Assembly (NCBI GenBank): GCA_025558095.1
Contig: JAIVFI010000039.1
Span: 372,001-436,000, forward strand
Direction of reading: 5' to 3'
From: Hyaloraphidium curvatum SAG 235-1
Taxonomy: Eukaryota; Fungi; Monoblepharomycota
Length of the DNA: 64,000 bases
Shown: one piece after another, positions 1 to 64,000 of the stretch
Layout: each line of letters begins with the position of its first letter
Numbering within the stretch: position 1 is the stretch's first letter
Notes under the pieces: model-generated
What the model saw: only the letters and a program-made list of their open reading frames with translations
The model's database searches: none
Told to the model about the DNA's origin: nothing
Made by a program: the position numbers and the translations under genes

Positions 1-288
1 AACGCCGACACAATTCCAGCTTGGATTGGATGGCTCCAGTGGATCAGCATTCTCCGCTACGGCTACACGGCTCTGATGCAGAACGAGTTCTACGGTGCCG
101 TCTTTGAGTGCCCTCCCGCTGGCCCGTGCGCTTTCCCGACCGGGGAGGACGTGATCAACTTCTATGGGCTCTCAAGCCCGAGCATTTGGGCATGCTTCGC
201 CATCCTCTTTGCCATGGCCGTGTTCTTCCTCGGCACCGCTGCTGTCGTGCTCCGAATTACGACCAAGCCGAACTTCAAGCTGCTCTGA
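1..288 (+). CDS. ABCG/White-type ABC transporter, 3' end (partial)
   Basis: Frame 1 from base 1 reads NADTIPAWIGWLQWISILRYGYTALMQNEFYG..C...C...G..V...., then a final TM helix. This is the typical C-terminus of the ABC-2 membrane domain. Stop TGA at 286-288. Confidence 0.85.
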   Translation, partial: NADTIPAWIGWLQWISILRYGYTALMQNEFYGAVFECPPAGPCAFPTGEDVINFYGLSSPSIWACFAILFAMAVFFLGTAAVVLRITTKPNFKLL

Positions 289-591
289 TAGATCGATTCT
301 GATTTGTGATTTCATCATCGTTCAAAAGACTATCCACTTTGCATTCCGCCCATCGCACTTCAAAGCACAACATTCCATCACCTCGAGTAAGCCTGTCGTG
401 AGCGCTCAGCACGGTGCCAGTCGGGAGGTGACGATAATAATCGGCGGGGTCGGAGTGGTCTCTCGATCCCTTCACCTCATCGCATTGCGTGCTCACCAAC
501 GCAACACGCTTTGCGCGCTTGAAGCTCACTGTTGTCCTCTGGAAGCTCACGGCTGTGCTTTCGGAAGCGCACGGCCGTGCCTCGGAACGCG

Positions 592-1984
592 ATGGCCCGG
601 CCGTACGACGTCGTCGTCCTCGGGGCAACCGGCTTTACCGGCTGCTACGTTGCCGAGTACCTCGCCGAACGTTACGCGCCCGAGATTGCTTCCGGGACTC
701 TGAAGGTCGGGCTTGCCGGCCGTTCCGAGGAGAAGCTGCGCGCCGTGGTCAAGGACTGCCTCGCCGTGGCCAACGGGAAGCTCAACGAGTCCCATTTCGG
801 GATCATCAAGTACGACGCCGGGGATCAGACGTCCGTCGACGGCGTCGTAGGCAGCACGAGGGTCGCCATCGCTTGCGCCGGCCCGTATGCTCGGGTAGGA
901 GGAGTGGCAGCCGCTTTTCGAGCCGAGCTCATGGCCCGCTAGCTGGGCACCGCGGTCGTCAAAGCTTGCGTCGAAAAAAGAACCCACTACTGCGATATAA
1001 CGGGAGAAGCGCACTGGGTCAAGTCCATGATGGACCAGTTCGGCGAAAAGGCGGCCGCGGACGGCACCTTCATCATCTCGTTCTGCGGATTCGACTCCAT
1101 TCCCTCCGACACGATGGCCTTTGTGCTCGCCGACTTTGTCAAGAAGCAGTATGGGGAAGAGACCAAGTCCATCAAGGTGACCATCTCAAAGAGTGAGTCG
1201 CCGGCAAGGTCGATCTTGTGGAACGAGATTGAAATTATCCGCAGACAAGGGCGGCGTGAGCGGCGGAACCCTGGCCTCCGTGCGCGAGATGCTGGACGGT
1301 GGATCCGGGAAAGCTCTCGATTCGAGGAACCTTTACGCCCTGAACCCGCCCAACCTCCAATCCGGACCGGATAAGCCGCGCTTTCCGTTCTACTACGACA
1401 AGGACTTCCGATCGTTCCAGGGCTTCTGGATCATGGAGGGCGTCAACGGTCTCGTTGTCCGGCGGACGCAAGCCCTCCTTCGCTATCCGTTTGGGAACTT
1501 CTCGTACTCGGAGACCCTCTCCTACAAGTCTCGGTTGTCCCTCATCGCCAGCACGGCGGCACTTGTGACCTTCGGCATCTTCCTCTTCCTTCGGCCCACT
1601 CGCTGGTTTCTTTATCGGTTCATCCTGCCGGCGCCCGGGCAGGGAACGGTCAGCAAGGAAGAGCGGCGAACGAACTTCATCGAGCTCAAGGGGATCGCCG
1701 AATCCGTGTCGGGGAAGCACGCGTTCGCCCGATTCTATGGGCCTGGGGACCCTGGCTATGCAGAGACTGCGAAGTGGGTGCTTTCGATCTAATGCTCGCG
1801 AGTCAACCAACCGGATTGGCATTGCAGGTACGTCGCCGAAGCTGGACTTTGCCTCGCTTTGCAAAAGGACCAACTGCCGGGCAAGGGCGGTGTCATCACG
1901 CCCATCGCCGCGTTCGGACAGGTCCTTGTCGATCGGCTGCGTAAGGCGGGGACCATCATCGAGGTCGGCGACAAGGAGATCTAG
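592..1984 (+). CDS. Saccharopine dehydrogenase-like oxidoreductase (SCCPDH/trans-acting enoyl reductase family), about 3 introns
   Basis: Motifs YDVVVLGATGFTG, LAGRSEEKL, CAGPY, HYCDITGE, CGFDSIPSD, SGGT, DPGYAETAK and GGVITP. Joined via GT..AG introns near 895-942, 1193-1244 and 1774-1828. Confidence 0.9.
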
Positions 1985-2234
1985 AATGTGTTCGGAGGCG
2001 CACGACTGCGCGACGCGGGAATCACAGCTCGAAGTTAGCGACAAGGCGATCTAAAAGTGTAGTGAAACGGAGTTTGAAATGATTCATTTGCCCTTTGAGT
2101 CATTCGGCCGGATAGGCTTTGCGAGTGGGAGTGGTGGCTCGGGCATCAGGGGCAAGGCATCCAGTCGGCGTCTCCCACGCCCAAAGCCCCCTTGGACGGC
2201 CGTGCGCGCCCGCTGTTACCCGCGCGACGCGACA

Positions 2235-4839
2235 ATGTCGCTCTTCGCCGCGTCCGAGGGCACCAAGCTGCAGGTGGCGGTCAAGATACGGCCGCCGCCG
2301 ACGCTCCGGCCCGAGATAGAGGTCCACGCCAAGACCGCGCCCATTACGCGCAAGGGCTCGTCGACCGAGGGCCTCCGCTACGTTACTCCGGAGACGCACC
2401 CCGCCGACCCCTTCACCACGCCGGAGGATGACCACAAGAAGGACATGGAGACGTTCCACCTGTCGCCCCCGCCGCAGTACCCCGCCGGCGTGGAGCCCCG
2501 CAAGCTGGACGTCATCTTCATCGGCGCCGGGCTCAGCGGGATGCTCTTTGGCGTTGGTGGAGGCCGAAGGCAAACGGGGGAAAGATGTTCACCACCCCGC
2601 GCCCACGACCTCAGATGCAGAGCATGTGGAGGCTCAAGAACGTCAACCTCCGGATCTTCGGTGCGTGCTTTCGTGTCTTTTAATCGTTCTTTACTCACGT
2701 CCGCGTTCGGCAACCCAGAGATGAACGCCATGCCCGCGGGGACGTGGGCGAACAACCGTTATCCCGTGAGCACAGCGCAGCAGCCTTCGGGGCAAACGGC
2801 TCACCCTCGTTCCGACAGGGTTGCCGTTGCGACGTCCAGTCTTTCATTTACTCTCTTCGGCACGAGCCTTGGGACTGGACGGAGGGTGGGTCCTGCAGGA
2901 AGTCACTCTCTCACCGCGTGCCTGACCAACCTCTCCTCGCCAAGGTTACGGGCAGTGGGACGAGATCTACGCCTGTAGGGCGAGTTCCCGCGTTAAAGAG
3001 CCACCGCATCTCACCGTTTGCGCCGTTCCAGACATGACCTACCTGTTCGATAAGTACCAGCTCGGCCGGTTCACGACGCTCGAGACTGCGGTTGTGGGTT
3101 GCAAGTGGAACGAGGCGACCGGCAAGTGGGCAGTGACGACCGAGCACGTGCGGACGAAGGAAAGGGCGGAGCACACATGCGACGTGCTTATCAACGGCCA
3201 GGGCACGCTCAAGTGAGTACACCGGAACTCAGCCCTGTCATTTGCTGATCCCGTCCATCGCAGCCGCGCCAAGATGCCCGACATCCCCGGTCTCAACAAC
3301 TTCAAAGGATCCGTCGTCCACACCTCCAACTGGGATCCCCCGAAGGACGATCCCCGTCCGGACTACAGAGTTGCGGTAATCGGTAACGGGTCTACTGGCT
3401 TGCAAGTCTTCGGTGCCCTCGCGCCCAAGGTCAAGGAAATCTACCACTTTGCGCGGACTCCGACCTTCATCCGCCCGTTCCTCGACGAGCTGGATCTGCC
3501 GCCGGAGAGGCGGGACCACTGGCGCCGCGTCGGGTCCGAGAACGCGGGTCGGGCATGGCGCGAGCACGCTCGGAGCGTCTGGCGCGACCGCGAAAAGTTC
3601 TGGGGCATGGTAAGGTCATATCGTAGCCCGACGTGCTTGAGTTCTCAATCTCTTGTCAAGTTCACGTCTCGCACGCACAAGCTCAACAAGCTCGTGGTGT
3701 CCCGCGCCTTGGAGTACATGGAGACCCAGGTTAGTCATGGCGTAGGCAAGCCGTGTCGCAATCTGAGCCTCTGCAGATCAAGGATCCCGAGCTGAGGCGG
3801 AAGCTGACCCCGACTTTCAGCTACGGCTGCCGACGCCCCATCTTCAGCATGGACTGTTCGTGTTTCCCAGGTTCCCTCCAATATTCGATGCTGACGCCTT
3901 CTGCCGTTGCACAGACTACTCGGTCATCACGCTTCCTCACGCGCACCTCGTCGATGATGCCATTGTCCGTGCTACGGCGGACTCGCTGGTCACGGTGGAT
4001 GCCAATGGAAAGGAGACCGCACACGGCCCCCTGGACCAGATCATCTGCGCCACTGGCTTCTCCGTCAACTGGGTCAACAAGTACTGCCCGATTGTTGGGC
4101 GCGGTGGACGGACCCTGGCCGAGGTCTGGGCGGACAAGCCGGAAGGCTACCGCTCGGTCATGGTGCACGGGTTCCCGAACGTGAGTCGGTTGCCCAAGGT
4201 CATCGTCCCAAGCTGACATACGCGCCGCAGTACATGATGGTCGGCGGACCGAACATGCCTCTGACCCACAACAGCCTGTACATCGTCATCGAGCAGGTCG
4301 TCAACTGGATCAACCAGTTCATCGTCACGCTGCAGACGAACCCCTCCATCAGGAGCATCGACGTCAAGAAGTCGGCCCAGGACGCCTTCAACGCGGACTC
4401 GCAGGACTGGCTCATCCACAACTCGATCTGGAACGAGGTATGCCTATTGCTGCGTTCTCGTAAGCGGCAATTGACGCGTTGTTGCCTTGCAGGACTGTGG
4501 TGGATGGTACAAGTTGCGGAACGGCTATATTGCCCAATGGTGAGGCCCAAAGCGTGGCTCAAGTCCGTACCTTCGATCTCATCCTGGATTTCAGGGCCGG
4601 ACCTGGGCTTCACTTCATGGATTCCCTGTACGCCCCGAACTGGGATCACTTCGACATCGACATGCGCCCTATTGCAGGCAGCTTGGCCGTGAGTTCGTTT
4701 GACATTGTGCAGTTGATTGTTTGTCTCAACTCTTGCGCAGCTCGACACCAACTGGTCGTACCCGCCATTGGACAGCCGGCCTGGGAAGAAGACCGCGCGC
4801 AAGCTGGAAGGTTCGCAGCTGCCTGCCACCAAGTTGTGA
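2235..4839 (+). CDS. Baeyer-Villiger/flavin-containing monooxygenase, multi-exon
   Basis: Motifs IGAGLSG, GTWANNRYPGCRCDV, BVMO fingerprint FKGSVVHTSNWD, VIGNGSTG, GCRRP, CATGF and GFPN. Many short introns. Last exon 4741-4839 ends ...LPATKL*. Confidence 0.9.
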
Positions 4840-4886
4840 GGTCGTGCTTCCTTCAAAAAGTGTAAGATTGGTTTTGGAACAAAGTG

Positions 4887-5836
4887 TTACATTCGGTGCC
4901 GTGGACCCTCCTCCCAAAGCTCGAAGCAGTCGCCTGTCGTCCCCTGGACAAGCACATCGCAGTCCTGGACCAGACATGTGGAGCCCTTGCGCAGCTCGAC
5001 CGTATCAGCGCCAACGCGCAGCGTCGAGCTGCCGCTGAGCTGCAGGAAGAGCCGCAAAGGCGAAGGCAGGCGGCGCGCCGAGCCCGTCTTCCCTCCCGCA
5101 GATCGAAAGACGTGTGCCGAGCAGCGACCGTTCGTCGCTCTCGCGATGCCCAGGTCACGGTCTGACGACAGAGTGAGAAACGACCTTCGCAATCTCGAAG
5201 AAGACCTACAGAGCAGATCGCCGCCGTCGCTCCGTCGCACAAAGTCGGATCCGTCCTGGGCCGGATGAGAGATGTTGAAGCGGTCTTTGCTCTTCGGAGT
5301 CACGGGTCCGCCGTCAGCGGTCGCGGTTGCGAGCATGGAGGATGAAGAGAGGTCGCTTGTCCCGAACGTGCCCTACAGAAGTGGTAAGGACAGTGGCTCT
5401 GACCGAGTCCAACGGGAACCATGCTAACCGGACTGACGACCTCGAGCAGCACCATCGAATCCCCGCAGCCCTGCTCCTCGTGCCAAACCCCAGGATTCTG
5501 ATATCCGGCTGACCCCGCGCGGTAGTGAACGACCTCGGGCACGCCCTTGTAGGCGAACGAGATTGTGTCGCGGAGGCCAAGGACGAGCTGGAAATCGAGA
5601 CCACTGTGGAAGTGGGGCCCGGTCGTTCCGTGCGCGTCCGGGATCTTGCGGATCAGGTGCGCGCCCCATCGCCCCGCGGTGGCTTCGGCGACCCCGATGT
5701 CCCGGTATTCAAAGAACGCGCGGAGGCCGCGGGGGCGGAAGTCCAGCGAGGAGCCCCATTCTTCGTCCGCGTCGCCGTTGGGCCGCACGTGCGAGACGAC
5801 GTAGCGGGGACGCGAAGGCGCGGCTTCCGTCGCCAT
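4887..5836 (-). CDS. Bicupin: two tandem bacterial-type cupin domains, the second degenerate
   Basis: Domain 1 reads GLRAFFEYRDIGVAEATAGRWGAHLIR...PHFH..DFQ...GVWHEE...LLEVVSP. After an intron (about 5373-5428) and a second in-frame intron, domain 2 reads LYRDLGIARATNGRCSAHVFR. Confidence 0.75.
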
Positions 5837-5979
5837 GCGATTCGGGGTGGGACGTGGGAGACACGGAGGGAGGAGGTGGCGCCGCAGTGGGGCGGCGTGA
5901 ACCATCAACTCGCCGCATCGTCAAATGTCGACGCATTCCTGGCAATTAATCGATTCTAGCGAGACCATACAAATAGAAT

Positions 5980-7386
5980 CTACTCGACGTTGGCGAGCTT
6001 GAGCTTGAACAGGTCCTTCTCCACGACGTCCTTGGCGTGGTGAAGCAGCCAGTCCACGGGGTCGTTGGCGCTGAGGTAGCGTCCCCTGCGGAAGGAATCA
6101 GCTTCCCGAAACGGATCGCAGGCCCGGGAGCGGCCCACTTGAACGGCTCGGCGGCGGGCGTCGAGCACCACAGCGCAAAGGCCCCCGCGAGCTCCTGCTT
6201 GTCGGTGAGGAAGGGCTTGAGGATCTGCCAGCCTGCGGGCAACGGCGGGTTGAGGATCGTCGGCATTGCTGCTCCGCGGGAGCGTACCCTTCTGCCCGCG
6301 AACGTTGTCCTCGGAGCGGAAGGGGTCCTGCATCGGGGTCCTGGCGGGCGGGAGGGTGAGAAAGGCGACAACGCGACCGACGGGGCCGCGATGGCTCACT
6401 CTGCGGCGCAGGGGTGGATGGCAATGCAGACGATTCCCTGGGGTCCGATCTCGGCCTGTTCGACGATCGGAGATTGGTCAACGAGATCCTGCGCCGCCTC
6501 TCGCCCCAGCCCACGTCGATGAACTCGGTCAGCCGGATCATGGCCGTCTTGGACACGCCGTACGACGACGCGGTCGGTACGACGGCTACTCCCGCGAGGG
6601 AGGCGATGTTGACGATCGTCCCCCTCGTCCCCGTCGGCGAGGGCTCGTTCTTGAGCATGTGCGGGATGGCCAGCCGGCACATGAAGAAGGTGCCCTTCTG
6701 GTTGACCTCGTGCGTGGCCCACCACTCCTCGGGGTCGCTCTCGAGGAGGTCGACCCAGAGCTCGGAGATGCCGGCGTTCTGGAGGGATCGGACCCGTCAG
6801 GGCCGGGCGGGCCGCGGGAAGCTTCCTTTCGGGGGCAACCAACGTTGACGAGGACGTCGATCCTGCCGGCCTCGGCCACAACCTGCTCGATGGCCTTCTT
6901 GCAGCTGTCGAGGCTGGACACGTCAAGGGCGAGCTGGTGATCGTTGAAGGTGGACGGGCCAACGGTCAGCCAATTCCCGGCGGCCCGCACGCCCAACCAT
7001 GCCGCCGATCACCAACCGTGATGACCTTGGTGTTGGGGTTCGCGGCGGCCACCTTTGCCGCGGTCTCCTTGAGCCCAGAGACGGTCCTGGCCCCCATCGC
7101 GACCACCTCGGCGCCCGCGGCCGCGAATGCCTGCGGATCCGGGATCCCGTCGGCATCTTCCGGCGGTACGTGGCGCAAAGGCGATCCCCACGACACACAT
7201 GTGCGGCCCGAGGCCCCGAGACGCTCCCGTGATCAGCACCACCCTGCCCTTGGCGGCGTCCTTGAGCCCCTTGGTGGGGTCGATTCTAGTCGTGAAGCGC
7301 GTGAGCAGTCCTCCCGCTGGAGCTCCGGCCGGAGGCGACGTACGCGTCGTAGCTGGGGGTGGTTCAGAGGGATCAGTGGGAGGCAT
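5980..7386 (-). CDS. Short-chain dehydrogenase/reductase, multi-exon
   Basis: Motifs VVLITGASRGLG, RIDVLVN/NAG, IVNIASLAG, catalytic YGVSK and IAIHP. Ends GRYLSANDPVDWL...LKLANVE*. Confidence 0.9.
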
Positions 7387-7942
7387 CGGAGAACAAGGCG
7401 TGGGACCAACACATCGCCCTGGTACACGCGCTCCGGTGCCGCGGGCATCTCGTACGGTTTCGGCGGTTGTTTGGCGGGGGGAGGGAGGACCGCGGCGGCT
7501 CGTCGGGGCGGGGAGGTTTTGTTGGACGGCGGGCCGACTCGCGACGCGGCGGGGCGGCCGACCGCCTTTGGCGCCGGCGCGGAATCCGTCGCCAGTTGCC
7601 ACACCCGTGCGCGGCCCCTGGGCGCGCCGAATTTGTAGCGCCGGACATCGAGACGCGTCTCGGACGCGCGATGCGGCCGGCGCGTAGCGATTCGCTCGAG
7701 TCGAACCCCTGCGATCCCCGGACGGGAGACACGGCACTTCCTGCACCTTCTGCCGTTCTCCGTCTCTTCTTCTTCGTTTCCTCTTCTTTATATTCTCCCC
7801 CTGTAATTCTGACATGAATGAATCTTCTGGCAGGATCGATTTCCACTTCCTGCGCTCCCAGGCACGAAACACAACTCCAATCTGCCTTGCTTCCAAAGCC
7901 ACGAAGCAATCCAACTCGGCAACGGCCACCGGCACAGGCGTC

Positions 7943-8805
7943 CTAGCAGCCCCTCGCGTTCAAGTAGTACAGGATGGGCGCGTCCGTTTGCTGCGTCCAG
8001 AAGGGGTTGGACCCCGAGGCGACGTACATGAGGGTTGAAGCGAACACGGCCCCGTAGCCGAACGACGCCGTACCCGTCTTCCTGCTCGATGCCATCAGCT
8101 GGAACCCCGCGGGTGTGGTCCCCTCCACGACGAGCCAGTACGCGGTCGAAGGGTCGAGCGCGGCGTTGCCGGGCGGGAGCTCGCGCTCGTCCCAGTCGCC
8201 CTGGCCGTCGGGCACCGCGGCTCCCGCCGAGGCGTAGATCTGCGCTCCGGGGGCGTCGGCGCCGGCGTCGTGCGCGTGGATCCGCGCGCGGACCGCGGAG
8301 TCGCCCGCGCCGGTGGAGGTGACCCTGACGTAGATCGCGACCGAGGCTAGGGCAAGCCGGCCCGAGGCGGGGGTGGAGAAGCGCACGGCGCGGAGGTTGG
8401 AGTTGGTGGTGATGTCCAAGGGGAATTCGTAGGTGCCGCCGAAGGGGCTGCCGCTGACCGCGATCACGAGCTCCTGGTTCAGGCCGGGGGTGCAGGGGCC
8501 GGCGGGGCCGTACCTTTGGGGGGATTGGAATCTGTGTTAGAGTGTGCGGGGAAGGAAGGGGATCGGGCGGTGGTCACCCACTGCCTGTACAGGAGGCGGT
8601 GCCCCTTGTCGGCGCCGTAATCGACGCACGCGACCGAGCCGGTCGGAGCGCCCTCGTGGCCGAACTCGCAGTAGGAATCCGCGGGACAGCCGCCGCACGA
8701 ATCCGCGAAGGAGACGGACGGGGCCGTGCGCGCCTGGAGGGGCGCGCCGAGCACGGGGCTGGAGCAAAGGAGGGCGGCGAGGAGCCAGACGATGGCGCGG
8801 GGCAT
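7943..8805 (-). CDS. Secreted protein: signal peptide, small Cys-rich module and beta-sandwich domain (1 intron)
   Basis: Signal peptide MPRAIVWLLAALLCSSPVLG, pro-site LQAR, then CGGCPADSYC..C. The intron at about 8514-8577 joins it to the frame of ORF 7943-8467 (VRFSTP...LASVAIYVR...PGAQI...LDPSTAYWLVV). Confidence 0.7.
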
Positions 8806-9635
8806 CGCGGTCGCGTTGGCGGCGGCGTGGACGGGCAGAGGTGCGCAGCTGGAAGCGGACAATCTGCGGTGTGTCCTTGGCAGATCCCGCTCCGGCGGCC
8901 TTTGAAGCGCGGACACGGGCTGGTACGCTTCGGTCCGAAAGTTGAGGGATGCACCACCCCGCGTCGCATTTCCGAAGCCTGCAATGTGCAGAGGCACAGC
9001 TCCTCCGGTTGGCAAACAGCGACGAGGCACTGGAACATGTTCTAACCCCGAGCTATTCGCGTCTGCAGCCGGCGCCGTCGCGGGTAACGTTGGGCTGGGC
9101 GGGCTGGTATCGGACGCGGCCATTGCGTTTCGAGGGCCACTTTCCTCCTGGAACGGAGGATGTGAGCCGCGAGCTTCTCCCGCATCGCGTCCGGACGGCG
9201 GGGGATCGCGGAAAGGGCGCGCGAGGCAATGCTATCGGGGTGACGGTCGGTGATCAGAGCCCACGTCAAAAGCGGCGGCGCTCCTTCCGTTGCTGGCTTC
9301 GCCTGCTCTATTCGACGGATGTCAATATCGTTTTAGTTTGCTCTGTTCGATCACAGGCCGTTGCGCGATGGCACGTCCTGCGCTCAGCGGCGCCCCGCGC
9401 ACTCCATCCTATTGCTTCGCGCAACGCCCCCGGCACGCATCCCGCGGAATTTGCCCCTGGAAACCCTCAGATACGATCGGAACTTGATTTTCTCCGCCGT
9501 TAAGCGCCGTCAAGGCCCTCCAGAGAGGTTACTGTAGGCGAACGCAGTGGAGTTTCGACGGGTCCAAACACTTCAACGTCCCCCACACTACGCCGCATCC
9601 CGTCCGGCCCCTTCGCTGCAAGGCCGCCCGCCGCG

Positions 9636-11385
9636 ATGGCGCCCCTCCTCCGCGCCGCGCAGCTCGCCGCGCACATCGCGCCCTCCCCGCCATCGAGCGC
9701 CGCCGACGGGGGCCCCGCGCCGGGGCCGCTCGACGGCCGCGTGGCGGTCGTCGCCGGCGACCCGCTGCCGCCCTTCTCCGCGCGCGCGATCTGCGCCGCC
9801 CTGGCGGGCAAGGGATGCGCCGCCGTCTATTTGCTCGGCGCCCCGCTGCCCGACTCCGCGGACCCCGGCTGCCCCGTCGTCCCCGTCAAAGGCGACCCCG
9901 CGAACCCTGCGGACGTCCGCGCCGCCTGCGACGCCGCGCTCCGCGACCGCGGCCGGCTCGACGCGTACTTCTCCCTCCCCTCCGCCGCCTCCCCGCTCTC
10001 AGGCCCCGAGAACGTGGCGGACCTCGTCCGCGCGGGGCTGGCGCCGCACGTCCTGGCGCTCGCGCACGCGCCGGCGGCGATGCGGGCCACGTCGCCCGGC
10101 AAGCCGCGCGCGGGGGGCGCGGTGGTGTTGCTGGCCGCGCACGGGCACGCGCCGGGATCAGGTGGGCGTTCCGTTGCTCGACCGCTGGGGAGGGCTGATT
10201 CCGATGCCGGCGGGCGAAGCCGCGGCGCACGCGTACGAGGCCGGGATCGCGGTGCTCTGCCGCGCCGCTGCGTGGGGTGTGGGCGGGGCGGGTGTCGGCG
10301 TCGTTTGCGGGGTGCCGACGTATTCCTCGGCCGGCGGAGGTGGGCGGGTCGTGCGGCGGTCGGGCGGGGCTGCGCCTGACGGATCCATCGCTCGCCCAGG
10401 GTCGGATGGGAAGCCGGAGGACGCGGTGCAGGCGCTGGTATCCCTCGCCTGCGATTCCTCGGCGCACCTGGCCGGGCACTCGGTGCCCCTGCCCCCGTCC
10501 TCCCATCCATCCGCCGCTGCGCAGGACGCCTCCGCCTCCCACGACCCCGGCTCCACCTCGCAATCCCCATCCCCCGATCCCGATCAAGCCCCCCCCGACG
10601 CGGCCGGGAACAGTTCCGCGGCCGCCCAAAAGGGCGCCGGCGGCGGCGGAGGCGGCAACTCCCCGCCCTCCTTCCCCGGCGCGTGGGGCTTCGGCTTCGG
10701 CGGCGGCATCCGCGTGCGCTACAACGGGCTGGACGTGGTGCTGGGCGGCGGAGGGGGCGGCGGGGCGAACGGGGGGGGCGGCGGCGGAGGAGGGGGGGAC
10801 GGGGCGGACAAGAGGGAGGGGGAGGGCGAGGGGGGGAGGTACAGCCAGGGCGGGCACGGGATCGACGGGCAGGGCGGGAAGTACGCGGGCGGGCATGGGC
10901 AGCACGGCGGCGGGCATCAGGGGCAGGATGGGGGTGGGAACGAGGATGGAGGAGCTGCGGATGCGGGCGGGGCCAAGGCGGGCAGTGATGGCGAAGAGGG
11001 GAAGGAGGTGGCGATCCGGAAGGACGGCGGGCAGGGGCAGGACGGGGATTGGAAGAAGTACGCCAGCGGAGGGGGCCAGCAAGGCGGACAAGGCGGGCAG
11101 AACGATGATTGGAAGAAGTACGCCAGCGGAGGGGGCCAGCAAGGCGGACAAGGCGGGCAGAACGATGATTGGAAGAAGTACGCCGGCGGAGGGGACCAGC
11201 AAGGCGGACAAGGCGGGCAGAACGATGATTGGAAGAAGTACGCCAACGGTGGCCAAAGTGGAGGCGTGCAGGGCGGACAGAACGAGGACTGGAAGAAGTA
11301 CGCGGGCGGCCGGGGACAGGCGGGGGACAAGCCCTCGGACGGGCAGACCCCTGCCGGCGGCGGTTCCAAACCCGCTGCCGAATGA
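9636..11385 (+). CDS. Degenerate (pseudo-)SDR fused to a Gly/Gln-rich repeat tail
   Basis: LDGRVAVVAG, VKGDPANPADV, GRLDAYF, GGAVVLLA and GKPEDAVQALVSLACDSSAHLAG trace an SDR fold, but TGxxxGxG and YxxxK are absent. The frame continues into a Gly-rich region and DWKKYA repeats. Introns are inferred near 10162 and 10340. Confidence 0.6.
11041..11310 (+). repeat. 60-bp coding tandem repeat, about 4.5-5 copies (NDDWKKYASGGGQQGGQGGQ)
   Basis: The 60-nt lines at 11041, 11101, 11161, 11221 and 11281 are near-identical. Confidence 0.95.
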
Positions 11386-12569
11386 ACATCATCGCTTCCA
11401 GGGATTTCGGAAGCCGCCTTGGCCACCTGCGGCAGCCGGCCACTTCCGGGTCCGGACCGGCCGCCGGGAAATCGGCGTTTCCAGGTCGCGGGCGGTGGCC
11501 AATCCCCACCCCGCCGGTGCCGCTCCGGAAACGCCCGCGTCGGGTCCCGACCGACCTTGCCGGCCGTCCGACGGGTGGCCGCCGCAGGGGGAAGGGCGGC
11601 GGTGTCGGGGGGGAAATGCGGCGAGTCTGGCCGGCTTGCTCGGATGTGGCGGCTGGTGGGTCGGGGCCGCCCGCCCGCTTGCCGCAGGGGGGACGGCGGG
11701 CGGGAAGCCGCGTCGGGCATTGCGGCGTCGCCGTTTCCGCGTCCGTCGAGGCCCGTCGTAGTTTCTGCCTGCCGACGGGAGGAGGCGAGGGGATGGGGGG
11801 CGGGCGGTGCAGGGGTGCACAGCGCTGACCAATCGTCGGGGTTGCGGAGCCCGCCCCGCCTTCCCGGGCGGATTCCCGGCGGTTTTCGGGCGCGGATGGG
11901 CGGATGGGGGCGGTCGGAATCCGTTCGTGTGGTCGGTGGGGGGCGGCGGGGGTCGGGGAGCGGCACGGGGTCTGGGTGGGGCGGCCGATCCGTGGGGGTC
12001 CCGGGGGCGAGAGATCGGCCGGCTCCCTCTCCGCTGGGGGGACGACGGACGCGAATCGACGGCCGGTAAGTCTTCCGCCCGTGTGGATGGAGCGCCGGGT
12101 GCCTTCCGGGACCGGCGCGTGGCGCGAGCGGTGGGATTGCGACGGGCGGTTCAGGTCCCTTCGGGCGGTCGACGGCCCAGGGCAATCTGATTTTGGCGGC
12201 GGGTGCGCGAGGTCCGACTCTGGCCGAGGCGGACGGGCGGAGCACGGGGCGGAAAGTGCTGATAATATAGCCGTGGATTGCTGCGCGGGCGACGGTCGGT
12301 GTTGCGGGGCGCAGGAGGGCGCAAGGGCGCCGCGAGGACTATCGGCGAAAAGGTTCCTGTGGCGAGGGGTGCGGCAGGCCGGGAAGCGCGGCGGCCGACG
12401 GGCGAGGACGGCCGGAGTAACACATACGGAGCGTCTAAGGGGTTTCCAGGCGGTTGCCGGGCGGGCCGGCCCCCTTTGCGGTCCGGTGTGCGCGCGAGTG
12501 AGAGCGGAAACTCTGCGCGGCGGCGGGGCGAGGCTTCACCTATATCCCGCAACCTCGCCGCACCCCGCG

Positions 12570-14168
12570 ATGGCCGGCGACGGGCCCTCCGGCGGCGGCG
12601 ACGAGCGCGGGTACGCCGGCGTCACCGCGCTGCTGGCGGCGGCGGGCGCGGACGCGGCGGGCGGCGCGCGGCCGGCGGAGCGCGCGCCGCCGCTGTCCTT
12701 CCCGGCCGGCGCCACGCTGTTCCCGCCCGGCGGCGGCGCGCCCCCGCCGATGGCTCCGCACGGTGCGCCCTCGCCCGGCCAGCCGGGGCCGCCGCCCGCG
12801 GGGCCGCCGCCCTCGGGCCCCCCGCCCGGCTGGCGCCCGTACCCGCCGTATCCCCCGCCGCAGCCCGCCCCGCCCGGCCAGCTGCCGCAGATGGGCCAGC
12901 TGCCGCAGATGGGCCAGCCCGGCCAGCCCCGCGCTCCCGCCTTCCCGCCGTTCGCGCCGTCGATGGCCCCGTACCCGCACCACATGTACGGCCACCCGCA
13001 CCCGCACGCCTACCACCCGTACCCGCACCCGCCGCAGGGCTACCCCGCACACCCCCTGCAGGGCCCGGGCCCCCGCTGGCACGACCCGCCCGCCGCACCG
13101 CGCACGGAGCCGCAGCAGGCAAACCCGCCCTCGGGCCTGCCCTCGCCGCTGCCCAGCGCCGCGACAGACGGCTCCGTGTCGCGCCAGGCGTCGGACGAGG
13201 GCCAGCTGGCGCACGTCGCGAGGCGCGAGGGGACGGCGAGCCCGCTCCCTGATGCCGCCAAGGCGGATGCGTGGAAGGAGGACGCGCACAGGGCGGACGC
13301 GTGGAAGGCGGATGCGCGCAAGGCAGACGCGTGGAGGGAGGACTGGAAGCAGGGGGGTGGCGACGGCGGCGAGCACAAGCGGGAGGATGCAAAGGTGGAT
13401 GGCACCAAGGCGGAGGGAAAGCACGAGGAGGGCACCAAGCACGAGGAGGACAAGCAGGAGGAGGAGGACAAGCACGAGGGCAGCAAGCACGACGGCAGCG
13501 AATCCGAGGACGGCTCGGCCTCGGCCCCGCACACGCCCGGCAGGCCGCTCCTCCCCCCGGCCCCCACCGACCCCGCCCTTTCCCCCAAGCCCCCCGCCCC
13601 CGGCTCCGCCGCCGGCCCCCCTCCCACCGACATCCCCGGCTACCCCCCCGCCCAGCACCCTCCGGGCTACCCCCCGACCAGCCTGCCCCCCCTCTCGGAC
13701 CTCCCCCAAGCCGCCGCCTACCCGCCCTACGGCTACCCACCCGGCTTCCCCGGCTACCCCCCCGGCTACCCGTACGACCCCTCCCGCCCCTTCTACCCCC
13801 CCCAGGCCTACGGCTACCCCCCGCCCCCCGGGGCCTACTACTACCCCCCGCCGCAGGGCTTCTACCCCTACCCGTACCCCCCACCCGGCGCCGTCCCCGC
13901 GGGCGCGCCGGGCCAGCCGCCGTCGATGCTCCGCCGCCCCGAAGACGCCGCCACCGAACCGGCGCGCGAGTACCGCACCAGCTGCGAGTACTGCACCCTC
14001 CGCCGCCGGAAGTGCATCTCGGACGGGCACCCCCCCGCGCCGTGCATGCGGTGCAAGAGGGACGGGCTCGTGTGCGTCTACCTGCGGGTGAAGAAGAGGG
14101 GGCCGAAAGCAAAGGCCGCGCTGAGGGCGGAGCAGGCGGCGGCGATGGCGAGGGCGAGCGGGGCGTGA
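12570..14168 (+). CDS. Zn(II)2Cys6 transcription factor with a C-terminal zinc cluster and a Pro/Tyr-rich N-terminus
   Basis: RTSCEYCTLRRRKCISDGHPPAPCMRCKRDGLVCVYLRVKKRGPK at about 13975-14108. Single open frame from ATG 12570. Confidence 0.85.
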   Translation: MAGDGPSGGGDERGYAGVTALLAAAGADAAGGARPAERAPPLSFPAGATLFPPGGGAPPPMAPHGAPSPGQPGPPPAGPPPSGPPPGWRPYPPYPPPQPAPPGQLPQMGQLPQMGQPGQPRAPAFPPFAPSMAPYPHHMYGHPHPHAYHPYPHPPQGYPAHPLQGPGPRWHDPPAAPRTEPQQANPPSGLPSPLPSAATDGSVSRQASDEGQLAHVARREGTASPLPDAAKADAWKEDAHRADAWKADARKADAWREDWKQGGGDGGEHKREDAKVDGTKAEGKHEEGTKHEEDKQEEEDKHEGSKHDGSESEDGSASAPHTPGRPLLPPAPTDPALSPKPPAPGSAAGPPPTDIPGYPPAQHPPGYPPTSLPPLSDLPQAAAYPPYGYPPGFPGYPPGYPYDPSRPFYPPQAYGYPPPPGAYYYPPPQGFYPYPYPPPGAVPAGAPGQPPSMLRRPEDAATEPAREYRTSCEYCTLRRRKCISDGHPPAPCMRCKRDGLVCVYLRVKKRGPKAKAALRAEQAAAMARASGA

Positions 14169-14302
14169 TTGCCGGGAGGCGGACGGGATGGAGAGAGGGG
14201 GAAAAACGGGGCCCGCGGAGGCGGGGTGAGAAAGCGCCGTGTACAGGTTTGGCGCGGGAGATACGACACCATCTTCACCACCCCCGACCGACCCGGAAAG
14301 CG

Positions 14303-15277
14303 CTACGCCTTGGGCGTGCCCCTGCTCCCCATCGCCGACATCTGCACCGTCTGGTTCGCCACCGCGAGCAGCCTCCCCCCCCGGCCCTCCCAGAGCCGCA
14401 CGCGGATGGTGCCCGTGCCGGGCATCCCCGCCGGGCCGGGCGAGACGGACTCCATCTCGTCCGCGCAGATCAGCGAGCTGCAGCCGGGAGAGGGGTGCGA
14501 AATGAACTGCAGGTTGATCGACAGGGTCGTCGGGCGCGTGCGCGGGCGGCCGGCGCGCACGTCGGCGCGGTCCATCAGGATGGCGTTGGCGGGGAGCTGG
14601 TCCGAAAAGTACGCGAGCGAGAGGAAATCGACGGCCCGCCCGTCCCTGAAATGCATTCGGTAGGGAAGGCTGCCCGCGCGCATCGGGTCCGCGGAGGCGT
14701 CGAAGGCGCGCGCGGCGGAGGGGTCCGCGAGCCGCTCCACGTTCGAGAGGATCGCGGGGGCGCCCTCGGGAGGCCGCGTGCGGTACGCCATCCTCTCGGC
14801 GACGAAGGGCAGGTTGTAAGTCGACACGCATTCGTCGGCCGGCGGCATGTAAGGCGGCTCCATGCCGGGCGAGCGGAGCTGCCGCGGTTCCGCACGGGCA
14901 AGGGCGCCGAACGTCGCGCGGCCGACGATCAGCGGCCGCCCCGCTGACGAGTACATGCGGAGCAGGAAGACCGCCACGTTCCGCCCCCTTTTGACGTCCT
15001 CGACCTCGATCCGGATCTCGTCCCCGGGCCGCGCGGGCGCGAGGAAGTCGAACCCCGCCGCCAGCGGATCCCCGGCACACCCGGCGTGGAGGAGGAGGCA
15101 CCGCATCGCCACCGCGAGCATGTGGTTCCCCGGTACCCTGCCGTTCGTGCGGGCGTAGCCTTCCGGGAGAAGGGAGGCAAAGTGCGACAAGGAGGGGGGG
15201 GAGGGGAGGCGGCGGACGGCGGTGGACGCGTCAAACACGGAGAGGGGGGGCGTCGGGCCGTCGGGTGGGGGATCCAT
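14303..15277 (-). CDS. Double hot-dog acyl-CoA thioesterase-like protein (TesB-like superfamily)
   Basis: FDASTAV...GRVPGNHMLAVAMR...FLAPARPG.I.IEVEDVKRGR... LAYFSD...PTTLSINLQF...LWEGRGGRLLAVANQ. Intronless. Confidence 0.75.
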   Translation of the reverse strand: MDPPPDGPTPPLSVFDASTAVRRLPSPPSLSHFASLLPEGYARTNGRVPGNHMLAVAMRCLLLHAGCAGDPLAAGFDFLAPARPGDEIRIEVEDVKRGRNVAVFLLRMYSSAGRPLIVGRATFGALARAEPRQLRSPGMEPPYMPPADECVSTYNLPFVAERMAYRTRPPEGAPAILSNVERLADPSAARAFDASADPMRAGSLPYRMHFRDGRAVDFLSLAYFSDQLPANAILMDRADVRAGRPRTRPTTLSINLQFISHPSPGCSSLICADEMESVSPGPAGMPGTGTIRVRLWEGRGGRLLAVANQTVQMSAMGSRGTPKA

Positions 15278-15883
15278 GGTGCGAAGAGCGCAGAACGCGC
15301 GCGTGGAGGGAGGGAAGGGCCGGCGCGTTGGCGGTGGCAAGTCGATCGCGTGTCCTGTGCTTAGGCCCGTCCTTGGTGCCATGGATGAGGAAACATCGAG
15401 CAAACGAGCTGCAAAAGAGCTTCGAACGAGGCGAGTCGGCCGGCGAAAGGCTCGCTGCATCCCAGGTTGTGCGCGCCATCTCATCGGGCGAGGGACCGGG
15501 CCGCCGCCCGCTTTGTCCAGATCACCAGGCGGCGGAACGGATCCGGGTTCTTGATCGTCGGCGCAGCTCCAAAGATGCTTTTCCGCTGGCAGGAACGATC
15601 CTCCGCCCGCCGTTTGCTTGCTCCATCGGCAGAGGGAACAACCCGCCGTCCGCCGGCAGACCGCCCACCATCCATCCCGCCCGGCGCCCATTCCCCATAG
15701 CCACGCCGCCGGCATTTAGTACATCCCCCAGCTTTTCGGCCCGGCATCCCGCTAAAGGGCCCGGGGGCGGCGAAACCACCAACCCCCGACCGACCCGCTG
15801 CTTACGCGTCCCGCCCGCCTCCCCCGCCGCCGTTTTCCCCTCCCCCTCTCGCACAACGAATCCCCCTCCTCCCACGCGCAGCG

Positions 15884-16687
15884 ATGTTCTCCCTCACCCA
15901 GCGCGCCGCCGTGCACCCTCCCCCCGCGCTCGTTCTCGCGCACGCCCCGAAGGCGGACGACAGCGTGCCCTATTTCGCATTCGGGAGCAACATGGCGCCC
16001 TCCGTCCTCACGGGGCGGCGGGGCTGCAACCCGCTCGTTTCCCGGGCCGCGCGGGCGCCGGGGTGGTGCCTGACCTTCGGACTGGCCGCCGTGCCGTACC
16101 TCGAGCCGGGGATGGGCACCATCCTCCGCCGCGGGGACCCGGGGACGGACGGCCGCCCCGAGGCCGTGGGCGTCGTGCACATGCTGAGCAGGAGCGACTT
16201 CATGAGGGTGCTGATCACCGAAGGCGCGCCCGACGGCGGCGAGTCCGAAGGCTCGGGCTACCTGCTCATCGAGGTCGAAGTGGACTATTTGGACGGGGAG
16301 GCCCCGAAGAGGGGCAAGGCGCTCACGCTCACGACGAAATCGGACCGGCTGAGGCCGAACGCGCTGCCGAGCAGGCGATACCTGAACCTGCTGCTCGACG
16401 GGGCAAAGCACCACGCGCTCCCCGCGGACTACACCTCGTGGCTCGAATCCCACGACCACTTCCGCCCCACGGCCGCGAAAAAGGCCGCTCGCGTGGTCTT
16501 CATGGCCTTCTTCCTGACGGTCGGCCTGCCGATCTTCTTTTTCTCGCGGCTGCTGGACGGTTTGTTCTCGCCGGGCTCGTTGCCCGTCCGCGCGGCCAAG
16601 CGCGCCCAAAGCATGGCGTGGGGAATGGCTGCGGGGATGGAGGGGTGGGTGGGGATGGTGGCGGGGAGCGGATGGCACAATGGGTGA
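15884..16687 (+). CDS. Gamma-glutamylcyclotransferase (GliK/AIG2-like) with a C-terminal hydrophobic segment
   Basis: Motifs YFAFGSNM, LTFGL..PY.EPG, GVVH.L...DF..V..TEG and PSRRYLNLLLDGA.HH.LP.DY. Confidence 0.85.
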   Translation: MFSLTQRAAVHPPPALVLAHAPKADDSVPYFAFGSNMAPSVLTGRRGCNPLVSRAARAPGWCLTFGLAAVPYLEPGMGTILRRGDPGTDGRPEAVGVVHMLSRSDFMRVLITEGAPDGGESEGSGYLLIEVEVDYLDGEAPKRGKALTLTTKSDRLRPNALPSRRYLNLLLDGAKHHALPADYTSWLESHDHFRPTAAKKAARVVFMAFFLTVGLPIFFFSRLLDGLFSPGSLPVRAAKRAQSMAWGMAAGMEGWVGMVAGSGWHNG

Positions 16688-17354
16688 CTTGATTTAGCGC
16701 GGAGGGCCGCCTAAGCTATGTTCGCACGAGATCGGGGCGGGAGAGTGGAGCGTTGGAGGTCGTGCCCGCAGAAACGTGCAAATCGATCCTTTCCCATCTG
16801 TATCCCGCCGCCTCCGAAGATCCTGCACGAGCACGATCCGTCCATTTGGGCTGCCCCCCGGCACAAGATCGCGATTGCAGGCGCCACCGATCGACCCCGG
16901 TTCAAAGCCTCGTCCTTCAGGCGGCCTTCCTTGCAACCCAGAGTGTTCACACGGTGGGCTGGCAATCCGATGCTGCCCGCGTCCGATCCGATTCCGGGAG
17001 CACCCTCAAGCGCGCTCCCCGCATGGATGCGCCCTGGCGAAATGGACGCCCGTCCCATCTCACCCCCGGTCGAACCAGCCCCGGTTCCGGGCGCATCAGG
17101 GTCCCGTGACCGACTCGCTCGAGGAACGCGACCAGAGACCTGCCCGATGAAGCAAGAATGCTGGCCCCGTGGGTGCCCGCACGACATATCGCCGTCCGCC
17201 GCCGCCCACCGGCCGCCTACACAGCGAACGTCCCCGCCGCGCGGTCTTCCTCCAGGGCTCGCCCTCCGTTCCGCCGCGGCACCTTCCCCGCCCCTCCGGA
17301 GTGTAATATAATGCCATTGCGCATTTGATAAGCCGTTCCGGCTTCGGGCATGAA

Positions 17355-18329
17355 TCAGATTCGCGGAGGACCTACAGCTTTCCGCGCGCCGGCAACGCCG
17401 ATCCCTTCTACCGCACATCCCACCGCATCGGATCTATCAAATTTTCGAGAACGCTCTAGTTTGAGAGCCCGAGGCCGCCGCGAGGCACGAGTCGCGGCGG
17501 CGTAAGCGACCGGGGGGTTCAAAGCCTCCTCCCGCTCGGCCGCCCGACTTCCTTGCATCCCCGAGCGCGGCCCTCGCACATCACTCCGCCAATCCACATC
17601 TGTTTGCTTGCCCGAAGCATTCTCCGTGCCTAGCTCGGAGGAATGCGCCCCACTGCAACGGGGCGCCCGTCCCGACCAGGGGTCCTCCAGCCAATGGGGT
17701 TCCCTCGGCCATTCCAGGTTCCATCGGGGCCCCGGGACCGATTCGCTTCCCGAAGAGCGCCACAGGTCCGACGCATCGTGCTCCGTGAGCACCCACGGTG
17801 CCGAGGCCACCAGCTGGTGCCACCTCGCGAACACGGCGAACGCGTGGCTGCCAAAGTCCGCCGACGGTGGCGACGGCCCCAGCTTGCCGGCGCCGGGATC
17901 GAGGTTGTAGGACGAGCGGAAGCTCCCGAGCAGCGGGCCGACGATGAAGTACGAGACCAGGAGCACGGAGCTCGCGATGCCGCAGCCCAGGGCGCGCGGG
18001 GAGAAGCGCCCGCCGCCGAACACCGCCGGGGCGGGGGACAGGGCGACCGCGACGGCGGCCCACGAGGCGAACCGCAAAAGCACGCGGGCGTTGAGCGGCG
18101 CCAGCAGCACCTGCAGCCGCAGCCAGAAGCCCAGGTGGCCGCTCAGCGCCGACACGGCTTTCTGCAGCGCGGCGCGCGTCAGCGGGTCGCCCGAGCGCAT
18201 CTCCGCCGCGGGGTCCGCGGCCGGCGGCAGCAGGCCGGACTCGACAACGGCGGACGGTTGCAGGGCGCCCGGGACGAGGGCGAGCCACTCGCGGCCCGAG
18301 AAGTCGGCGAGCCGGTCGGCGGGCTCCAT
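17355..18329 (-). pseudogene. 3'-truncated paralog of the 7-TM family (N-terminus to TM2 only)
   Basis: ADFSGREWLALVP...DPLTRAAL...GGRFS...SHAFAVFARWHQLV matches the intact paralogs. Similarity ends near 17800 and TM3-7 are absent. Confidence 0.7.
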
Positions 18330-18347
18330 TGTCCTCGTCCGCGGTCC

Positions 18348-18566
18348 GGTGGAACCGGCCGTCTGGGTGATGTGCGAACGATCCAGGCTCTGCTGGAGCT
18401 AGACCCAGAGCTAGACCCAGAGCTGGTGGTGCTCAAGTTGGACTTGCAGAACGCCTTCAACTGCCTTCCCCGGCGCCTGGTCTTCCGCTGGGTCCGCCAG
18501 TTCCCCGCGCTGATCCCCTTCTTCCGCACGTTCTACGGGGGACCGTGCCGGATCGTCCTACCATGA
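18348..18566 (+). mobile_element. Non-LTR retrotransposon reverse transcriptase fragment (CRE/Cnl1-like)
   Basis: GG...VRTIQALLELDPELDPELVVLKLDLQNAFNCLPRRLVFRWVRQFPALIPFFRTFYGGPCRI matches the RT subdomain-3 pattern 'LD.xNAFN.I.R...P.L..F....Y..P' of early-branching R2/CRE elements. Contains a 12-bp duplication (GAGCTAGACCCA x2). Confidence 0.75.
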
Positions 18567-18609
18567 CGTCCTGGGGAAGGCCGTCTTCTATGCTGTCTCG
18601 GCATATGGT

Positions 18610-19178
18610 CCCCTGCGCCGGCCCTGCCCCCCGTTGGGGTGAAGTTCTTGAAGGTCCCCAGCCACGCGGTCGCCACCACGACGAAGGCGAGCTCGGAGAG
18701 GACGACGACCGCGGTGGCGAGGGACCACAGGCCCGTGCAGCGCGATCCGCGAGGCCCACGGGACCGCAGCGAGGTGCACGTTAAGAAGGAAAAGAAGGAA
18801 CGCGCTGCGGCGGGCGCACTCGCGGAGCAGGGTACGCCGGTCGAGGCCGGGGCGGGCCGTGCCGGGCCGTTGCCGCGGACGAGCGTGCCGGAGCCACGGG
18901 GCGCCGGCGGCGTCGGGACGATGGCGAGCCATTCCGCCTCGGTGAAATCGGCGAGCTCCGAGCCGCCGTCCTTGTCGCCCATCGTCGGAAGGCGGCGCGT
19001 TGACGGTGGACCTTTCCGGCAGAAAATGGGGGCGACGGACCCGCGATCCCCTCGCTGCCCGCCGTGCGAGGCAAAGAGGAAGCACCCCGCCCGCAACAAC
19101 CACGGGGTCCTTCGCGACTTGCTCCTTTGCTCCGCCAAACTGTTCCGAGGCGCTGCGGCGAACCGCACGGCACGGAAC
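18610..19178 (-). pseudogene. Frameshifted, truncated duplicate of the 5' end and upstream region of the 21570-23114 gene
   Basis: MGDKDGGSELADFTEAEWLAIVPTPPAPRGSGTLVRG (ATG 18982) is nearly identical to the 23114 gene, followed by frameshifts and an internal deletion. About 200 bp upstream (18983-19178) aligns with 23115-23318. Confidence 0.9.
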
Positions 19179-19474
19179 AGGAAATCCAATCGCGCCTGCA
19201 TGTTCTTGTCACGCTCCGCGAAACCCGGAAGCGGTGGTTGCTCGCGATCAAGACCCCCACAACCGGGCTCTTGGCATCGCGCCCCCGCTGCAACAATGGC
19301 TTCAGCGGCGCACTGAAGCCGCCGCTGTCGACGTTCCGGCCCCTGCGCATCGTGCGGAGCGCCAAGGTCGGAGACCAGCGAGTTTCCCCGGTTGAGCGCA
19401 AGGCAGCCATCGAAGAATCCGGAACGGGACAAGGGATGCTTCTTGTATTGGCCAACCATGGTTGCTACGAGCCC

Positions 19475-21028
19475 CTACCGGTGGGGACAGTACGATTGGA
19501 TGGTAACGAAGATCCCGAACCCTCTCAAGATGCCCCATAACCCCACCGTGAGTGTGACGACCGTGACGACCACGGTCCTGATCAGTGAGAATGACACCGG
19601 GAACCCGAAGAGGCGGTACCGGTGTCGCTCAATGCCGAGGAACGACGACAGCAGCGCGTCGTGGGCCCGCAGCGCGTTCACCACCTCGGCGGGGGGCGGC
19701 GGCCCGGCCCGCGGGCGCGCGGCGTCGGCGAGCATCTCGCGGATGCGCTGCTGCGCCTCGTGGTATACCCCCGCAAGGTCGTCCACGGCGAGGTTGGCCA
19801 GCGAGAGCATGGAGAGGTCCACGGCGAAACATCCGCCGGTCCGGAGGAGTAGCGCGAGCGGGCCGAAGGTGATGCAGGAGCCGACGGCGCTCGTGATGGT
19901 GGCGCAGAGGGTGAAGAATACCAAAGCGAGGAACATGTTCACGGGGCCAACAAGCTGCACGCCGACGCCCCACGATAGGGCGGGGGCAAGCTGGTTGTGT
20001 AGGTCCACATAAAGTTCCCGGTTGCCGATAAGCTCCTGCAGTTCGGCCTCCGAAACGCCTCCCTCGAGAGCGACCGAATAGCGCTCGAAGAAGGAGCCGA
20101 AAGCGGTGTCGACAGCCCTCTTTCCGAGCCTCCTGTGCAGGTCCAATATGGCCGACGGCGAAGAAGGCACTCCGACAACGCCAGGAACTGCGAACCAAAG
20201 GACCATGAACACGAAAACGACGCCCATCAGGGCGGACCACCATGTGGTCCAGAACGGAGCACCGAAGGTGAACAGCGGGGTCACCACAGGGCACAGATAG
20301 GCACCGAAGTGGGTGGCAAGGACAACCAGGATCTTGACCAACTGCTGCACTCCTCCCGTCCTCCCGATCCCGCCCGCGCAGGAAGATCTGTCGCAGGCAC
20401 AGAAGGGGTCCTTCTCCCGGTGCGAAATAAGCCTCGAGACGGCCCCCGAAACCGTTCCGGCTTCCGCCTGCTGGGCACCCGCGGCAGCGTGCCCGGCGCG
20501 GACCAGCTGGCTCCACCGCGCAAAACCGGCGAGGTAGTGGGTCCCCATGTCCAAGCCGTCGCCCGATTCCGCCCTGCCTTCGTGGGCCAGCCTATTCGAG
20601 GGAATGAACGGATAGATGCTCAAGAAAGCGAAACCACCCGCAAACCCGGCGAAGGAGGCAGCGATCTGCGCGCTGCCGAAACGGCCGTCGTCAAAGTACC
20701 ATCCCAGCCCCAATACCGTCAACAAAGAGGCCACGAAGCCGTAGAAGCGGACCGCAAGCCGGCGGCCGACGGGCCACAGGGCAAACTGCGCCCGGACCAG
20801 CACGCGGAAGAGAGGCGGGAGCTCGCCGAGCAGCGCGTTTCTGGTGAGCGGGTCGGAGGCGCGCGCCGCCGTGGCGAGGTCGGCGGGGGAGCATTTCCAC
20901 GCGGCAGCGCTGTCGGACGGTGTGCCGCCCGACGCGAAGATCAACGCCCTCTGCGATGGTTGGGACCGCGGGACGAGCGCGAGCCACTCGCGGGGCATGA
21001 AGGAAGCCGGCACGGGCAGATGGTCCAT
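19475..21028 (-). CDS. 7-TM membrane protein, family member A (GRL/7TMIC-like)
   Basis: Intronless, 517 aa, about 7 hydrophobic segments. Family motifs REWLALVP, DPLTR, ARWSQLV, DPFCACDRSSCAG, LYVDLH, GSCI and RLFGFPVSFSLIRTVVVTVVTLTVGLWGILRG..CP. Confidence 0.85.
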   Translation of the reverse strand: MDHLPVPASFMPREWLALVPRSQPSQRALIFASGGTPSDSAAAWKCSPADLATAARASDPLTRNALLGELPPLFRVLVRAQFALWPVGRRLAVRFYGFVASLLTVLGLGWYFDDGRFGSAQIAASFAGFAGGFAFLSIYPFIPSNRLAHEGRAESGDGLDMGTHYLAGFARWSQLVRAGHAAAGAQQAEAGTVSGAVSRLISHREKDPFCACDRSSCAGGIGRTGGVQQLVKILVVLATHFGAYLCPVVTPLFTFGAPFWTTWWSALMGVVFVFMVLWFAVPGVVGVPSSPSAILDLHRRLGKRAVDTAFGSFFERYSVALEGGVSEAELQELIGNRELYVDLHNQLAPALSWGVGVQLVGPVNMFLALVFFTLCATITSAVGSCITFGPLALLLRTGGCFAVDLSMLSLANLAVDDLAGVYHEAQQRIREMLADAARPRAGPPPPAEVVNALRAHDALLSSFLGIERHRYRLFGFPVSFSLIRTVVVTVVTLTVGLWGILRGFGIFVTIQSYCPHR

Positions 21029-21569
21029 GGCGCGTCGCTCTCGGTCGGGGTTTTCGGTTGGAGGGTCTTCGGACCGTTGCAGTGCCATCCAAGAGCAGCA
21101 AGATGGCGACTTCGATGGGATGCTTCTGAGCACGGGCTGGTGTCACGCCGCTGCAACCGTTTCTGGGTTCCCACGCGGCGGTCCTCTGCCTTTGAGTTCA
21201 GCTCCCTTCAACTCCTAACGGCGAAGCCCTGCCCCCCGGAACCTACGCTTGGTCCGCCTCGTCTTGCCACGGAACTGTCGCCTCCACACCCGATCACTTA
21301 CCTCATCCCACTTTACAAAGCAGTTATTCCCGGGCGGCAGGATCCATCCTTTGCACCTTTTGCCGTCGAGCACCAGGATCGGCGCTTTGACTGACGGGGG
21401 GGGACAGCCTTCTCCCGTCCGCCACAGACCCAGCTCGCATCGCCGGTCGCGTCGCCCGCCCCTTCGCGGTTCGCTTGCCCGGTGCTCCCCCGCGCACGGT
21501 GCGCTCGCAGAAGGCCCATCGTGGGTCCGATACCGCGGCCCAAGAAGTTGCGGGCCGCAGGGGCACCCG

Positions 21570-23114
21570 TCACCTCGTCGGGCACACGGATCCCAGCGTG
21601 AAGAACACGGATCCGCGCAGCACGGACCACAGCCCGATCGCCAGCGTGAACACGGTCACGAGGAACGTCCGCAGCACCCCGAAGTCCACCACGAACCCCA
21701 GGAACCTCCCCCTGAACCCCGCTGCCTCGCGGAACGAGGCCAGCAGCCTGTCGTGCGTCCCCAACGCCTCGAGCAGCCCCGCGCGGTCCGGGCCGGAAGG
21801 GAGGGACCGCGCGCGCACGAGCTTGTCCCGGATCTCGGCCTGCGCCTCGCGGTACAGCTCCGCGATGCCGTCGATCTGCGCGTTGGAGAGGGCGACGTGG
21901 GCGAGGTCCGTCACGGTGACGCAGAGCAGGAAGCCGAAGGTGACGGCGACGTAGGCGGGGATGCAGGAGCCCGCGGCGAGGCAGAGGACCAGGGGAACGC
22001 CGGCGGCGACGCCGATGCCGCCGAGGAAGGTGCGACCCGAGAGAACGAGGGAGACGCGGCGCTCCCAGATGGATGCGAGCCGGTGGTGGAGCTTGGCGTA
22101 GAGCGCGCCGTCGGGGGGCCGCGGCGGGGGGTCCCCGGAGAAGATGGCGCGCTCGAAGGCGTCGAGGAAGCTGCCGAGCGCGAGGAACATGGCGCGGCGC
22201 TGGATCCGGAGTGAAAGTCGCAGCAGCGAGGCGTTGGTGTTGAAGCGCCCGGCCACGTTCAACGGGACAAAGTCCAGGTTGGCCAGCACGGCCAGCGCTC
22301 CCGCAACGGCCCATGCCGAGCTCCAAAACGCGGCGGCGTGGACCAGGAGGGGGTTCGCCACGATGAGGAAGGGGCCCGCGGTGAGGGGGACCATCCGGAA
22401 GAGCGCCTCGGCCAGGCAGAGCACCGGGGCGCTCCGGACGAGCTTGCCACCGCAGTTCGGGGCGCCGCAAGGGCACAGGGGATCCCCGTCCTGGTGCCGT
22501 ACGAGCGGGGAGGCCGACGCACCGGGGGGATCCGCGGCCCGTTCGTGGTCCGTTTCCGCCGCGCCGGGCCCCTCGGGCTTCCCGGACCGCACGAGCTGGG
22601 ACCACCGCACGAGGCCGGCCAGCGAGTGCGCGTCGTAGGAAACCTCCCCCGGGGCCGCGGCCCCGGCCCTGCCCCCCGCCGCCGGGGCAAAGTTCTTGAA
22701 CGTCCCCAGCCACGCAGACGGCACGGCGACCATCAGAAACACGAGCAGCGCGTAAAAGAGCGCGGCGGAAATGCCGGCGGCCAGCTGCGGGGTCGCGTAC
22801 CGCCCGTCGTTGAATGCGAGCTCGGAGAGCACGACGGCGGCGGTGCAGAGCGACCAGAGGCCGGTGCGGAGGACGATCCGCGAGGCCCACGGGACCGCCG
22901 CGAGGTGCACTTCGAGGAGGAAAAGGAGGAACGCGCTGCAACGGCGCACCTCGCGGAGCAGGGTGCGCCGGTCGAGGCCGGGGCGGGCGGGGCCGGGGCC
23001 GCCGCCGCGCACGAGCGTGCCGGAGCCACGGGGCGCCGGCGGCGTCGGGACGATGGCGAGCCATTCCGCCTCGGTGAAATCGGCGAGCTCCGGGGGGCCG
23101 TCCTTGTCGCCCAT
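21570..23114 (-). CDS. 7-TM membrane protein, family member B (GRL/7TMIC-like)
   Basis: Intronless, 514 aa. Motifs AEWLAIVP, VRWSQLV, DPLCPCGAPNCGG, LYAKLH, GSCIP and RFLGFVVDFGVLRTFLVTVFTLAIGLWSVLRG..CP. Confidence 0.85.
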   Translation of the reverse strand: MGDKDGPPELADFTEAEWLAIVPTPPAPRGSGTLVRGGGPGPARPGLDRRTLLREVRRCSAFLLFLLEVHLAAVPWASRIVLRTGLWSLCTAAVVLSELAFNDGRYATPQLAAGISAALFYALLVFLMVAVPSAWLGTFKNFAPAAGGRAGAAAPGEVSYDAHSLAGLVRWSQLVRSGKPEGPGAAETDHERAADPPGASASPLVRHQDGDPLCPCGAPNCGGKLVRSAPVLCLAEALFRMVPLTAGPFLIVANPLLVHAAAFWSSAWAVAGALAVLANLDFVPLNVAGRFNTNASLLRLSLRIQRRAMFLALGSFLDAFERAIFSGDPPPRPPDGALYAKLHHRLASIWERRVSLVLSGRTFLGGIGVAAGVPLVLCLAAGSCIPAYVAVTFGFLLCVTVTDLAHVALSNAQIDGIAELYREAQAEIRDKLVRARSLPSGPDRAGLLEALGTHDRLLASFREAAGFRGRFLGFVVDFGVLRTFLVTVFTLAIGLWSVLRGSVFFTLGSVCPTR

Positions 23115-23740
23115 CGTCCTAATGGTGGTGGTTGACGGTGGAACTTTCCGGCAGAAATGGGGCGACGGACCCGCGATCCCATCGCTGCCCGGAGAGCGGC
23201 CTCCCGCGAGGCAACGAGGAAGCACCCCGCCCGCACCAACCACGGGGTCCTTTGCGCCTTGCTTCTTTGCGCAGCCGAATCGTTCTGCGGGGTTGCGGCG
23301 AACCGCACGGCACGGAACCCACCATCCCAGTCCATCGCTCCCCCCGAAGGCCGGGCAAGGCCGGACCGCAAAACGAGGTTCGAAGCAATGAGATCGGCCG
23401 GGCATCTGTTTGGCGGCTGCATGCGGGGGGCGGATGCAGGCTGTCGGCCCGATCCCGGACGCGGGCTTCCGTCCATTCCTTCAAGAGCCCCGCGCGACCG
23501 ACAAAGCAGCTCCGCCGCACCCAGATCCCATCTGTCCCCATCTTCTCCCGTGCCGTGCGCTGCGTGCAGCGTTCGATCCTGCCCCAGATCTGGCGCGAAG
23601 CCCCGTGTTTGCGCGCGGGATTTCCGCCTAGTCCCCACTCTAACCCCCGGGGGGCGCCTTAGAGCCGCCGACGCTTTTCTCCACCGCCGCCATAAAGCGC
23701 GCCGAAGCTCCAAAGACCCGCTGCCCATCACGCCCCCGCG

Positions 23741-26557
23741 ATGTCCTTGCCCGGTGCGCCCGCGGCGGAGGGCTCGCCCGGGCCGGACGGCGCAGGCGTA
23801 CCGGCGGTGGCGGGGCCCGTGCCGCCGCCCATCGTTCTGGTGGAACCGGGGCACCCGCAGTACATGTGGCCGTCGCAGCGACGGGCGCGGCTGGAGCTGG
23901 CGGCGCAGAGGAAGCGCGGGGCGCAGCAGGCGCAGGCTGCACCGGCGGGCCCGCAGCCGCCGACGGGGGCCGCCCCCGACGGGCAGCCCGCGGGAGAGGG
24001 GCCGCCGCCGCCCGCCGCGCCCGCGCCCGCCGCCCCGGCTCTGCCCGTCCCGCCGCCGCCCGAGCGGCGCGTGGTCGCCGACGCCCCGCTCGTCGTCAAG
24101 AAGCGCGCGCGCGGCCCCGCGATGGGCGCGTCGGGCGGGCAGGGCGCCCCCGCGCCCACGCCGCGCCCCGTCACGCTGCACCTGCCGATGCCGCTGCCGA
24201 TGCCGCCAAACGCGCTGGTGCTGCCCGGCGCCGCGGACATCCCGCTGCTGGCGCAGGCCGCTGCCGCCCGGCAGGACCCGGAACCACATGAAGTCAACGG
24301 GCACCCCCCTCCCGCGGTGCCCGAACCCCCCGCCCCGCGCGGCCCCGTGCCGCCGCAGCCAGGCCCGCAGCCGCCCAAGCCGCGCCAGCCAAAGCGCCGC
24401 CGCGACCGCCAGCCGGCCCCGGACCGCCGCGTGGCCGTGCCCCCGCTGGCATTCCCCGAGCGCGCCGACAACGAGGCCGGCCTGCGCAACCTGATGGTGT
24501 TCTACGAGGCCGCCCGCAAGCAGGTGACATGCGGCCGCACTGTTTTCGGCTCCTTGTTCACTTTTTGACCGCGTCCCCCCTTGTCATCAGATCCAAGCGT
24601 GGGGCCCCGAGGCCACCTGGCGCATCGACCTCGTCCTCGACCCCCCCGCCCCCTCCCGCGCCCCCACCCCCCCTCCCGAACCGCTGTACCACACCCTCCC
24701 TGGCCCCCCCGCCCCCGTCCCGATCCCCATCCCCCTCGGCCCGACGGAGCTCCTCCCCCCCGTGGACTTCCCCGCGCCGCCGACGGACCCCACCCTCGCG
24801 CACCGGATCCACCTCGAGGCGATGCCCCGCGCGCTGGCGCTCGAGTCGCGGCCGGGGGCCAGGGCCGACCCCGAGATGCTGGGGTTCGCGGAGTGGGCGG
24901 TGCCGTGGGGCGAGATCGTGCTGCCCGCCGCCGCCGAGGGGCGCAGGGGGGGGGTGAGGGGGGAGGAGATGCTGGCCTACGCGCAGGGCGAGGTCAGGAG
25001 GCTGGAAGCCGAGGTGCGTTGCTTCGTTGCGGCCGTCTGCGGCGAGAGCGGGTGCTGATGTGCGGTCCGCTGCGGGGACAGCTCGAGGTCACCCGCATGC
25101 GCGCGCTGGTCAACGACTCGCACCACGCCGCCGACCGCGCCGTGCTGCTCTCCCGCTTGCACGCCTACGCGGAGCGGTGCGCGCTGCTCGAGCGCGAGAT
25201 CCGCCGCCGCGACGCGCGCCTGGCGATGGGCGTGCGCGGCGGGCCGGTCGTGGTGCGCGAGCCCGTCCCCGGTGCGTTTGCAGGCGGGGGGTGGGGCGGG
25301 CTGGGCGCGCTGGCGGAGGCGGCGGGGGACAGCGAGGGCGGGGAGGGGTGGGAGCCCGGGGAGGCGAGCGGGAGCGAGGGGGAGAGGCCGGTCAGGAGGC
25401 AGCCGCTGCGGGCCGCGAGGATGGGGGAGGTTCCGGAGATGCAGGTGCAGCCGGGGCAGCTTGCTGGGGAGGACGACGGCGAGGACGGGGAGATGGAGGT
25501 CGCGGCGAGGTTGCTGGCCAGGGCGGCGGAGCACCCGCTCCCGCCCGAGGAGCCGCGGCGCCGTCCCCCGAAGCCGAGCGGGGGGCCCAAGCCGCCCTCC
25601 GGGAGGAAATCGCTGCGCCGGACGGGGTGGGCGGAAAAGGCGGGGGCCAAGGTGCTCAAGCCGGACCTGCCGAGCGGGGTGGGGCCCAAGAAGATGAAGA
25701 AGACGGGGCTGCTGGCCAAGTTCGAGCGGGACATGGCGGGCATGCACCCGGGGGAGGAAAGCCTGGGGATGGGGGCGGGGTACGGGTACGCGTTCGCGCC
25801 CGGGCCGCAGGGCGGGGACGTGCGGAGCGCGGCGGAGAGGATGAGGGAGCGGATGCGGAGGATCGTGGACAGCCAGCCGGGCTCGCGCGCCGGGAGCGAA
25901 GGGCCGAGCCTCGAGGCGTCGGAGGAGGACGAGGGGGAGGAAGGCGAGGAGGAGGCGCGGCCACGCGGGCGGGGGTTCGCGATCGCGTTCGGGAGCGACG
26001 ACGAGGACGAGGAGGAGGAGAGGGCGGCGCGGAGGGCGAGGCAGAGGGAAAGGGAGAGGGAGGCGAGGAGGGAGAGGGAAAGGGAAAGGGCCGAGGCGCT
26101 CGCGGCCATGGAGGACTTCACCCCTGCGGGATCGGGTGCGGTGACGCCCGAGGACGCCTCGGACGACGCGCGGGAGACGTACGGGTACACGGGCCGCACG
26201 CCGCCCGGCTCCGTGATCCGCCGCAAGAAGCGCCGCGAGCCCAGGGAGCGCCCGCCGCCCGTCGAGAGCCGGCGCGACATGCCCACGCGCGCGGCACGGC
26301 CGACGTTCGACGCCGCGAGCCACCGCCGCCTCAGTTCGCGCAGGTCGCCGGGCCAGGAGAGCGAGGAGGAGGTGCCGGAGGAGCCGCTGGCGGTGGTGAT
26401 GACGGACGAGGGGCCGGGGGTGGTGATCGAGGAGGCGTTCGGGGTGCTGGATTTCGATCCGCACGAGGTGGCGGGCATCCTGACGCGCAGGGCCGAGGAG
26501 GAGGAGAAGGCGAGGGAGCAGAGGGCGCAGGGGCACAAGAGGGTCAAGTACACGTAG
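23741..26557 (+). CDS. Hypothetical Pro-rich/acidic-basic protein with a coiled coil (probably nuclear), 2 introns
   Basis: Exons at about 23741-24523, 24591-25013 and 25082-26557, joined by GT..AG introns. Coiled coil RCALLEREIRRRD, basic clusters RRKKRRE and HKRVKY. No family recognised. Confidence 0.6.
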
Positions 26558-26742
26558 GGGAAGGATCTTTGGGTAATGGAACGATGAATGGGCGGATCGA
26601 TCAACGGCCAGAGCCGAGGCGCGGCATTGACGTGCGAGAGAACCGGCGGAGTGGCGGGAGAGTGACCGGTTGCCAAGCCGGCAAGGGGACCATCGCCTGG
26701 AGGTCTCGCAGGATCGTTTGCCCGTTTGCACCGGCGAGTCGA

Positions 26743-28347
26743 ATGGACGGAGACGATGGCGACGGCGGGCTCTCCGCCCGGCAGCCCGACGTTGAGCGCG
26801 GCGCGACGGACCCGAAGGCGGCCGCCGACATGCAGGCCGGCGGCCCGGAGGCCGAGTCGCTGTCGGACGACGAGTGGCTCGTGCTGTTTGCCATGCCGGT
26901 CGACCCGATGGTGCCGGGCGGCACGCGGCCGCTGGACGAGCGGGCGGCCGACCCCGTCGCGGCGCCGCGGGAATCCGACCCGCTCACGCGCCGCACGCTG
27001 GCGGAGCTCTTCCGCGGTGCAGGCTTCGGCTTCCTCGCCGCGCTCAGGCAGATGCACGCGTCCAACGCCTGGATACTGAAGGCCTTTCTCGGCTTCGAGG
27101 TGCTCGCGCTCCCGGTGCTACTGGCGCTCCTCTGGACGGGCCTGAACGCGCCGGCTTCCTACGGGCGGGCCAAACTGATCGTCGGGCTCGTCGGGGCCGG
27201 AGCAGTGGTCACCGTGCGCCTCGCGGTGTACTTCTGGACCGCAGCCGCGCTTGTGGCTTCAATGGCGGCCGCGGCGGCCGCGGACCCGCAGGCTACCGAG
27301 CGGGATCGTCTCGCCACGCGTTCCAACATGCTTTTCCGGGCGCGGTGGATCCAGCTCCAAGAGCGTATGAGGGTTTCGGACACCGGCCGCGTTTCCGTGC
27401 TCCTCGTCCACGACCCGCTCGACGGCCTCTGCTCGTGCCCGCGGTGCGCATCGCCCCTCATCCGGCAGGACGTGTGGTTCCGGCTTGTTCCGGACCTCAT
27501 CGTGGACTTGCTCTTTATCGCGGCGATCTTTGTCCTCCTGCTGTGGACCCCCGCGGTCGTGCTGCCCGGATTTTGGAGCTCCTGGGGCGTCGTCGGGTTC
27601 GCGTTTGCCGTGTTCCATGTCATCGGGGAAGCCCTGTCGTACACAATCAGGCTCACTCTCGTGGAGACCGCCCCGGGGAGCCTGTTTGCCCGCCGCATGG
27701 TGCACCGGGCGCTGTCTGCATCCCTACGATCCTTCGTGAGGCGCTGCCGCGCACAGCTGGCGAAGGAGAAGACGACGGCCCGGAGCGACGAGCCTTCGAT
27801 GATCCAGGGGCGCGGCGAGCTCCACGTGCGCATCCTGACGGGTCTCGACCACGACTGGACGGGGCTCTTTTCGGGCATCGAGCTGTATCGCCGCTGGATG
27901 CTGGTCACCTGGCCCCTGTGCGCCGCCATCCTCGTCGCGAGCCTCACCGTCGGCCCGTGCATATGCAGCTACCAGATCGCCGCATTCGCCTTCAACGTCT
28001 GGACCGGCCTGCGCGAGATGCTCGTCGTCGCGTCGTTCAACCTCCGCGCCGACGACGTATCGGTGCTCTGCCACCAGGCGGCGCTGGCCGCGGACGGGAT
28101 CGCCGTTGACGCCTGCGCGCGGGGCACGCCGGACCCGGCGGCGCTGGAGGCCGTCCGCGGGCACGCGAGGCTGCTCCGCGGGTTCGCGGCGTCGCTTTCG
28201 AGGCACAGGGGGAGGATCCTCGGGGCCGCGGTGTCGTTCGGGACCGTCAGGGTCGTGGCGGTGACGCTGGTCACGGTCGGGTTCGCCCTGATCGGGGCCA
28301 TGCGCGGGTTCAGGGTGACCATCACCCTCGAGACGGTCTGTACGTGA
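26743..28347 (+). CDS. 7-TM membrane protein, divergent family member C (GRL/7TMIC-like)
   Basis: Intronless, 534 aa. Motifs DEWLVLF, DPLTRRTL, ARWIQLQ, DGLCSCPRC, GPCIC and RILGAAVSFGTVRVVAVTLVTVGFALIGAMRG..ETVCT. Confidence 0.8.
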   Translation: MDGDDGDGGLSARQPDVERGATDPKAAADMQAGGPEAESLSDDEWLVLFAMPVDPMVPGGTRPLDERAADPVAAPRESDPLTRRTLAELFRGAGFGFLAALRQMHASNAWILKAFLGFEVLALPVLLALLWTGLNAPASYGRAKLIVGLVGAGAVVTVRLAVYFWTAAALVASMAAAAAADPQATERDRLATRSNMLFRARWIQLQERMRVSDTGRVSVLLVHDPLDGLCSCPRCASPLIRQDVWFRLVPDLIVDLLFIAAIFVLLLWTPAVVLPGFWSSWGVVGFAFAVFHVIGEALSYTIRLTLVETAPGSLFARRMVHRALSASLRSFVRRCRAQLAKEKTTARSDEPSMIQGRGELHVRILTGLDHDWTGLFSGIELYRRWMLVTWPLCAAILVASLTVGPCICSYQIAAFAFNVWTGLREMLVVASFNLRADDVSVLCHQAALAADGIAVDACARGTPDPAALEAVRGHARLLRGFAASLSRHRGRILGAAVSFGTVRVVAVTLVTVGFALIGAMRGFRVTITLETVCT

Positions 28348-28808
28348 AAGGCAGCTTGCGGAGGGTACGGAGACTCGCGCCGATAGTACCTGAGTACCAC
28401 ACCACCTTTGCCAGCCAAATTTAAGGAGAATGGCGAAACATAGAGTCAAAGAGCCCCGCACGCCTCCCTCTGGCTCGGCAGTCGCCGAAGTTGAATTGAT
28501 CCACCTGCTAACCCGAGCCCGACGAGGGTTCGCTCGGTTCACTCGCGCCGGGGAGACACGGAGGGATGGCCCGGTCGCTAGGTAGCGATGTAGGTCGAGG
28601 TGATGGGGTCTGGCGTTATGCCAGCGGGGCGGAGTAGAGGTTGTCGCGCGCGCCCGTCCCTCCTTCATTCGGCGGAGGTGGGCCTGCCGCCTTGGCGCAT
28701 CGAGGCGTTTCACACGCCCACGGTCCAATCCGCGCTGGTTCGACCGCAGGGTCGAGAGTGAGGACGCGAGTGGAGGGGACCGCAGGCCCAAAAGTAACAA
28801 CTCCAATA

Positions 28809-29961
28809 ATGCTGGGCCACGCGGAGCTCGGGCCGGACGACGGGCCCTTCTCCAGCGACGACGACTGGCACTCTGCATTGGGAGAGCCCGAGCCGGCGCG
28901 CTCCGCGGCTCTCCCGCCCGAGCTGCTTCGCGAAATCTTTGCCCTCCTCGCGCGGACGGGCAGACGCCGAACGCTGCTGGAGTGCGCGCTGGCGTCTCGC
29001 GCCGCCGCCGAGCTCGCGTTCCCGGAGCTGCTGCGCGACTTGAAGCCGTCCGACGGGCACTTTCCCTCCCTCGGCGACGCGCTCGCTGGAAGAGGCTCGC
29101 TGGTGCGCTCGCTGTTTCTCGACTGCGGACAGCTCGGCCACGGCCGCATTGCCGAATGCCTTTCGGCATGCACTTCGGTGCGGTCCCTCATTCTCGTGCT
29201 CAAAGCCGGCGCCGACGGCCCCGGCGGCGCCGCGGCCGACGCGTTGGCGCTGGTCGGCCGGATGACCGACCTCGAGAAGCTGGTGCTGAACCTCTTCGCG
29301 CCTGCCATCGACCTATCCCGGATTTCCCTGTCGGCGCGGCTGCGCGACCTGCACGTGCTGGTCGGTTGGAAGCTCTCGGCGGGGGACGCGACCGCCTTGC
29401 GGACCGCCGTGGAAGCGCTCCCCAACTCCCGAGCGGATAGCCCTTTCGCTCAAGAGAAAGTCGGAGCCTCTCTTTCGGGAGTCACAGCTGGCGCCCTCTG
29501 TCGTTTCCTGCCTCCGCCACCTGAGCATCCGCGCGGATGAAGCATCCCTGTGCGACTATTTGTTTTCCGACCCCGGCCTGAGGCTCGAGAGCCTCAGCCT
29601 CGCGTTCCGGAGGCCCCTGCACGTCAGCCGCTCCAGCATGCCGGCCTCGCTGGCCTCGCTCCGGGGCATCGGCTTCCTCAGGCTTTCGGGGAGCGACTCG
29701 GCGTCCGTGCACCGCCTCCTCTGCAAGCTCCCGGATGCAGCGACGCTGTGCCTGAACAGGCTTGTGTACTCGAGCGACGCGCGGAAGCTGGATCACTTGG
29801 ACGCGGAGCTCCGCCGCAAGTACAAGCGGGTGAAGTTGCGCGAGGGTTGCTTCCGCCACAGCGATGCGGACCGCGAGGCGGAAATGTGGGAGAGGATCAC
29901 AGGGCAGCGGCTCGTGCTAGGGGAAGCTGCGGCAGAGGCGATGGATGTGACGCCGCCCTAG
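28809..29961 (+). CDS. F-box/LRR-like protein with an apparent frameshift near 29428 (pseudogene or assembly error)
   Basis: F-box-like LPPELLREIFALL...TLLECALASR and LRR-like units (CTSVRSLIL, MTDLEKLVL, RLRDLHV). The LRR pattern continues in another frame (ERIALSL...CLRHLSI...RLESLSL). Confidence 0.65.
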
Positions 29962-30357
29962 ACGGTTCGTCGCCGGTGGTCCGGTATAGGACTGTAACGT
30001 ACATATGCGATGCTTCGGTCTTGTGAGGAAAGTTACAGTTGAGAACGAGCTTCAGTGAGAGGCACGGTCGTGAACACTAGGGTGCTCAACGCGCTAGTTT
30101 TCCCGGGAGCGAGGCTCCTTGCCAGAAAGACGTACCCCCCTCGGGGGCATCTCCGCATGTGATGACGATCCAACAGGTCTCCGTCGAGCAGGCACACATA
30201 TGGCTTTGTGAGTCGGCGCCTCAAGTTTCGTTTTGGCGCCGCGCCGCTGGCGGTGGGCGGCGGTGGCGACTGTGGCAAGAAGGGACCCGAGTGACCGCCC
30301 CGGCCGTGTCTCCCGCCGGTCAAGCAGTCCATATCCCATTGCCCATCGCCCACCGCC

Positions 30358-32876
30358 ATGAGCAACCTCAACCAGGGAGGACGGCCCGTCGTCGGCGTCG
30401 TGAGCATCGCCGCGGCCTCTTTTCTCCCCCTCCCCTGACCGCGGCCTTCACGGCAGATCGGCACCGGCTTCTCGGGCATCGCCGTGGCCGCCAACCTCGA
30501 GCGCCGCCTGGGGCTTGACGAAGGCTCGATTGTCATCTTCGAGAAGAGCCAGGGCATCGGCGGGACGTGGAGGCACCAGCGTTACCCCGGAGCGTGGGTC
30601 GGCCCCAGGGAACTCGGCGGACCGGCGCTCATCCTCAACCCGTTTTTCAGGGCCTGCGATGTTGCTGCTCACTACTGTGAGCCCCGTTGACCCGTTTTCA
30701 TCGAATCCATCACTCACTCCCGACTCCCGGCTCCTTCTCCTCGCCTTGTCCCCTCGCCCCCCACCCCCTACTGATTACAGACAGCTTGAGCTTCGAGCTG
30801 AACCCCGACTGGTCGTGCGAGTTCCCCCCGCGCGCCGAGCTCAAGGCCTACATGGAGCGCGTCTTCGAAAAGTACGGCGTCGGCAAATACGTGCGCTTCA
30901 ACACCGAGATCCTGGAGGCGAGGTGGAACGAGGAGGAGGGTCTCTGGGAGCTCAAGTACAGGTGCGTGCCCCGCGTGTCTTGCCGCCGTGATCCGGGCCA
31001 CTGAACGGCGTGCGCCCATTCAGGGAGTTTGCCCCGCCGCAGACTCCCGAGGAGAAGGACCGCGTCGAGGGCGAGGGGCAGTGGGGCCAGCTGGCGCCCC
31101 GCCAGGTCGTGAAGGAGGGCGTCTTCAAGTGCAACGTCTTCTACAACTCGGGCGGGGCCTTCACGAGGCCTTTTGCCCCGGACTACCCTGGAGTGGACTC
31201 GTTCAAGGGCCAGTACATCCACACCGTGGAGTGGGATGACGCCGTGCCGCTCGAGGGCAAGAGGATCGCCGTGGTCGGCACCGGCCCCTCGGCCCTGCAG
31301 GTCGTGTCTCAGGTCACTCGCAAGGCCAAGCAGCTGGACGTGTACCAGCGGACCGCGGCCTGGATCTTCCCGCAGAACCAGGCTCCCTTCACGGAGGAGC
31401 AGAAGGCCATCTGGAGGGCCGACCCGGCGGCGCTGATGGCAAAGAGGCAGGCGCTGATGGACGGCGGCGAGGGTCTTTGGACTACGATCGAGGACGTGGA
31501 TGGCCCTACGCACACCGCGTTCAAGCAGGTCCTGCTCGACTGTGGGTGTTCGCGGCTGCTTTGGTTATTCGACCGCGCGGACTGATTTCCGCGTGCTTGC
31601 AGACCTGAAGTCCAAGTGCCAGAAGCCTGGCCTGTACGACAAGCTGGTTCCCAACGCAAGTAGCCCCGGCTGCCTGCCCTCGCGGTGTCTTACACGCTCC
31701 GCAGTTCCCCATCGGCTGCAAGCGCTTCCTGATCGACTGCGGCTACCTCGACGCCCTCAACCTCGACAACAGCGAGCTCATCGTGGACCCGATCGCCAGC
31801 TTCACGGAGAAGGGCATCCGCGCCAAGAACAAGAAGACTGGGGAGGAGACGGAGCGGGAGTACGACATCATCATCTGGGCCACGGGTTGGGGCAGCTTCG
31901 CATTCGGCAGGGCCTTCCCGGTCTACGGGATCGGCGGCGTGGAGCTTTGGGACTACTGGAAGAAGGCTGGGAACCCGACGGCTTAGTGAGTGCCGCTTTG
32001 CCGCGCGGAGATGCGTCATCTGATTTGGAGACCACCCTCGCCCAGCCTCGGTGCCATGTGGGTGCCATATTCGCCCGGTGGGGTTCCCGACTCGCTAACC
32101 GTTCCATCATAGGACCCATGGTTTCCCTGGAATGATTTACACGTGCGGTCCGGTGAGATTTGAGGCGTTTAACGCTTTCGGACGAACCTGACGGATGACG
32201 ATTCAGAATGGCACGACGTTCGACAGCTTCGTGGAGATGATTGAGATCAGGATCGATTTCCTCGTAAGTGTTCTTGAAGGTGAGCTTTCGTCCGCGCTGT
32301 TGCTGGATTGCACCTGAACGACCTGGATCAGAGATGAAGCGGCGGCAGGCGCAGTGGCTCATGCCGCGCGAGGATGTCCAGCTTGCCTGGACGCGGATCG
32401 TTAACGAAGCCGGACGCCTGAGCCCGTTCGGCGGCAACTGCATCTCATACTACAAGTTCACTTGGAACGCGTGGGAGGAGGCCGGAAAGCAGTGAGTGTT
32501 TGCAGGCGTGCGGTGCTTGAGATCCTCACCCCGACATCCCTTACGCAGGGGCGGCGGCCACATCGGCAAACAAGCCGAAGCGTACAAGAAGTTCTCGAAC
32601 CCCGGATTCTACCCCGGCACGACGTCGGAGTACCGCAGCCAGCTCGACCACGTCGACTGGGAGTCGACCTTCGAGTTCGGCGCCAAGTCGGTGCCGTGGG
32701 AGTTCCCCGAGCCCCCGAAGGAGCCCTTCAACGCGCACTATCTGCAGCGCCCCAAGGAGATCCGCAGCAAGGCCGACTCGCTGGTCCGGAGGCTGATCGA
32801 GGAGGACCCGGAGCGGGAGCTGCTCCGGAAGGCGTTCCACGGCCTGTACCTCGAGACCACGGCGCCGTCCGCCTGA
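30358..32876 (+). CDS. Baeyer-Villiger/flavin-containing monooxygenase, multi-exon
   Basis: Motifs IGTGFSG, GGTWRHQRYPG/ACDV, FKGQYIHTVEWD, VVGTGPSALQ, YQRTAAW, GCKR and WATGW. Numerous GT..AG introns. Confidence 0.9.
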
Positions 32877-33013
32877 TCTACTGCTTAGATGAGAGTTTTT
32901 GTACATGCAGAGAGAGCTTTGGTCACAACTCAGTGATGAGCCGGTGTTGGGCAACTTGCAGAGAGCGTCCGCGCCCAACAACAACCAACTCTCGGCTTCG
33001 CGAACGTTCTCGA

Positions 33014-33063
33014 GAGCCATTGCCGCGCAATAGTTTCGGAGCCATTGCCGCGCAATAGTTTCG
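33014..33063. repeat. Perfect 25-bp tandem duplication containing an ATTGC-N3-GCAAT inverted repeat
   Basis: GAGCCATTGCCGCGCAATAGTTTCG occurs twice, in intergenic DNA. Confidence 0.9.
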
Positions 33064-33646
33064 CGGAGTCGATGGAAACGGCACCGTTTCGTGACTCACG
33101 GGGTATTTCGGGCGGGACCTGTCTACGGACGCGGTGCGGACGCGTGGATTCGACGCTTCAACAGAAGCTCCTGCTCATGTCGAACTCTGGCATCGGGACG
33201 CCCCATAGAACGCGAAATTATTGAAAGCTGAATGCGGTATTGAACATCGACTCCTTCTCTGTTGCCATTGGGCGCAGACTCGACTTGCTCAAGCGGTCGT
33301 TTGGCGCGCCGTGGGCTTACTCTCCTCCACACACATCGGGAATTCATAAATCTGCTAAAGAATGTCACCGAAACGCTGGGCATCTTGGCCGCTCCTGCGT
33401 GCTGTGGGATCCTTTCGCTTCGGCTGGTCTGGGCAACCGTGCTCGCCTCGCAAACAATCTCGAATCATTCTCGCAATTCCAGGCGCACCCCGGACGGAGA
33501 GTCCTGTGTCGCTTCGCGCCAGCTGGCGGCTTGCGTTTTGCCCCCAAGTGGCCGGATTTTGACCGTCTCTCCGAGCGATGGTTGCGGTGGCAACCCCGGG
33601 AAGCGACCCCAGGGCGGGCGATGTTCGCGTCCCGGGACGCACCCCA

Positions 33647-36209
33647 ATGAACCATTTGAGGAACATTGCTGCACCCGCCGTGAGGAGAAGGGCATGTTGG
33701 CCGAACGTTGCGGAACTGGAAACCCAACCTGCGGGCCGGCACTCCTCGTGGCGTTCCCCGCGATGGGACAAGTCTTTTGCCACTTTGTCTCTTGCCTTGT
33801 TCCTCGCCTGCGTTGCGCCTCGACTCGCTTCGGCACAGGAAGTGCAACTCATGCGGTTCGAGTTCAACGACGGCGAATCATTTTCGGGCACTTGGTCGCA
33901 TCCGACGGTCAACTGGTTCAGTGGTTTCACCGAGATCGTCTGGGACAGCTTCTACTCCCGGCGCGTCGGCTATCGGGGCAATCTGCAGTTCATTTCGCCG
34001 TCTGCGACGCCGGCCGAGGCGGAGCAGCGGGCCAGCGCCTTTTATTTCGTTATTGGCCCGAATCCCGGATTCGTTTTCCAGCTCACGCGGATGACCTTCC
34101 AGCTGACCCAAGCTGGGCCCACGAGCAGCCAGAGGAGCTCGGCCATTTGGGCTCTCGTCACCAACGACGCAGCAATCACGCCCTCCAATGGCTTCCCCGC
34201 CGGGAAGTACTACCCGGAGACCGTGATCTACGCGTTTCCGTGGACCAACCTTTCAATGTCGCTCTCGTACCCGAGCTACACGTCTTACGAGGTCCAGTTT
34301 CCTGTCGACTGGAGACCCGCCAGGAGCGGTGACTACTTCAACCTCAGGTCGGTACACGGTTCCGCGGAGCGGAAGCCCGGCTCACGATCGTTGCCAGGAT
34401 CTACGGCGCCGCGTCGCCGCGCGCCAACATCACCAGCTCGTTCTGGTTGGACGACAACTCCATCGCGATGGATAACGTCGTGTTCTACGGCTCCATTCGT
34501 GGGTTGTCGTGGGCGCCGGTTGCAGCACTCAATCTGATGATTTGGAACCTCACCAAAGTCACCGCAACGACAACGCGCTCAAGCACTCGGACGCCGTCCA
34601 CTACATCCACTACAAGTCGAACCTCCACGACCCTCACTAGGACCACTTCCCAAACTTCGAGCACGACCAGCGAGACGAGGGTTGGGTGGGCCGGTCGCGG
34701 GGACCGGCGCGAACTTACGGTGTCCGCAGACGTCGTCAACGACCTCCTTTACATCGAGCACCACTTCGTACACGTCTTCGACGACGTCGTTCACTGAGAC
34801 CTCGTCCACGACCACGGAAACGACATCCACGACGTCTTTCACCTCCACCACCACCAGTCAGACCTCCTCGACAACGAGCATGACGTCCTCGACGACGAGT
34901 GAGACCGAGGTTGGGTGACTTCTTGGTCCTTGGGCATGCAGCGGCCTAATGTCCCGCAATCTGCCAGACGTCCACGACAACCTCGGAAACCACCCAGACG
35001 ACAACGGAAACGAGCTTCACAACCTCATACACCAGCTCTACCACGTCGCAGACCAGCAGCACGACCTCAGAGACGACGTCCTCGACGAGCATCACGACCT
35101 CGCAAACCAGCTCGACGGCCTCGGGAACCACCTCGCAGACGCGGACCAGCTCGACCGCAACTCGGACGAGTTCTTCGCTGACCACAACGCGGACGACATC
35201 CCGTGGGATCTCTTTGAGCTCCGCTCGAGTTACTGTTCACCTTGGCCCCCAACTCAGAGACAACCACCACTCACAGCATGTCTACGACCTCCACGACCCT
35301 CGATCCATTCTCCCGCTTCACACCTACCTACCAAACACCCCGCTTTGTCCGCCTCGTTCACATCTCGGACGACGGCTCGGAACGGGAGCTCCTCTGCGAC
35401 CCGCGCTGCCACCTCGTCTCCCCGGGCAACGGGACCGCCTTCGCCGTCACCTGTCCGCAGGGTGTCTGCACGGACGGCGTCTTGCTCCGCGACTTTGCGG
35501 GGAACGGGGGGTGTCTCGAGACTTCCGCGATGCGGGGCTCGCAGGCCGTGCAGGGCTTCTCGGCCGGGCTCGGGTCGACGTGTCCCGACGGGCCGGCGTG
35601 GGAGGCAGGCTGGTGGATTCCAGAGCGAGGGCAGAGAGGGGTTCTGATCAACCCCGTGTCGGAACTCGAGGGATGGTACGCCGACTTTGGAGGGGCATGC
35701 TTGGAGGCTGCGGCAGGGGATCCTTCGGGCCAGGTTGGTGGCTGTCAGTGCACGTCGCTGGGCCTCGTTGACGCCAGTGCCTGATTGAAGGAGCTGGAAA
35801 TGTGGTTCTGCGACGATGCGGAGCCGGGGAGATGGGAGGCCAGGGACGTCCCGACCGCACCTTGGAAGGCGGTACGTGTTGCGCCGGTCTCGTGCCCAAA
35901 TCCAGCTCACATCATCCACAGGAATCTCCCGTCCCGATTCCGATCATCCTCGGATCCGCCCTCGGCGCCGCAACCCTCGTTTCGGCCGCCCTGCTGGCCG
36001 GTTTCAAGCTGCTCCGCCGGCCGCCCCCGCCGCCGCCCGAGGAGCCGCCGCCCGAGGGCGCGATGGTGCGGACCTACTCCGTTGGCGATCTGGCGAACGC
36101 GAACCGGATGACGATGTACGGGGAGGAGGTGCATGGGGAGGAGTCGGCCGAGGTCGGCGCCGCCGAATCGAGGTACGCCAAGGGGGACATGAACTTCCTG
36201 GAGAGCTAG
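33647..36209 (+). CDS. Type I membrane protein: beta-sandwich head, Thr/Ser mucin stalk, Cys-rich ricin-B-like module, TM and short cytoplasmic tail
   Basis: Signal-like LSLALFLACVAPRLASA|QEV, head domain at 33.84-34.5 kb, T/S-rich exons at 34.56-35.3 kb, a GGCLE/GACLE module, and TM IILGSALGAATLVSAALLAGF. The start codon is uncertain (in-frame ATG at 33647). Confidence 0.7.
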
Positions 36210-36504
36210 ATTGCGTGACGAAAGTGATGTGCATCAATGTCAGCTCGAAGAATATTGGAATTGCAACATTCTTGGCGTGCCACTTCAGACACTTCAGTGA
36301 AGCTAGCTTTGCCACTCTTGAGTTGAGGCTCGGCGGTGCAAGGCTCCGTGTGACTCGAACATCGACTCACAACAGCATTCACGAACACAAACCACACGTC
36401 TCCTTCCGTCCGTATTCCAAAACAATCATGTGAGTGTCCACGAGCCCGCACGCTGTGCGAGCAAGGTCCGCCGCCCGCAGGGAACTGACCGTGGCCGACG
36501 CAGC

Positions 36505-37818
36505 ATGACTCGTCCGACCCGGGAGCAGCTCCTCAAGAAGGACGACGACTTCCTTGCGATTCTCAACGATGGTCGTTGGGACCAGCTGGGTCCTTATTCC
36601 TCAGGGAAGCCCGCGGTCCTCGTCGGCACGACAGGTGGGTGCTCGGAACGAGGGAGACGTCCTCTTTCGGGGTGATTCACATCCCCGTCTGCCACCCCGC
36701 AGGCATCTTTGTCGGCAAGGACGAGGTCGAGGCCGCCCTCAAGAGGTTCATGGAAGTCTTCCAGCCCCGCTATGAGCGGGTGGCGCCGTCCGAGATCATC
36801 CTCGACGTGGCGCCGGGCGTCCACTCCGGCGTTAACCACCTTCGCATCGAGCGGAACGACCTGGCCGGCGGTCGCGTGAGTGCAACTGCCCGGTCAGTGA
36901 AGCCATTGAATCCTATTGACGCTTCTTGGGACATCCCCAGACGACCGTCAACGTCACCAACATCCACTTCTTCAACGACGCTGTCGAGGTCCTCCGGTCA
37001 TACAGTTGCTTCGCCGACGAAGCCGGCGCCCTCGCCGCTCAGCAGGCCGCCACCCGCGCCTCGGGTGGCACCCTTCCCGGCGCGGCCGAAGCCCAGGCCG
37101 CCCTCAACAAGCTGATCGCTTTTAACGACGTTCAGGACGCCGCGGGCGTCGTCGGACTGCTGGCAGATGATGCGGTGATGATCGCGCCGTGGTTCAAGGT
37201 GCTCATTGGCAAGGATGCCGTGGCCGAGTTCACGCGCAAGACTTTCGAGGGGGGCCTGACGGGCGCAAAGATCGTCTCGGAGCCGCAGTCGCTCGAGGTG
37301 GGCTGATCCTGCTCCTGTGTCTACAATTCACCGTCCTCACGCACCCTACCGAGTAGCCCTGGACTGCCGTTGCCCGCGTCGAGTTCACGAACGAGGGCAT
37401 GTTCACGATCGGCAAGACCGCCAGCCCGTACCGCGTGCAGCTCGACCCTGCCTCGGGCAAGATCAAGAAGATCGCCGTGTTCGTCGACGACGTCGCCGGC
37501 GTCGAGACCATGCGCAAGCTGTGCAACCCGGCCGTGTTCTCGTTCGACATCAGCGGCAAGGGCCACCCGCACGAGCAGCCGGCAACCCTCGCTACCCCGG
37601 ACGCCGGCACCCACGTCCCGCTGCACGCGGCGGCGGGGATCGACGCCTGGGACATCAACAAGGCCAAGGAGAACCCGGCCGTCTTCTCGTTCGACGTCAA
37701 CGGCAAGGGCCACCCGCACGAGCAGCCGGCCACCCTCGTGTCGCCGGACGCGGGCAAGCAGGTCCCGGCGCATGCTGCGGCCGGGATCGACGAATGGGAC
37801 ATCAACAAGGGGGCGTGA
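36505..37818 (+). CDS. Tandem SnoaL/NTF2-like domain protein with a duplicated 49-aa C-terminal tail
   Basis: Domain 1 reads FLAILNDGRWDQL...FVGKDEVEAALKRF and domain 2 reads AFNDVQDAAGVVGLLADDAVM...LIGKDAVAEF...GKIKKI. Three introns. Confidence 0.7.
37525..37812 (+). repeat. 147-bp coding tandem duplication (2 copies)
   Basis: NPAVFSFDISGKGHPHEQPATLATPDAGTHVPLHAAAGIDAWDINK versus NPAVFSFDVNGKGHPHEQPATLVSPDAGKQVPAHAAAGIDEWDINK. Units start at 37525 and 37672. Confidence 0.95.
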
Positions 37819-38061
37819 GCGCGTGGCCGTGGACCGGGGGTTGTACCGGTCTTGTACATAGCTTTCGTTCGCTTCGGAAATGCAGAGGATTGAACTGACT
37901 TTGACAAATTGGCTCGACTGCGAGGAGATTGCGAATAACTAGTGGTATACAGGGCATTGTACATGTCCGAACTACTGAGCATTTCCATCCGCCTGCGCGG
38001 TCCCATCCGTCCGCGCTTTCCAACATCCAACTGCGGTCCGTCCCAAGCCCCCTTTTACATT

Positions 38062-39504
38062 TTACATTAGGATGTACTCCGACACCATCATGTTGTACGC
38101 CGAGTCGTCGCTCCGCAGCTCGTCGCACGGCGGCGGCATCGCGAACCACCCCGACCCCGACAGCGAGCACCCCGAGTCGGAGCGCATCATGGCCCCCTCG
38201 GCCGCGAACGGCCGGTCCCAGTTCATGTCCAGGTCCAGCAGCTCGTCGAGCGGCAGGGGCGGCGAGCCGGCGTCGGAGAAGGAGGCGGCGATCTCGTCAA
38301 GGGGGCTTTCGAGCTCGCAGGCGGTGAGGGTCTCGGCGTACGAGGAGGGGGAAAAGGTTTCGGCGGCGACCGAGTCCATGAGGCGGGAGCGGTCGTCGAG
38401 GGAGGAGGAGAGGGAGGGGTAGGCGGAGAAGGGGGGGATCTGCTCCGGGGGGAAGAAGCCGGCCAGGGTCGCCTGGGCGCGGGCGGCGCGCTCCTCCAGC
38501 TCCTCCAGCTCGGCCATCATCTTCTCCTGGGCGTCGAAGCGGGCGCGGGTCTCGTTGCTGGGGCGGCCGGGTGTGCCGTACTTCCGCTTGGGCGAGCGGG
38601 AGGGGCCGCCGCCGCCGCGGTTGGGGCGGGCGGTGCGAGGGCCGCAGAGGATGGGGCTGGGGGGCTTGTAGGTCGCCGACGACGAGCGGGTGCGCGGGGG
38701 CTCCTTGGTGGCCGAGTCCTCGATCCGCTTCCTGGCGCGCCGGCTGCGGAGCTCGGGGAAGTGGTTCCGGTAGCCGTCGGTGAGGAGCATGACGAGCTTC
38801 TTGTGGCCGGTCTTGCTGCTGGCCCTGGAGGCGGACTCGGCGGCGTCGGACCAGTCGCCCAGGTCGGGGTTGAGCCAGACGAACTTGCGGGCGATGTCGT
38901 TGACTTGGGCCTGGGATGGCGGCGCCGGTCAGCGGGTTTCAGCAGGCAGCCCAGGAAGCTTGGCCCACCTCGTATGCGGGCCTGGCGGAGACCTCGTTGG
39001 CGTAGTACTTGTACTTCTGCTTCCACGCGTCGGGCAGGGCGTCGATGTCGACCGAGTCGAGGTCGCCGTTGGCGTCGACCCAGTTGCCCTCCCGCTTGCG
39101 GCAGAAGAAGCGCTTGCGACCGAACTGGTCGACGTAGAAGTCGGAGAACTGGCCGGAGCCCTCTGTCGCTTGGACGAGCACGTCGGGGGGCAGGTGGGCC
39201 GGGATCCCGCCCTTGCCGTGCAGCACGCCGTGCGGCACTTGGACGGGCGCGGGAGCGACGGGCGGCGGCGAGGCGGGCAGGGCGAGTGCGATGGCGAGGG
39301 GCGGCGGCCGGGCGGGAATCGCGGGAGGCGGCGGCGCGGGCGCGGCGGGGGCCTGCGGCGGCGGCGCGGGGCGGGCGATGAACGGCACGAAGGGCCTGAG
39401 GCGCGGCGGGCGAGATTAGCTCCGCCGGAGGACGCATCGCGGCACCGGGCCGACCCCGGGGGGCGGGGCGGGCGGGGCCGGCGGCGCGGCACTCACCACG
39501 CCAT
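38062..39504 (-). CDS. Putative DNA-binding regulator, LNP..YRN..SRR family paralog 1
   Basis: Micro-exon MAW (ATG 39504), exon 2 ending RFFCRKREGNWVDANGDL...YYANE, and exon 3 AQVNDIARKFVWLNPDL...LTDGYRNHFPELRSRRARKR with an acidic tail. Confidence 0.7.
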
Positions 39505-40802
39505 GGTGTCAAGCGCGTTCGCGGGACTGAGATCCGTGGGTGGAACGAAGCGGAGAACGGCCCGAGCGCGGCAGGAACCGGTGGTAGTTGATGAGAAAGT
39601 GATGCCAGGGGGCCTGTCAGCGGACCCATGACGAGCAAGGGCAGCCTGGCTGAATGACGACCGGGAGGGATGGGGTGCTGGAGCGAGAAGTCGGCCCTTC
39701 GTCGTGCGCACCAATTCTGCATGGAACCGGCCGCGGACACACCCTCCGCTATTGGGCGAAACAGAGAAGCAGCGTCCTGCGGGACCGACGCGCGGTTTGC
39801 GGGTGGAGCGTGGGTGTGTGGAGAGCCACGAGCAAGGGGGCGTGGTCCCTTCCCGTGTTCGTCCGACAAGCCAAAATGGCCGACCACGGAGCACCAAACG
39901 CGCGCACAAACAAGCAGCGCTGAGTACGGATCCTAGTCATTCAACCCCGCCGGACCCGGGGCCGCTGCTCCCCGTGCATACGGCGGCGGATTCGTACAGG
40001 TCCGACTTCACGCCCCGGCCGCCGTCTCCGCAGACTTCCCCCAGGACCGAGTTCCCCCCCGCACGACGCGGATCGCGACCCGTGCGATTTTCCGGCACAC
40101 GCGGGCTCCGTCCGGCCCGGCGGCGTCAGCGATCCCCTCGTCCGCGTGTGCGGCAACCGCACGGCGTCCGCGAGAAGCCCGTCGGCGGTGCGGAAGCAGC
40201 GTCGAGCAAGCACACAGAGGTCGCATCCTTTCCCAGTCGGTGTAGCGCGGCTCGACGAGGCGAAATGGCCTCCGCACGCCCCGTAAACCCCGCCGGCGCC
40301 CGCGTGCGAGCGGCCCGCCGTTGTCAGATTGGGAGTCAGAAGCCACGGGATCGTGCTCGGGTCAAAAAAAAACCGAACTTTATCCGCGATCTGCGGCGGC
40401 TCGTGCCACTTCCCGGGCGGACATCCGTCCGCCGTGGGCCCGGGACCAGTGGACCGCGGCCGACGTTTCCGGCATGCCCGGCCGATCCGTGCGCAACGGC
40501 CGTACCGGCGATCCGCGGGAGACAGCGGCCGCGAGAATCGCGGCCATGTTGCCTCGTGCTGCCGTTGCGCAGCATATCGGGCCCGATCCGTCGCCCCCTT
40601 GGGTAAAGGCTTCACGTAACCGGCAATCGGGGCTTCCTCGTCGGGCGGGCGATAGTCAGTCCGTGGGCTCCCTTACTTCTTTCTCGCCATGTGCTTGGAT
40701 CGAAAAGACGGCGCAATCCGAGATGGTCCATATTCGCTCTATCTTTTGCCAACATCTCCCGATCTCCCGTCCTTCCGTATCCACCACGACAACCTATGCC
40801 AA

Positions 40803-41872
40803 TCAAGCCCGCTTCGCCGGCAGCAGCACCTCGTTCTTCCTCCACCTCGCCGGCAGCCACGGCGGGTCGAACTGCGCCAGCTCCACCGGCCCCTCGCCGA
40901 CGGTCCAGTTCCCGCTGACCCGCGCGCGCATGTCCGCCGCGGCTTTCTCGACCTCGGCTTTGCTGGGCCGCCCGGGGAGCTTGGCGACGGCGTCGATGAG
41001 TTCGGAGTTGCGGACGATCTGCACCCTGGGGTCCTTGGGCTCCGGGGCCTCGGCGAGCTTGGCGGGGAGCACGAGGAGGGTGGTCATGTTGCCCGCCGAG
41101 TAGCTCAGCGAGTACAAGGGCACGGTCATGGGCAGCTTGTAGCATTCCCCGGTGCTCGCGTTGTTCTTGCCGCCGATGTACTCGAGCAGCAGCCTGACCG
41201 AGCCCATCGGGGGGCGGGAGACGTCGTCCCCGGGCTCGGTGACCTGCGCGATGGTCAGGTTGACGTAGCTGCGGACCTCCCAGTTGTCGCCAGAGTCGAG
41301 GACCGTGTAGGGGGTTTCGATGGGGTGGGGCCAGCCGCCGGGGCGGTTCCAGGGGGCCGAGTCGGACTATACATTGGAAGCAATTAGCAATCGCCAAGAG
41401 AGGGTGATGTTGGAGCCCACCTCGTCGTCCTCGTCGCCCCACGCTGCCGTGCCTTTCATGGGCGCCTTGACGCACTTGTCCTTGCCTTTATGCCCGTGCT
41501 TGCCCTTGTGCTTGAAGAGTTCCACGTCGGATTCCTCCGAGACGGCCACCTCGTCGTAGGCGAGGGTGAAGTCCCCGTCCCAGACGTCGACGAGCCCGAG
41601 CTCGACGGTGATGTCGAACAGAAGCCGGCCTGGCGGTCCGTCGCTTTAGCCTTCCGGCGCAACCCATTTGCCGAGCAGCAACGATGCCCACCGAGCGCAG
41701 GAAGGATGAAGAACCACAGGAAAAGGAGCGTCGCGGCGCCACGGAGGAACCGGACCGCGCGCAGCCTCCTCTCCCGCGCCGCGGCCGCCTCGGCCGACAG
41801 CGCGGCCACGCGAGCCTCGAGATCGCCGACGCGCGCGAGCAGCGGCTCGGCGGAGGGGTGCTTGGTGTCCAT
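40803..41872 (-). CDS. SOUL/p22HBP heme-binding protein with an N-terminal membrane anchor
   Basis: IETPYTVL...WEVRSY...RLLLEYIGGKN...LPMTVP...APEPKDPRVQI...AQFDPPW...RKNEVLLP. N-terminal coiled coil and TM (TLLFLWFFILPAL). Two introns. Confidence 0.85.
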
Positions 41873-42435
41873 CGCGGATGAGTGTTGCGAGGGTCGGACG
41901 GACAGGAGTGGGGACAAGACCCTGACCGCCACAGCAGAACCCAGTCGAGATAACGGTGCTGGAGCAACTCTGGGAACGCTGGAAAAACGACGTACGGCAC
42001 TTTCCATGCCCTCTAGCTCCACAGATGTCCTGCTTGGTCGGTTTCGCACGAGCTCGGCGGCATCCAGGTCGTCTCCAGCGGGGAGAATCAGCTGCAAACA
42101 CTTTTCGTGCCCCAGGCAGCGTGAAAACATCATAGTGGCCTCGGCTCAATGATGAAGGCATTTCATTGGCCCCACGTGTAGTCTCGTGAATGAAGCGGCC
42201 GCCGCCGGGGACCTGGAGCAAGGCACCTTGGCGGGCCGGAAGCTGCCGATCTCGGCTCCCGAAGCTTCTGAAGAGAGATGCGACACAAAGTAAAGGCAAT
42301 CCTCGTCGGTATGGCGACGATCGCGGTCAACTCCTCGAAAGGTGTCCTCGCCTGATTGGGGACCCTGAGCCCCGCCAAAACGCGAACGAAAAAGGACCAC
42401 TCGCTTCCTCCCGCTCCGCGCCCGGATCCGCCGCC

Positions 42436-45400
42436 ATGCCGTCCCTGCTCGTCGTCGCCGCTTTTGCGGCCGCGCTGGCGGGCGCGGCGACGCTGGTCGC
42501 CGGTCAGGACTACACCTGCGTGCGGTCCTGCGTCGACCGCGGCAACTACATCCGGTCGAAGCGGGCGCCCAACGGGCAGCCAATGTGCCTCGGCAACTCG
42601 TCGGCGTGCTCGTGGTACACGGATTCCGCCTGCACCGTGCTCTCGTTCGACTCGATCCCGCCGCTGGGCAACGACGCCGGGATCGTCTGCACCCAGACCG
42701 GCTCGGGGTGGTGCCAGGCCGCGGCATGGAGCGTCGTCAGCGGGAACCCGCCGACGATCACCTGCGACTCGACAGGACCGTGGACCTGCGTCCAGTCGTG
42801 CCCTGACAAGGGCAACTTCGTGCGGACGCGGAACCAGGGCATCGTCTACCAAGGCGGCACCATTCAGTGCAACGGTCCCTCTACCAGCCAGTGCTCATGG
42901 GTGAGAATCTCGCCCCACGCGTTCGGAGACAGAGTGAACCCTCGTCTGCCACTGCCGTCGAGGATTCTGGGAGGACGGTGTCGCTGGCCGCGGCGCGCCG
43001 AGCGGCATGACGAGGGGTATCAAAGACTGGCCAACTAACTCTGGGTTCCCCGTTTCTAGTACGTGGATGCCGCGTGCAGCTTTTTGGCGCCGAACGAGAG
43101 CCCGCCGGTGGGGAATACGGCGCAGACGTGCCCTCTGCCGCTATCCAGTACGCCTCGCGCTCGGCTCCCGGGCTCGTGCCGGCTCTGATTCCGTCATTTC
43201 GACTACCTTGCCACCCATTACTCGCCCCAGCCTCATATTGGTGTGGCGTAGCTGGCAACCAAATCTTCTATGGAATCACGACGGCCTGCAGCTCTTCCAC
43301 GACGACGACGTGGGTTTGCCGGCCTCACCGTTGAGAATTGACTTTCTGATCTGCTTTGGCTAAACCCGCAGCACGACAACGACCACGACTACGTGAGATT
43401 GGCCTCGTTCGCCTGCGCAAAGGCGATCGCGCTGACTTGTTCCCCGGAACCTCTGCTTTCTTCGTTTGCTTGGTCCCTGGCGCTCCTCCTTCCCTCGCTA
43501 ACTATTTAGAACTACCACGACGACTACTACTACGACCACAACGCCCACGTGAGTTGGGTTCTTTGGCCATTTGGATAGCTATCCTGATGGAATTCGGGAA
43601 AAGGACTACGGTCGCGACCGAAGGCCCTCCCACGCCCCAGGGGACCCCTCTTTTCTACGTTTCGGGCAGTAATGGACTTGCCTGCTCGGACACCGGGTGC
43701 AACATGGTCGCCGGAGGAAGTGGGTTCGGCCTCGTCGGTGTCGTGGACTCCGAATGACCCTTTCCTCGCGACCTTGCCAGGTTCCACCCAGCGTCTCTGC
43801 CCCGGATTCCCGCCGCCGGCTCAGTGCCAGCAGGTCTACTTGCAGGACGTGGCGAGCTCCCAGTGTATCCAGGTGCCCAGCGGCACCCGCAACCTCCGCC
43901 TGGCGACCTGCCCCGGCGGGTCGTCCGGCCGCCGCCTGCTGGAGTTCTTCCGCCGCCTTTTCTCGAGGCAGATCAACGACCAGAACATCCAGTTCCTCTG
44001 GTCGAGCGCCCAGAGCGGCGACACTACGATCCTTTCCGGCTCGACCAACTTCTGCATGCTGAGGCCCGCCGACGGCGCCACGGGCCCCGTAACCCTCGGG
44101 TCGTGCCAAGATGGGAACGCGCTTTTCAGGGCACAATCGGGACCCGCTACGACCACCACGACGTGAGTTTTGACTTTGACTTCTTGGACCTCAGTTGCGC
44201 CCCAAGACTTCTCTAACGCGTGTCGACAACAGAACCACAACAACCACGTCGACGACCACCACGACCACCTCGTGAGCTCGTTCTGTCCTGCTCGGTGCCT
44301 GTCGCCCGCTAACTGGATCTCGTCAGAACCACTTCTCCGACCGAAGGACCCCCGGTGCCGCTGGGCGGGCCTCGCTACTATGTGGCCAACAACAACGGCT
44401 TGCAGTGCTCCGACAGCGGCTGCGTCATGGCCGCCAACAGCGGATGTGGGTCTTTCTGTTCGCTGCCTTTGTCGATTACCACCTGACCGACGTCGTCATC
44501 CAGCTACGCTCCAGCGCCTTTGCCCGACCTTCAACCAGCCCGACTGTGCCACGGTCTACCTGCAGGACACTGCCACCTCTCGCTGCGTGAACGTGCCCGC
44601 CGGCACCCGCAACCTCCGCCTCGGCACGTGCCCCGGAACAGCCGCGGCGCGCCAAATCACCCAGGACAACATCGGGTTCCTCTTCGCCGCCGCCGGCGAC
44701 GGGCAGACCACTATTCAGAGCACGTCGACCAACTTCTGCATGGTCCGGCCGGCGGACGGGGCACCAGGAACTGTGACGCTGGGAGCCTGCGGTTCGGGCG
44801 ACACGCAGTTCAATGCCCAGGCAGACCCGCCGCCACCTGCCACGACTTCGTGAGTCTTTTGTGATCTGGCGAAGAATTGCAGGCATTGGTGTCTGACTTC
44901 GGCTACAGCACCTCGACAACGACTTCGGCAAGTACCTCCAGCGCGACCTCTAGTGCCACCTCCAGCACGGCCTCCAGCACGACCAGCAGCGCGACCAGCA
45001 GCGGCACGACGACGACAACCACGGGCGCTACCGGCACTGTTCCTCCTCCGCCTCCGCTGCCGTCGCTCCCCGCCGGCGCCGGCGCCTACACGGTGGCCAA
45101 CTCGGCCCCGGTATCGATCATCACCTCCACGTCGGGCATCGACTGCAACTCGCAGCAGTGCACCCTTTCTCCAACCTCGACGGGCTCATACCGCGCCGTC
45201 TGCCCCGACGGCAGCTCCAACTGCAACGTTTTCCGGATGCAGAGCACCGGCACAGGCGGATGCCTCGCTGTCCGCGGAACGACGCCGCTGGAAGTGCCCT
45301 GCCCGTCGCGCCGCAGGGTGAACCGCAGGCAGAGCGACGTCCTGCCCTACTGGAGCTTCTTCAACTCGTCGGTCTCGGGCGGCGGCGCCGTCAAGCTCAT

Positions 45401-46269
45401 CAACTCCAACCTGAACACTGGCAACGGCTGCCTCCTCGTGCCCGTGGTCGGCGCCGTCGGGGTCGGGTCGTGCGACAACTCGGCTGCCTCGTCCTGGGCC
45501 TTTTCGGTCCAGGGATCCGTGGTTACGGGGACCCCGACGCCGACCCCGCCCCCTCCGGACGGAGGTTCCTCGACCAACGTCGGCGCCATCGTCGGTGGCG
45601 TTGTCGGCGGCGTCGCGGGCCTGGCCGTGATCGGTGGAGCAACCTACTACGGCGTCAAGAAGGCGAACGAGAAGAAGCAGCCCATCATCGTCGCCGCCCC
45701 CACCCCCTCGGAGATGAAGACGGCGTCGGCGCCGGCGCCGGCGCCCGTGCCGAACCCGTCGCCCGTCTCTCCCCTGCCCGTCACGGGGCAGCTCTACGGG
45801 GATCCGAACGCCGCGCTCACCGGGGAACGCCCGCTCTCCGCCGTTCCCCTGCCCGCGTCGGCGATCGGCGCCGCCTCGCTCAGCCCCGTCACGCCTTCGC
45901 CCGTCAACACGAGCTACGGCACCGTGGCGGGGGCCACGGTCGCCTCCCCGAACCCGACGCCGGTGTTCATCGACGCGCCGCCGTCCGACATACCCATGAC
46001 GAGCAACCCGGCGCTGGCGGCGCTGGTGAACCAGAAGTGCTACACGCTGAGGTCGTTCCAGGCCACGGCGGCGGACGAGCTGAGCCTGGACGCGGGGGAC
46101 GTTGTTATTGTCAGGACCGCGCACGACGGTGGGTCTTTTGTCGGTTCGGGAGATTCGACGCGAATGCTGAATTTCGTTCGCAGACGGGTGGGGCCTCGTG
46201 CGCCGGATCACGCCCGAGAAGGACGAGGCCGAGGGCATGATCCCGCTCAACTTCCTTCAGAAGATCTGA
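42436..46269 (+). CDS. Receptor-like type I membrane protein: 2 Cys-rich N-domains, 3 ricin-B-like domains, Thr linkers, TM and C-terminal SH3
   Basis: Signal peptide MPSLLVVAAFAAALAG. Duplicated YTCVRSC/WTCVQSC..C..CSW units and repeated YLQD..S.C..VP.GTRNLRL.TCPG modules. TM NVGAIVGGVVGGVAGLAVIGGATYY. SH3 RSFQATAADELSLDAGDVV..DGWG..EGMIPLNFL. Confidence 0.8.
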
Positions 46270-46497
46270 GGACCTGCAGGCGGACCGGGATGGATAAGCT
46301 AGTGCATCGTGTAAGGCTAACTGTAACATGGAGGCCGAAAGGCCGCAAGCCACTCGTTCCCAATGGATCGACGTAGTTCATTCGTCATGGTCAATGTCGG
46401 GTATCAAACATATGGTTCTGGAACCCCATTGGGGCTTCTGCATCTGTCTCCGCCGCCTGCCACCGCATCACCGTCCGCATCCCCGGCCCCCCTCAGC

Positions 46498-47897
46498 TCA
46501 GTTGGCATACCCACCGGTGAACTGGGCCAGGATCCTGTCCAGATCCATGAGCGGCGCCTCGGCGCCGCCGTAGAGCATCGGCCCGCCCTCGTCGTACCCG
46601 AGGTCGCACCCCGAATCGGAGCGCACCATGGCCGAGGCGTCGGCCCACGCGGCCGGCTCGCGGGCGATCGTCCCGGCGTAGCCCGGGAAGATGGGGTCCG
46701 CGGGGAAGCAGCCCAGCATGGGGTCCACGGGGCTGCCTTCGAACAGGGTGGGGGAGCCGAGCGGGGACAAGGGGGAGGGGTGGCGTGCCGCGGTGGAGGC
46801 GTGGTCTGAGGAGGCGTCGAAGGCCTCGCCAGCGAGGCGGGAGCGGGCTTCGAAAGTGGGGTGCGGGGGGATGGAGATGCTGGAATAGAAGAAGGGGGAT
46901 GGCTCGGATTGGATGATGGGGAAGGAGGGGTTGGGCGAGAGGAGGATGGAGATAGGGCTCGGGGCCAGGGAGAGGGGGCGCGGGGTGGCCAGCGGGGTGG
47001 AGGGTGCTCGGAGCGGAGTGATTGGGTAGACGGCGGCGGGGGCTGGCAGCTGCGGAGGTGTGGCCGTGCGGGGCAGGATTTCGCTGGCTGCCTTGCCGAC
47101 CCGGCCGTCCTTGGGGTGCCTGACCGCGCCGCCCGCCATCTTGGTCGGGCGGGTGCGGGGCCCCTCGACGATGCTGCTGAACTGAAGTGCGCGGGCTTCA
47201 CGGGGGTGCGAGCATCCGCCTTTGAGCTTCTTCTTGGCGCGGCGGGAGCGGGTCTCGTCGAACGCGTTGCGGTAGTTGTCGGCGAGGACCTGCAGCAGGC
47301 GCTTGGCGCCGGGCCGCATCCTGGCTTCCAGCTGCGGGTTGAGCACGAGGAACTTCTGCACGAGGAGGTTGACGGAGCGCTGCGTGGTGGGGAGGGGTCG
47401 GACCGGGTTCTTCGCGCCGCGGCCGGGGTACGCACCTCAAAGACGTTGCGCTTGGCCTTGGTGGCGGTCGCGTCGTCCGGCAGGGGCTGCTCGGCCTTCG
47501 GGTAGTAGAGCGAGGCCAGCCTCCACTCGGCGGTGCGCGAGGCCGGGTCCGCGGCGGCGAGGTCGGCGTCGACGTCGACCCACTCGCCGGCGACGCGGCA
47601 GAGGAAGCGCGGGTGGCCCGCGGCGGCGTAGACGACGGCGAGCCTCTCGTCCTTGGCGGCGACGGCGGCGGCGACGGCCTGGGCGACGTGCGGCGGCCAG
47701 TGCGCGAGGGGTTGGTGCGGCGGCCACGCGCCCCCGGCGGCGCCGCGCGGGGCGGGCGGCGAGGGCGCGGGCGGCGGCGGCGGCGCGGAGGCGAGCAGCG
47801 GGAGCCTGCGGCCGCGGAGGCAGTCAGCATCGGCCCGTGCGGGGCGCCGCCGGCGGAGTTCGGCCCACCGGCCCGCGCGCACCCACCAGGAGGCCAT
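46498..47897 (-). CDS. Putative DNA-binding regulator, LNP..YRN..SRR family paralog 2
   Basis: Micro-exon MASW, then RFLCRVAGEWVDVDADL...YYP...KRNVFE, an intron, and RSVNLLVQKFLVLNPQL...LADNYRNAFDETRSRRAKKK with an acidic tail containing RSDSGC. Confidence 0.7.
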
Positions 47898-48897
47898 TGC
47901 GGCGGCGGGATCTGGGCGGGCGAGATCCGTGCAGACGAAGGCCGGGCGACGCGGCAGTGAGCGCTTGCTCGGCTATCAAGATGATGGTCCGAGAGCCGGG
48001 GGGGTGGCGGCTCGCGACCCCTTGCAGGATCGAAATCCTTGCCCGTGACGGCTGAAGGATGACGCTTCCCCACGCCTTGCCGCGCGCATCAAACGTTCCG
48101 CCGGGAGTCGGATCTTTGTTCCCATGGGTAAAGAGAGACGCTGCCCGCAAAATTGCTTCGAGGAGTGCATGCTTCGAGAGATAGGATATTTTGACTCGCG
48201 TAACGTGGGTCCACATTGACCAGGGGGGCACGGGGGTACGTGGCGACACCTGAAAGGACCGACTGCCCCCCACAAGCGCGCATTCCATGTTCCGTGAGAG
48301 CACCCGAACCGTTCTGCACCGTCTTTCTCAAGTCCGGTCCTCCCAGGTGCGTCGGATGCTCGTTCCCGGATGCTTGACACGCCGCGGTAGATGACGTCGG
48401 TAGGGAAAGCAGGCCGACATTCCCTACCCTTAGAGATAAAGCACCGACGCAACGGGAATGAGATCGGCTGTCGAGAACGGCGGGCCTTTGCTCGCCCGGC
48501 TTTCGGGATCGGCCAACCGTCCGCCCGCGGCCATGCGCCGGTGTCCGCGTGCACGTCCGCCGACCCGTGCATGCAAGGCGCCTAGGGATTGACCGCCGCG
48601 AGCCAAAATCCGGCGATGCCTGAACTGTAGCCAGCCCGCATGTGTGCGGTCCCGCCCAACCCGGAGCGCGGAAAGGGATCCGGGGTACGTCATGCGGCAT
48701 CGCAGACGTTCCTGTGCGCACCGCGTGCGCGCCCGCCGCGCCGAAGCGGAAAGGCATTTGTCAGCTGGCCCGTGACCCCCTGGTCGGGGGCTGAGGAACT
48801 TTCGCCGGATGCAGGCGGCCGCACGAGAAGCCGACCCAATGGATCGGGATGGGCGAGGAGGGTCGGAATCTTCGCAGCTTCTATGCCGGCTTCGCGG

Positions 48898-49506
48898 TCA
48901 CTTGCTTCCCACAGGCCCGTCCGAAATGTGCAGTTCCGCCAGCAAGCCGCCGATGGCGTCCTCCCACGAGCTCCTCAGCTCCTCCGCCTCTTCGTGCCAC
49001 CCGTTGAGCTCGTCCATGAACTCGTTCTGCATTTCCTCGTCGAACGAGATGTCTGCGAAAGTGGCGCCACGTCAGCCCGCCGTCGCCCGATCGGCTTCTC
49101 GAAGCGGCCACCGACACGGGTCCTCGGGTTCTTCCGGCTCCGGTCCGAGCAGCTCCTCCGTAGCCTCGTCCATCCACCTGCCGACCTCCATCGATCCCAG
49201 CGCCGCCGTGAGCTGCTCTTCCGCCTTGTCGTGCTTGCCCGCCGCGAACTTCCTCGCCTCGATCCAGCCCTTCCTCGCCGATTGGCAGTTGAACTTCTTG
49301 CCCGGGAGCAGCGCCGCAAGGGGCTTGGCGAGCTGCCTGGCGAAGGCGGGCTGCAGGTCCGGAGGGGGCCGCAGGGTCGACGTGGCTTTCGACAGGCGGG
49401 CGAGGGTGCGGAGGTCCAGGCGGGGGGCGACGAGCTCGGCGACGATGCGGGGACGGTCCGCACGAGAAGGAGCTTTCGACGCCATTGCGATTTGGAGGCT
49501 GGTCAT
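48898..49506 (-). CDS. Small F-box-like remnant with an acidic C-terminus (possible pseudogene)
   Basis: IVAELVAPRLDLRTLARLSKATSTLR is F-box-like. A probable intron at about 49055-49113 leads to DISFDEEMQNEFMDELNGWHEEAEEL...*. Confidence 0.4.
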
Positions 49507-49607
49507 GGGGAGTCGAAGGTGTTGTTGTTGGACTCGCGTCGAATCATCGATCCTCGGCCGCGGGCCCAAACAGATCGACGCGCTGCGAGAAAGACGACGC
49601 GTCCGCG

Positions 49608-50680
49608 ATGCCACCGACAGCGCCACCAGAACGATTGCCTCTGAAGCCCCCGGCATGCAGCCTCAAGATCGTCTCGGTGAAACGCGTGGAGCCTCCCCCG
49701 CCTGGGGCGGTCCCGCGCGGCCTCTTCTTCGCCTGCCGACGCGCGAGCAGGCCTGACCGCTGCTTCGAGCTCTACAAGATCCCCGGGCACTTCGGTCAGC
49801 CTCCGCTTGGCTTCTTCTGCAGGTCCGAGACCGAGGCGCCGCGCTGCCTCTCGTGCGGCCGCCCCGCACAGAGCACTTTTCCAAGCCAGCGAGGCGAAGG
49901 AGACGCACGCGTTCACGTCGACGCGCCGAGCTGCAACACCGGGCTTTGCAACACCGTCCTGTGGCCCGTCGTCGAGACGCTCGCTGACGCGGTTTCCCAC
50001 GTGCTCGCGGTCCGCGGAGACCTCTGGCCTCCGCAGACGTTCGCCTACGCCAACGAACGCATGTCGTTCGTCTTCAAACCAAGTTTGTTTCCCAACGGAC
50101 AGAAAGATGCGGATCTGTACGCCATAGATCCGCGCACGTTCGACCTCCTCGTGCCCATGCACGTCGCCGATCGCCCCGCGGCTGTGGACCCCGGCGCCGC
50201 CCTTGTGGGGCGCGAGGAGCACTTCAAGGCGGCAACGCCGAGCGTGGCGATCAAGAAAGCTTTTTATCATGAGCCCGAAATCAAGAAGGAGTGCCTGCTC
50301 TGCGGATCCGGACCGGTCACCAGGTTCGGCTGCGAGGTGGTCACGATCTCGGGCGCCAAGCGACCGCAGGACCTGCTCTTTGCCATCCCCTGCTGCGAAC
50401 GCCCCTGCTGCTTTGAAGCCGCCTCGATCCTGTGCTCCCGGCTCTGCGCCACCGCCCGGTACGTCTCGTCGAACGGCAAACCCAAGGAGTTCGACGGCAG
50501 GAGCTGCGACGGCTGCGGTGGGATCTTTGACTTTCCCGCCCCCGGATCAAGAGCTGTGGCGCGTGCAAATTCGCGAGGTACTGCTCGAAGGATTGCCAGA
50601 TAGAGAGCTGGGGCAAGCATAAAGGGATATGCGGGGCGCTGTCCGAGCTGCGTGGGGCATCGCCTGCTGCGGACCAGTGA
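49608..50680 (+). CDS. MYND zinc-finger protein with an apparent frameshift in a C-run near 50540
   Basis: RSCDGCG in one frame continues as IKSCGACKFARYCSKDCQIESWGKHKGIC in the -1 frame. Additional CxxC pairs lie upstream. Confidence 0.8.
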
Positions 50681-50854
50681 GGAGCATGCCCCTGATCCAA
50701 AATGGGGAGCCGTGTCGAGAAGAGCTAAGGACATATGGCATCCACCGGTAGTAAGGATAGCCGCTCGATCCGAGCCACTCTAGAAGGAGTTGGGAGTTGG
50801 TCCGGCGGCCCGCGACGCCAAGGCAAACAAAGCGATCGGGGCCACTCAACAACG

Positions 50855-53353
50855 ATGCGGGGGCCGCTGGGCCTCTGCCTGCGGTCTCCATGGACGCCAT
50901 TTCTTCCCGCGTTTTTGCCGGCGGCGCTCGGGGCCCCACCTGCCGCGCTGCGGACTCTGCGGCCGGCCGCGGGCGCGTCTCCGCGGCCCGCCCAGATTCG
51001 CGGGCTCCGCGCGCGGCGGAAGCGCGACATCCCGGCGCCGACCCGGACGAACTTACTTGCGGCCGATGAGGTCGCGGAGGAGCGGACAGAAGACGCGGCG
51101 GAGGCCGCGGGCCCCGTCGGCATGGGCAGGCATCCCTTGGCGGAGCGGGACCGGTTCGCTGCCCCGCCACCGGAGGGCGACTACGACTCCCCTCCGCCCT
51201 CCCAATGGGACACGCGGGACAGCTTGCCGCCCCCCCCGAACGACCCGCGCGGCGAGCCCCGCCCGCTGGACCCGGATCTCGCGGACGAGGCGCTCGAGGT
51301 GCTCCGTTTGGTCTTCCGGTTCGCCTCGGGCCGCCTGTTCGACACCGGGCGCGACATGCCGACGCTGCGGCATCGCCTGCAGCGCGCCTGGAAGGCGTAC
51401 CTCTACCTGGGTCCGCAGAACCTCACGCACGACGAGCTGCTCCGGGTGGCCTTCATGTTCGCCAAGCCGGGCCTGGTGGCGCGCTCCAACCTCCGGGAAT
51501 TCTTGACGCGCGGGCTAATGGAGGAGGAGGAGGCGCGGGAGTGGACAAAGGACATCGAGGACGCGGCCAAGCGGCTGGAGCGGATCGTGTCCCACGCCGC
51601 CGTCCTCAAAATCCAGATTTCGCCAGAGATCCTCACCTTCTACTTCACCGTCAAGCTGGACGAACTGACGTGAGTCGCACCCCGTGTTGTCGCGGAGGAA
51701 CGCCCCGCCGAACCCCGATCCCCGCCCGCCCGAAGGACCTACCGCGCCGTGCAGCGCATGCTCACGGTCTTCGACCTTCTCGACATGCCCCCCGCCCCCA
51801 GCAACATCGGCACCCTTCTCTCTGGCATCGCCGGCGCCGGCAACTACACCGGCTTCCTCCACGCCCTCCACGGCGCCGCCTCGCGGTACCCGGACATCTC
51901 GACAAACCTCCCCCTCGTGCGGACGTTCCTCGGCGCCGTGCGCAACGTCGCCCGCCGCGCCTGCGAGGATCTGGAGGGGTACCACGTCGGCCCGCCGCTC
52001 GCGCGGGGGTACAGCTTCGCGGCGGACCTGGTGGTCCCCGTGGACCCTGCCAACCGCAAGGACGGGCGGGTGAGCAGGGACAGCCCGTTCGCCAAGATCC
52101 CGTCGGGCCCGGACCTCCACGTCGGGAGGGCGGCGGATCCCGTGGCGGCGTTGAGGAGGATGGCGGCCCACCTGGCGCCGGCCGACTTTCTGGACCTGTG
52201 CCGGCCCGATGTGCCCCCGGGGAGCGTCAAGCCCGGGAACAAGGTCGTCGCGCTGCTCGGCCACGCGCTCAACCTGCACGCCGCGGGGTCGGCGGAGCTG
52301 GACGCGAGGGTGCTGACGGCCGTCGTGGAGGCGCTGGTGGCGTGGCAGCAGCCCGCGACGGCGGTGGCGGCGTACGATTTGCTGGTGGGAGAGCCGTACG
52401 GGATCCAGCCCGAGGAAACGGCGTTCATCGCGATGCTGGAGGACTGCACGAAGCGGGACGATGAGAAGCTTGGGAACGGTGTCGTGGCCCGCTGGCGGAG
52501 GGACGCGCAGGGGCGGGAGACCCGGCGGCCGCTGTACAACGCGCTCATCGCGTTCTACGCCAGGACCGGGCGACCGGAACTGGCGCGGGAGGCGTACGGG
52601 GAGCTGCGGGCTGCGGGGCACGAGCCGAACTCGGTCACGCTGATGGCGCTGCTGGACGCCGTGCCGCCGGAACCGCAGGGGTTCGCCCCGTTCCGCGCCC
52701 TCTTTGACGAGCTCGGAACTGCGGGCGTGGAAATCAGCACGCAGCACTGGACCAAGGCCCTCTCGATCATGGTGAAGCGCGGCGACCGCGACGGCATGGC
52801 GGAGCTCCTCGTAGCCATCCCCGAGCTGGACCGCACCGCAATCGGGGTGCTGGCCACGGACGCTGCCGAGCGCGCCGACGTGGAGGACTTCAAGGCCGCG
52901 CTGCGGCTGGCCCCCGGCCCCGAGGAGCTCTCGCACTACCCCACGTGGGTCGCGGCCATCAGGTGCTTCCGCAACGCCATGATCTACGTGCCCGAGCTGC
53001 GCGAGGCGGTGGTCGCCGTGGCGGCGGCGGTGCTGGACGAGGAGCCGCTGCGCGCCGAGGACCTGCCCGAGCAGCTGCAGGATGTGGCGCTGGTGGGCGT
53101 CCGGCCGCCGACGAGCGACGTCGCGGGGGTTTTCCGGTCCGCGCTGCTGGCCACGGTCGCGGATGTTCTCCGCAAGGTCGGGGGGGTTGAGAGCGATTTG
53201 TTGAGGGAGAAGGCGCGGCAGTGCTTGCTCAGGAGGGGGTTGGACGTGCCGGCGGACAATGTGCAGGAGCTGTGCAACGCGCTGCTGGGAAGGACTGGCA
53301 CCGGGTCGGTCGTTGGCGGGCCTGTAGCAAAAGGCCGCCCGCTCCCGAGCTGA
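50855..53353 (+). CDS. Pentatricopeptide repeat (PPR) protein, probably mitochondrial, 1 intron
   Basis: Arg-rich presequence-like N-terminus. PPR motif LYNALIAFYARTGRPELAREAYGELRAAGHEPNSVTLMALLDA and PEETAFIAMLEDC. Intron at about 51670-51736. Confidence 0.75.
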
Positions 53354-53509
53354 TAGCTCCCCTCGGATGTAGAGCCGCGAATGACCATGATCAATCTGCC
53401 AGCTTGGCGGCACAATCCGTGCATGCTCGGTCGTCTGCTGATCAATGTCGTGATTTCAGTCAAGGCCCTTGACAGAAGCTTTGCGAAGAAGCCCTCCATC
53501 CCTCGTGAA

Positions 53510-55282
53510 TTACAACCTGTTGCCCCGTTCTGGTCCGGCGAGCCGCACGTACACGTAGTAGGCGGACACCTCCTCCCCATTGCCGTCGACAAAGATCGCC
53601 CGCACCCGGGCGTTCCCCTTCGGCAGCTGGAGCACCACCGTCGATCCGAGATCGCGGTCCCCGACAGGCACTTCCGCCACCTGTCCTCCCAGCACCTCGA
53701 CCCTCGCGGTCCGCAGATCCAGGGCCTTCCCTCCCTCGTACCAGCCCCACTCGGCGGCATCCACGGCGTCCCTCCGGAACCCCACGTCCGCCCCCTCGAT
53801 CCCCTCCTTGGCCGCCCGCGCCGCCTCCTCGGGCCACCTCCGCAGCTCGAACCCGTACCTCCCCGCCCGCTCGACGCACACCTCCCACCATCCCCTCGCC
53901 ATCTCCCCCGCCCTCACCTGTCCCTGGTTCCACACGCCGTCCCCGCGCTCGTTCCGCAGATCGTGCGCGGTCAGCACGGCCGCCGCCGTCCCCGCGGCAC
54001 CGAGCGACACCGGCACGTCCTCCCCCGCCCGCGCCGCGCAGAGCTCCCACCACTCCTCGTACGCCGCACGGAGCTCCGCGACCAGCCCCGGGTGCGCCCC
54101 GGCGATGTTGTTGCGCTGCCCCGGGTCGGCCGCGAGGTCGTACAGCTCCGTCCGGTTGACCAGGCGCCACCGGCCCTGCATCACGCAGCTCAGGCGCCAC
54201 TTGACGGGGTACGGCACGCGCTGGGTGTCGGTCACCACGGTGCGCTCCAGGAACGCGGGGTCGGGGGCGGAGCCGCGGAGGAGCGCAGCGAGGCTGCGCC
54301 CGTGGAACCCGGCGGGGGGAAAGGGGACCCCGCAGAGGTCCAGCACGGTGGGGGCAAAGTCGATGTAGGCCGTCAGCGCGCGCACGTCCAGGCCGCCCGG
54401 GCGGCCGATCCCGCCGCCGGGCCACCGCGCGAAAAGGGGGATCCGGTGGCCGCCCTCGTACATGCTGCCCTTGTACCCGCGCATGCCCGCGTTGTAGGCC
54501 CGCTCGGGCCCGGCGGCGATCCCGCACTGCCCGTTGTCGCTGGCAAAGATGAGCACGGTGTCGTCCTCGATGCCCAGTCCGGCGAGGCGGGTCCGAAGGA
54601 GGCCAAAGTTTTCGTCGATGTTGGATATCATGCCCAGGAACCGCGCGTAGCTCTCGGTCTTTGTGCGTCCCGCGTACATGGCGCGGTACCGCTCCTCGAC
54701 GTTGAAGGGGTGGTGCGGCGCGTTGGTCGAGATCATGCAGAACACGGGCCGCCGCTCGTGGTGCTCCTCGATGAACTTGAGCGCCTCCCGGAAGAAGACG
54801 TCCGTGCAGTACCCCCGGAACGCCGTCGGCACGCCGTCGACCGAGTACGTATCGTCAAAGTAATCGTTTCCCCAGCTGTCCGGCACCTGGCCGATGCCGC
54901 CGCCGCCGTGGACCACCGTGCGGCCGAACCCGCGGTCCTGGGCACGGTACGGGTATGCGTCGCCGAGATGCCACTTGCCAAACAGCCCCGTCGCGTAGCC
55001 CGCCTCGGACAGGGCGTCGGCCAGCGTGCGCTCGCCCCTGCGCAGCAGCGAGCGGCCCCCGACGGTGTGCCAGACGCCGGTCGAGTTTGCGTGGTGGCCG
55101 GTGAGCAGGCCCGCGCGCGTCGGGGCGCACGTGGTGCCCGAGTGGAAGTCGAGCAGGCGCGCGGCGCCGCCGTGGAACGCGTCGAGGTGCGGCGTCCGCA
55201 CGAGGGGATGGCCGTGCGCGCCCAGCGGCGGGTAGCCCTGGTCATCGGTCAGCACAAACACGACGTGCGGAGGTCTGGCCAT
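53510..55282 (-). CDS. Arylsulfatase (Cys-type FGly sulfatase), intronless, bacterial-like
   Basis: Motifs PHVVFVLTDDQGY, TCAPTRAGLLTG, GYATGLFGKWHLG, NAPHHP, FASDNG, GYKGSMYEGGHRIP and ELYDLAADPGQ. Confidence 0.95.
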   Translation of the reverse strand: MARPPHVVFVLTDDQGYPPLGAHGHPLVRTPHLDAFHGGAARLLDFHSGTTCAPTRAGLLTGHHANSTGVWHTVGGRSLLRRGERTLADALSEAGYATGLFGKWHLGDAYPYRAQDRGFGRTVVHGGGGIGQVPDSWGNDYFDDTYSVDGVPTAFRGYCTDVFFREALKFIEEHHERRPVFCMISTNAPHHPFNVEERYRAMYAGRTKTESYARFLGMISNIDENFGLLRTRLAGLGIEDDTVLIFASDNGQCGIAAGPERAYNAGMRGYKGSMYEGGHRIPLFARWPGGGIGRPGGLDVRALTAYIDFAPTVLDLCGVPFPPAGFHGRSLAALLRGSAPDPAFLERTVVTDTQRVPYPVKWRLSCVMQGRWRLVNRTELYDLAADPGQRNNIAGAHPGLVAELRAAYEEWWELCAARAGEDVPVSLGAAGTAAAVLTAHDLRNERGDGVWNQGQVRAGEMARGWWEVCVERAGRYGFELRRWPEEAARAAKEGIEGADVGFRRDAVDAAEWGWYEGGKALDLRTARVEVLGGQVAEVPVGDRDLGSTVVLQLPKGNARVRAIFVDGNGEEVSAYYVYVRLAGPERGNRL

Positions 55283-55607
55283 TGGCGGACCGCTCTCCGG
55301 GAGGGATGGGCAGTTGTTCGGGGATTGGGTCTCCGACGCAGGCCGACTGCTCTAGAGTTGCCTCGGATGTGTGGCGGCTAATGAAGATGATCCATTCAGC
55401 AGCTTGGCATCATCATCATCTGCACGATTCGGTACTATGTCCGTGATTGAAAAGTGATTTCAAGCAAGGCCGCGCGAGTGGGCGGTGCGGGAGAAGGGCC
55501 TCATTCCCGGAAGCTCCGGGCGCGCCCAACCCCGGCGCCCGCGGAGCGCTTAGCGCGCGACTTGTTTGGCGACGTTGCCGCTGCCGCCCGCAGCCCGCGC
55601 GCCCCGA

Positions 55608-57639
55608 ATGGCGTCCGCGCGCGTCGTCCCCGCGCGGGTCACCTCACTGTTGACCCGCGTGCTCCGGCCGACCGCGGGGCCCGCGCCACCCGCGCGCCCT
55701 TCCGCACGGCTCCTGCAATGCGCGCCGGTCCGCGCCGAGGCGCCCGGCGCCCTCCCCAAGTCGCCGTGGGGCGCGCCGCGCCGCGCGTCCCACACGGCCG
55801 CGTCGCCCCCGCGTCCCCAAACAAGCGCCCGCGGCGCCGCACTCGCGGCACTGGCCGGGCTGGCCTCCGCCGCCTTCCTCTTCTCGCGGCGGCGCGTCGA
55901 GGCCGAATCCAGGCCCGCCAAGCCCGCCGCGGAGCCGGAGTACTCGCTGGCCGACGTGGCAAAGCACAAGACCAAGGAGGACCGCGTGTGGGTCACATTC
56001 GAGGACGGCGTCTACGATATCACCGAGTGGATCGACGAGCACCCCGGTGGGCCGCCGCCCGTCGCCTTGAAAGGATCCTGGAAGCTGACTCCTTGCCGCA
56101 GGCGGGCCGAGGATCATGCAGGCGGCCGGCGGCCCTATCGACCCGTACTGGAAGCTCTACAAGGTCCACGGGTCGTCCAAGACGGCAATGGAGGAGCTCA
56201 AGAAGATGCGGATCGGGAGGCTCAAGGCCGGGGAGCGGCCCGACCTGACCATCGCGGACGAGTTTGAGAACGAGCCCGAGCGGTCGGCCGAGCTGGTCGT
56301 GCGGAGCCCTCAACCGTTGAATGCCGGTGGGTGTCACTCGGGGCCGTCAAGAGATAGTCATATTGACATGATCCACACTTGGCATCCACAGAGACGCCCA
56401 GCTACGCCCTCTCGGACGAGTTCATCACCCCCACCGACCTCTTCTACGTCCGCGGCCACTTCCCCGTCCCCGACATCGACCCCGCCGCCTACACCCTCGA
56501 GATCACCGGCCTCGGCGTGCGCCCCCTCGTCCTGACCCTGGACGACCTCCGCACGCGCTTCCCGCACGCGAGCATATGCTGCTCCCTGCAGTGCGCCGGC
56601 AACAGGCGCCGCGACATGTCCTCGGAGCGCGCGACGCAGGGGCTGCAGTGGGCGTCGGGGGCCATCGGGACCGCGGTGTTCACGGGGGTCAGGCTGAGGG
56701 ACGTGCTGCGGTACGCGGGGCTGCTCGAGATACCCAAGGGGGAGAACGTCAAGTGCAACGTGCGCCACGTTCAGGTGAGCCGGGTGTGGCCGCTCGTCCT
56801 TCGTCGCTGACGCATTTCCCAGTTCGAGGGGTACGACGGCTACGGCGGCTCGATCGACATCTCCAAGGCCTACGACGAGGAAGCCGACGTCATCCTCGCC
56901 TGGTCCATGAACGGCCAGCCCCTCGACCGCGACCACGGCGCGCCCGTCCGCGTGGTGGTCCCCGGCCGCGTCGCCGCGCGCAGCGTCAAGTTCCTAAAGA
57001 CCGTCCGGCTCTCGGACAGGGAGAGCCCCGCGCAGTGGCAACAGCGGGACTACCGCATCCCCCCGCCCTACGCCGACCCGGCGACGTACGACCTCGCCGA
57101 GGCGCCGCCGATACAGGAGCTCCCCGTGCAGAGCGCGATCACCTCGCCGGACCCCGAGCAGGGCGCGGTGCTGGGCGCCGGGGAGGCGGAGCTGCTGCTC
57201 AAGGGCTACGCGGTCTCGGGCGCGCGCAGGCGGATCCTCCGCGTCGACGTGTCGGTGGACGGCGGGGAGACGTGGAGGGGGGCGAGGATCACGGACGGCA
57301 AAGCGTGGCTGGCCTCGGACCCCGACGCCGCGGGGCTGGGCGAGGCCGAGAGGCGCGCGGTCTGGGACGGGTCGCAGAAGGGCTGGTGCTGGGTCAAGTG
57401 GGAGCTGAGGGTGCCGAGGGAGGAGCTGCTGAGGGGGGCCAAGGACGGGGAGGTGGAGGTGGTGTGCAAGGCGGTCAATTCGGCGTTCAACGTGCAGCCC
57501 GAGAAGGTGGGTCGTCCCCGCGGCGCGGCCGGGGCGGTGCGAAAGGGGCTGACGATGGGAGCAGCACGCGCCGGTGTACAACTACAGGGGATTCCTGGCC
57601 AACGCGTGGCACAGGCTCAAGATCAAGATCGAGGGGTGA
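55608..57639 (+). CDS. Sulfite oxidase (presequence/TM, cytochrome b5, Moco and dimerisation domains)
   Basis: Cytochrome b5 motifs YSLADVAKH..RVWV..GVYDITEWIDEHPG. Moco motifs LFYVRGHFPVP, LQCAGNRR, WSMNG.PL..DHGAPVR..PG.V.ARSVK, and YNYRG.LAN.WH. Confidence 0.93.
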
Positions 57640-57826
57640 GGCGCCGGGCGGTCCGGGCCGCACCGGGGGACGGGCCGCAGGACGGCCGCCCGCCCGGTTT
57701 ATCTGTGTATGCTGACATTCAAATCAACGGGACCGGATTGGAAGCCGGCAAGGCTCCGTTGGAGGACCGTGCATCTGGCCGCGCGGAACGATCGACGCGT
57801 CCGCAAACAACGCGAAGGCGGCCACC

Positions 57827-58791
57827 ATGAACGAGACCGCGTTCGAGACGCTCCCCGCGTCCGTCGAGCGCGCGGGGATGGAGTAGATGCAGGCGGCCCT
57901 GGCCGCCATCGACGGGGCCGAGGGCAGCGACGCGAAATAGAAGGCCCTGTGCGAGGTCAACCCGACAACTACGCCGATGAAATCAGTTGGAAGCTGGCCA
58001 AGTTCATGAGGGTGGGATCCGGCGCGTTGAAGGGCCGAATTGTGGCTCTGAATGGTCTCCGTCTGGCAGTACTCCACCCCGACGCGCATCTCCGAAGCCA
58101 CGCCCTACCTCCACCGCGTCCTCGAGCGGCACTACCGCGTCAACCCTCCAGCTTCGACACCGTCCCGGAGCTGTACCTCGCCGTGGCCCTGCACAAGGTC
58201 CCCGGCGCGGATGAGGAGGCCGAGGCGCGGTTCAAAATGGCGTTCGCGGCGTCCGACATAAAGAGCGCGTGGCACACGGCGCTCTGGGCGAGGGGGGCGT
58301 ACTCGAGGCTGCTGAGGAGGGTGGGGAAGGTGGAGGAGGCGGAGAGGCAGGAGGAGGAGCTGAGGTGGGGCATCGTGCCGCCGCCGAGGCGGTCATCTGC
58401 TCACCGCAGGCACAGGAACTACGTCCGTGGGCACCCGTAAGGCATGCCCCCCTCCGAGTTCCGCGCGCTCGTGCTGGACCCCGAGCACACGGGTCGGGAG
58501 CACATCCTCGGCTGCCCCGAGGCCGCGGACCTCTGGTCCGGCGCCTCCGAGATGGCCCCGGGGATCATGATCCGCGGGTTCGGCGGCGCCGGCGCGGGGG
58601 GCACGGTGTTCGTGTCGCCCGGGGCGATGCGGAGCGGGGCCAAGGCGGCCAAGGGGAAGATCGTCGAGGTGGACGAGGAGGAGGAGATGTGGGAGGACGT
58701 GGATTCGGACGACGAGATGGACGGGGACGAGGAGGAGGAGGACGAAGATGGGGAGGACGAAGAAGGGGAGGACGAAGGAGGCGAGAAGTGA
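57827..58791 (+). pseudogene. Disrupted gene for a helical/TPR-like fungal hypothetical protein with an acidic tail
   Basis: In-frame stops at 57884 (TAG), 57938 (TAG) and 58438 (TAA), and frameshifts near 57961 and 58145. Otherwise coherent: LAKFMR/YSTPTRISEA..LYLAVALHK..LWARGAYSRLLRR..EA..QE..R/NY..HP*GMPPS.F..LV.D. Confidence 0.7.
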
Positions 58792-59689
58792 GCGATACCT
58801 GGACGTAGGTTGCGTATTGGTTCGCATCCCGTGTTTTTACCTACTATGCCGACACGCCGAAAGAAACATGGATGCTGCACGCAGTGTCGAGTTAAGCGGC
58901 CAGCCGCGCCGTGCTGACCGGGCCTCACTCGTCGCGCGCGAGCCTGCTTGCCACACTCACCACACCATCGCCGGATCCAGACCGGTCCATCGGGCGCCGC
59001 ACTGCCGACGCCCGACTGCGATGGCGCGCTCCGGCGCGCCGATGCGCGGGTTTGCCCGAGGGTTCGGCTCGACGTATTCGCGGGCCTTGGCGGTGCCGGT
59101 CGAGGAGCGCCGACCGGGCGGACGGGGCGGACGGGTTTGGGTTTGGGACCGCAGTCGGAGCCCGATGGTTCCGGAACCCGCCGGGCGGGATCAGACGACG
59201 CTCGAGGTAGGCGGTTGCGGGCGTCAGCTCCCCGGCCTTGGACGCCGAGACCGTCGCGGCCGGCCAAACCGGGCACGACGAGCACATCCCGCCCTGGCCG
59301 CACGTGGTCCGACCAGCCCGAGTGTTCCGATTCGAAGGACGGCGGGATCTATGGGCTTTGCTCGGGTTTGCCGGGGGGTGGTGCCCGCGGGAGACCCTTG
59401 CCGCCCGAACCCGGTCTCCGGCGCATTGGGGGACAGAGACGGCAAGGCAGAGGCTGATTCTTGAGCCCCGAAGTTGCTAGCATTTCGGCACTTCCCGTTG
59501 TATGGCACACGATGCAGTTCGTGCAGGGAAGCAGCGCGGCCGGATCTTCCGCAGGGCCTTCCGGGGTCCAGACCCCCCGCGTCGGGCGCACGGGACGCCC
59601 CCCGGCAAACGGCCGGAGCACTGATCCAAAGGTATTCAAAAGCGCCTTGCCGCGACGCCACAGACCGCCGCCGCCACCGCCTGCCCGCC

Positions 59690-60688
59690 ATGCTCGGCGG
59701 CGACGACCTCCGCGCCGCCGCGATGTTCGCCCCGCTAGCGCACGCGGCCGGCCCCGCCCGCGCACCTCCGGCGCTCGCGCCCGCCCTCCCGACGCCGCCG
59801 AACCCGGCGCCACCGCCACACGCCTTCCCGCCGTCCGACCCGGCAACCCACGAGCGCTCGCGCTCGGCGCCGCCGCACAACGCGCCACTATGCGGCGAGC
59901 TGTCCAACCGCGGCGGCAGGGACTTCTTCCGATGCACCCTGGACGGTCGGCTCTTCGACCTCGACGCCACCCTGGACGTCAGCGAGGCAGAGGTGCGCGA
60001 GTGGGCTGTATACCCGGGCAAGCCGTCCGACGCCCCCGCCGACGCCGCGAGCAGGAAGGCCGGTAACAGGTCCGTCTTCGAGGTGCGTGCCCCTGCAGAC
60101 TTACAGAGCAGCGATCGCTAACTCCTTGTGCCCTGCCGGTCGCAGCACGCCGTCAACGTGCAGGCCGCCAAGTTCGTCCTCCTCAACCCCGCCCTGCGCC
60201 GCGAGCGCAAGTTCGTCCGCTGCCGCATCCTCGAGGCCTACCGCAACTCGCACCCGGAATTCATGAGCCGCCGTGCCAAGCAGCGGATGCGGATGCGGAG
60301 CGGGGGCCGCAAGAAGGCGCCCGACCCCGGAAGCCCCGGATCGGCGTCGGACGGCACCGCCTCGCCGAGCTTCGGGTGGCTCGCCTCGCCCAGCTTCGGC
60401 TGGTCGTCCGCCTCGGGAAGCTCGAGCTTCGAGACCATGGCGGCGTTCGACAGCGCCCCTGCGCCCCAGCGCTTCCCGGCCCTCCAGGAACTCGGCATCG
60501 GCGGGGTCCACTGCTCCTACCCCGCCTCCACCGCCCGCGACATCCCCCTCTTCTTCCCGCCGGTGATCGACCTCGCGCCGATGCCCGGCCCCTCCTCGCC
60601 GGCACCCCCGCGGTTGCCAAACCTCGAGGTGCTCGCCGAGATCGCGGTGCAGCTGCTCCCGGAAGCCTGCGCCGGCTGCGGGCTCTGA
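59690..60688 (+). CDS. Putative DNA-binding regulator, LNP..YRN..SRR family paralog 3
   Basis: DFFRCTLDGRLFDLDATL...WAVYP...GNRSVFE, an intron at 60083-60145, then HAVNVQAAKFVLLNPALR...ILEAYRNSHPEFMSRRAKQR. Confidence 0.7.
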
Positions 60689-60857
60689 CTTGACCTGATT
60701 CCACTCGCGGGGCGGCTTCGGTTGCCGTCCCCCCACTCGGCCTCTAGGACTCGTTCACGCTCCTGTGGTCACAACTACCCCATGTCGGATGTACCCATTC
60801 CTGATGGCAAAAACTGTGTTGTCTTCGGATCCATTGCCCCGCGTCCGCCCGCCGCGC

Positions 60858-61915
60858 CTACATCCTCGGCCTGTACTCCTTCCCCGTCTCGTCGTCGCTG
60901 TTCCACTCCATCCTGATCCTCCGCGCCAGCGGTCCCCTCTCCTCCCTGGTGTAGATGTGCCCCAGCTTCCCCCACCCCCCGAACCCGTATCCCAGGAGGC
61001 GCTGCAGCCTCTCCGGCATCCGCGCCGCGCGGTCCTGCGGCACCGAGACGAGGAAGCACTCCTGCGGCCGCACCCAGCCCGCGCAGTACGCGAGGGTGAC
61101 CCCGTGCCGCGTCAGGGAGGTGCGGTTGGCGCCGCCGCCGTGGTAGGTGGAGCCGAGGACGAAGAGGGCCGAGCGGGGGGGCATGGAGGCGCGGAGGGTG
61201 GGGTAGGTGGCGGCGGGGTCGGGCTGTAGACGGGGGCGGGCACGAGGGACGGGAGGAGAGTGTCAATCAGGGACGGGCGCGGCACGACGGGGGAGACAAA
61301 CGTAGCGGTCGAGACGGTGCGAGCCGGGGAGCACATGCGTGGCTCCATTCTCGGGGGTGAACTCGCTCAGGGAGAGAATCACGTTGACGTAAATCTCGGG
61401 ATGGGGTCGGCGCTGGTTGTACAGGCCGTCGTCGGCGTGGATCGCCTGGGCCTGTGGGGCACAACCGAGGGCCTTTGGTCAGAACGGGCAAGCTCCTGAC
61501 GGTACCGTTGCCTGAATCCCACCTTTTCCCCCGGGCCAATGCTCACGGTCCCCAGCGTCCCCAGCAGCATATCCTTCCCCAGCACCTTCTCCACCACCGG
61601 CAGCACCCTCGGCAGCAGCGGCACCTCGGCCCACTCGTCGTCCGCGTTGAGCAGGTCGAAGAACCGGTACGTGTTGCGCCCGTGGAAGTCCTGCGCCAGC
61701 ACGCGGTGCCAGCCGCCCGCCATGTAGCGCTCGATGTGGGAGAGGAGGGAGGTGCACAAAGAGGGTGGGACGGCGTCGGGGAGGATGGCGAAGCCGTCGC
61801 GGAGGAGGGCGGAGGCGACTTCGTCGGGGGTGGCGATGGCGGCGAGGACGGGGGCGCAGCCCGGGGAGGAGGCGGAGGGCGACGCGGAAGGCGAGGCGGA
61901 GGCAGAGGCAGACAT
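60858..61915 (-). CDS. Phytanoyl-CoA dioxygenase (PhyH) family 2OG-Fe(II) dioxygenase, 2 introns
   Basis: Motifs LLRDGFAIL, IGPGEK/AQAIHADD (HxD), NVILSLSEFTPENGATHVLPGSH, GSTYHGGGAN and YCAGWVRPQE. Confidence 0.9.
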
Positions 61916-62072
61916 TTTGCTGACCACGGATACCAGTGGAGAGAGGGGCGCAGGCTCCTTTGGCGACAGAGGCTCGAGCGATGTCTCCCGCGAAGGAGAT
62001 GTGGCAAGTGGAGCTCCGTGTGGAACGCGTCCTGCGGTAGCTCTCCAACGCCTCCTAATCGGGCTCCGAACG

Positions 62073-63744
62073 ATGGCGCTCAAGCTCTCTCTAGTTGTGG
62101 ACCGCGACTTTGCCGTCGCCGCGGTGCCCGACCGCCTCTTCGGGTCCTTTGCGGAGCACCTCGGTCGCAGCATCTACGGCGGCCTGTACGAGCCCGGCCA
62201 CCCGACCGCCACGCCCGAGGGCTTCCGCGGGGACGTGCTGGAGCTCGTGCGCGAGCTCGGCGTGACGCTGGTGCGGTACCCGGGCGGGAATTTTGTTTCG
62301 AACTACAAGTGGGAGGATGGCGTCGGACCGCGTTCGAAGCGGCCCGTGCGGCGCGACCTCGCCTGGGTGTCCCTGGAGAGCAACCAGTTCGGCACGGACG
62401 AGTTCGTTTCCTGGTGCCGCGCTGCCGGGGTCGAGCCCATGCTGGCGGTGAACCTCGGGACGCGCGGCCCCTCCGAGGCAGGCGACCTCGCGGAATACTG
62501 CAACCACCCCTCCGGCACCCCGCTCTCCGACATGCGCATCGCCAACGTCGGTCACGCCGAGCCGTACGGGGTGAAGCTGTGGTGCCTGGGCAACGAAATG
62601 GACGGCGATTGGCAGATGGGAAGCATGCCCGCGGCCGAGTACGGGCGCAAGGCCCGCGAGGCGGCCAAGATGATCGCCGGGCGGCCGGACTCAACCACCG
62701 GAAAGCCCGAAGGCGGGCTCGAGTTCGTCGCCTGCGGCTCGTCCAACCGCGGGATGCCGAGCTACGCGGCTTGGGACCAGGGGGTGCTCGAGGAATGCTT
62801 CGACCACGTGGACTACATCTCCGTGCACGCGTACGTCGATCCCGCGCGGACGGACGTGCCGGGGCTGCTCGCGTTCCCCGAGACCGTGGGCAAGATGATC
62901 AGCGAGATTTCTGCCGTCTGCGACGCCGTCGCCGCGCGGCGGCGCAGCCAAAAGCGTACACACATCTCCTTTGACGAGTGGAACGTGTGGTATCTCTCCC
63001 GCGTGGCCTCGGACGTGCGCCCCTGGGCCTCGGCGCCGCCTCTGCTCGAGGACGTGTACACGCTCGCCGACGCGCTCTGCGTGGGCGGGATGCTCATCGT
63101 GCTGCTCAATAATTGCGACCGCGTGAGGATCGCGTGCCAGGCACAGCTGGTCAATGTCATCGGGCCCATCATGACCCGCACGGGCGGGCCGGCGTGGAGG
63201 CAGACCGTCTTCCACCCGTTCGCGCAGGCGGCGAGGTACGGGGGGGGAGGTGCTGCGGCTGGCAGCGAGGGGGAAGGTGCCGATGGTCACGGGGGCGGGG
63301 AAGGGGGAGGTGCCGGCGATCCTGGCGACCTTTGTCGCCAAGCCGGACGGCACGGCGGAGCTGTTCGCCGTCAACCGCAGCCTGGACCGGGCCGTGGACG
63401 TCGATCTCGCGCTGCGGGGCTTCGCAGGGACGTCGAAGGTCATCGAATGGACGGTGCTTTCGGACCCCGACCTCAAGGCGGTCAACACCGAGCACGAGCC
63501 GGACAGGGTGAGGCCGAGGGCACAGGGCGGGGCACGATTAGAGGGCGGCAGCCTGAAGGCGCGGTTGCCGCCTGCTTCGTGGAACGTCATTCGATTGCGG
63601 TGGGTCTGTTGGAAGCTTTGGTGGATGCTTGTGCTCACCAAGTACTCCCAGAAGATGGGGTGTGCTTCAGACGCTATAGACGCTGACATGCATTGTGCGC
63701 ATCCTGGCGTCGAATCCTTGCAGTCCTTTCATGTCACTACGTGA
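62073..63744 (+). CDS. GH51 alpha-L-arabinofuranosidase (AbfA-like), frameshift in a G-run near 63240-63248, 3' end uncertain
   Basis: Motifs FGSFAEHLGRSIYGG, RYPGGNFVS.Y.WEDGVGP, WCLGNEMDG.WQ (acid/base), SFDEWNVW (nucleophile) and CQAQLVNVI. The C-terminal domain continues in another frame (VLRL...LFAVNR...LPPASWNVIRL). Confidence 0.92.
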
Positions 63745-63885
63745 GCTGTGCAAAGTTCATGTCTCCCAGCGGGCGTGGAATTCTCGAACGGTCCTCAGGA
63801 TCCAAGAGTTCCGAAGAATCTTCCGCATTTCACCTGATCGAAGACCAAGGGCCAATCGTCCTCGTCTGGCACCCTTCTCAGAGCT

Positions 63886-64000
63886 ATGGCAGCGCCAGCA
63901 ACTCCCACGGCTCCCTCGCCCTTTCCCGGCGTCGTCACCAACGTCTACGGGAACTGGTTCGACCGCAGCGCCCGCGTCCCGCGCAACGCGCCGCCCGCCG
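63886..64000 (+). CDS. 5' start of an unidentified gene (partial)
   Basis: ATG at 63886 is open to the window end (MAAPATPTAPSPFPGVVTNVYGNWFDRSARVP...) with coding-like codon usage. Confidence 0.35.
   Translation, partial: MAAPATPTAPSPFPGVVTNVYGNWFDRSARVPRNAPPA

Follow-up and report, generated by a model that had tools for sequence, protein, structure and literature searches.

The window (the whole 64-kb stretch of DNA analysed here, from the monoblepharid fungus Hyaloraphidium curvatum) contains three intact, intronless paralogs, A, B and C, together with two broken copies, all belonging to one family of predicted seven-transmembrane (TM) proteins (Table 1). A sequence-only reading of this DNA had described three intact paralogs of about 515-535 amino acids and two broken ones; the ORF lengths agree with that description, and a family hidden Markov model (HMM) identifies both fragments as N-terminal. 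Searching the six-frame translation of the whole 64 kb with the same HMM revealed no further family copies.

Table 1. Coordinates of family members, fragments and features of paralog B within the 64-kb window.
Feature	Position	Strand	Description
Paralog A	19475..21028, including stop (codons 19478-21028)	-	Intact, intronless, 517 aa; family HMM 5-504, E 7e-154
Paralog B	21570..23114, including stop (codons 21573-23114)	-	Intact, intronless, 514 aa; HMM 3-505, E 2e-167
Paralog C	26743..28347, including stop (codons 26743-28344)	+	Intact, intronless, 534 aa, start codon inferred; HMM 4-503, E 1.5e-116
Broken copy 1	17766..18323	-	N-terminal fragment; HMM 7-196 of 505, E 3e-38
Broken copy 2	18536..18982	-	N-terminal fragment; tblastn, 47% identity to B residues 1-180 (most B-like)
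H-x3-D-x2-C-x-C-x4-C cluster in B	22452..22496	-	H207, D211, C214, C216, C221; end of IL1, just before TM3
C384 codon in B	21963..21965	-	5-residue loop EL3 (GSCI); 100% conserved
C511 codon in B	21582..21584	-	Extracellular C-terminal tail (VCP); 99% conserved
TM7a in B	21714..21791	-	Residues 442-467, cytosolic half of split TM7 (DSSP of model)
TM7b in B	21618..21683	-	Residues 478-499, most conserved membrane helix (DSSP of model)

A, B and C share 24-34% pairwise identity, are alignable end to end, and lack internal stops. GC content in these genes, which lie in a 68%-GC genome, is 0.82-0.93 at third codon positions vs. 0.51-0.54 at second positions, and A has an exact counterpart among NCBI proteins, the H. 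curvatum hypothetical protein P0017. Because of this third-position bias, the exact NCBI model for A, and the more than 100 paralogous loci with protein-level conservation described below, we conclude that all three are real genes, not chance ORFs. Contigs from a sequencing run labelled ‘RNA?’ (its type is uncertain) extend over A, B, both fragments and the A-B spacer; the run therefore cannot demonstrate transcription of the paralogs. Broken copy 1 retains only the N-terminal 40% of the protein (the N-terminus, TM1, TM2 and the start of IL1) within an ORF at 17355-18329, the rest of which is unrelated sequence. The HMM match in broken copy 2 (18735-18979, minus strand) covers HMM positions 3-88 across two frames, with a frameshift near 18850. 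Motifs quoted in the sequence-only reading all occur in B: LRIQRRAM (301-308), LY..LH (338-343), GSCI between TM5 and TM6 (382-385), and the C-terminal segment, which here reads RFLGFVVDFGVLRTFLVTVFTLAIGL (470-495).

Seven TM segments were assigned by combining family-averaged hydropathy with the helices of two structural models (in B numbering ∼80-100, 110-134, 232-258, 269-289, 360-382, 388-408 and 478-499), all seven being helical in both models; an amphipathic helix at 61-77, whose family-averaged hydropathy stays under the threshold, was left out of the count. Lysine and arginine within 12 amino acids of the TM ends amount to 11.8 on the proposed cytosolic side vs. 2.7 outside, with the same direction in 30 of 30 paralogs. 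By the positive-inside rule, the predicted topology is N-in/C-out with seven TMs, in line with the 7TMIC layout cited in the sequence-only reading, and side chemistry agrees, the His/Cys3 cluster being predicted cytosolic and a conserved Cys pair predicted on the outer side.

Structural criteria for the 7TMIC superfamily were taken from Benton & Himmel 2023 (PMC9998090). The short extracellular loops, long TM4-6 extensions and TM7a/7b split named as 7TMIC traits in the sequence-only reading are all predicted here. Extracellular loops average 9.3, 9.8 and 5.0 amino acids vs. 79.7, 72.8 and 67.8 for the intracellular loops. In both models, DSSP places the helices of TM4-6 (269-289 + 295-326, 338-353 + 355-382 and 387-436 in B; 277-306 + 310-340, 360-375 + 377-403 and 409-459 in C) giving 44-64 residues per helix or helix pair, which run on into the cytosol. 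TM7 of B is interrupted by a 10-residue break, which includes G473 (98% conserved), and is likewise split in C (helices 465-488 and 499-522, by DSSP).

The AlphaFold2 models of B (the first modelled; pLDDT 87.1, pTM 0.87) and C (the second; pLDDT 87.7, pTM 0.88) were built from alignments of paralogs from one genome, with no templates. The training set of AlphaFold2 ended with PDB entries of April 2018, and we know of no 7TMIC structure released before that cut-off. When the models were compared with ∼48,000 PDB representatives, near-full-length matches were restricted to insect odorant and gustatory receptors (Or, Gr) and Orco, whose chains are aligned for about 80-94% of their length, and which take the top ranks for both models with two aligners. 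Or/Gr also come first for both models in Foldseek, though the scores are weak (E 0.05-0.6, prob up to 0.91), and the best match in an ESM-Atlas shape search is an arthropod cluster (TM score 0.45/0.50 over 300 residues). The likeness to Orco/Gr folds suggested by the sequence-only reading thus emerges from two divergent, independently modelled paralogs, neither of which has a better match to a GPCR or transporter among solved structures. These models support the conclusion that the proteins share the 7TMIC fold seen in insect odorant and gustatory receptors.

The expected sequence match to PF08395 or PF12056, on the other hand, did not materialize. A Pfam scan of A, B, C and 30 paralogs at E values up to 10 returned scattered chance matches only: none of the 30 members matches 7tm_7 (PF08395) or 7tm_6 (PF02949) at that threshold, and none matches the DUF3537 (PF12056) HMM. 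The PF08395 and DUF3537 HMMs likewise found no match in the H. curvatum genome, nor did they find any in the control genomes. Searched against PDB sequences, the family profile recovered no Or or Gr, giving weak partial matches to VMA21 and the P2Y1 receptor (E 0.07 for the latter). The TM7b columns of 100 paralogs do not contain the Gr TM7 motif, (T/S)Yhhhhh(Q/K/E)(F/L/M); the best register retains 1-2 of 4 positions, and the column profile lacks a conserved Tyr or Phe at motif position 2; this motif is considered diagnostic but not definitive for Gr/GRL proteins (Benton et al. 2020, PMC7746228). In a protein-language-model search, C falls nearest to DUF3537 (0.91) and to the 7tm_7/GUR/SRR clusters (0.87-0.89), which we count as weak evidence; DUF3537 proximity is 0.90-0.91 across the language-model lists, and Tmp39 ranks ahead of it in both. 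The family is, in short, a sequence orphan, and its proposed 7TMIC membership is structural only.

Conservation within the family is unevenly distributed. Mean pairwise identity is 46% in TM7b vs. 18-24% in TM1-6; across 100 paralogs, R482, T487, T490 and R500 (B numbering) are near-invariant in or beside TM7b, and invariant residues concentrate in the TM4-6 extensions, TM7a and TM7b. Insect receptors show a parallel pattern of conservation, and TM7b lines the pore in known 7TMICs. In the H/D/C3 cluster, the His and three Cys are present in 100% and the Asp in 96% of 100 paralogs, with pLDDT 91-95 at this site in the B model; we take the cluster as a probable site of Zn binding or acylation. 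A putative disulfide between C384 and C511 probably links EL3 with the C-terminal tail on the extracellular side, and the B model contains a beta-bridge between 384-386 and 504-506. The H/D/C3 cluster and the Cys pair are both peculiar to this family. An N-terminal motif, E-W-L-A-x-x-P, is also conserved.

Genome-wide, H. curvatum harbors at least 103 loci of this family. A 33-place pattern search of the genome for the invariant Cys motif found ∼350 copies in excess, while also catching unrelated dispersed repeats, and clustering at 50% identity yields 464 protein representatives, putting the estimated size of the family at roughly 350-460 members. The lineage-specific expansion proposed in the sequence-only reading is therefore real, and far larger than the window showed, but the family is not strictly species-specific, since one relative, present in JGI samples 3300043314 and 3300050339, sits on a metagenome contig of 54% GC. 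Metagenome scans using members P0007 and P0151 as queries found no relatives; word-index protein searches (with a single protein, an alignment or the C-terminal region) returned 2-6 proteins, all from H. curvatum, and are uninformative on other taxa. The accompanying suggestion that the genes evolve in tandem arrays is weakly supported: the 103 loci recovered are spread over 34 of 55 contigs, clusters among them are small and number just 14, and A, B and C fall in three different deep clades of a FastTree tree. Family copies are mutually 25-60% identical, yet their frames stay open, and repeat-like DNA identity between copies is absent. The family consists of old copies, most of them scattered through the genome.

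Among characterized proteins, the closest by structure are the insect Or/Gr/Orco receptors (7tm_6/7tm_7; MhOR5 7LIC, AgamOR28 8V3D, AaegOR10 8V02, Gr43a 8JM9, BmGr9 8VC1). The H. curvatum family is not detectably similar to these in sequence, lacks a TM7 motif of the TY...QF type, carries an 80-residue IL1 with the H/D/C3 cluster, the extracellular Cys pair and the E-W-L-A-x-x-P motif, and is encoded by intronless genes of a fungal host, where channel activity is putative. Other 7TMIC candidates in early-diverging fungi are the chytrid GRLs SpunGRL1 and SpalGRL1 (Spizellomyces; PMC7746228), which also largely lack the TM7 motif (1 of 4 positions kept) (PMC7746228); compared by description, these are single-copy and were identified by their HMM similarity to GRLs of animals, whereas the H. 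curvatum family has hundreds of copies and no 7tm_7 similarity. Plant DUF3537 proteins (PF12056) likewise form a 7TMIC family outside animals that lacks the TM7 motif, but have 4-12 members per family and a long IL3 (PMC7746228), in place of which the H. curvatum proteins have a long IL1. The available part of Himmel et al. 2023 (bioRxiv 10.1101/2023.08.30.555482) describes PHTF-like Class-B proteins, reported for Chytridiomycota and Blastocladiomycota, that combine 7TMIC features with a long IL1 between TM2 and TM3, a description that the H. curvatum IL1 (∼80 amino acids) resembles; that part mentions no large Class-B expansion.

We favor, with somewhat more confidence than doubt, the view that this very large sequence-orphan family (∼350-460 genes) has the 7TMIC fold and provides ligand-gated chemosensory channels. 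The TM4-6 cytosolic helices would correspond to the ‘anchor domain’ of insect receptors, and tetramers would assemble through these conserved anchor helices. A central pore would be lined by the conserved TM7b, which bears a polar stripe (T483/T487/T490/G494/S497), and the H/D/C3 cluster, placed where TM3 begins on the cytosolic side, could act to regulate gating or assembly. Hypervariable TM1-TM6 would form paralog-specific ligand pockets, which would make the family a repertoire of ligand-gated channels for chemical sensing. Both the fold and the conservation pattern suggest such a role; an Arg that is nearly invariant at each end of TM7b (R482, R500) would be unexpected in a simple cation pore. 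H. curvatum is a non-flagellate, non-motile fungus, so that the use for hundreds of chemoreceptors is not obvious, which counts against a chemosensory repertoire. The fuller proposition, that a non-flagellate planktonic fungus independently evolved ∼350-460 7TMIC ligand-gated channels, complete with a His/Cys3 regulatory module and a disulfide-stapled tail, is correspondingly more tentative, and we lean toward doubting it in that complete form.

The same fold evidence would be obtained if these proteins were true 7TMIC relatives acting not as ligand-gated chemoreceptors but as constitutive channels, transporters, scramblases or internal-membrane proteins. The host's lack of motility fits such an assignment, as does the long IL1, reminiscent of PHTF-like Class-B proteins that have no assigned chemosensory role; moreover, for most 7TMICs channel status is not known (Benton & Himmel 2023, PMC9998090). 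Housekeeping functions, however, rarely require ∼400 paralogs, and hundreds of deeply diverged copies with hypervariable TM1-6 alongside a conserved TM7b and anchor form the pattern of a receptor repertoire, so we regard a non-chemosensory role as unlikely, though it deserves serious consideration. Convergence of a new seven-TM fold on the Or/Gr helix arrangement, with neither 7TMIC ancestry nor mechanism, appears improbable: Or, Gr and Orco chains are the only ones in the PDB to align over so much of their length, at the top ranks for both models and both aligners, N-in topology co-occurs with long TM4-6 helices and a split TM7, and an embedding derived from sequence falls near DUF3537 and 7tm_7.

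Large lineage-specific seven-TM expansions are also known among Pth11-type and other fungal GPCR-like receptors, to which the H. curvatum family is analogous in scale and TM number, and the weak profile match to part of the P2Y1 receptor points the same way. The family nevertheless shows neither N-out topology nor GPCR seven-helix packing; GPCR and transporter readings were rejected on the predicted N-in topology and structure scores, leaving GPCR-like receptors a very remote prospect. Equally remote is the notion that the ORFs lack cellular function, whether as artefacts of annotating a GC-rich genome or as the cargo or remains of a repeated selfish element. Very high copy number, truncated copies and the dispersed repeats caught by the pattern search would be in keeping with this, but DNA-level identity between copies is not repeat-like, conservation is strongly position-specific, with Cys, His, Asn, Gly and Thr among the invariant residues, and alignments of the copies give a confident, coevolution-supported fold. 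Open frames at 25-60% identity, together with such conservation, the strong third-position GC bias and the confident fold, bear the mark of proteins long held under purifying selection.

The fungal 7TMICs described in the papers cited here are single-copy candidates from two Spizellomyces species and unspecified chytrid and blastoclad proteins. H. curvatum adds hundreds of intronless, ∼1.5-kb sequence-orphan paralogs with a confident predicted Or/Gr architecture, indicating that ∼2% of a fungal genome can be devoted to a family wholly unannotated by Pfam and sequence searches. If the fuller chemosensory proposition is correct, ∼350-460 channels would equal insect Or+Gr repertoires in size and be the largest set outside animals, and the 7TMIC fold would have undergone large-scale diversification for chemical sensing on two or more occasions; non-animal 7TMIC function would, moreover, become testable in easily expressed intronless genes. 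The family offers a case of receptor-like birth-and-death diversification of the 7TMIC fold outside animals, with natural variants useful for asking which helices make the pore and which the pocket, and simple constructs for electrophysiology and cryo-EM, through which one could ask whether the term ‘ion channel’ holds for ancient members of the superfamily.

Three intact, stop-free paralogs (A, B and C) and two N-terminal fragments constitute the receptor-like family in the window (see table), where a family HMM run in all six frames found no further copy. This is the gene set listed in the sequence-only reading, and open reading frames (ORFs), alignments and the six-frame HMM confirm it, along with every motif quoted there. 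A, B and C can be aligned over their full length (24-34% identity), and their GC fraction is 0.82-0.93 at third codon positions vs. 0.51-0.54 at second positions. With tblastn, fragment 2 extends over 18536-18982 (47% identical to B). An ORF on the plus strand at 17643-18566 had no Pfam match at E≤0.1. Paralog A exactly matches an NCBI protein model and is present in a collection of 15 billion proteins, in which B and C, as translated from the start codons chosen in this analysis, have no exact counterpart; public gene models for B and C may differ or be missing. A 3,020-nt contig from X1, the one sequencing run found (of uncertain type, available only as contigs), meets B at 21687-21714 and was read as a joint (21714/22604) skipping 889 nt, one side being 21 letters long; most likely this contig represents another paralog with a short identical stretch, rather than a splice.

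Family copies in the window and a candidate ORF upstream of paralog C
Feature	Position	Strand	Description
Paralog A	19478-21028	-	517 aa, intact, stop-free ORF
Paralog B	21573-23114	-	514 aa, intact, stop-free ORF
Paralog C	26743-28344	+	534 aa, intact, stop-free ORF
N-terminal fragment 1	17766-18323	-	Family HMM positions 7-196 of 505
N-terminal fragment 2	18735-18979	-	Family HMM positions 3-88, frameshift
Candidate ORF	24581-26557	+	658 aa; Pro/Arg-rich N-terminus, then long Glu/Arg/Asp-rich low-complexity part; no Pfam match

Structures were predicted using AlphaFold2 with templates off, for B from 30 paralogs (pLDDT 87.1, pTM 0.87) and for C from 100 family members (pLDDT 87.7, pTM 0.88), and each model was aligned to 48,161 PDB representatives, independently of Foldseek; insect odorant and gustatory receptors and Orco were the only matches over nearly the whole length. 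In both models, TM4, TM5 and TM6 form helices of 44-64 residues, and TM7 is broken in two (TM7a, B 442-467; TM7b, B 478-499) by a 10-residue linker in which G473 (B numbering throughout) is 98% conserved. Hydropathy averaged over the family gives seven spans; Lys and Arg within 12 residues of TM ends number 11.8 on the proposed cytosolic side vs. 2.7 outside, a bias seen in 30/30 paralogs, and mean loop lengths are 9, 10 and 5 aa outside the cell and 80, 73 and 68 aa inside. The seven spans, charge bias, loop lengths, long TM4-6 and split TM7 together agree with every structural hallmark of the seven-TM ion channel (7TMIC) superfamily whose assessment needs neither coordinates nor multimers, supporting the architecture originally proposed; as modelled, the family qualifies structurally as 7TMIC.

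Judged by sequence, the family falls outside Pfam 7tm_7, 7tm_6 and DUF3537. Pfam scans of A, B and C and of 30 paralogs yielded nothing beyond scattered chance hits, even at E values up to 10; among PDB sequences the family profile matched neither Ors nor Grs, and the Gr TM7 motif is absent. Searching the H. curvatum genome with Pfam DUF3537 and 7tm_7 gave no match, as was also true of the control genomes. The proximity of C to TMEM39 (0.92), DUF3537 (0.91) and 7tm_7/GUR/SRR clusters (0.87-0.89) in a protein-language-model search, with a low recognition score, is only a lead. The long IL1 of the family recalls that of PHTF-like Class-B proteins, as described by Himmel et al. Our literature searches found no paper tying Hyaloraphidium to gustatory-receptor-like proteins, and none on 7TMICs in chytrids besides two studies from the Benton laboratory in which chytrids are also named.

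The expansion suggested from sequence is real, and much larger than stated. Two genome searches combined, which scored the best ∼85 of 744 and of 889 first-look candidates and returned only strong matches, identified at least 103 distinct loci on 34 of the 55 contigs in this 31.9 Mb assembly. At the DNA level, a pattern encoding the invariant D-x2-C-x-C-x4-C motif, blind to members with other spacing (such as C), occurs 402 times vs. 51 for a reversed control, an excess of ∼350, and a profile run against 1.84 billion cluster representatives (50% identity) recovered 464 proteins at E≤1e-3 (299 at E≤1e-30). The accompanying tandem-array claim is weak: the loci include 14 small clusters, each of 2-3 genes within 20 kb, and a FastTree phylogeny of 99 members is star-like (median terminal branch near 1 substitution per site), placing A, B and C in three different deep clades, which argues that the local cluster is old rather than a recent tandem array.

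The Cys-motif DNA pattern also matched an identical 33-nt string containing TAG on several contigs of the H. curvatum genome (contig:position C1:1447054, C2:357778, C2:415788 and C7:695826), with near-copies elsewhere (e.g. C1:1506104, C1:1521777, C9:807937); this is a dispersed genome repeat unrelated to the receptor-like family. Some annotated members (proteins P0005, P0008, P0048, P0052 and P0121) are 710-788 aa long or are hit by the profile in several separate regions; in P0005, Pfam domains PF13563 and PF07823 (2'-5' RNA ligase/cyclic phosphodiesterase-like) accompany the family's C-terminal half. Merging or mis-modelling of genes is the probable explanation, true fusions being possible.

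Taxonomic range was read from the best 150 matches listed. Among 27 sampled, 26 were H. curvatum ‘hypothetical proteins’ and one was a cluster from another source (P0116/P0151, from JGI, ENA and Logan metagenome assemblies). Its gene lies within 1-1208 of a contig (L051) from JGI metagenome 3300043314, is also found in 3300050339, adjoins an SNF2-like gene, and scores E 1e-120 against the family HMM. This contig has 54% GC (68% in H. curvatum) and its gene shares no more than 54% identity with any copy in the H. curvatum genome, indicating that the family is present in at least one other eukaryote. The EL1 motif (FNDGRFG.AQLA) is in another frame, ∼60 nt before the start of the main ORF, which suggests that an intron or frameshift interrupts the gene.

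Several features are specific to the family, among them an E-W-L-A-x-x-P motif conserved in the N-terminal region (P23, 98%). H207, D211, C214, C216 and C221 (96-100% conserved) cluster at the cytosolic entry of TM3, a region confidently modelled in B, and form a probable Zn site; alternatively, the cluster may provide S-acylation sites. C384 (within the 5-residue EL3) and the tail residue C511 show 99-100% conservation, and in both models a small beta-bridge joins EL3 to the C-terminal tail. This arrangement fits a predicted extracellular C384-C511 disulfide, and thus supports a C-out topology.

Conservation is unevenly distributed, mean pairwise identity being 18-24% in the hypervariable TM1-6 vs. 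46% in TM7b and the C-terminal tail. Near-invariant residues map to the cytosolic extensions of TM4 (R303, R307, A308) and TM5 (Y339, L342, W350), and to TM7a (L458) and TM7b (R482, T487, T490 at 99%, R500); N411 in the TM6 extension is 100% conserved, and a small/polar stripe (T483, T487, T490, G494, S497) runs along TM7b. In solved Ors and Grs, the pore is lined by TM7b and the tetramer held by anchor helices (PMC9998090). The most economical reading of these conservation patterns is that TM7b and the anchor helices would make up a conserved core for pore and assembly, and TM1-6 would provide pockets specific to each paralog. The family would then represent a repertoire of putative ligand-gated channels, and a channel or chemoreceptor function is plausible.
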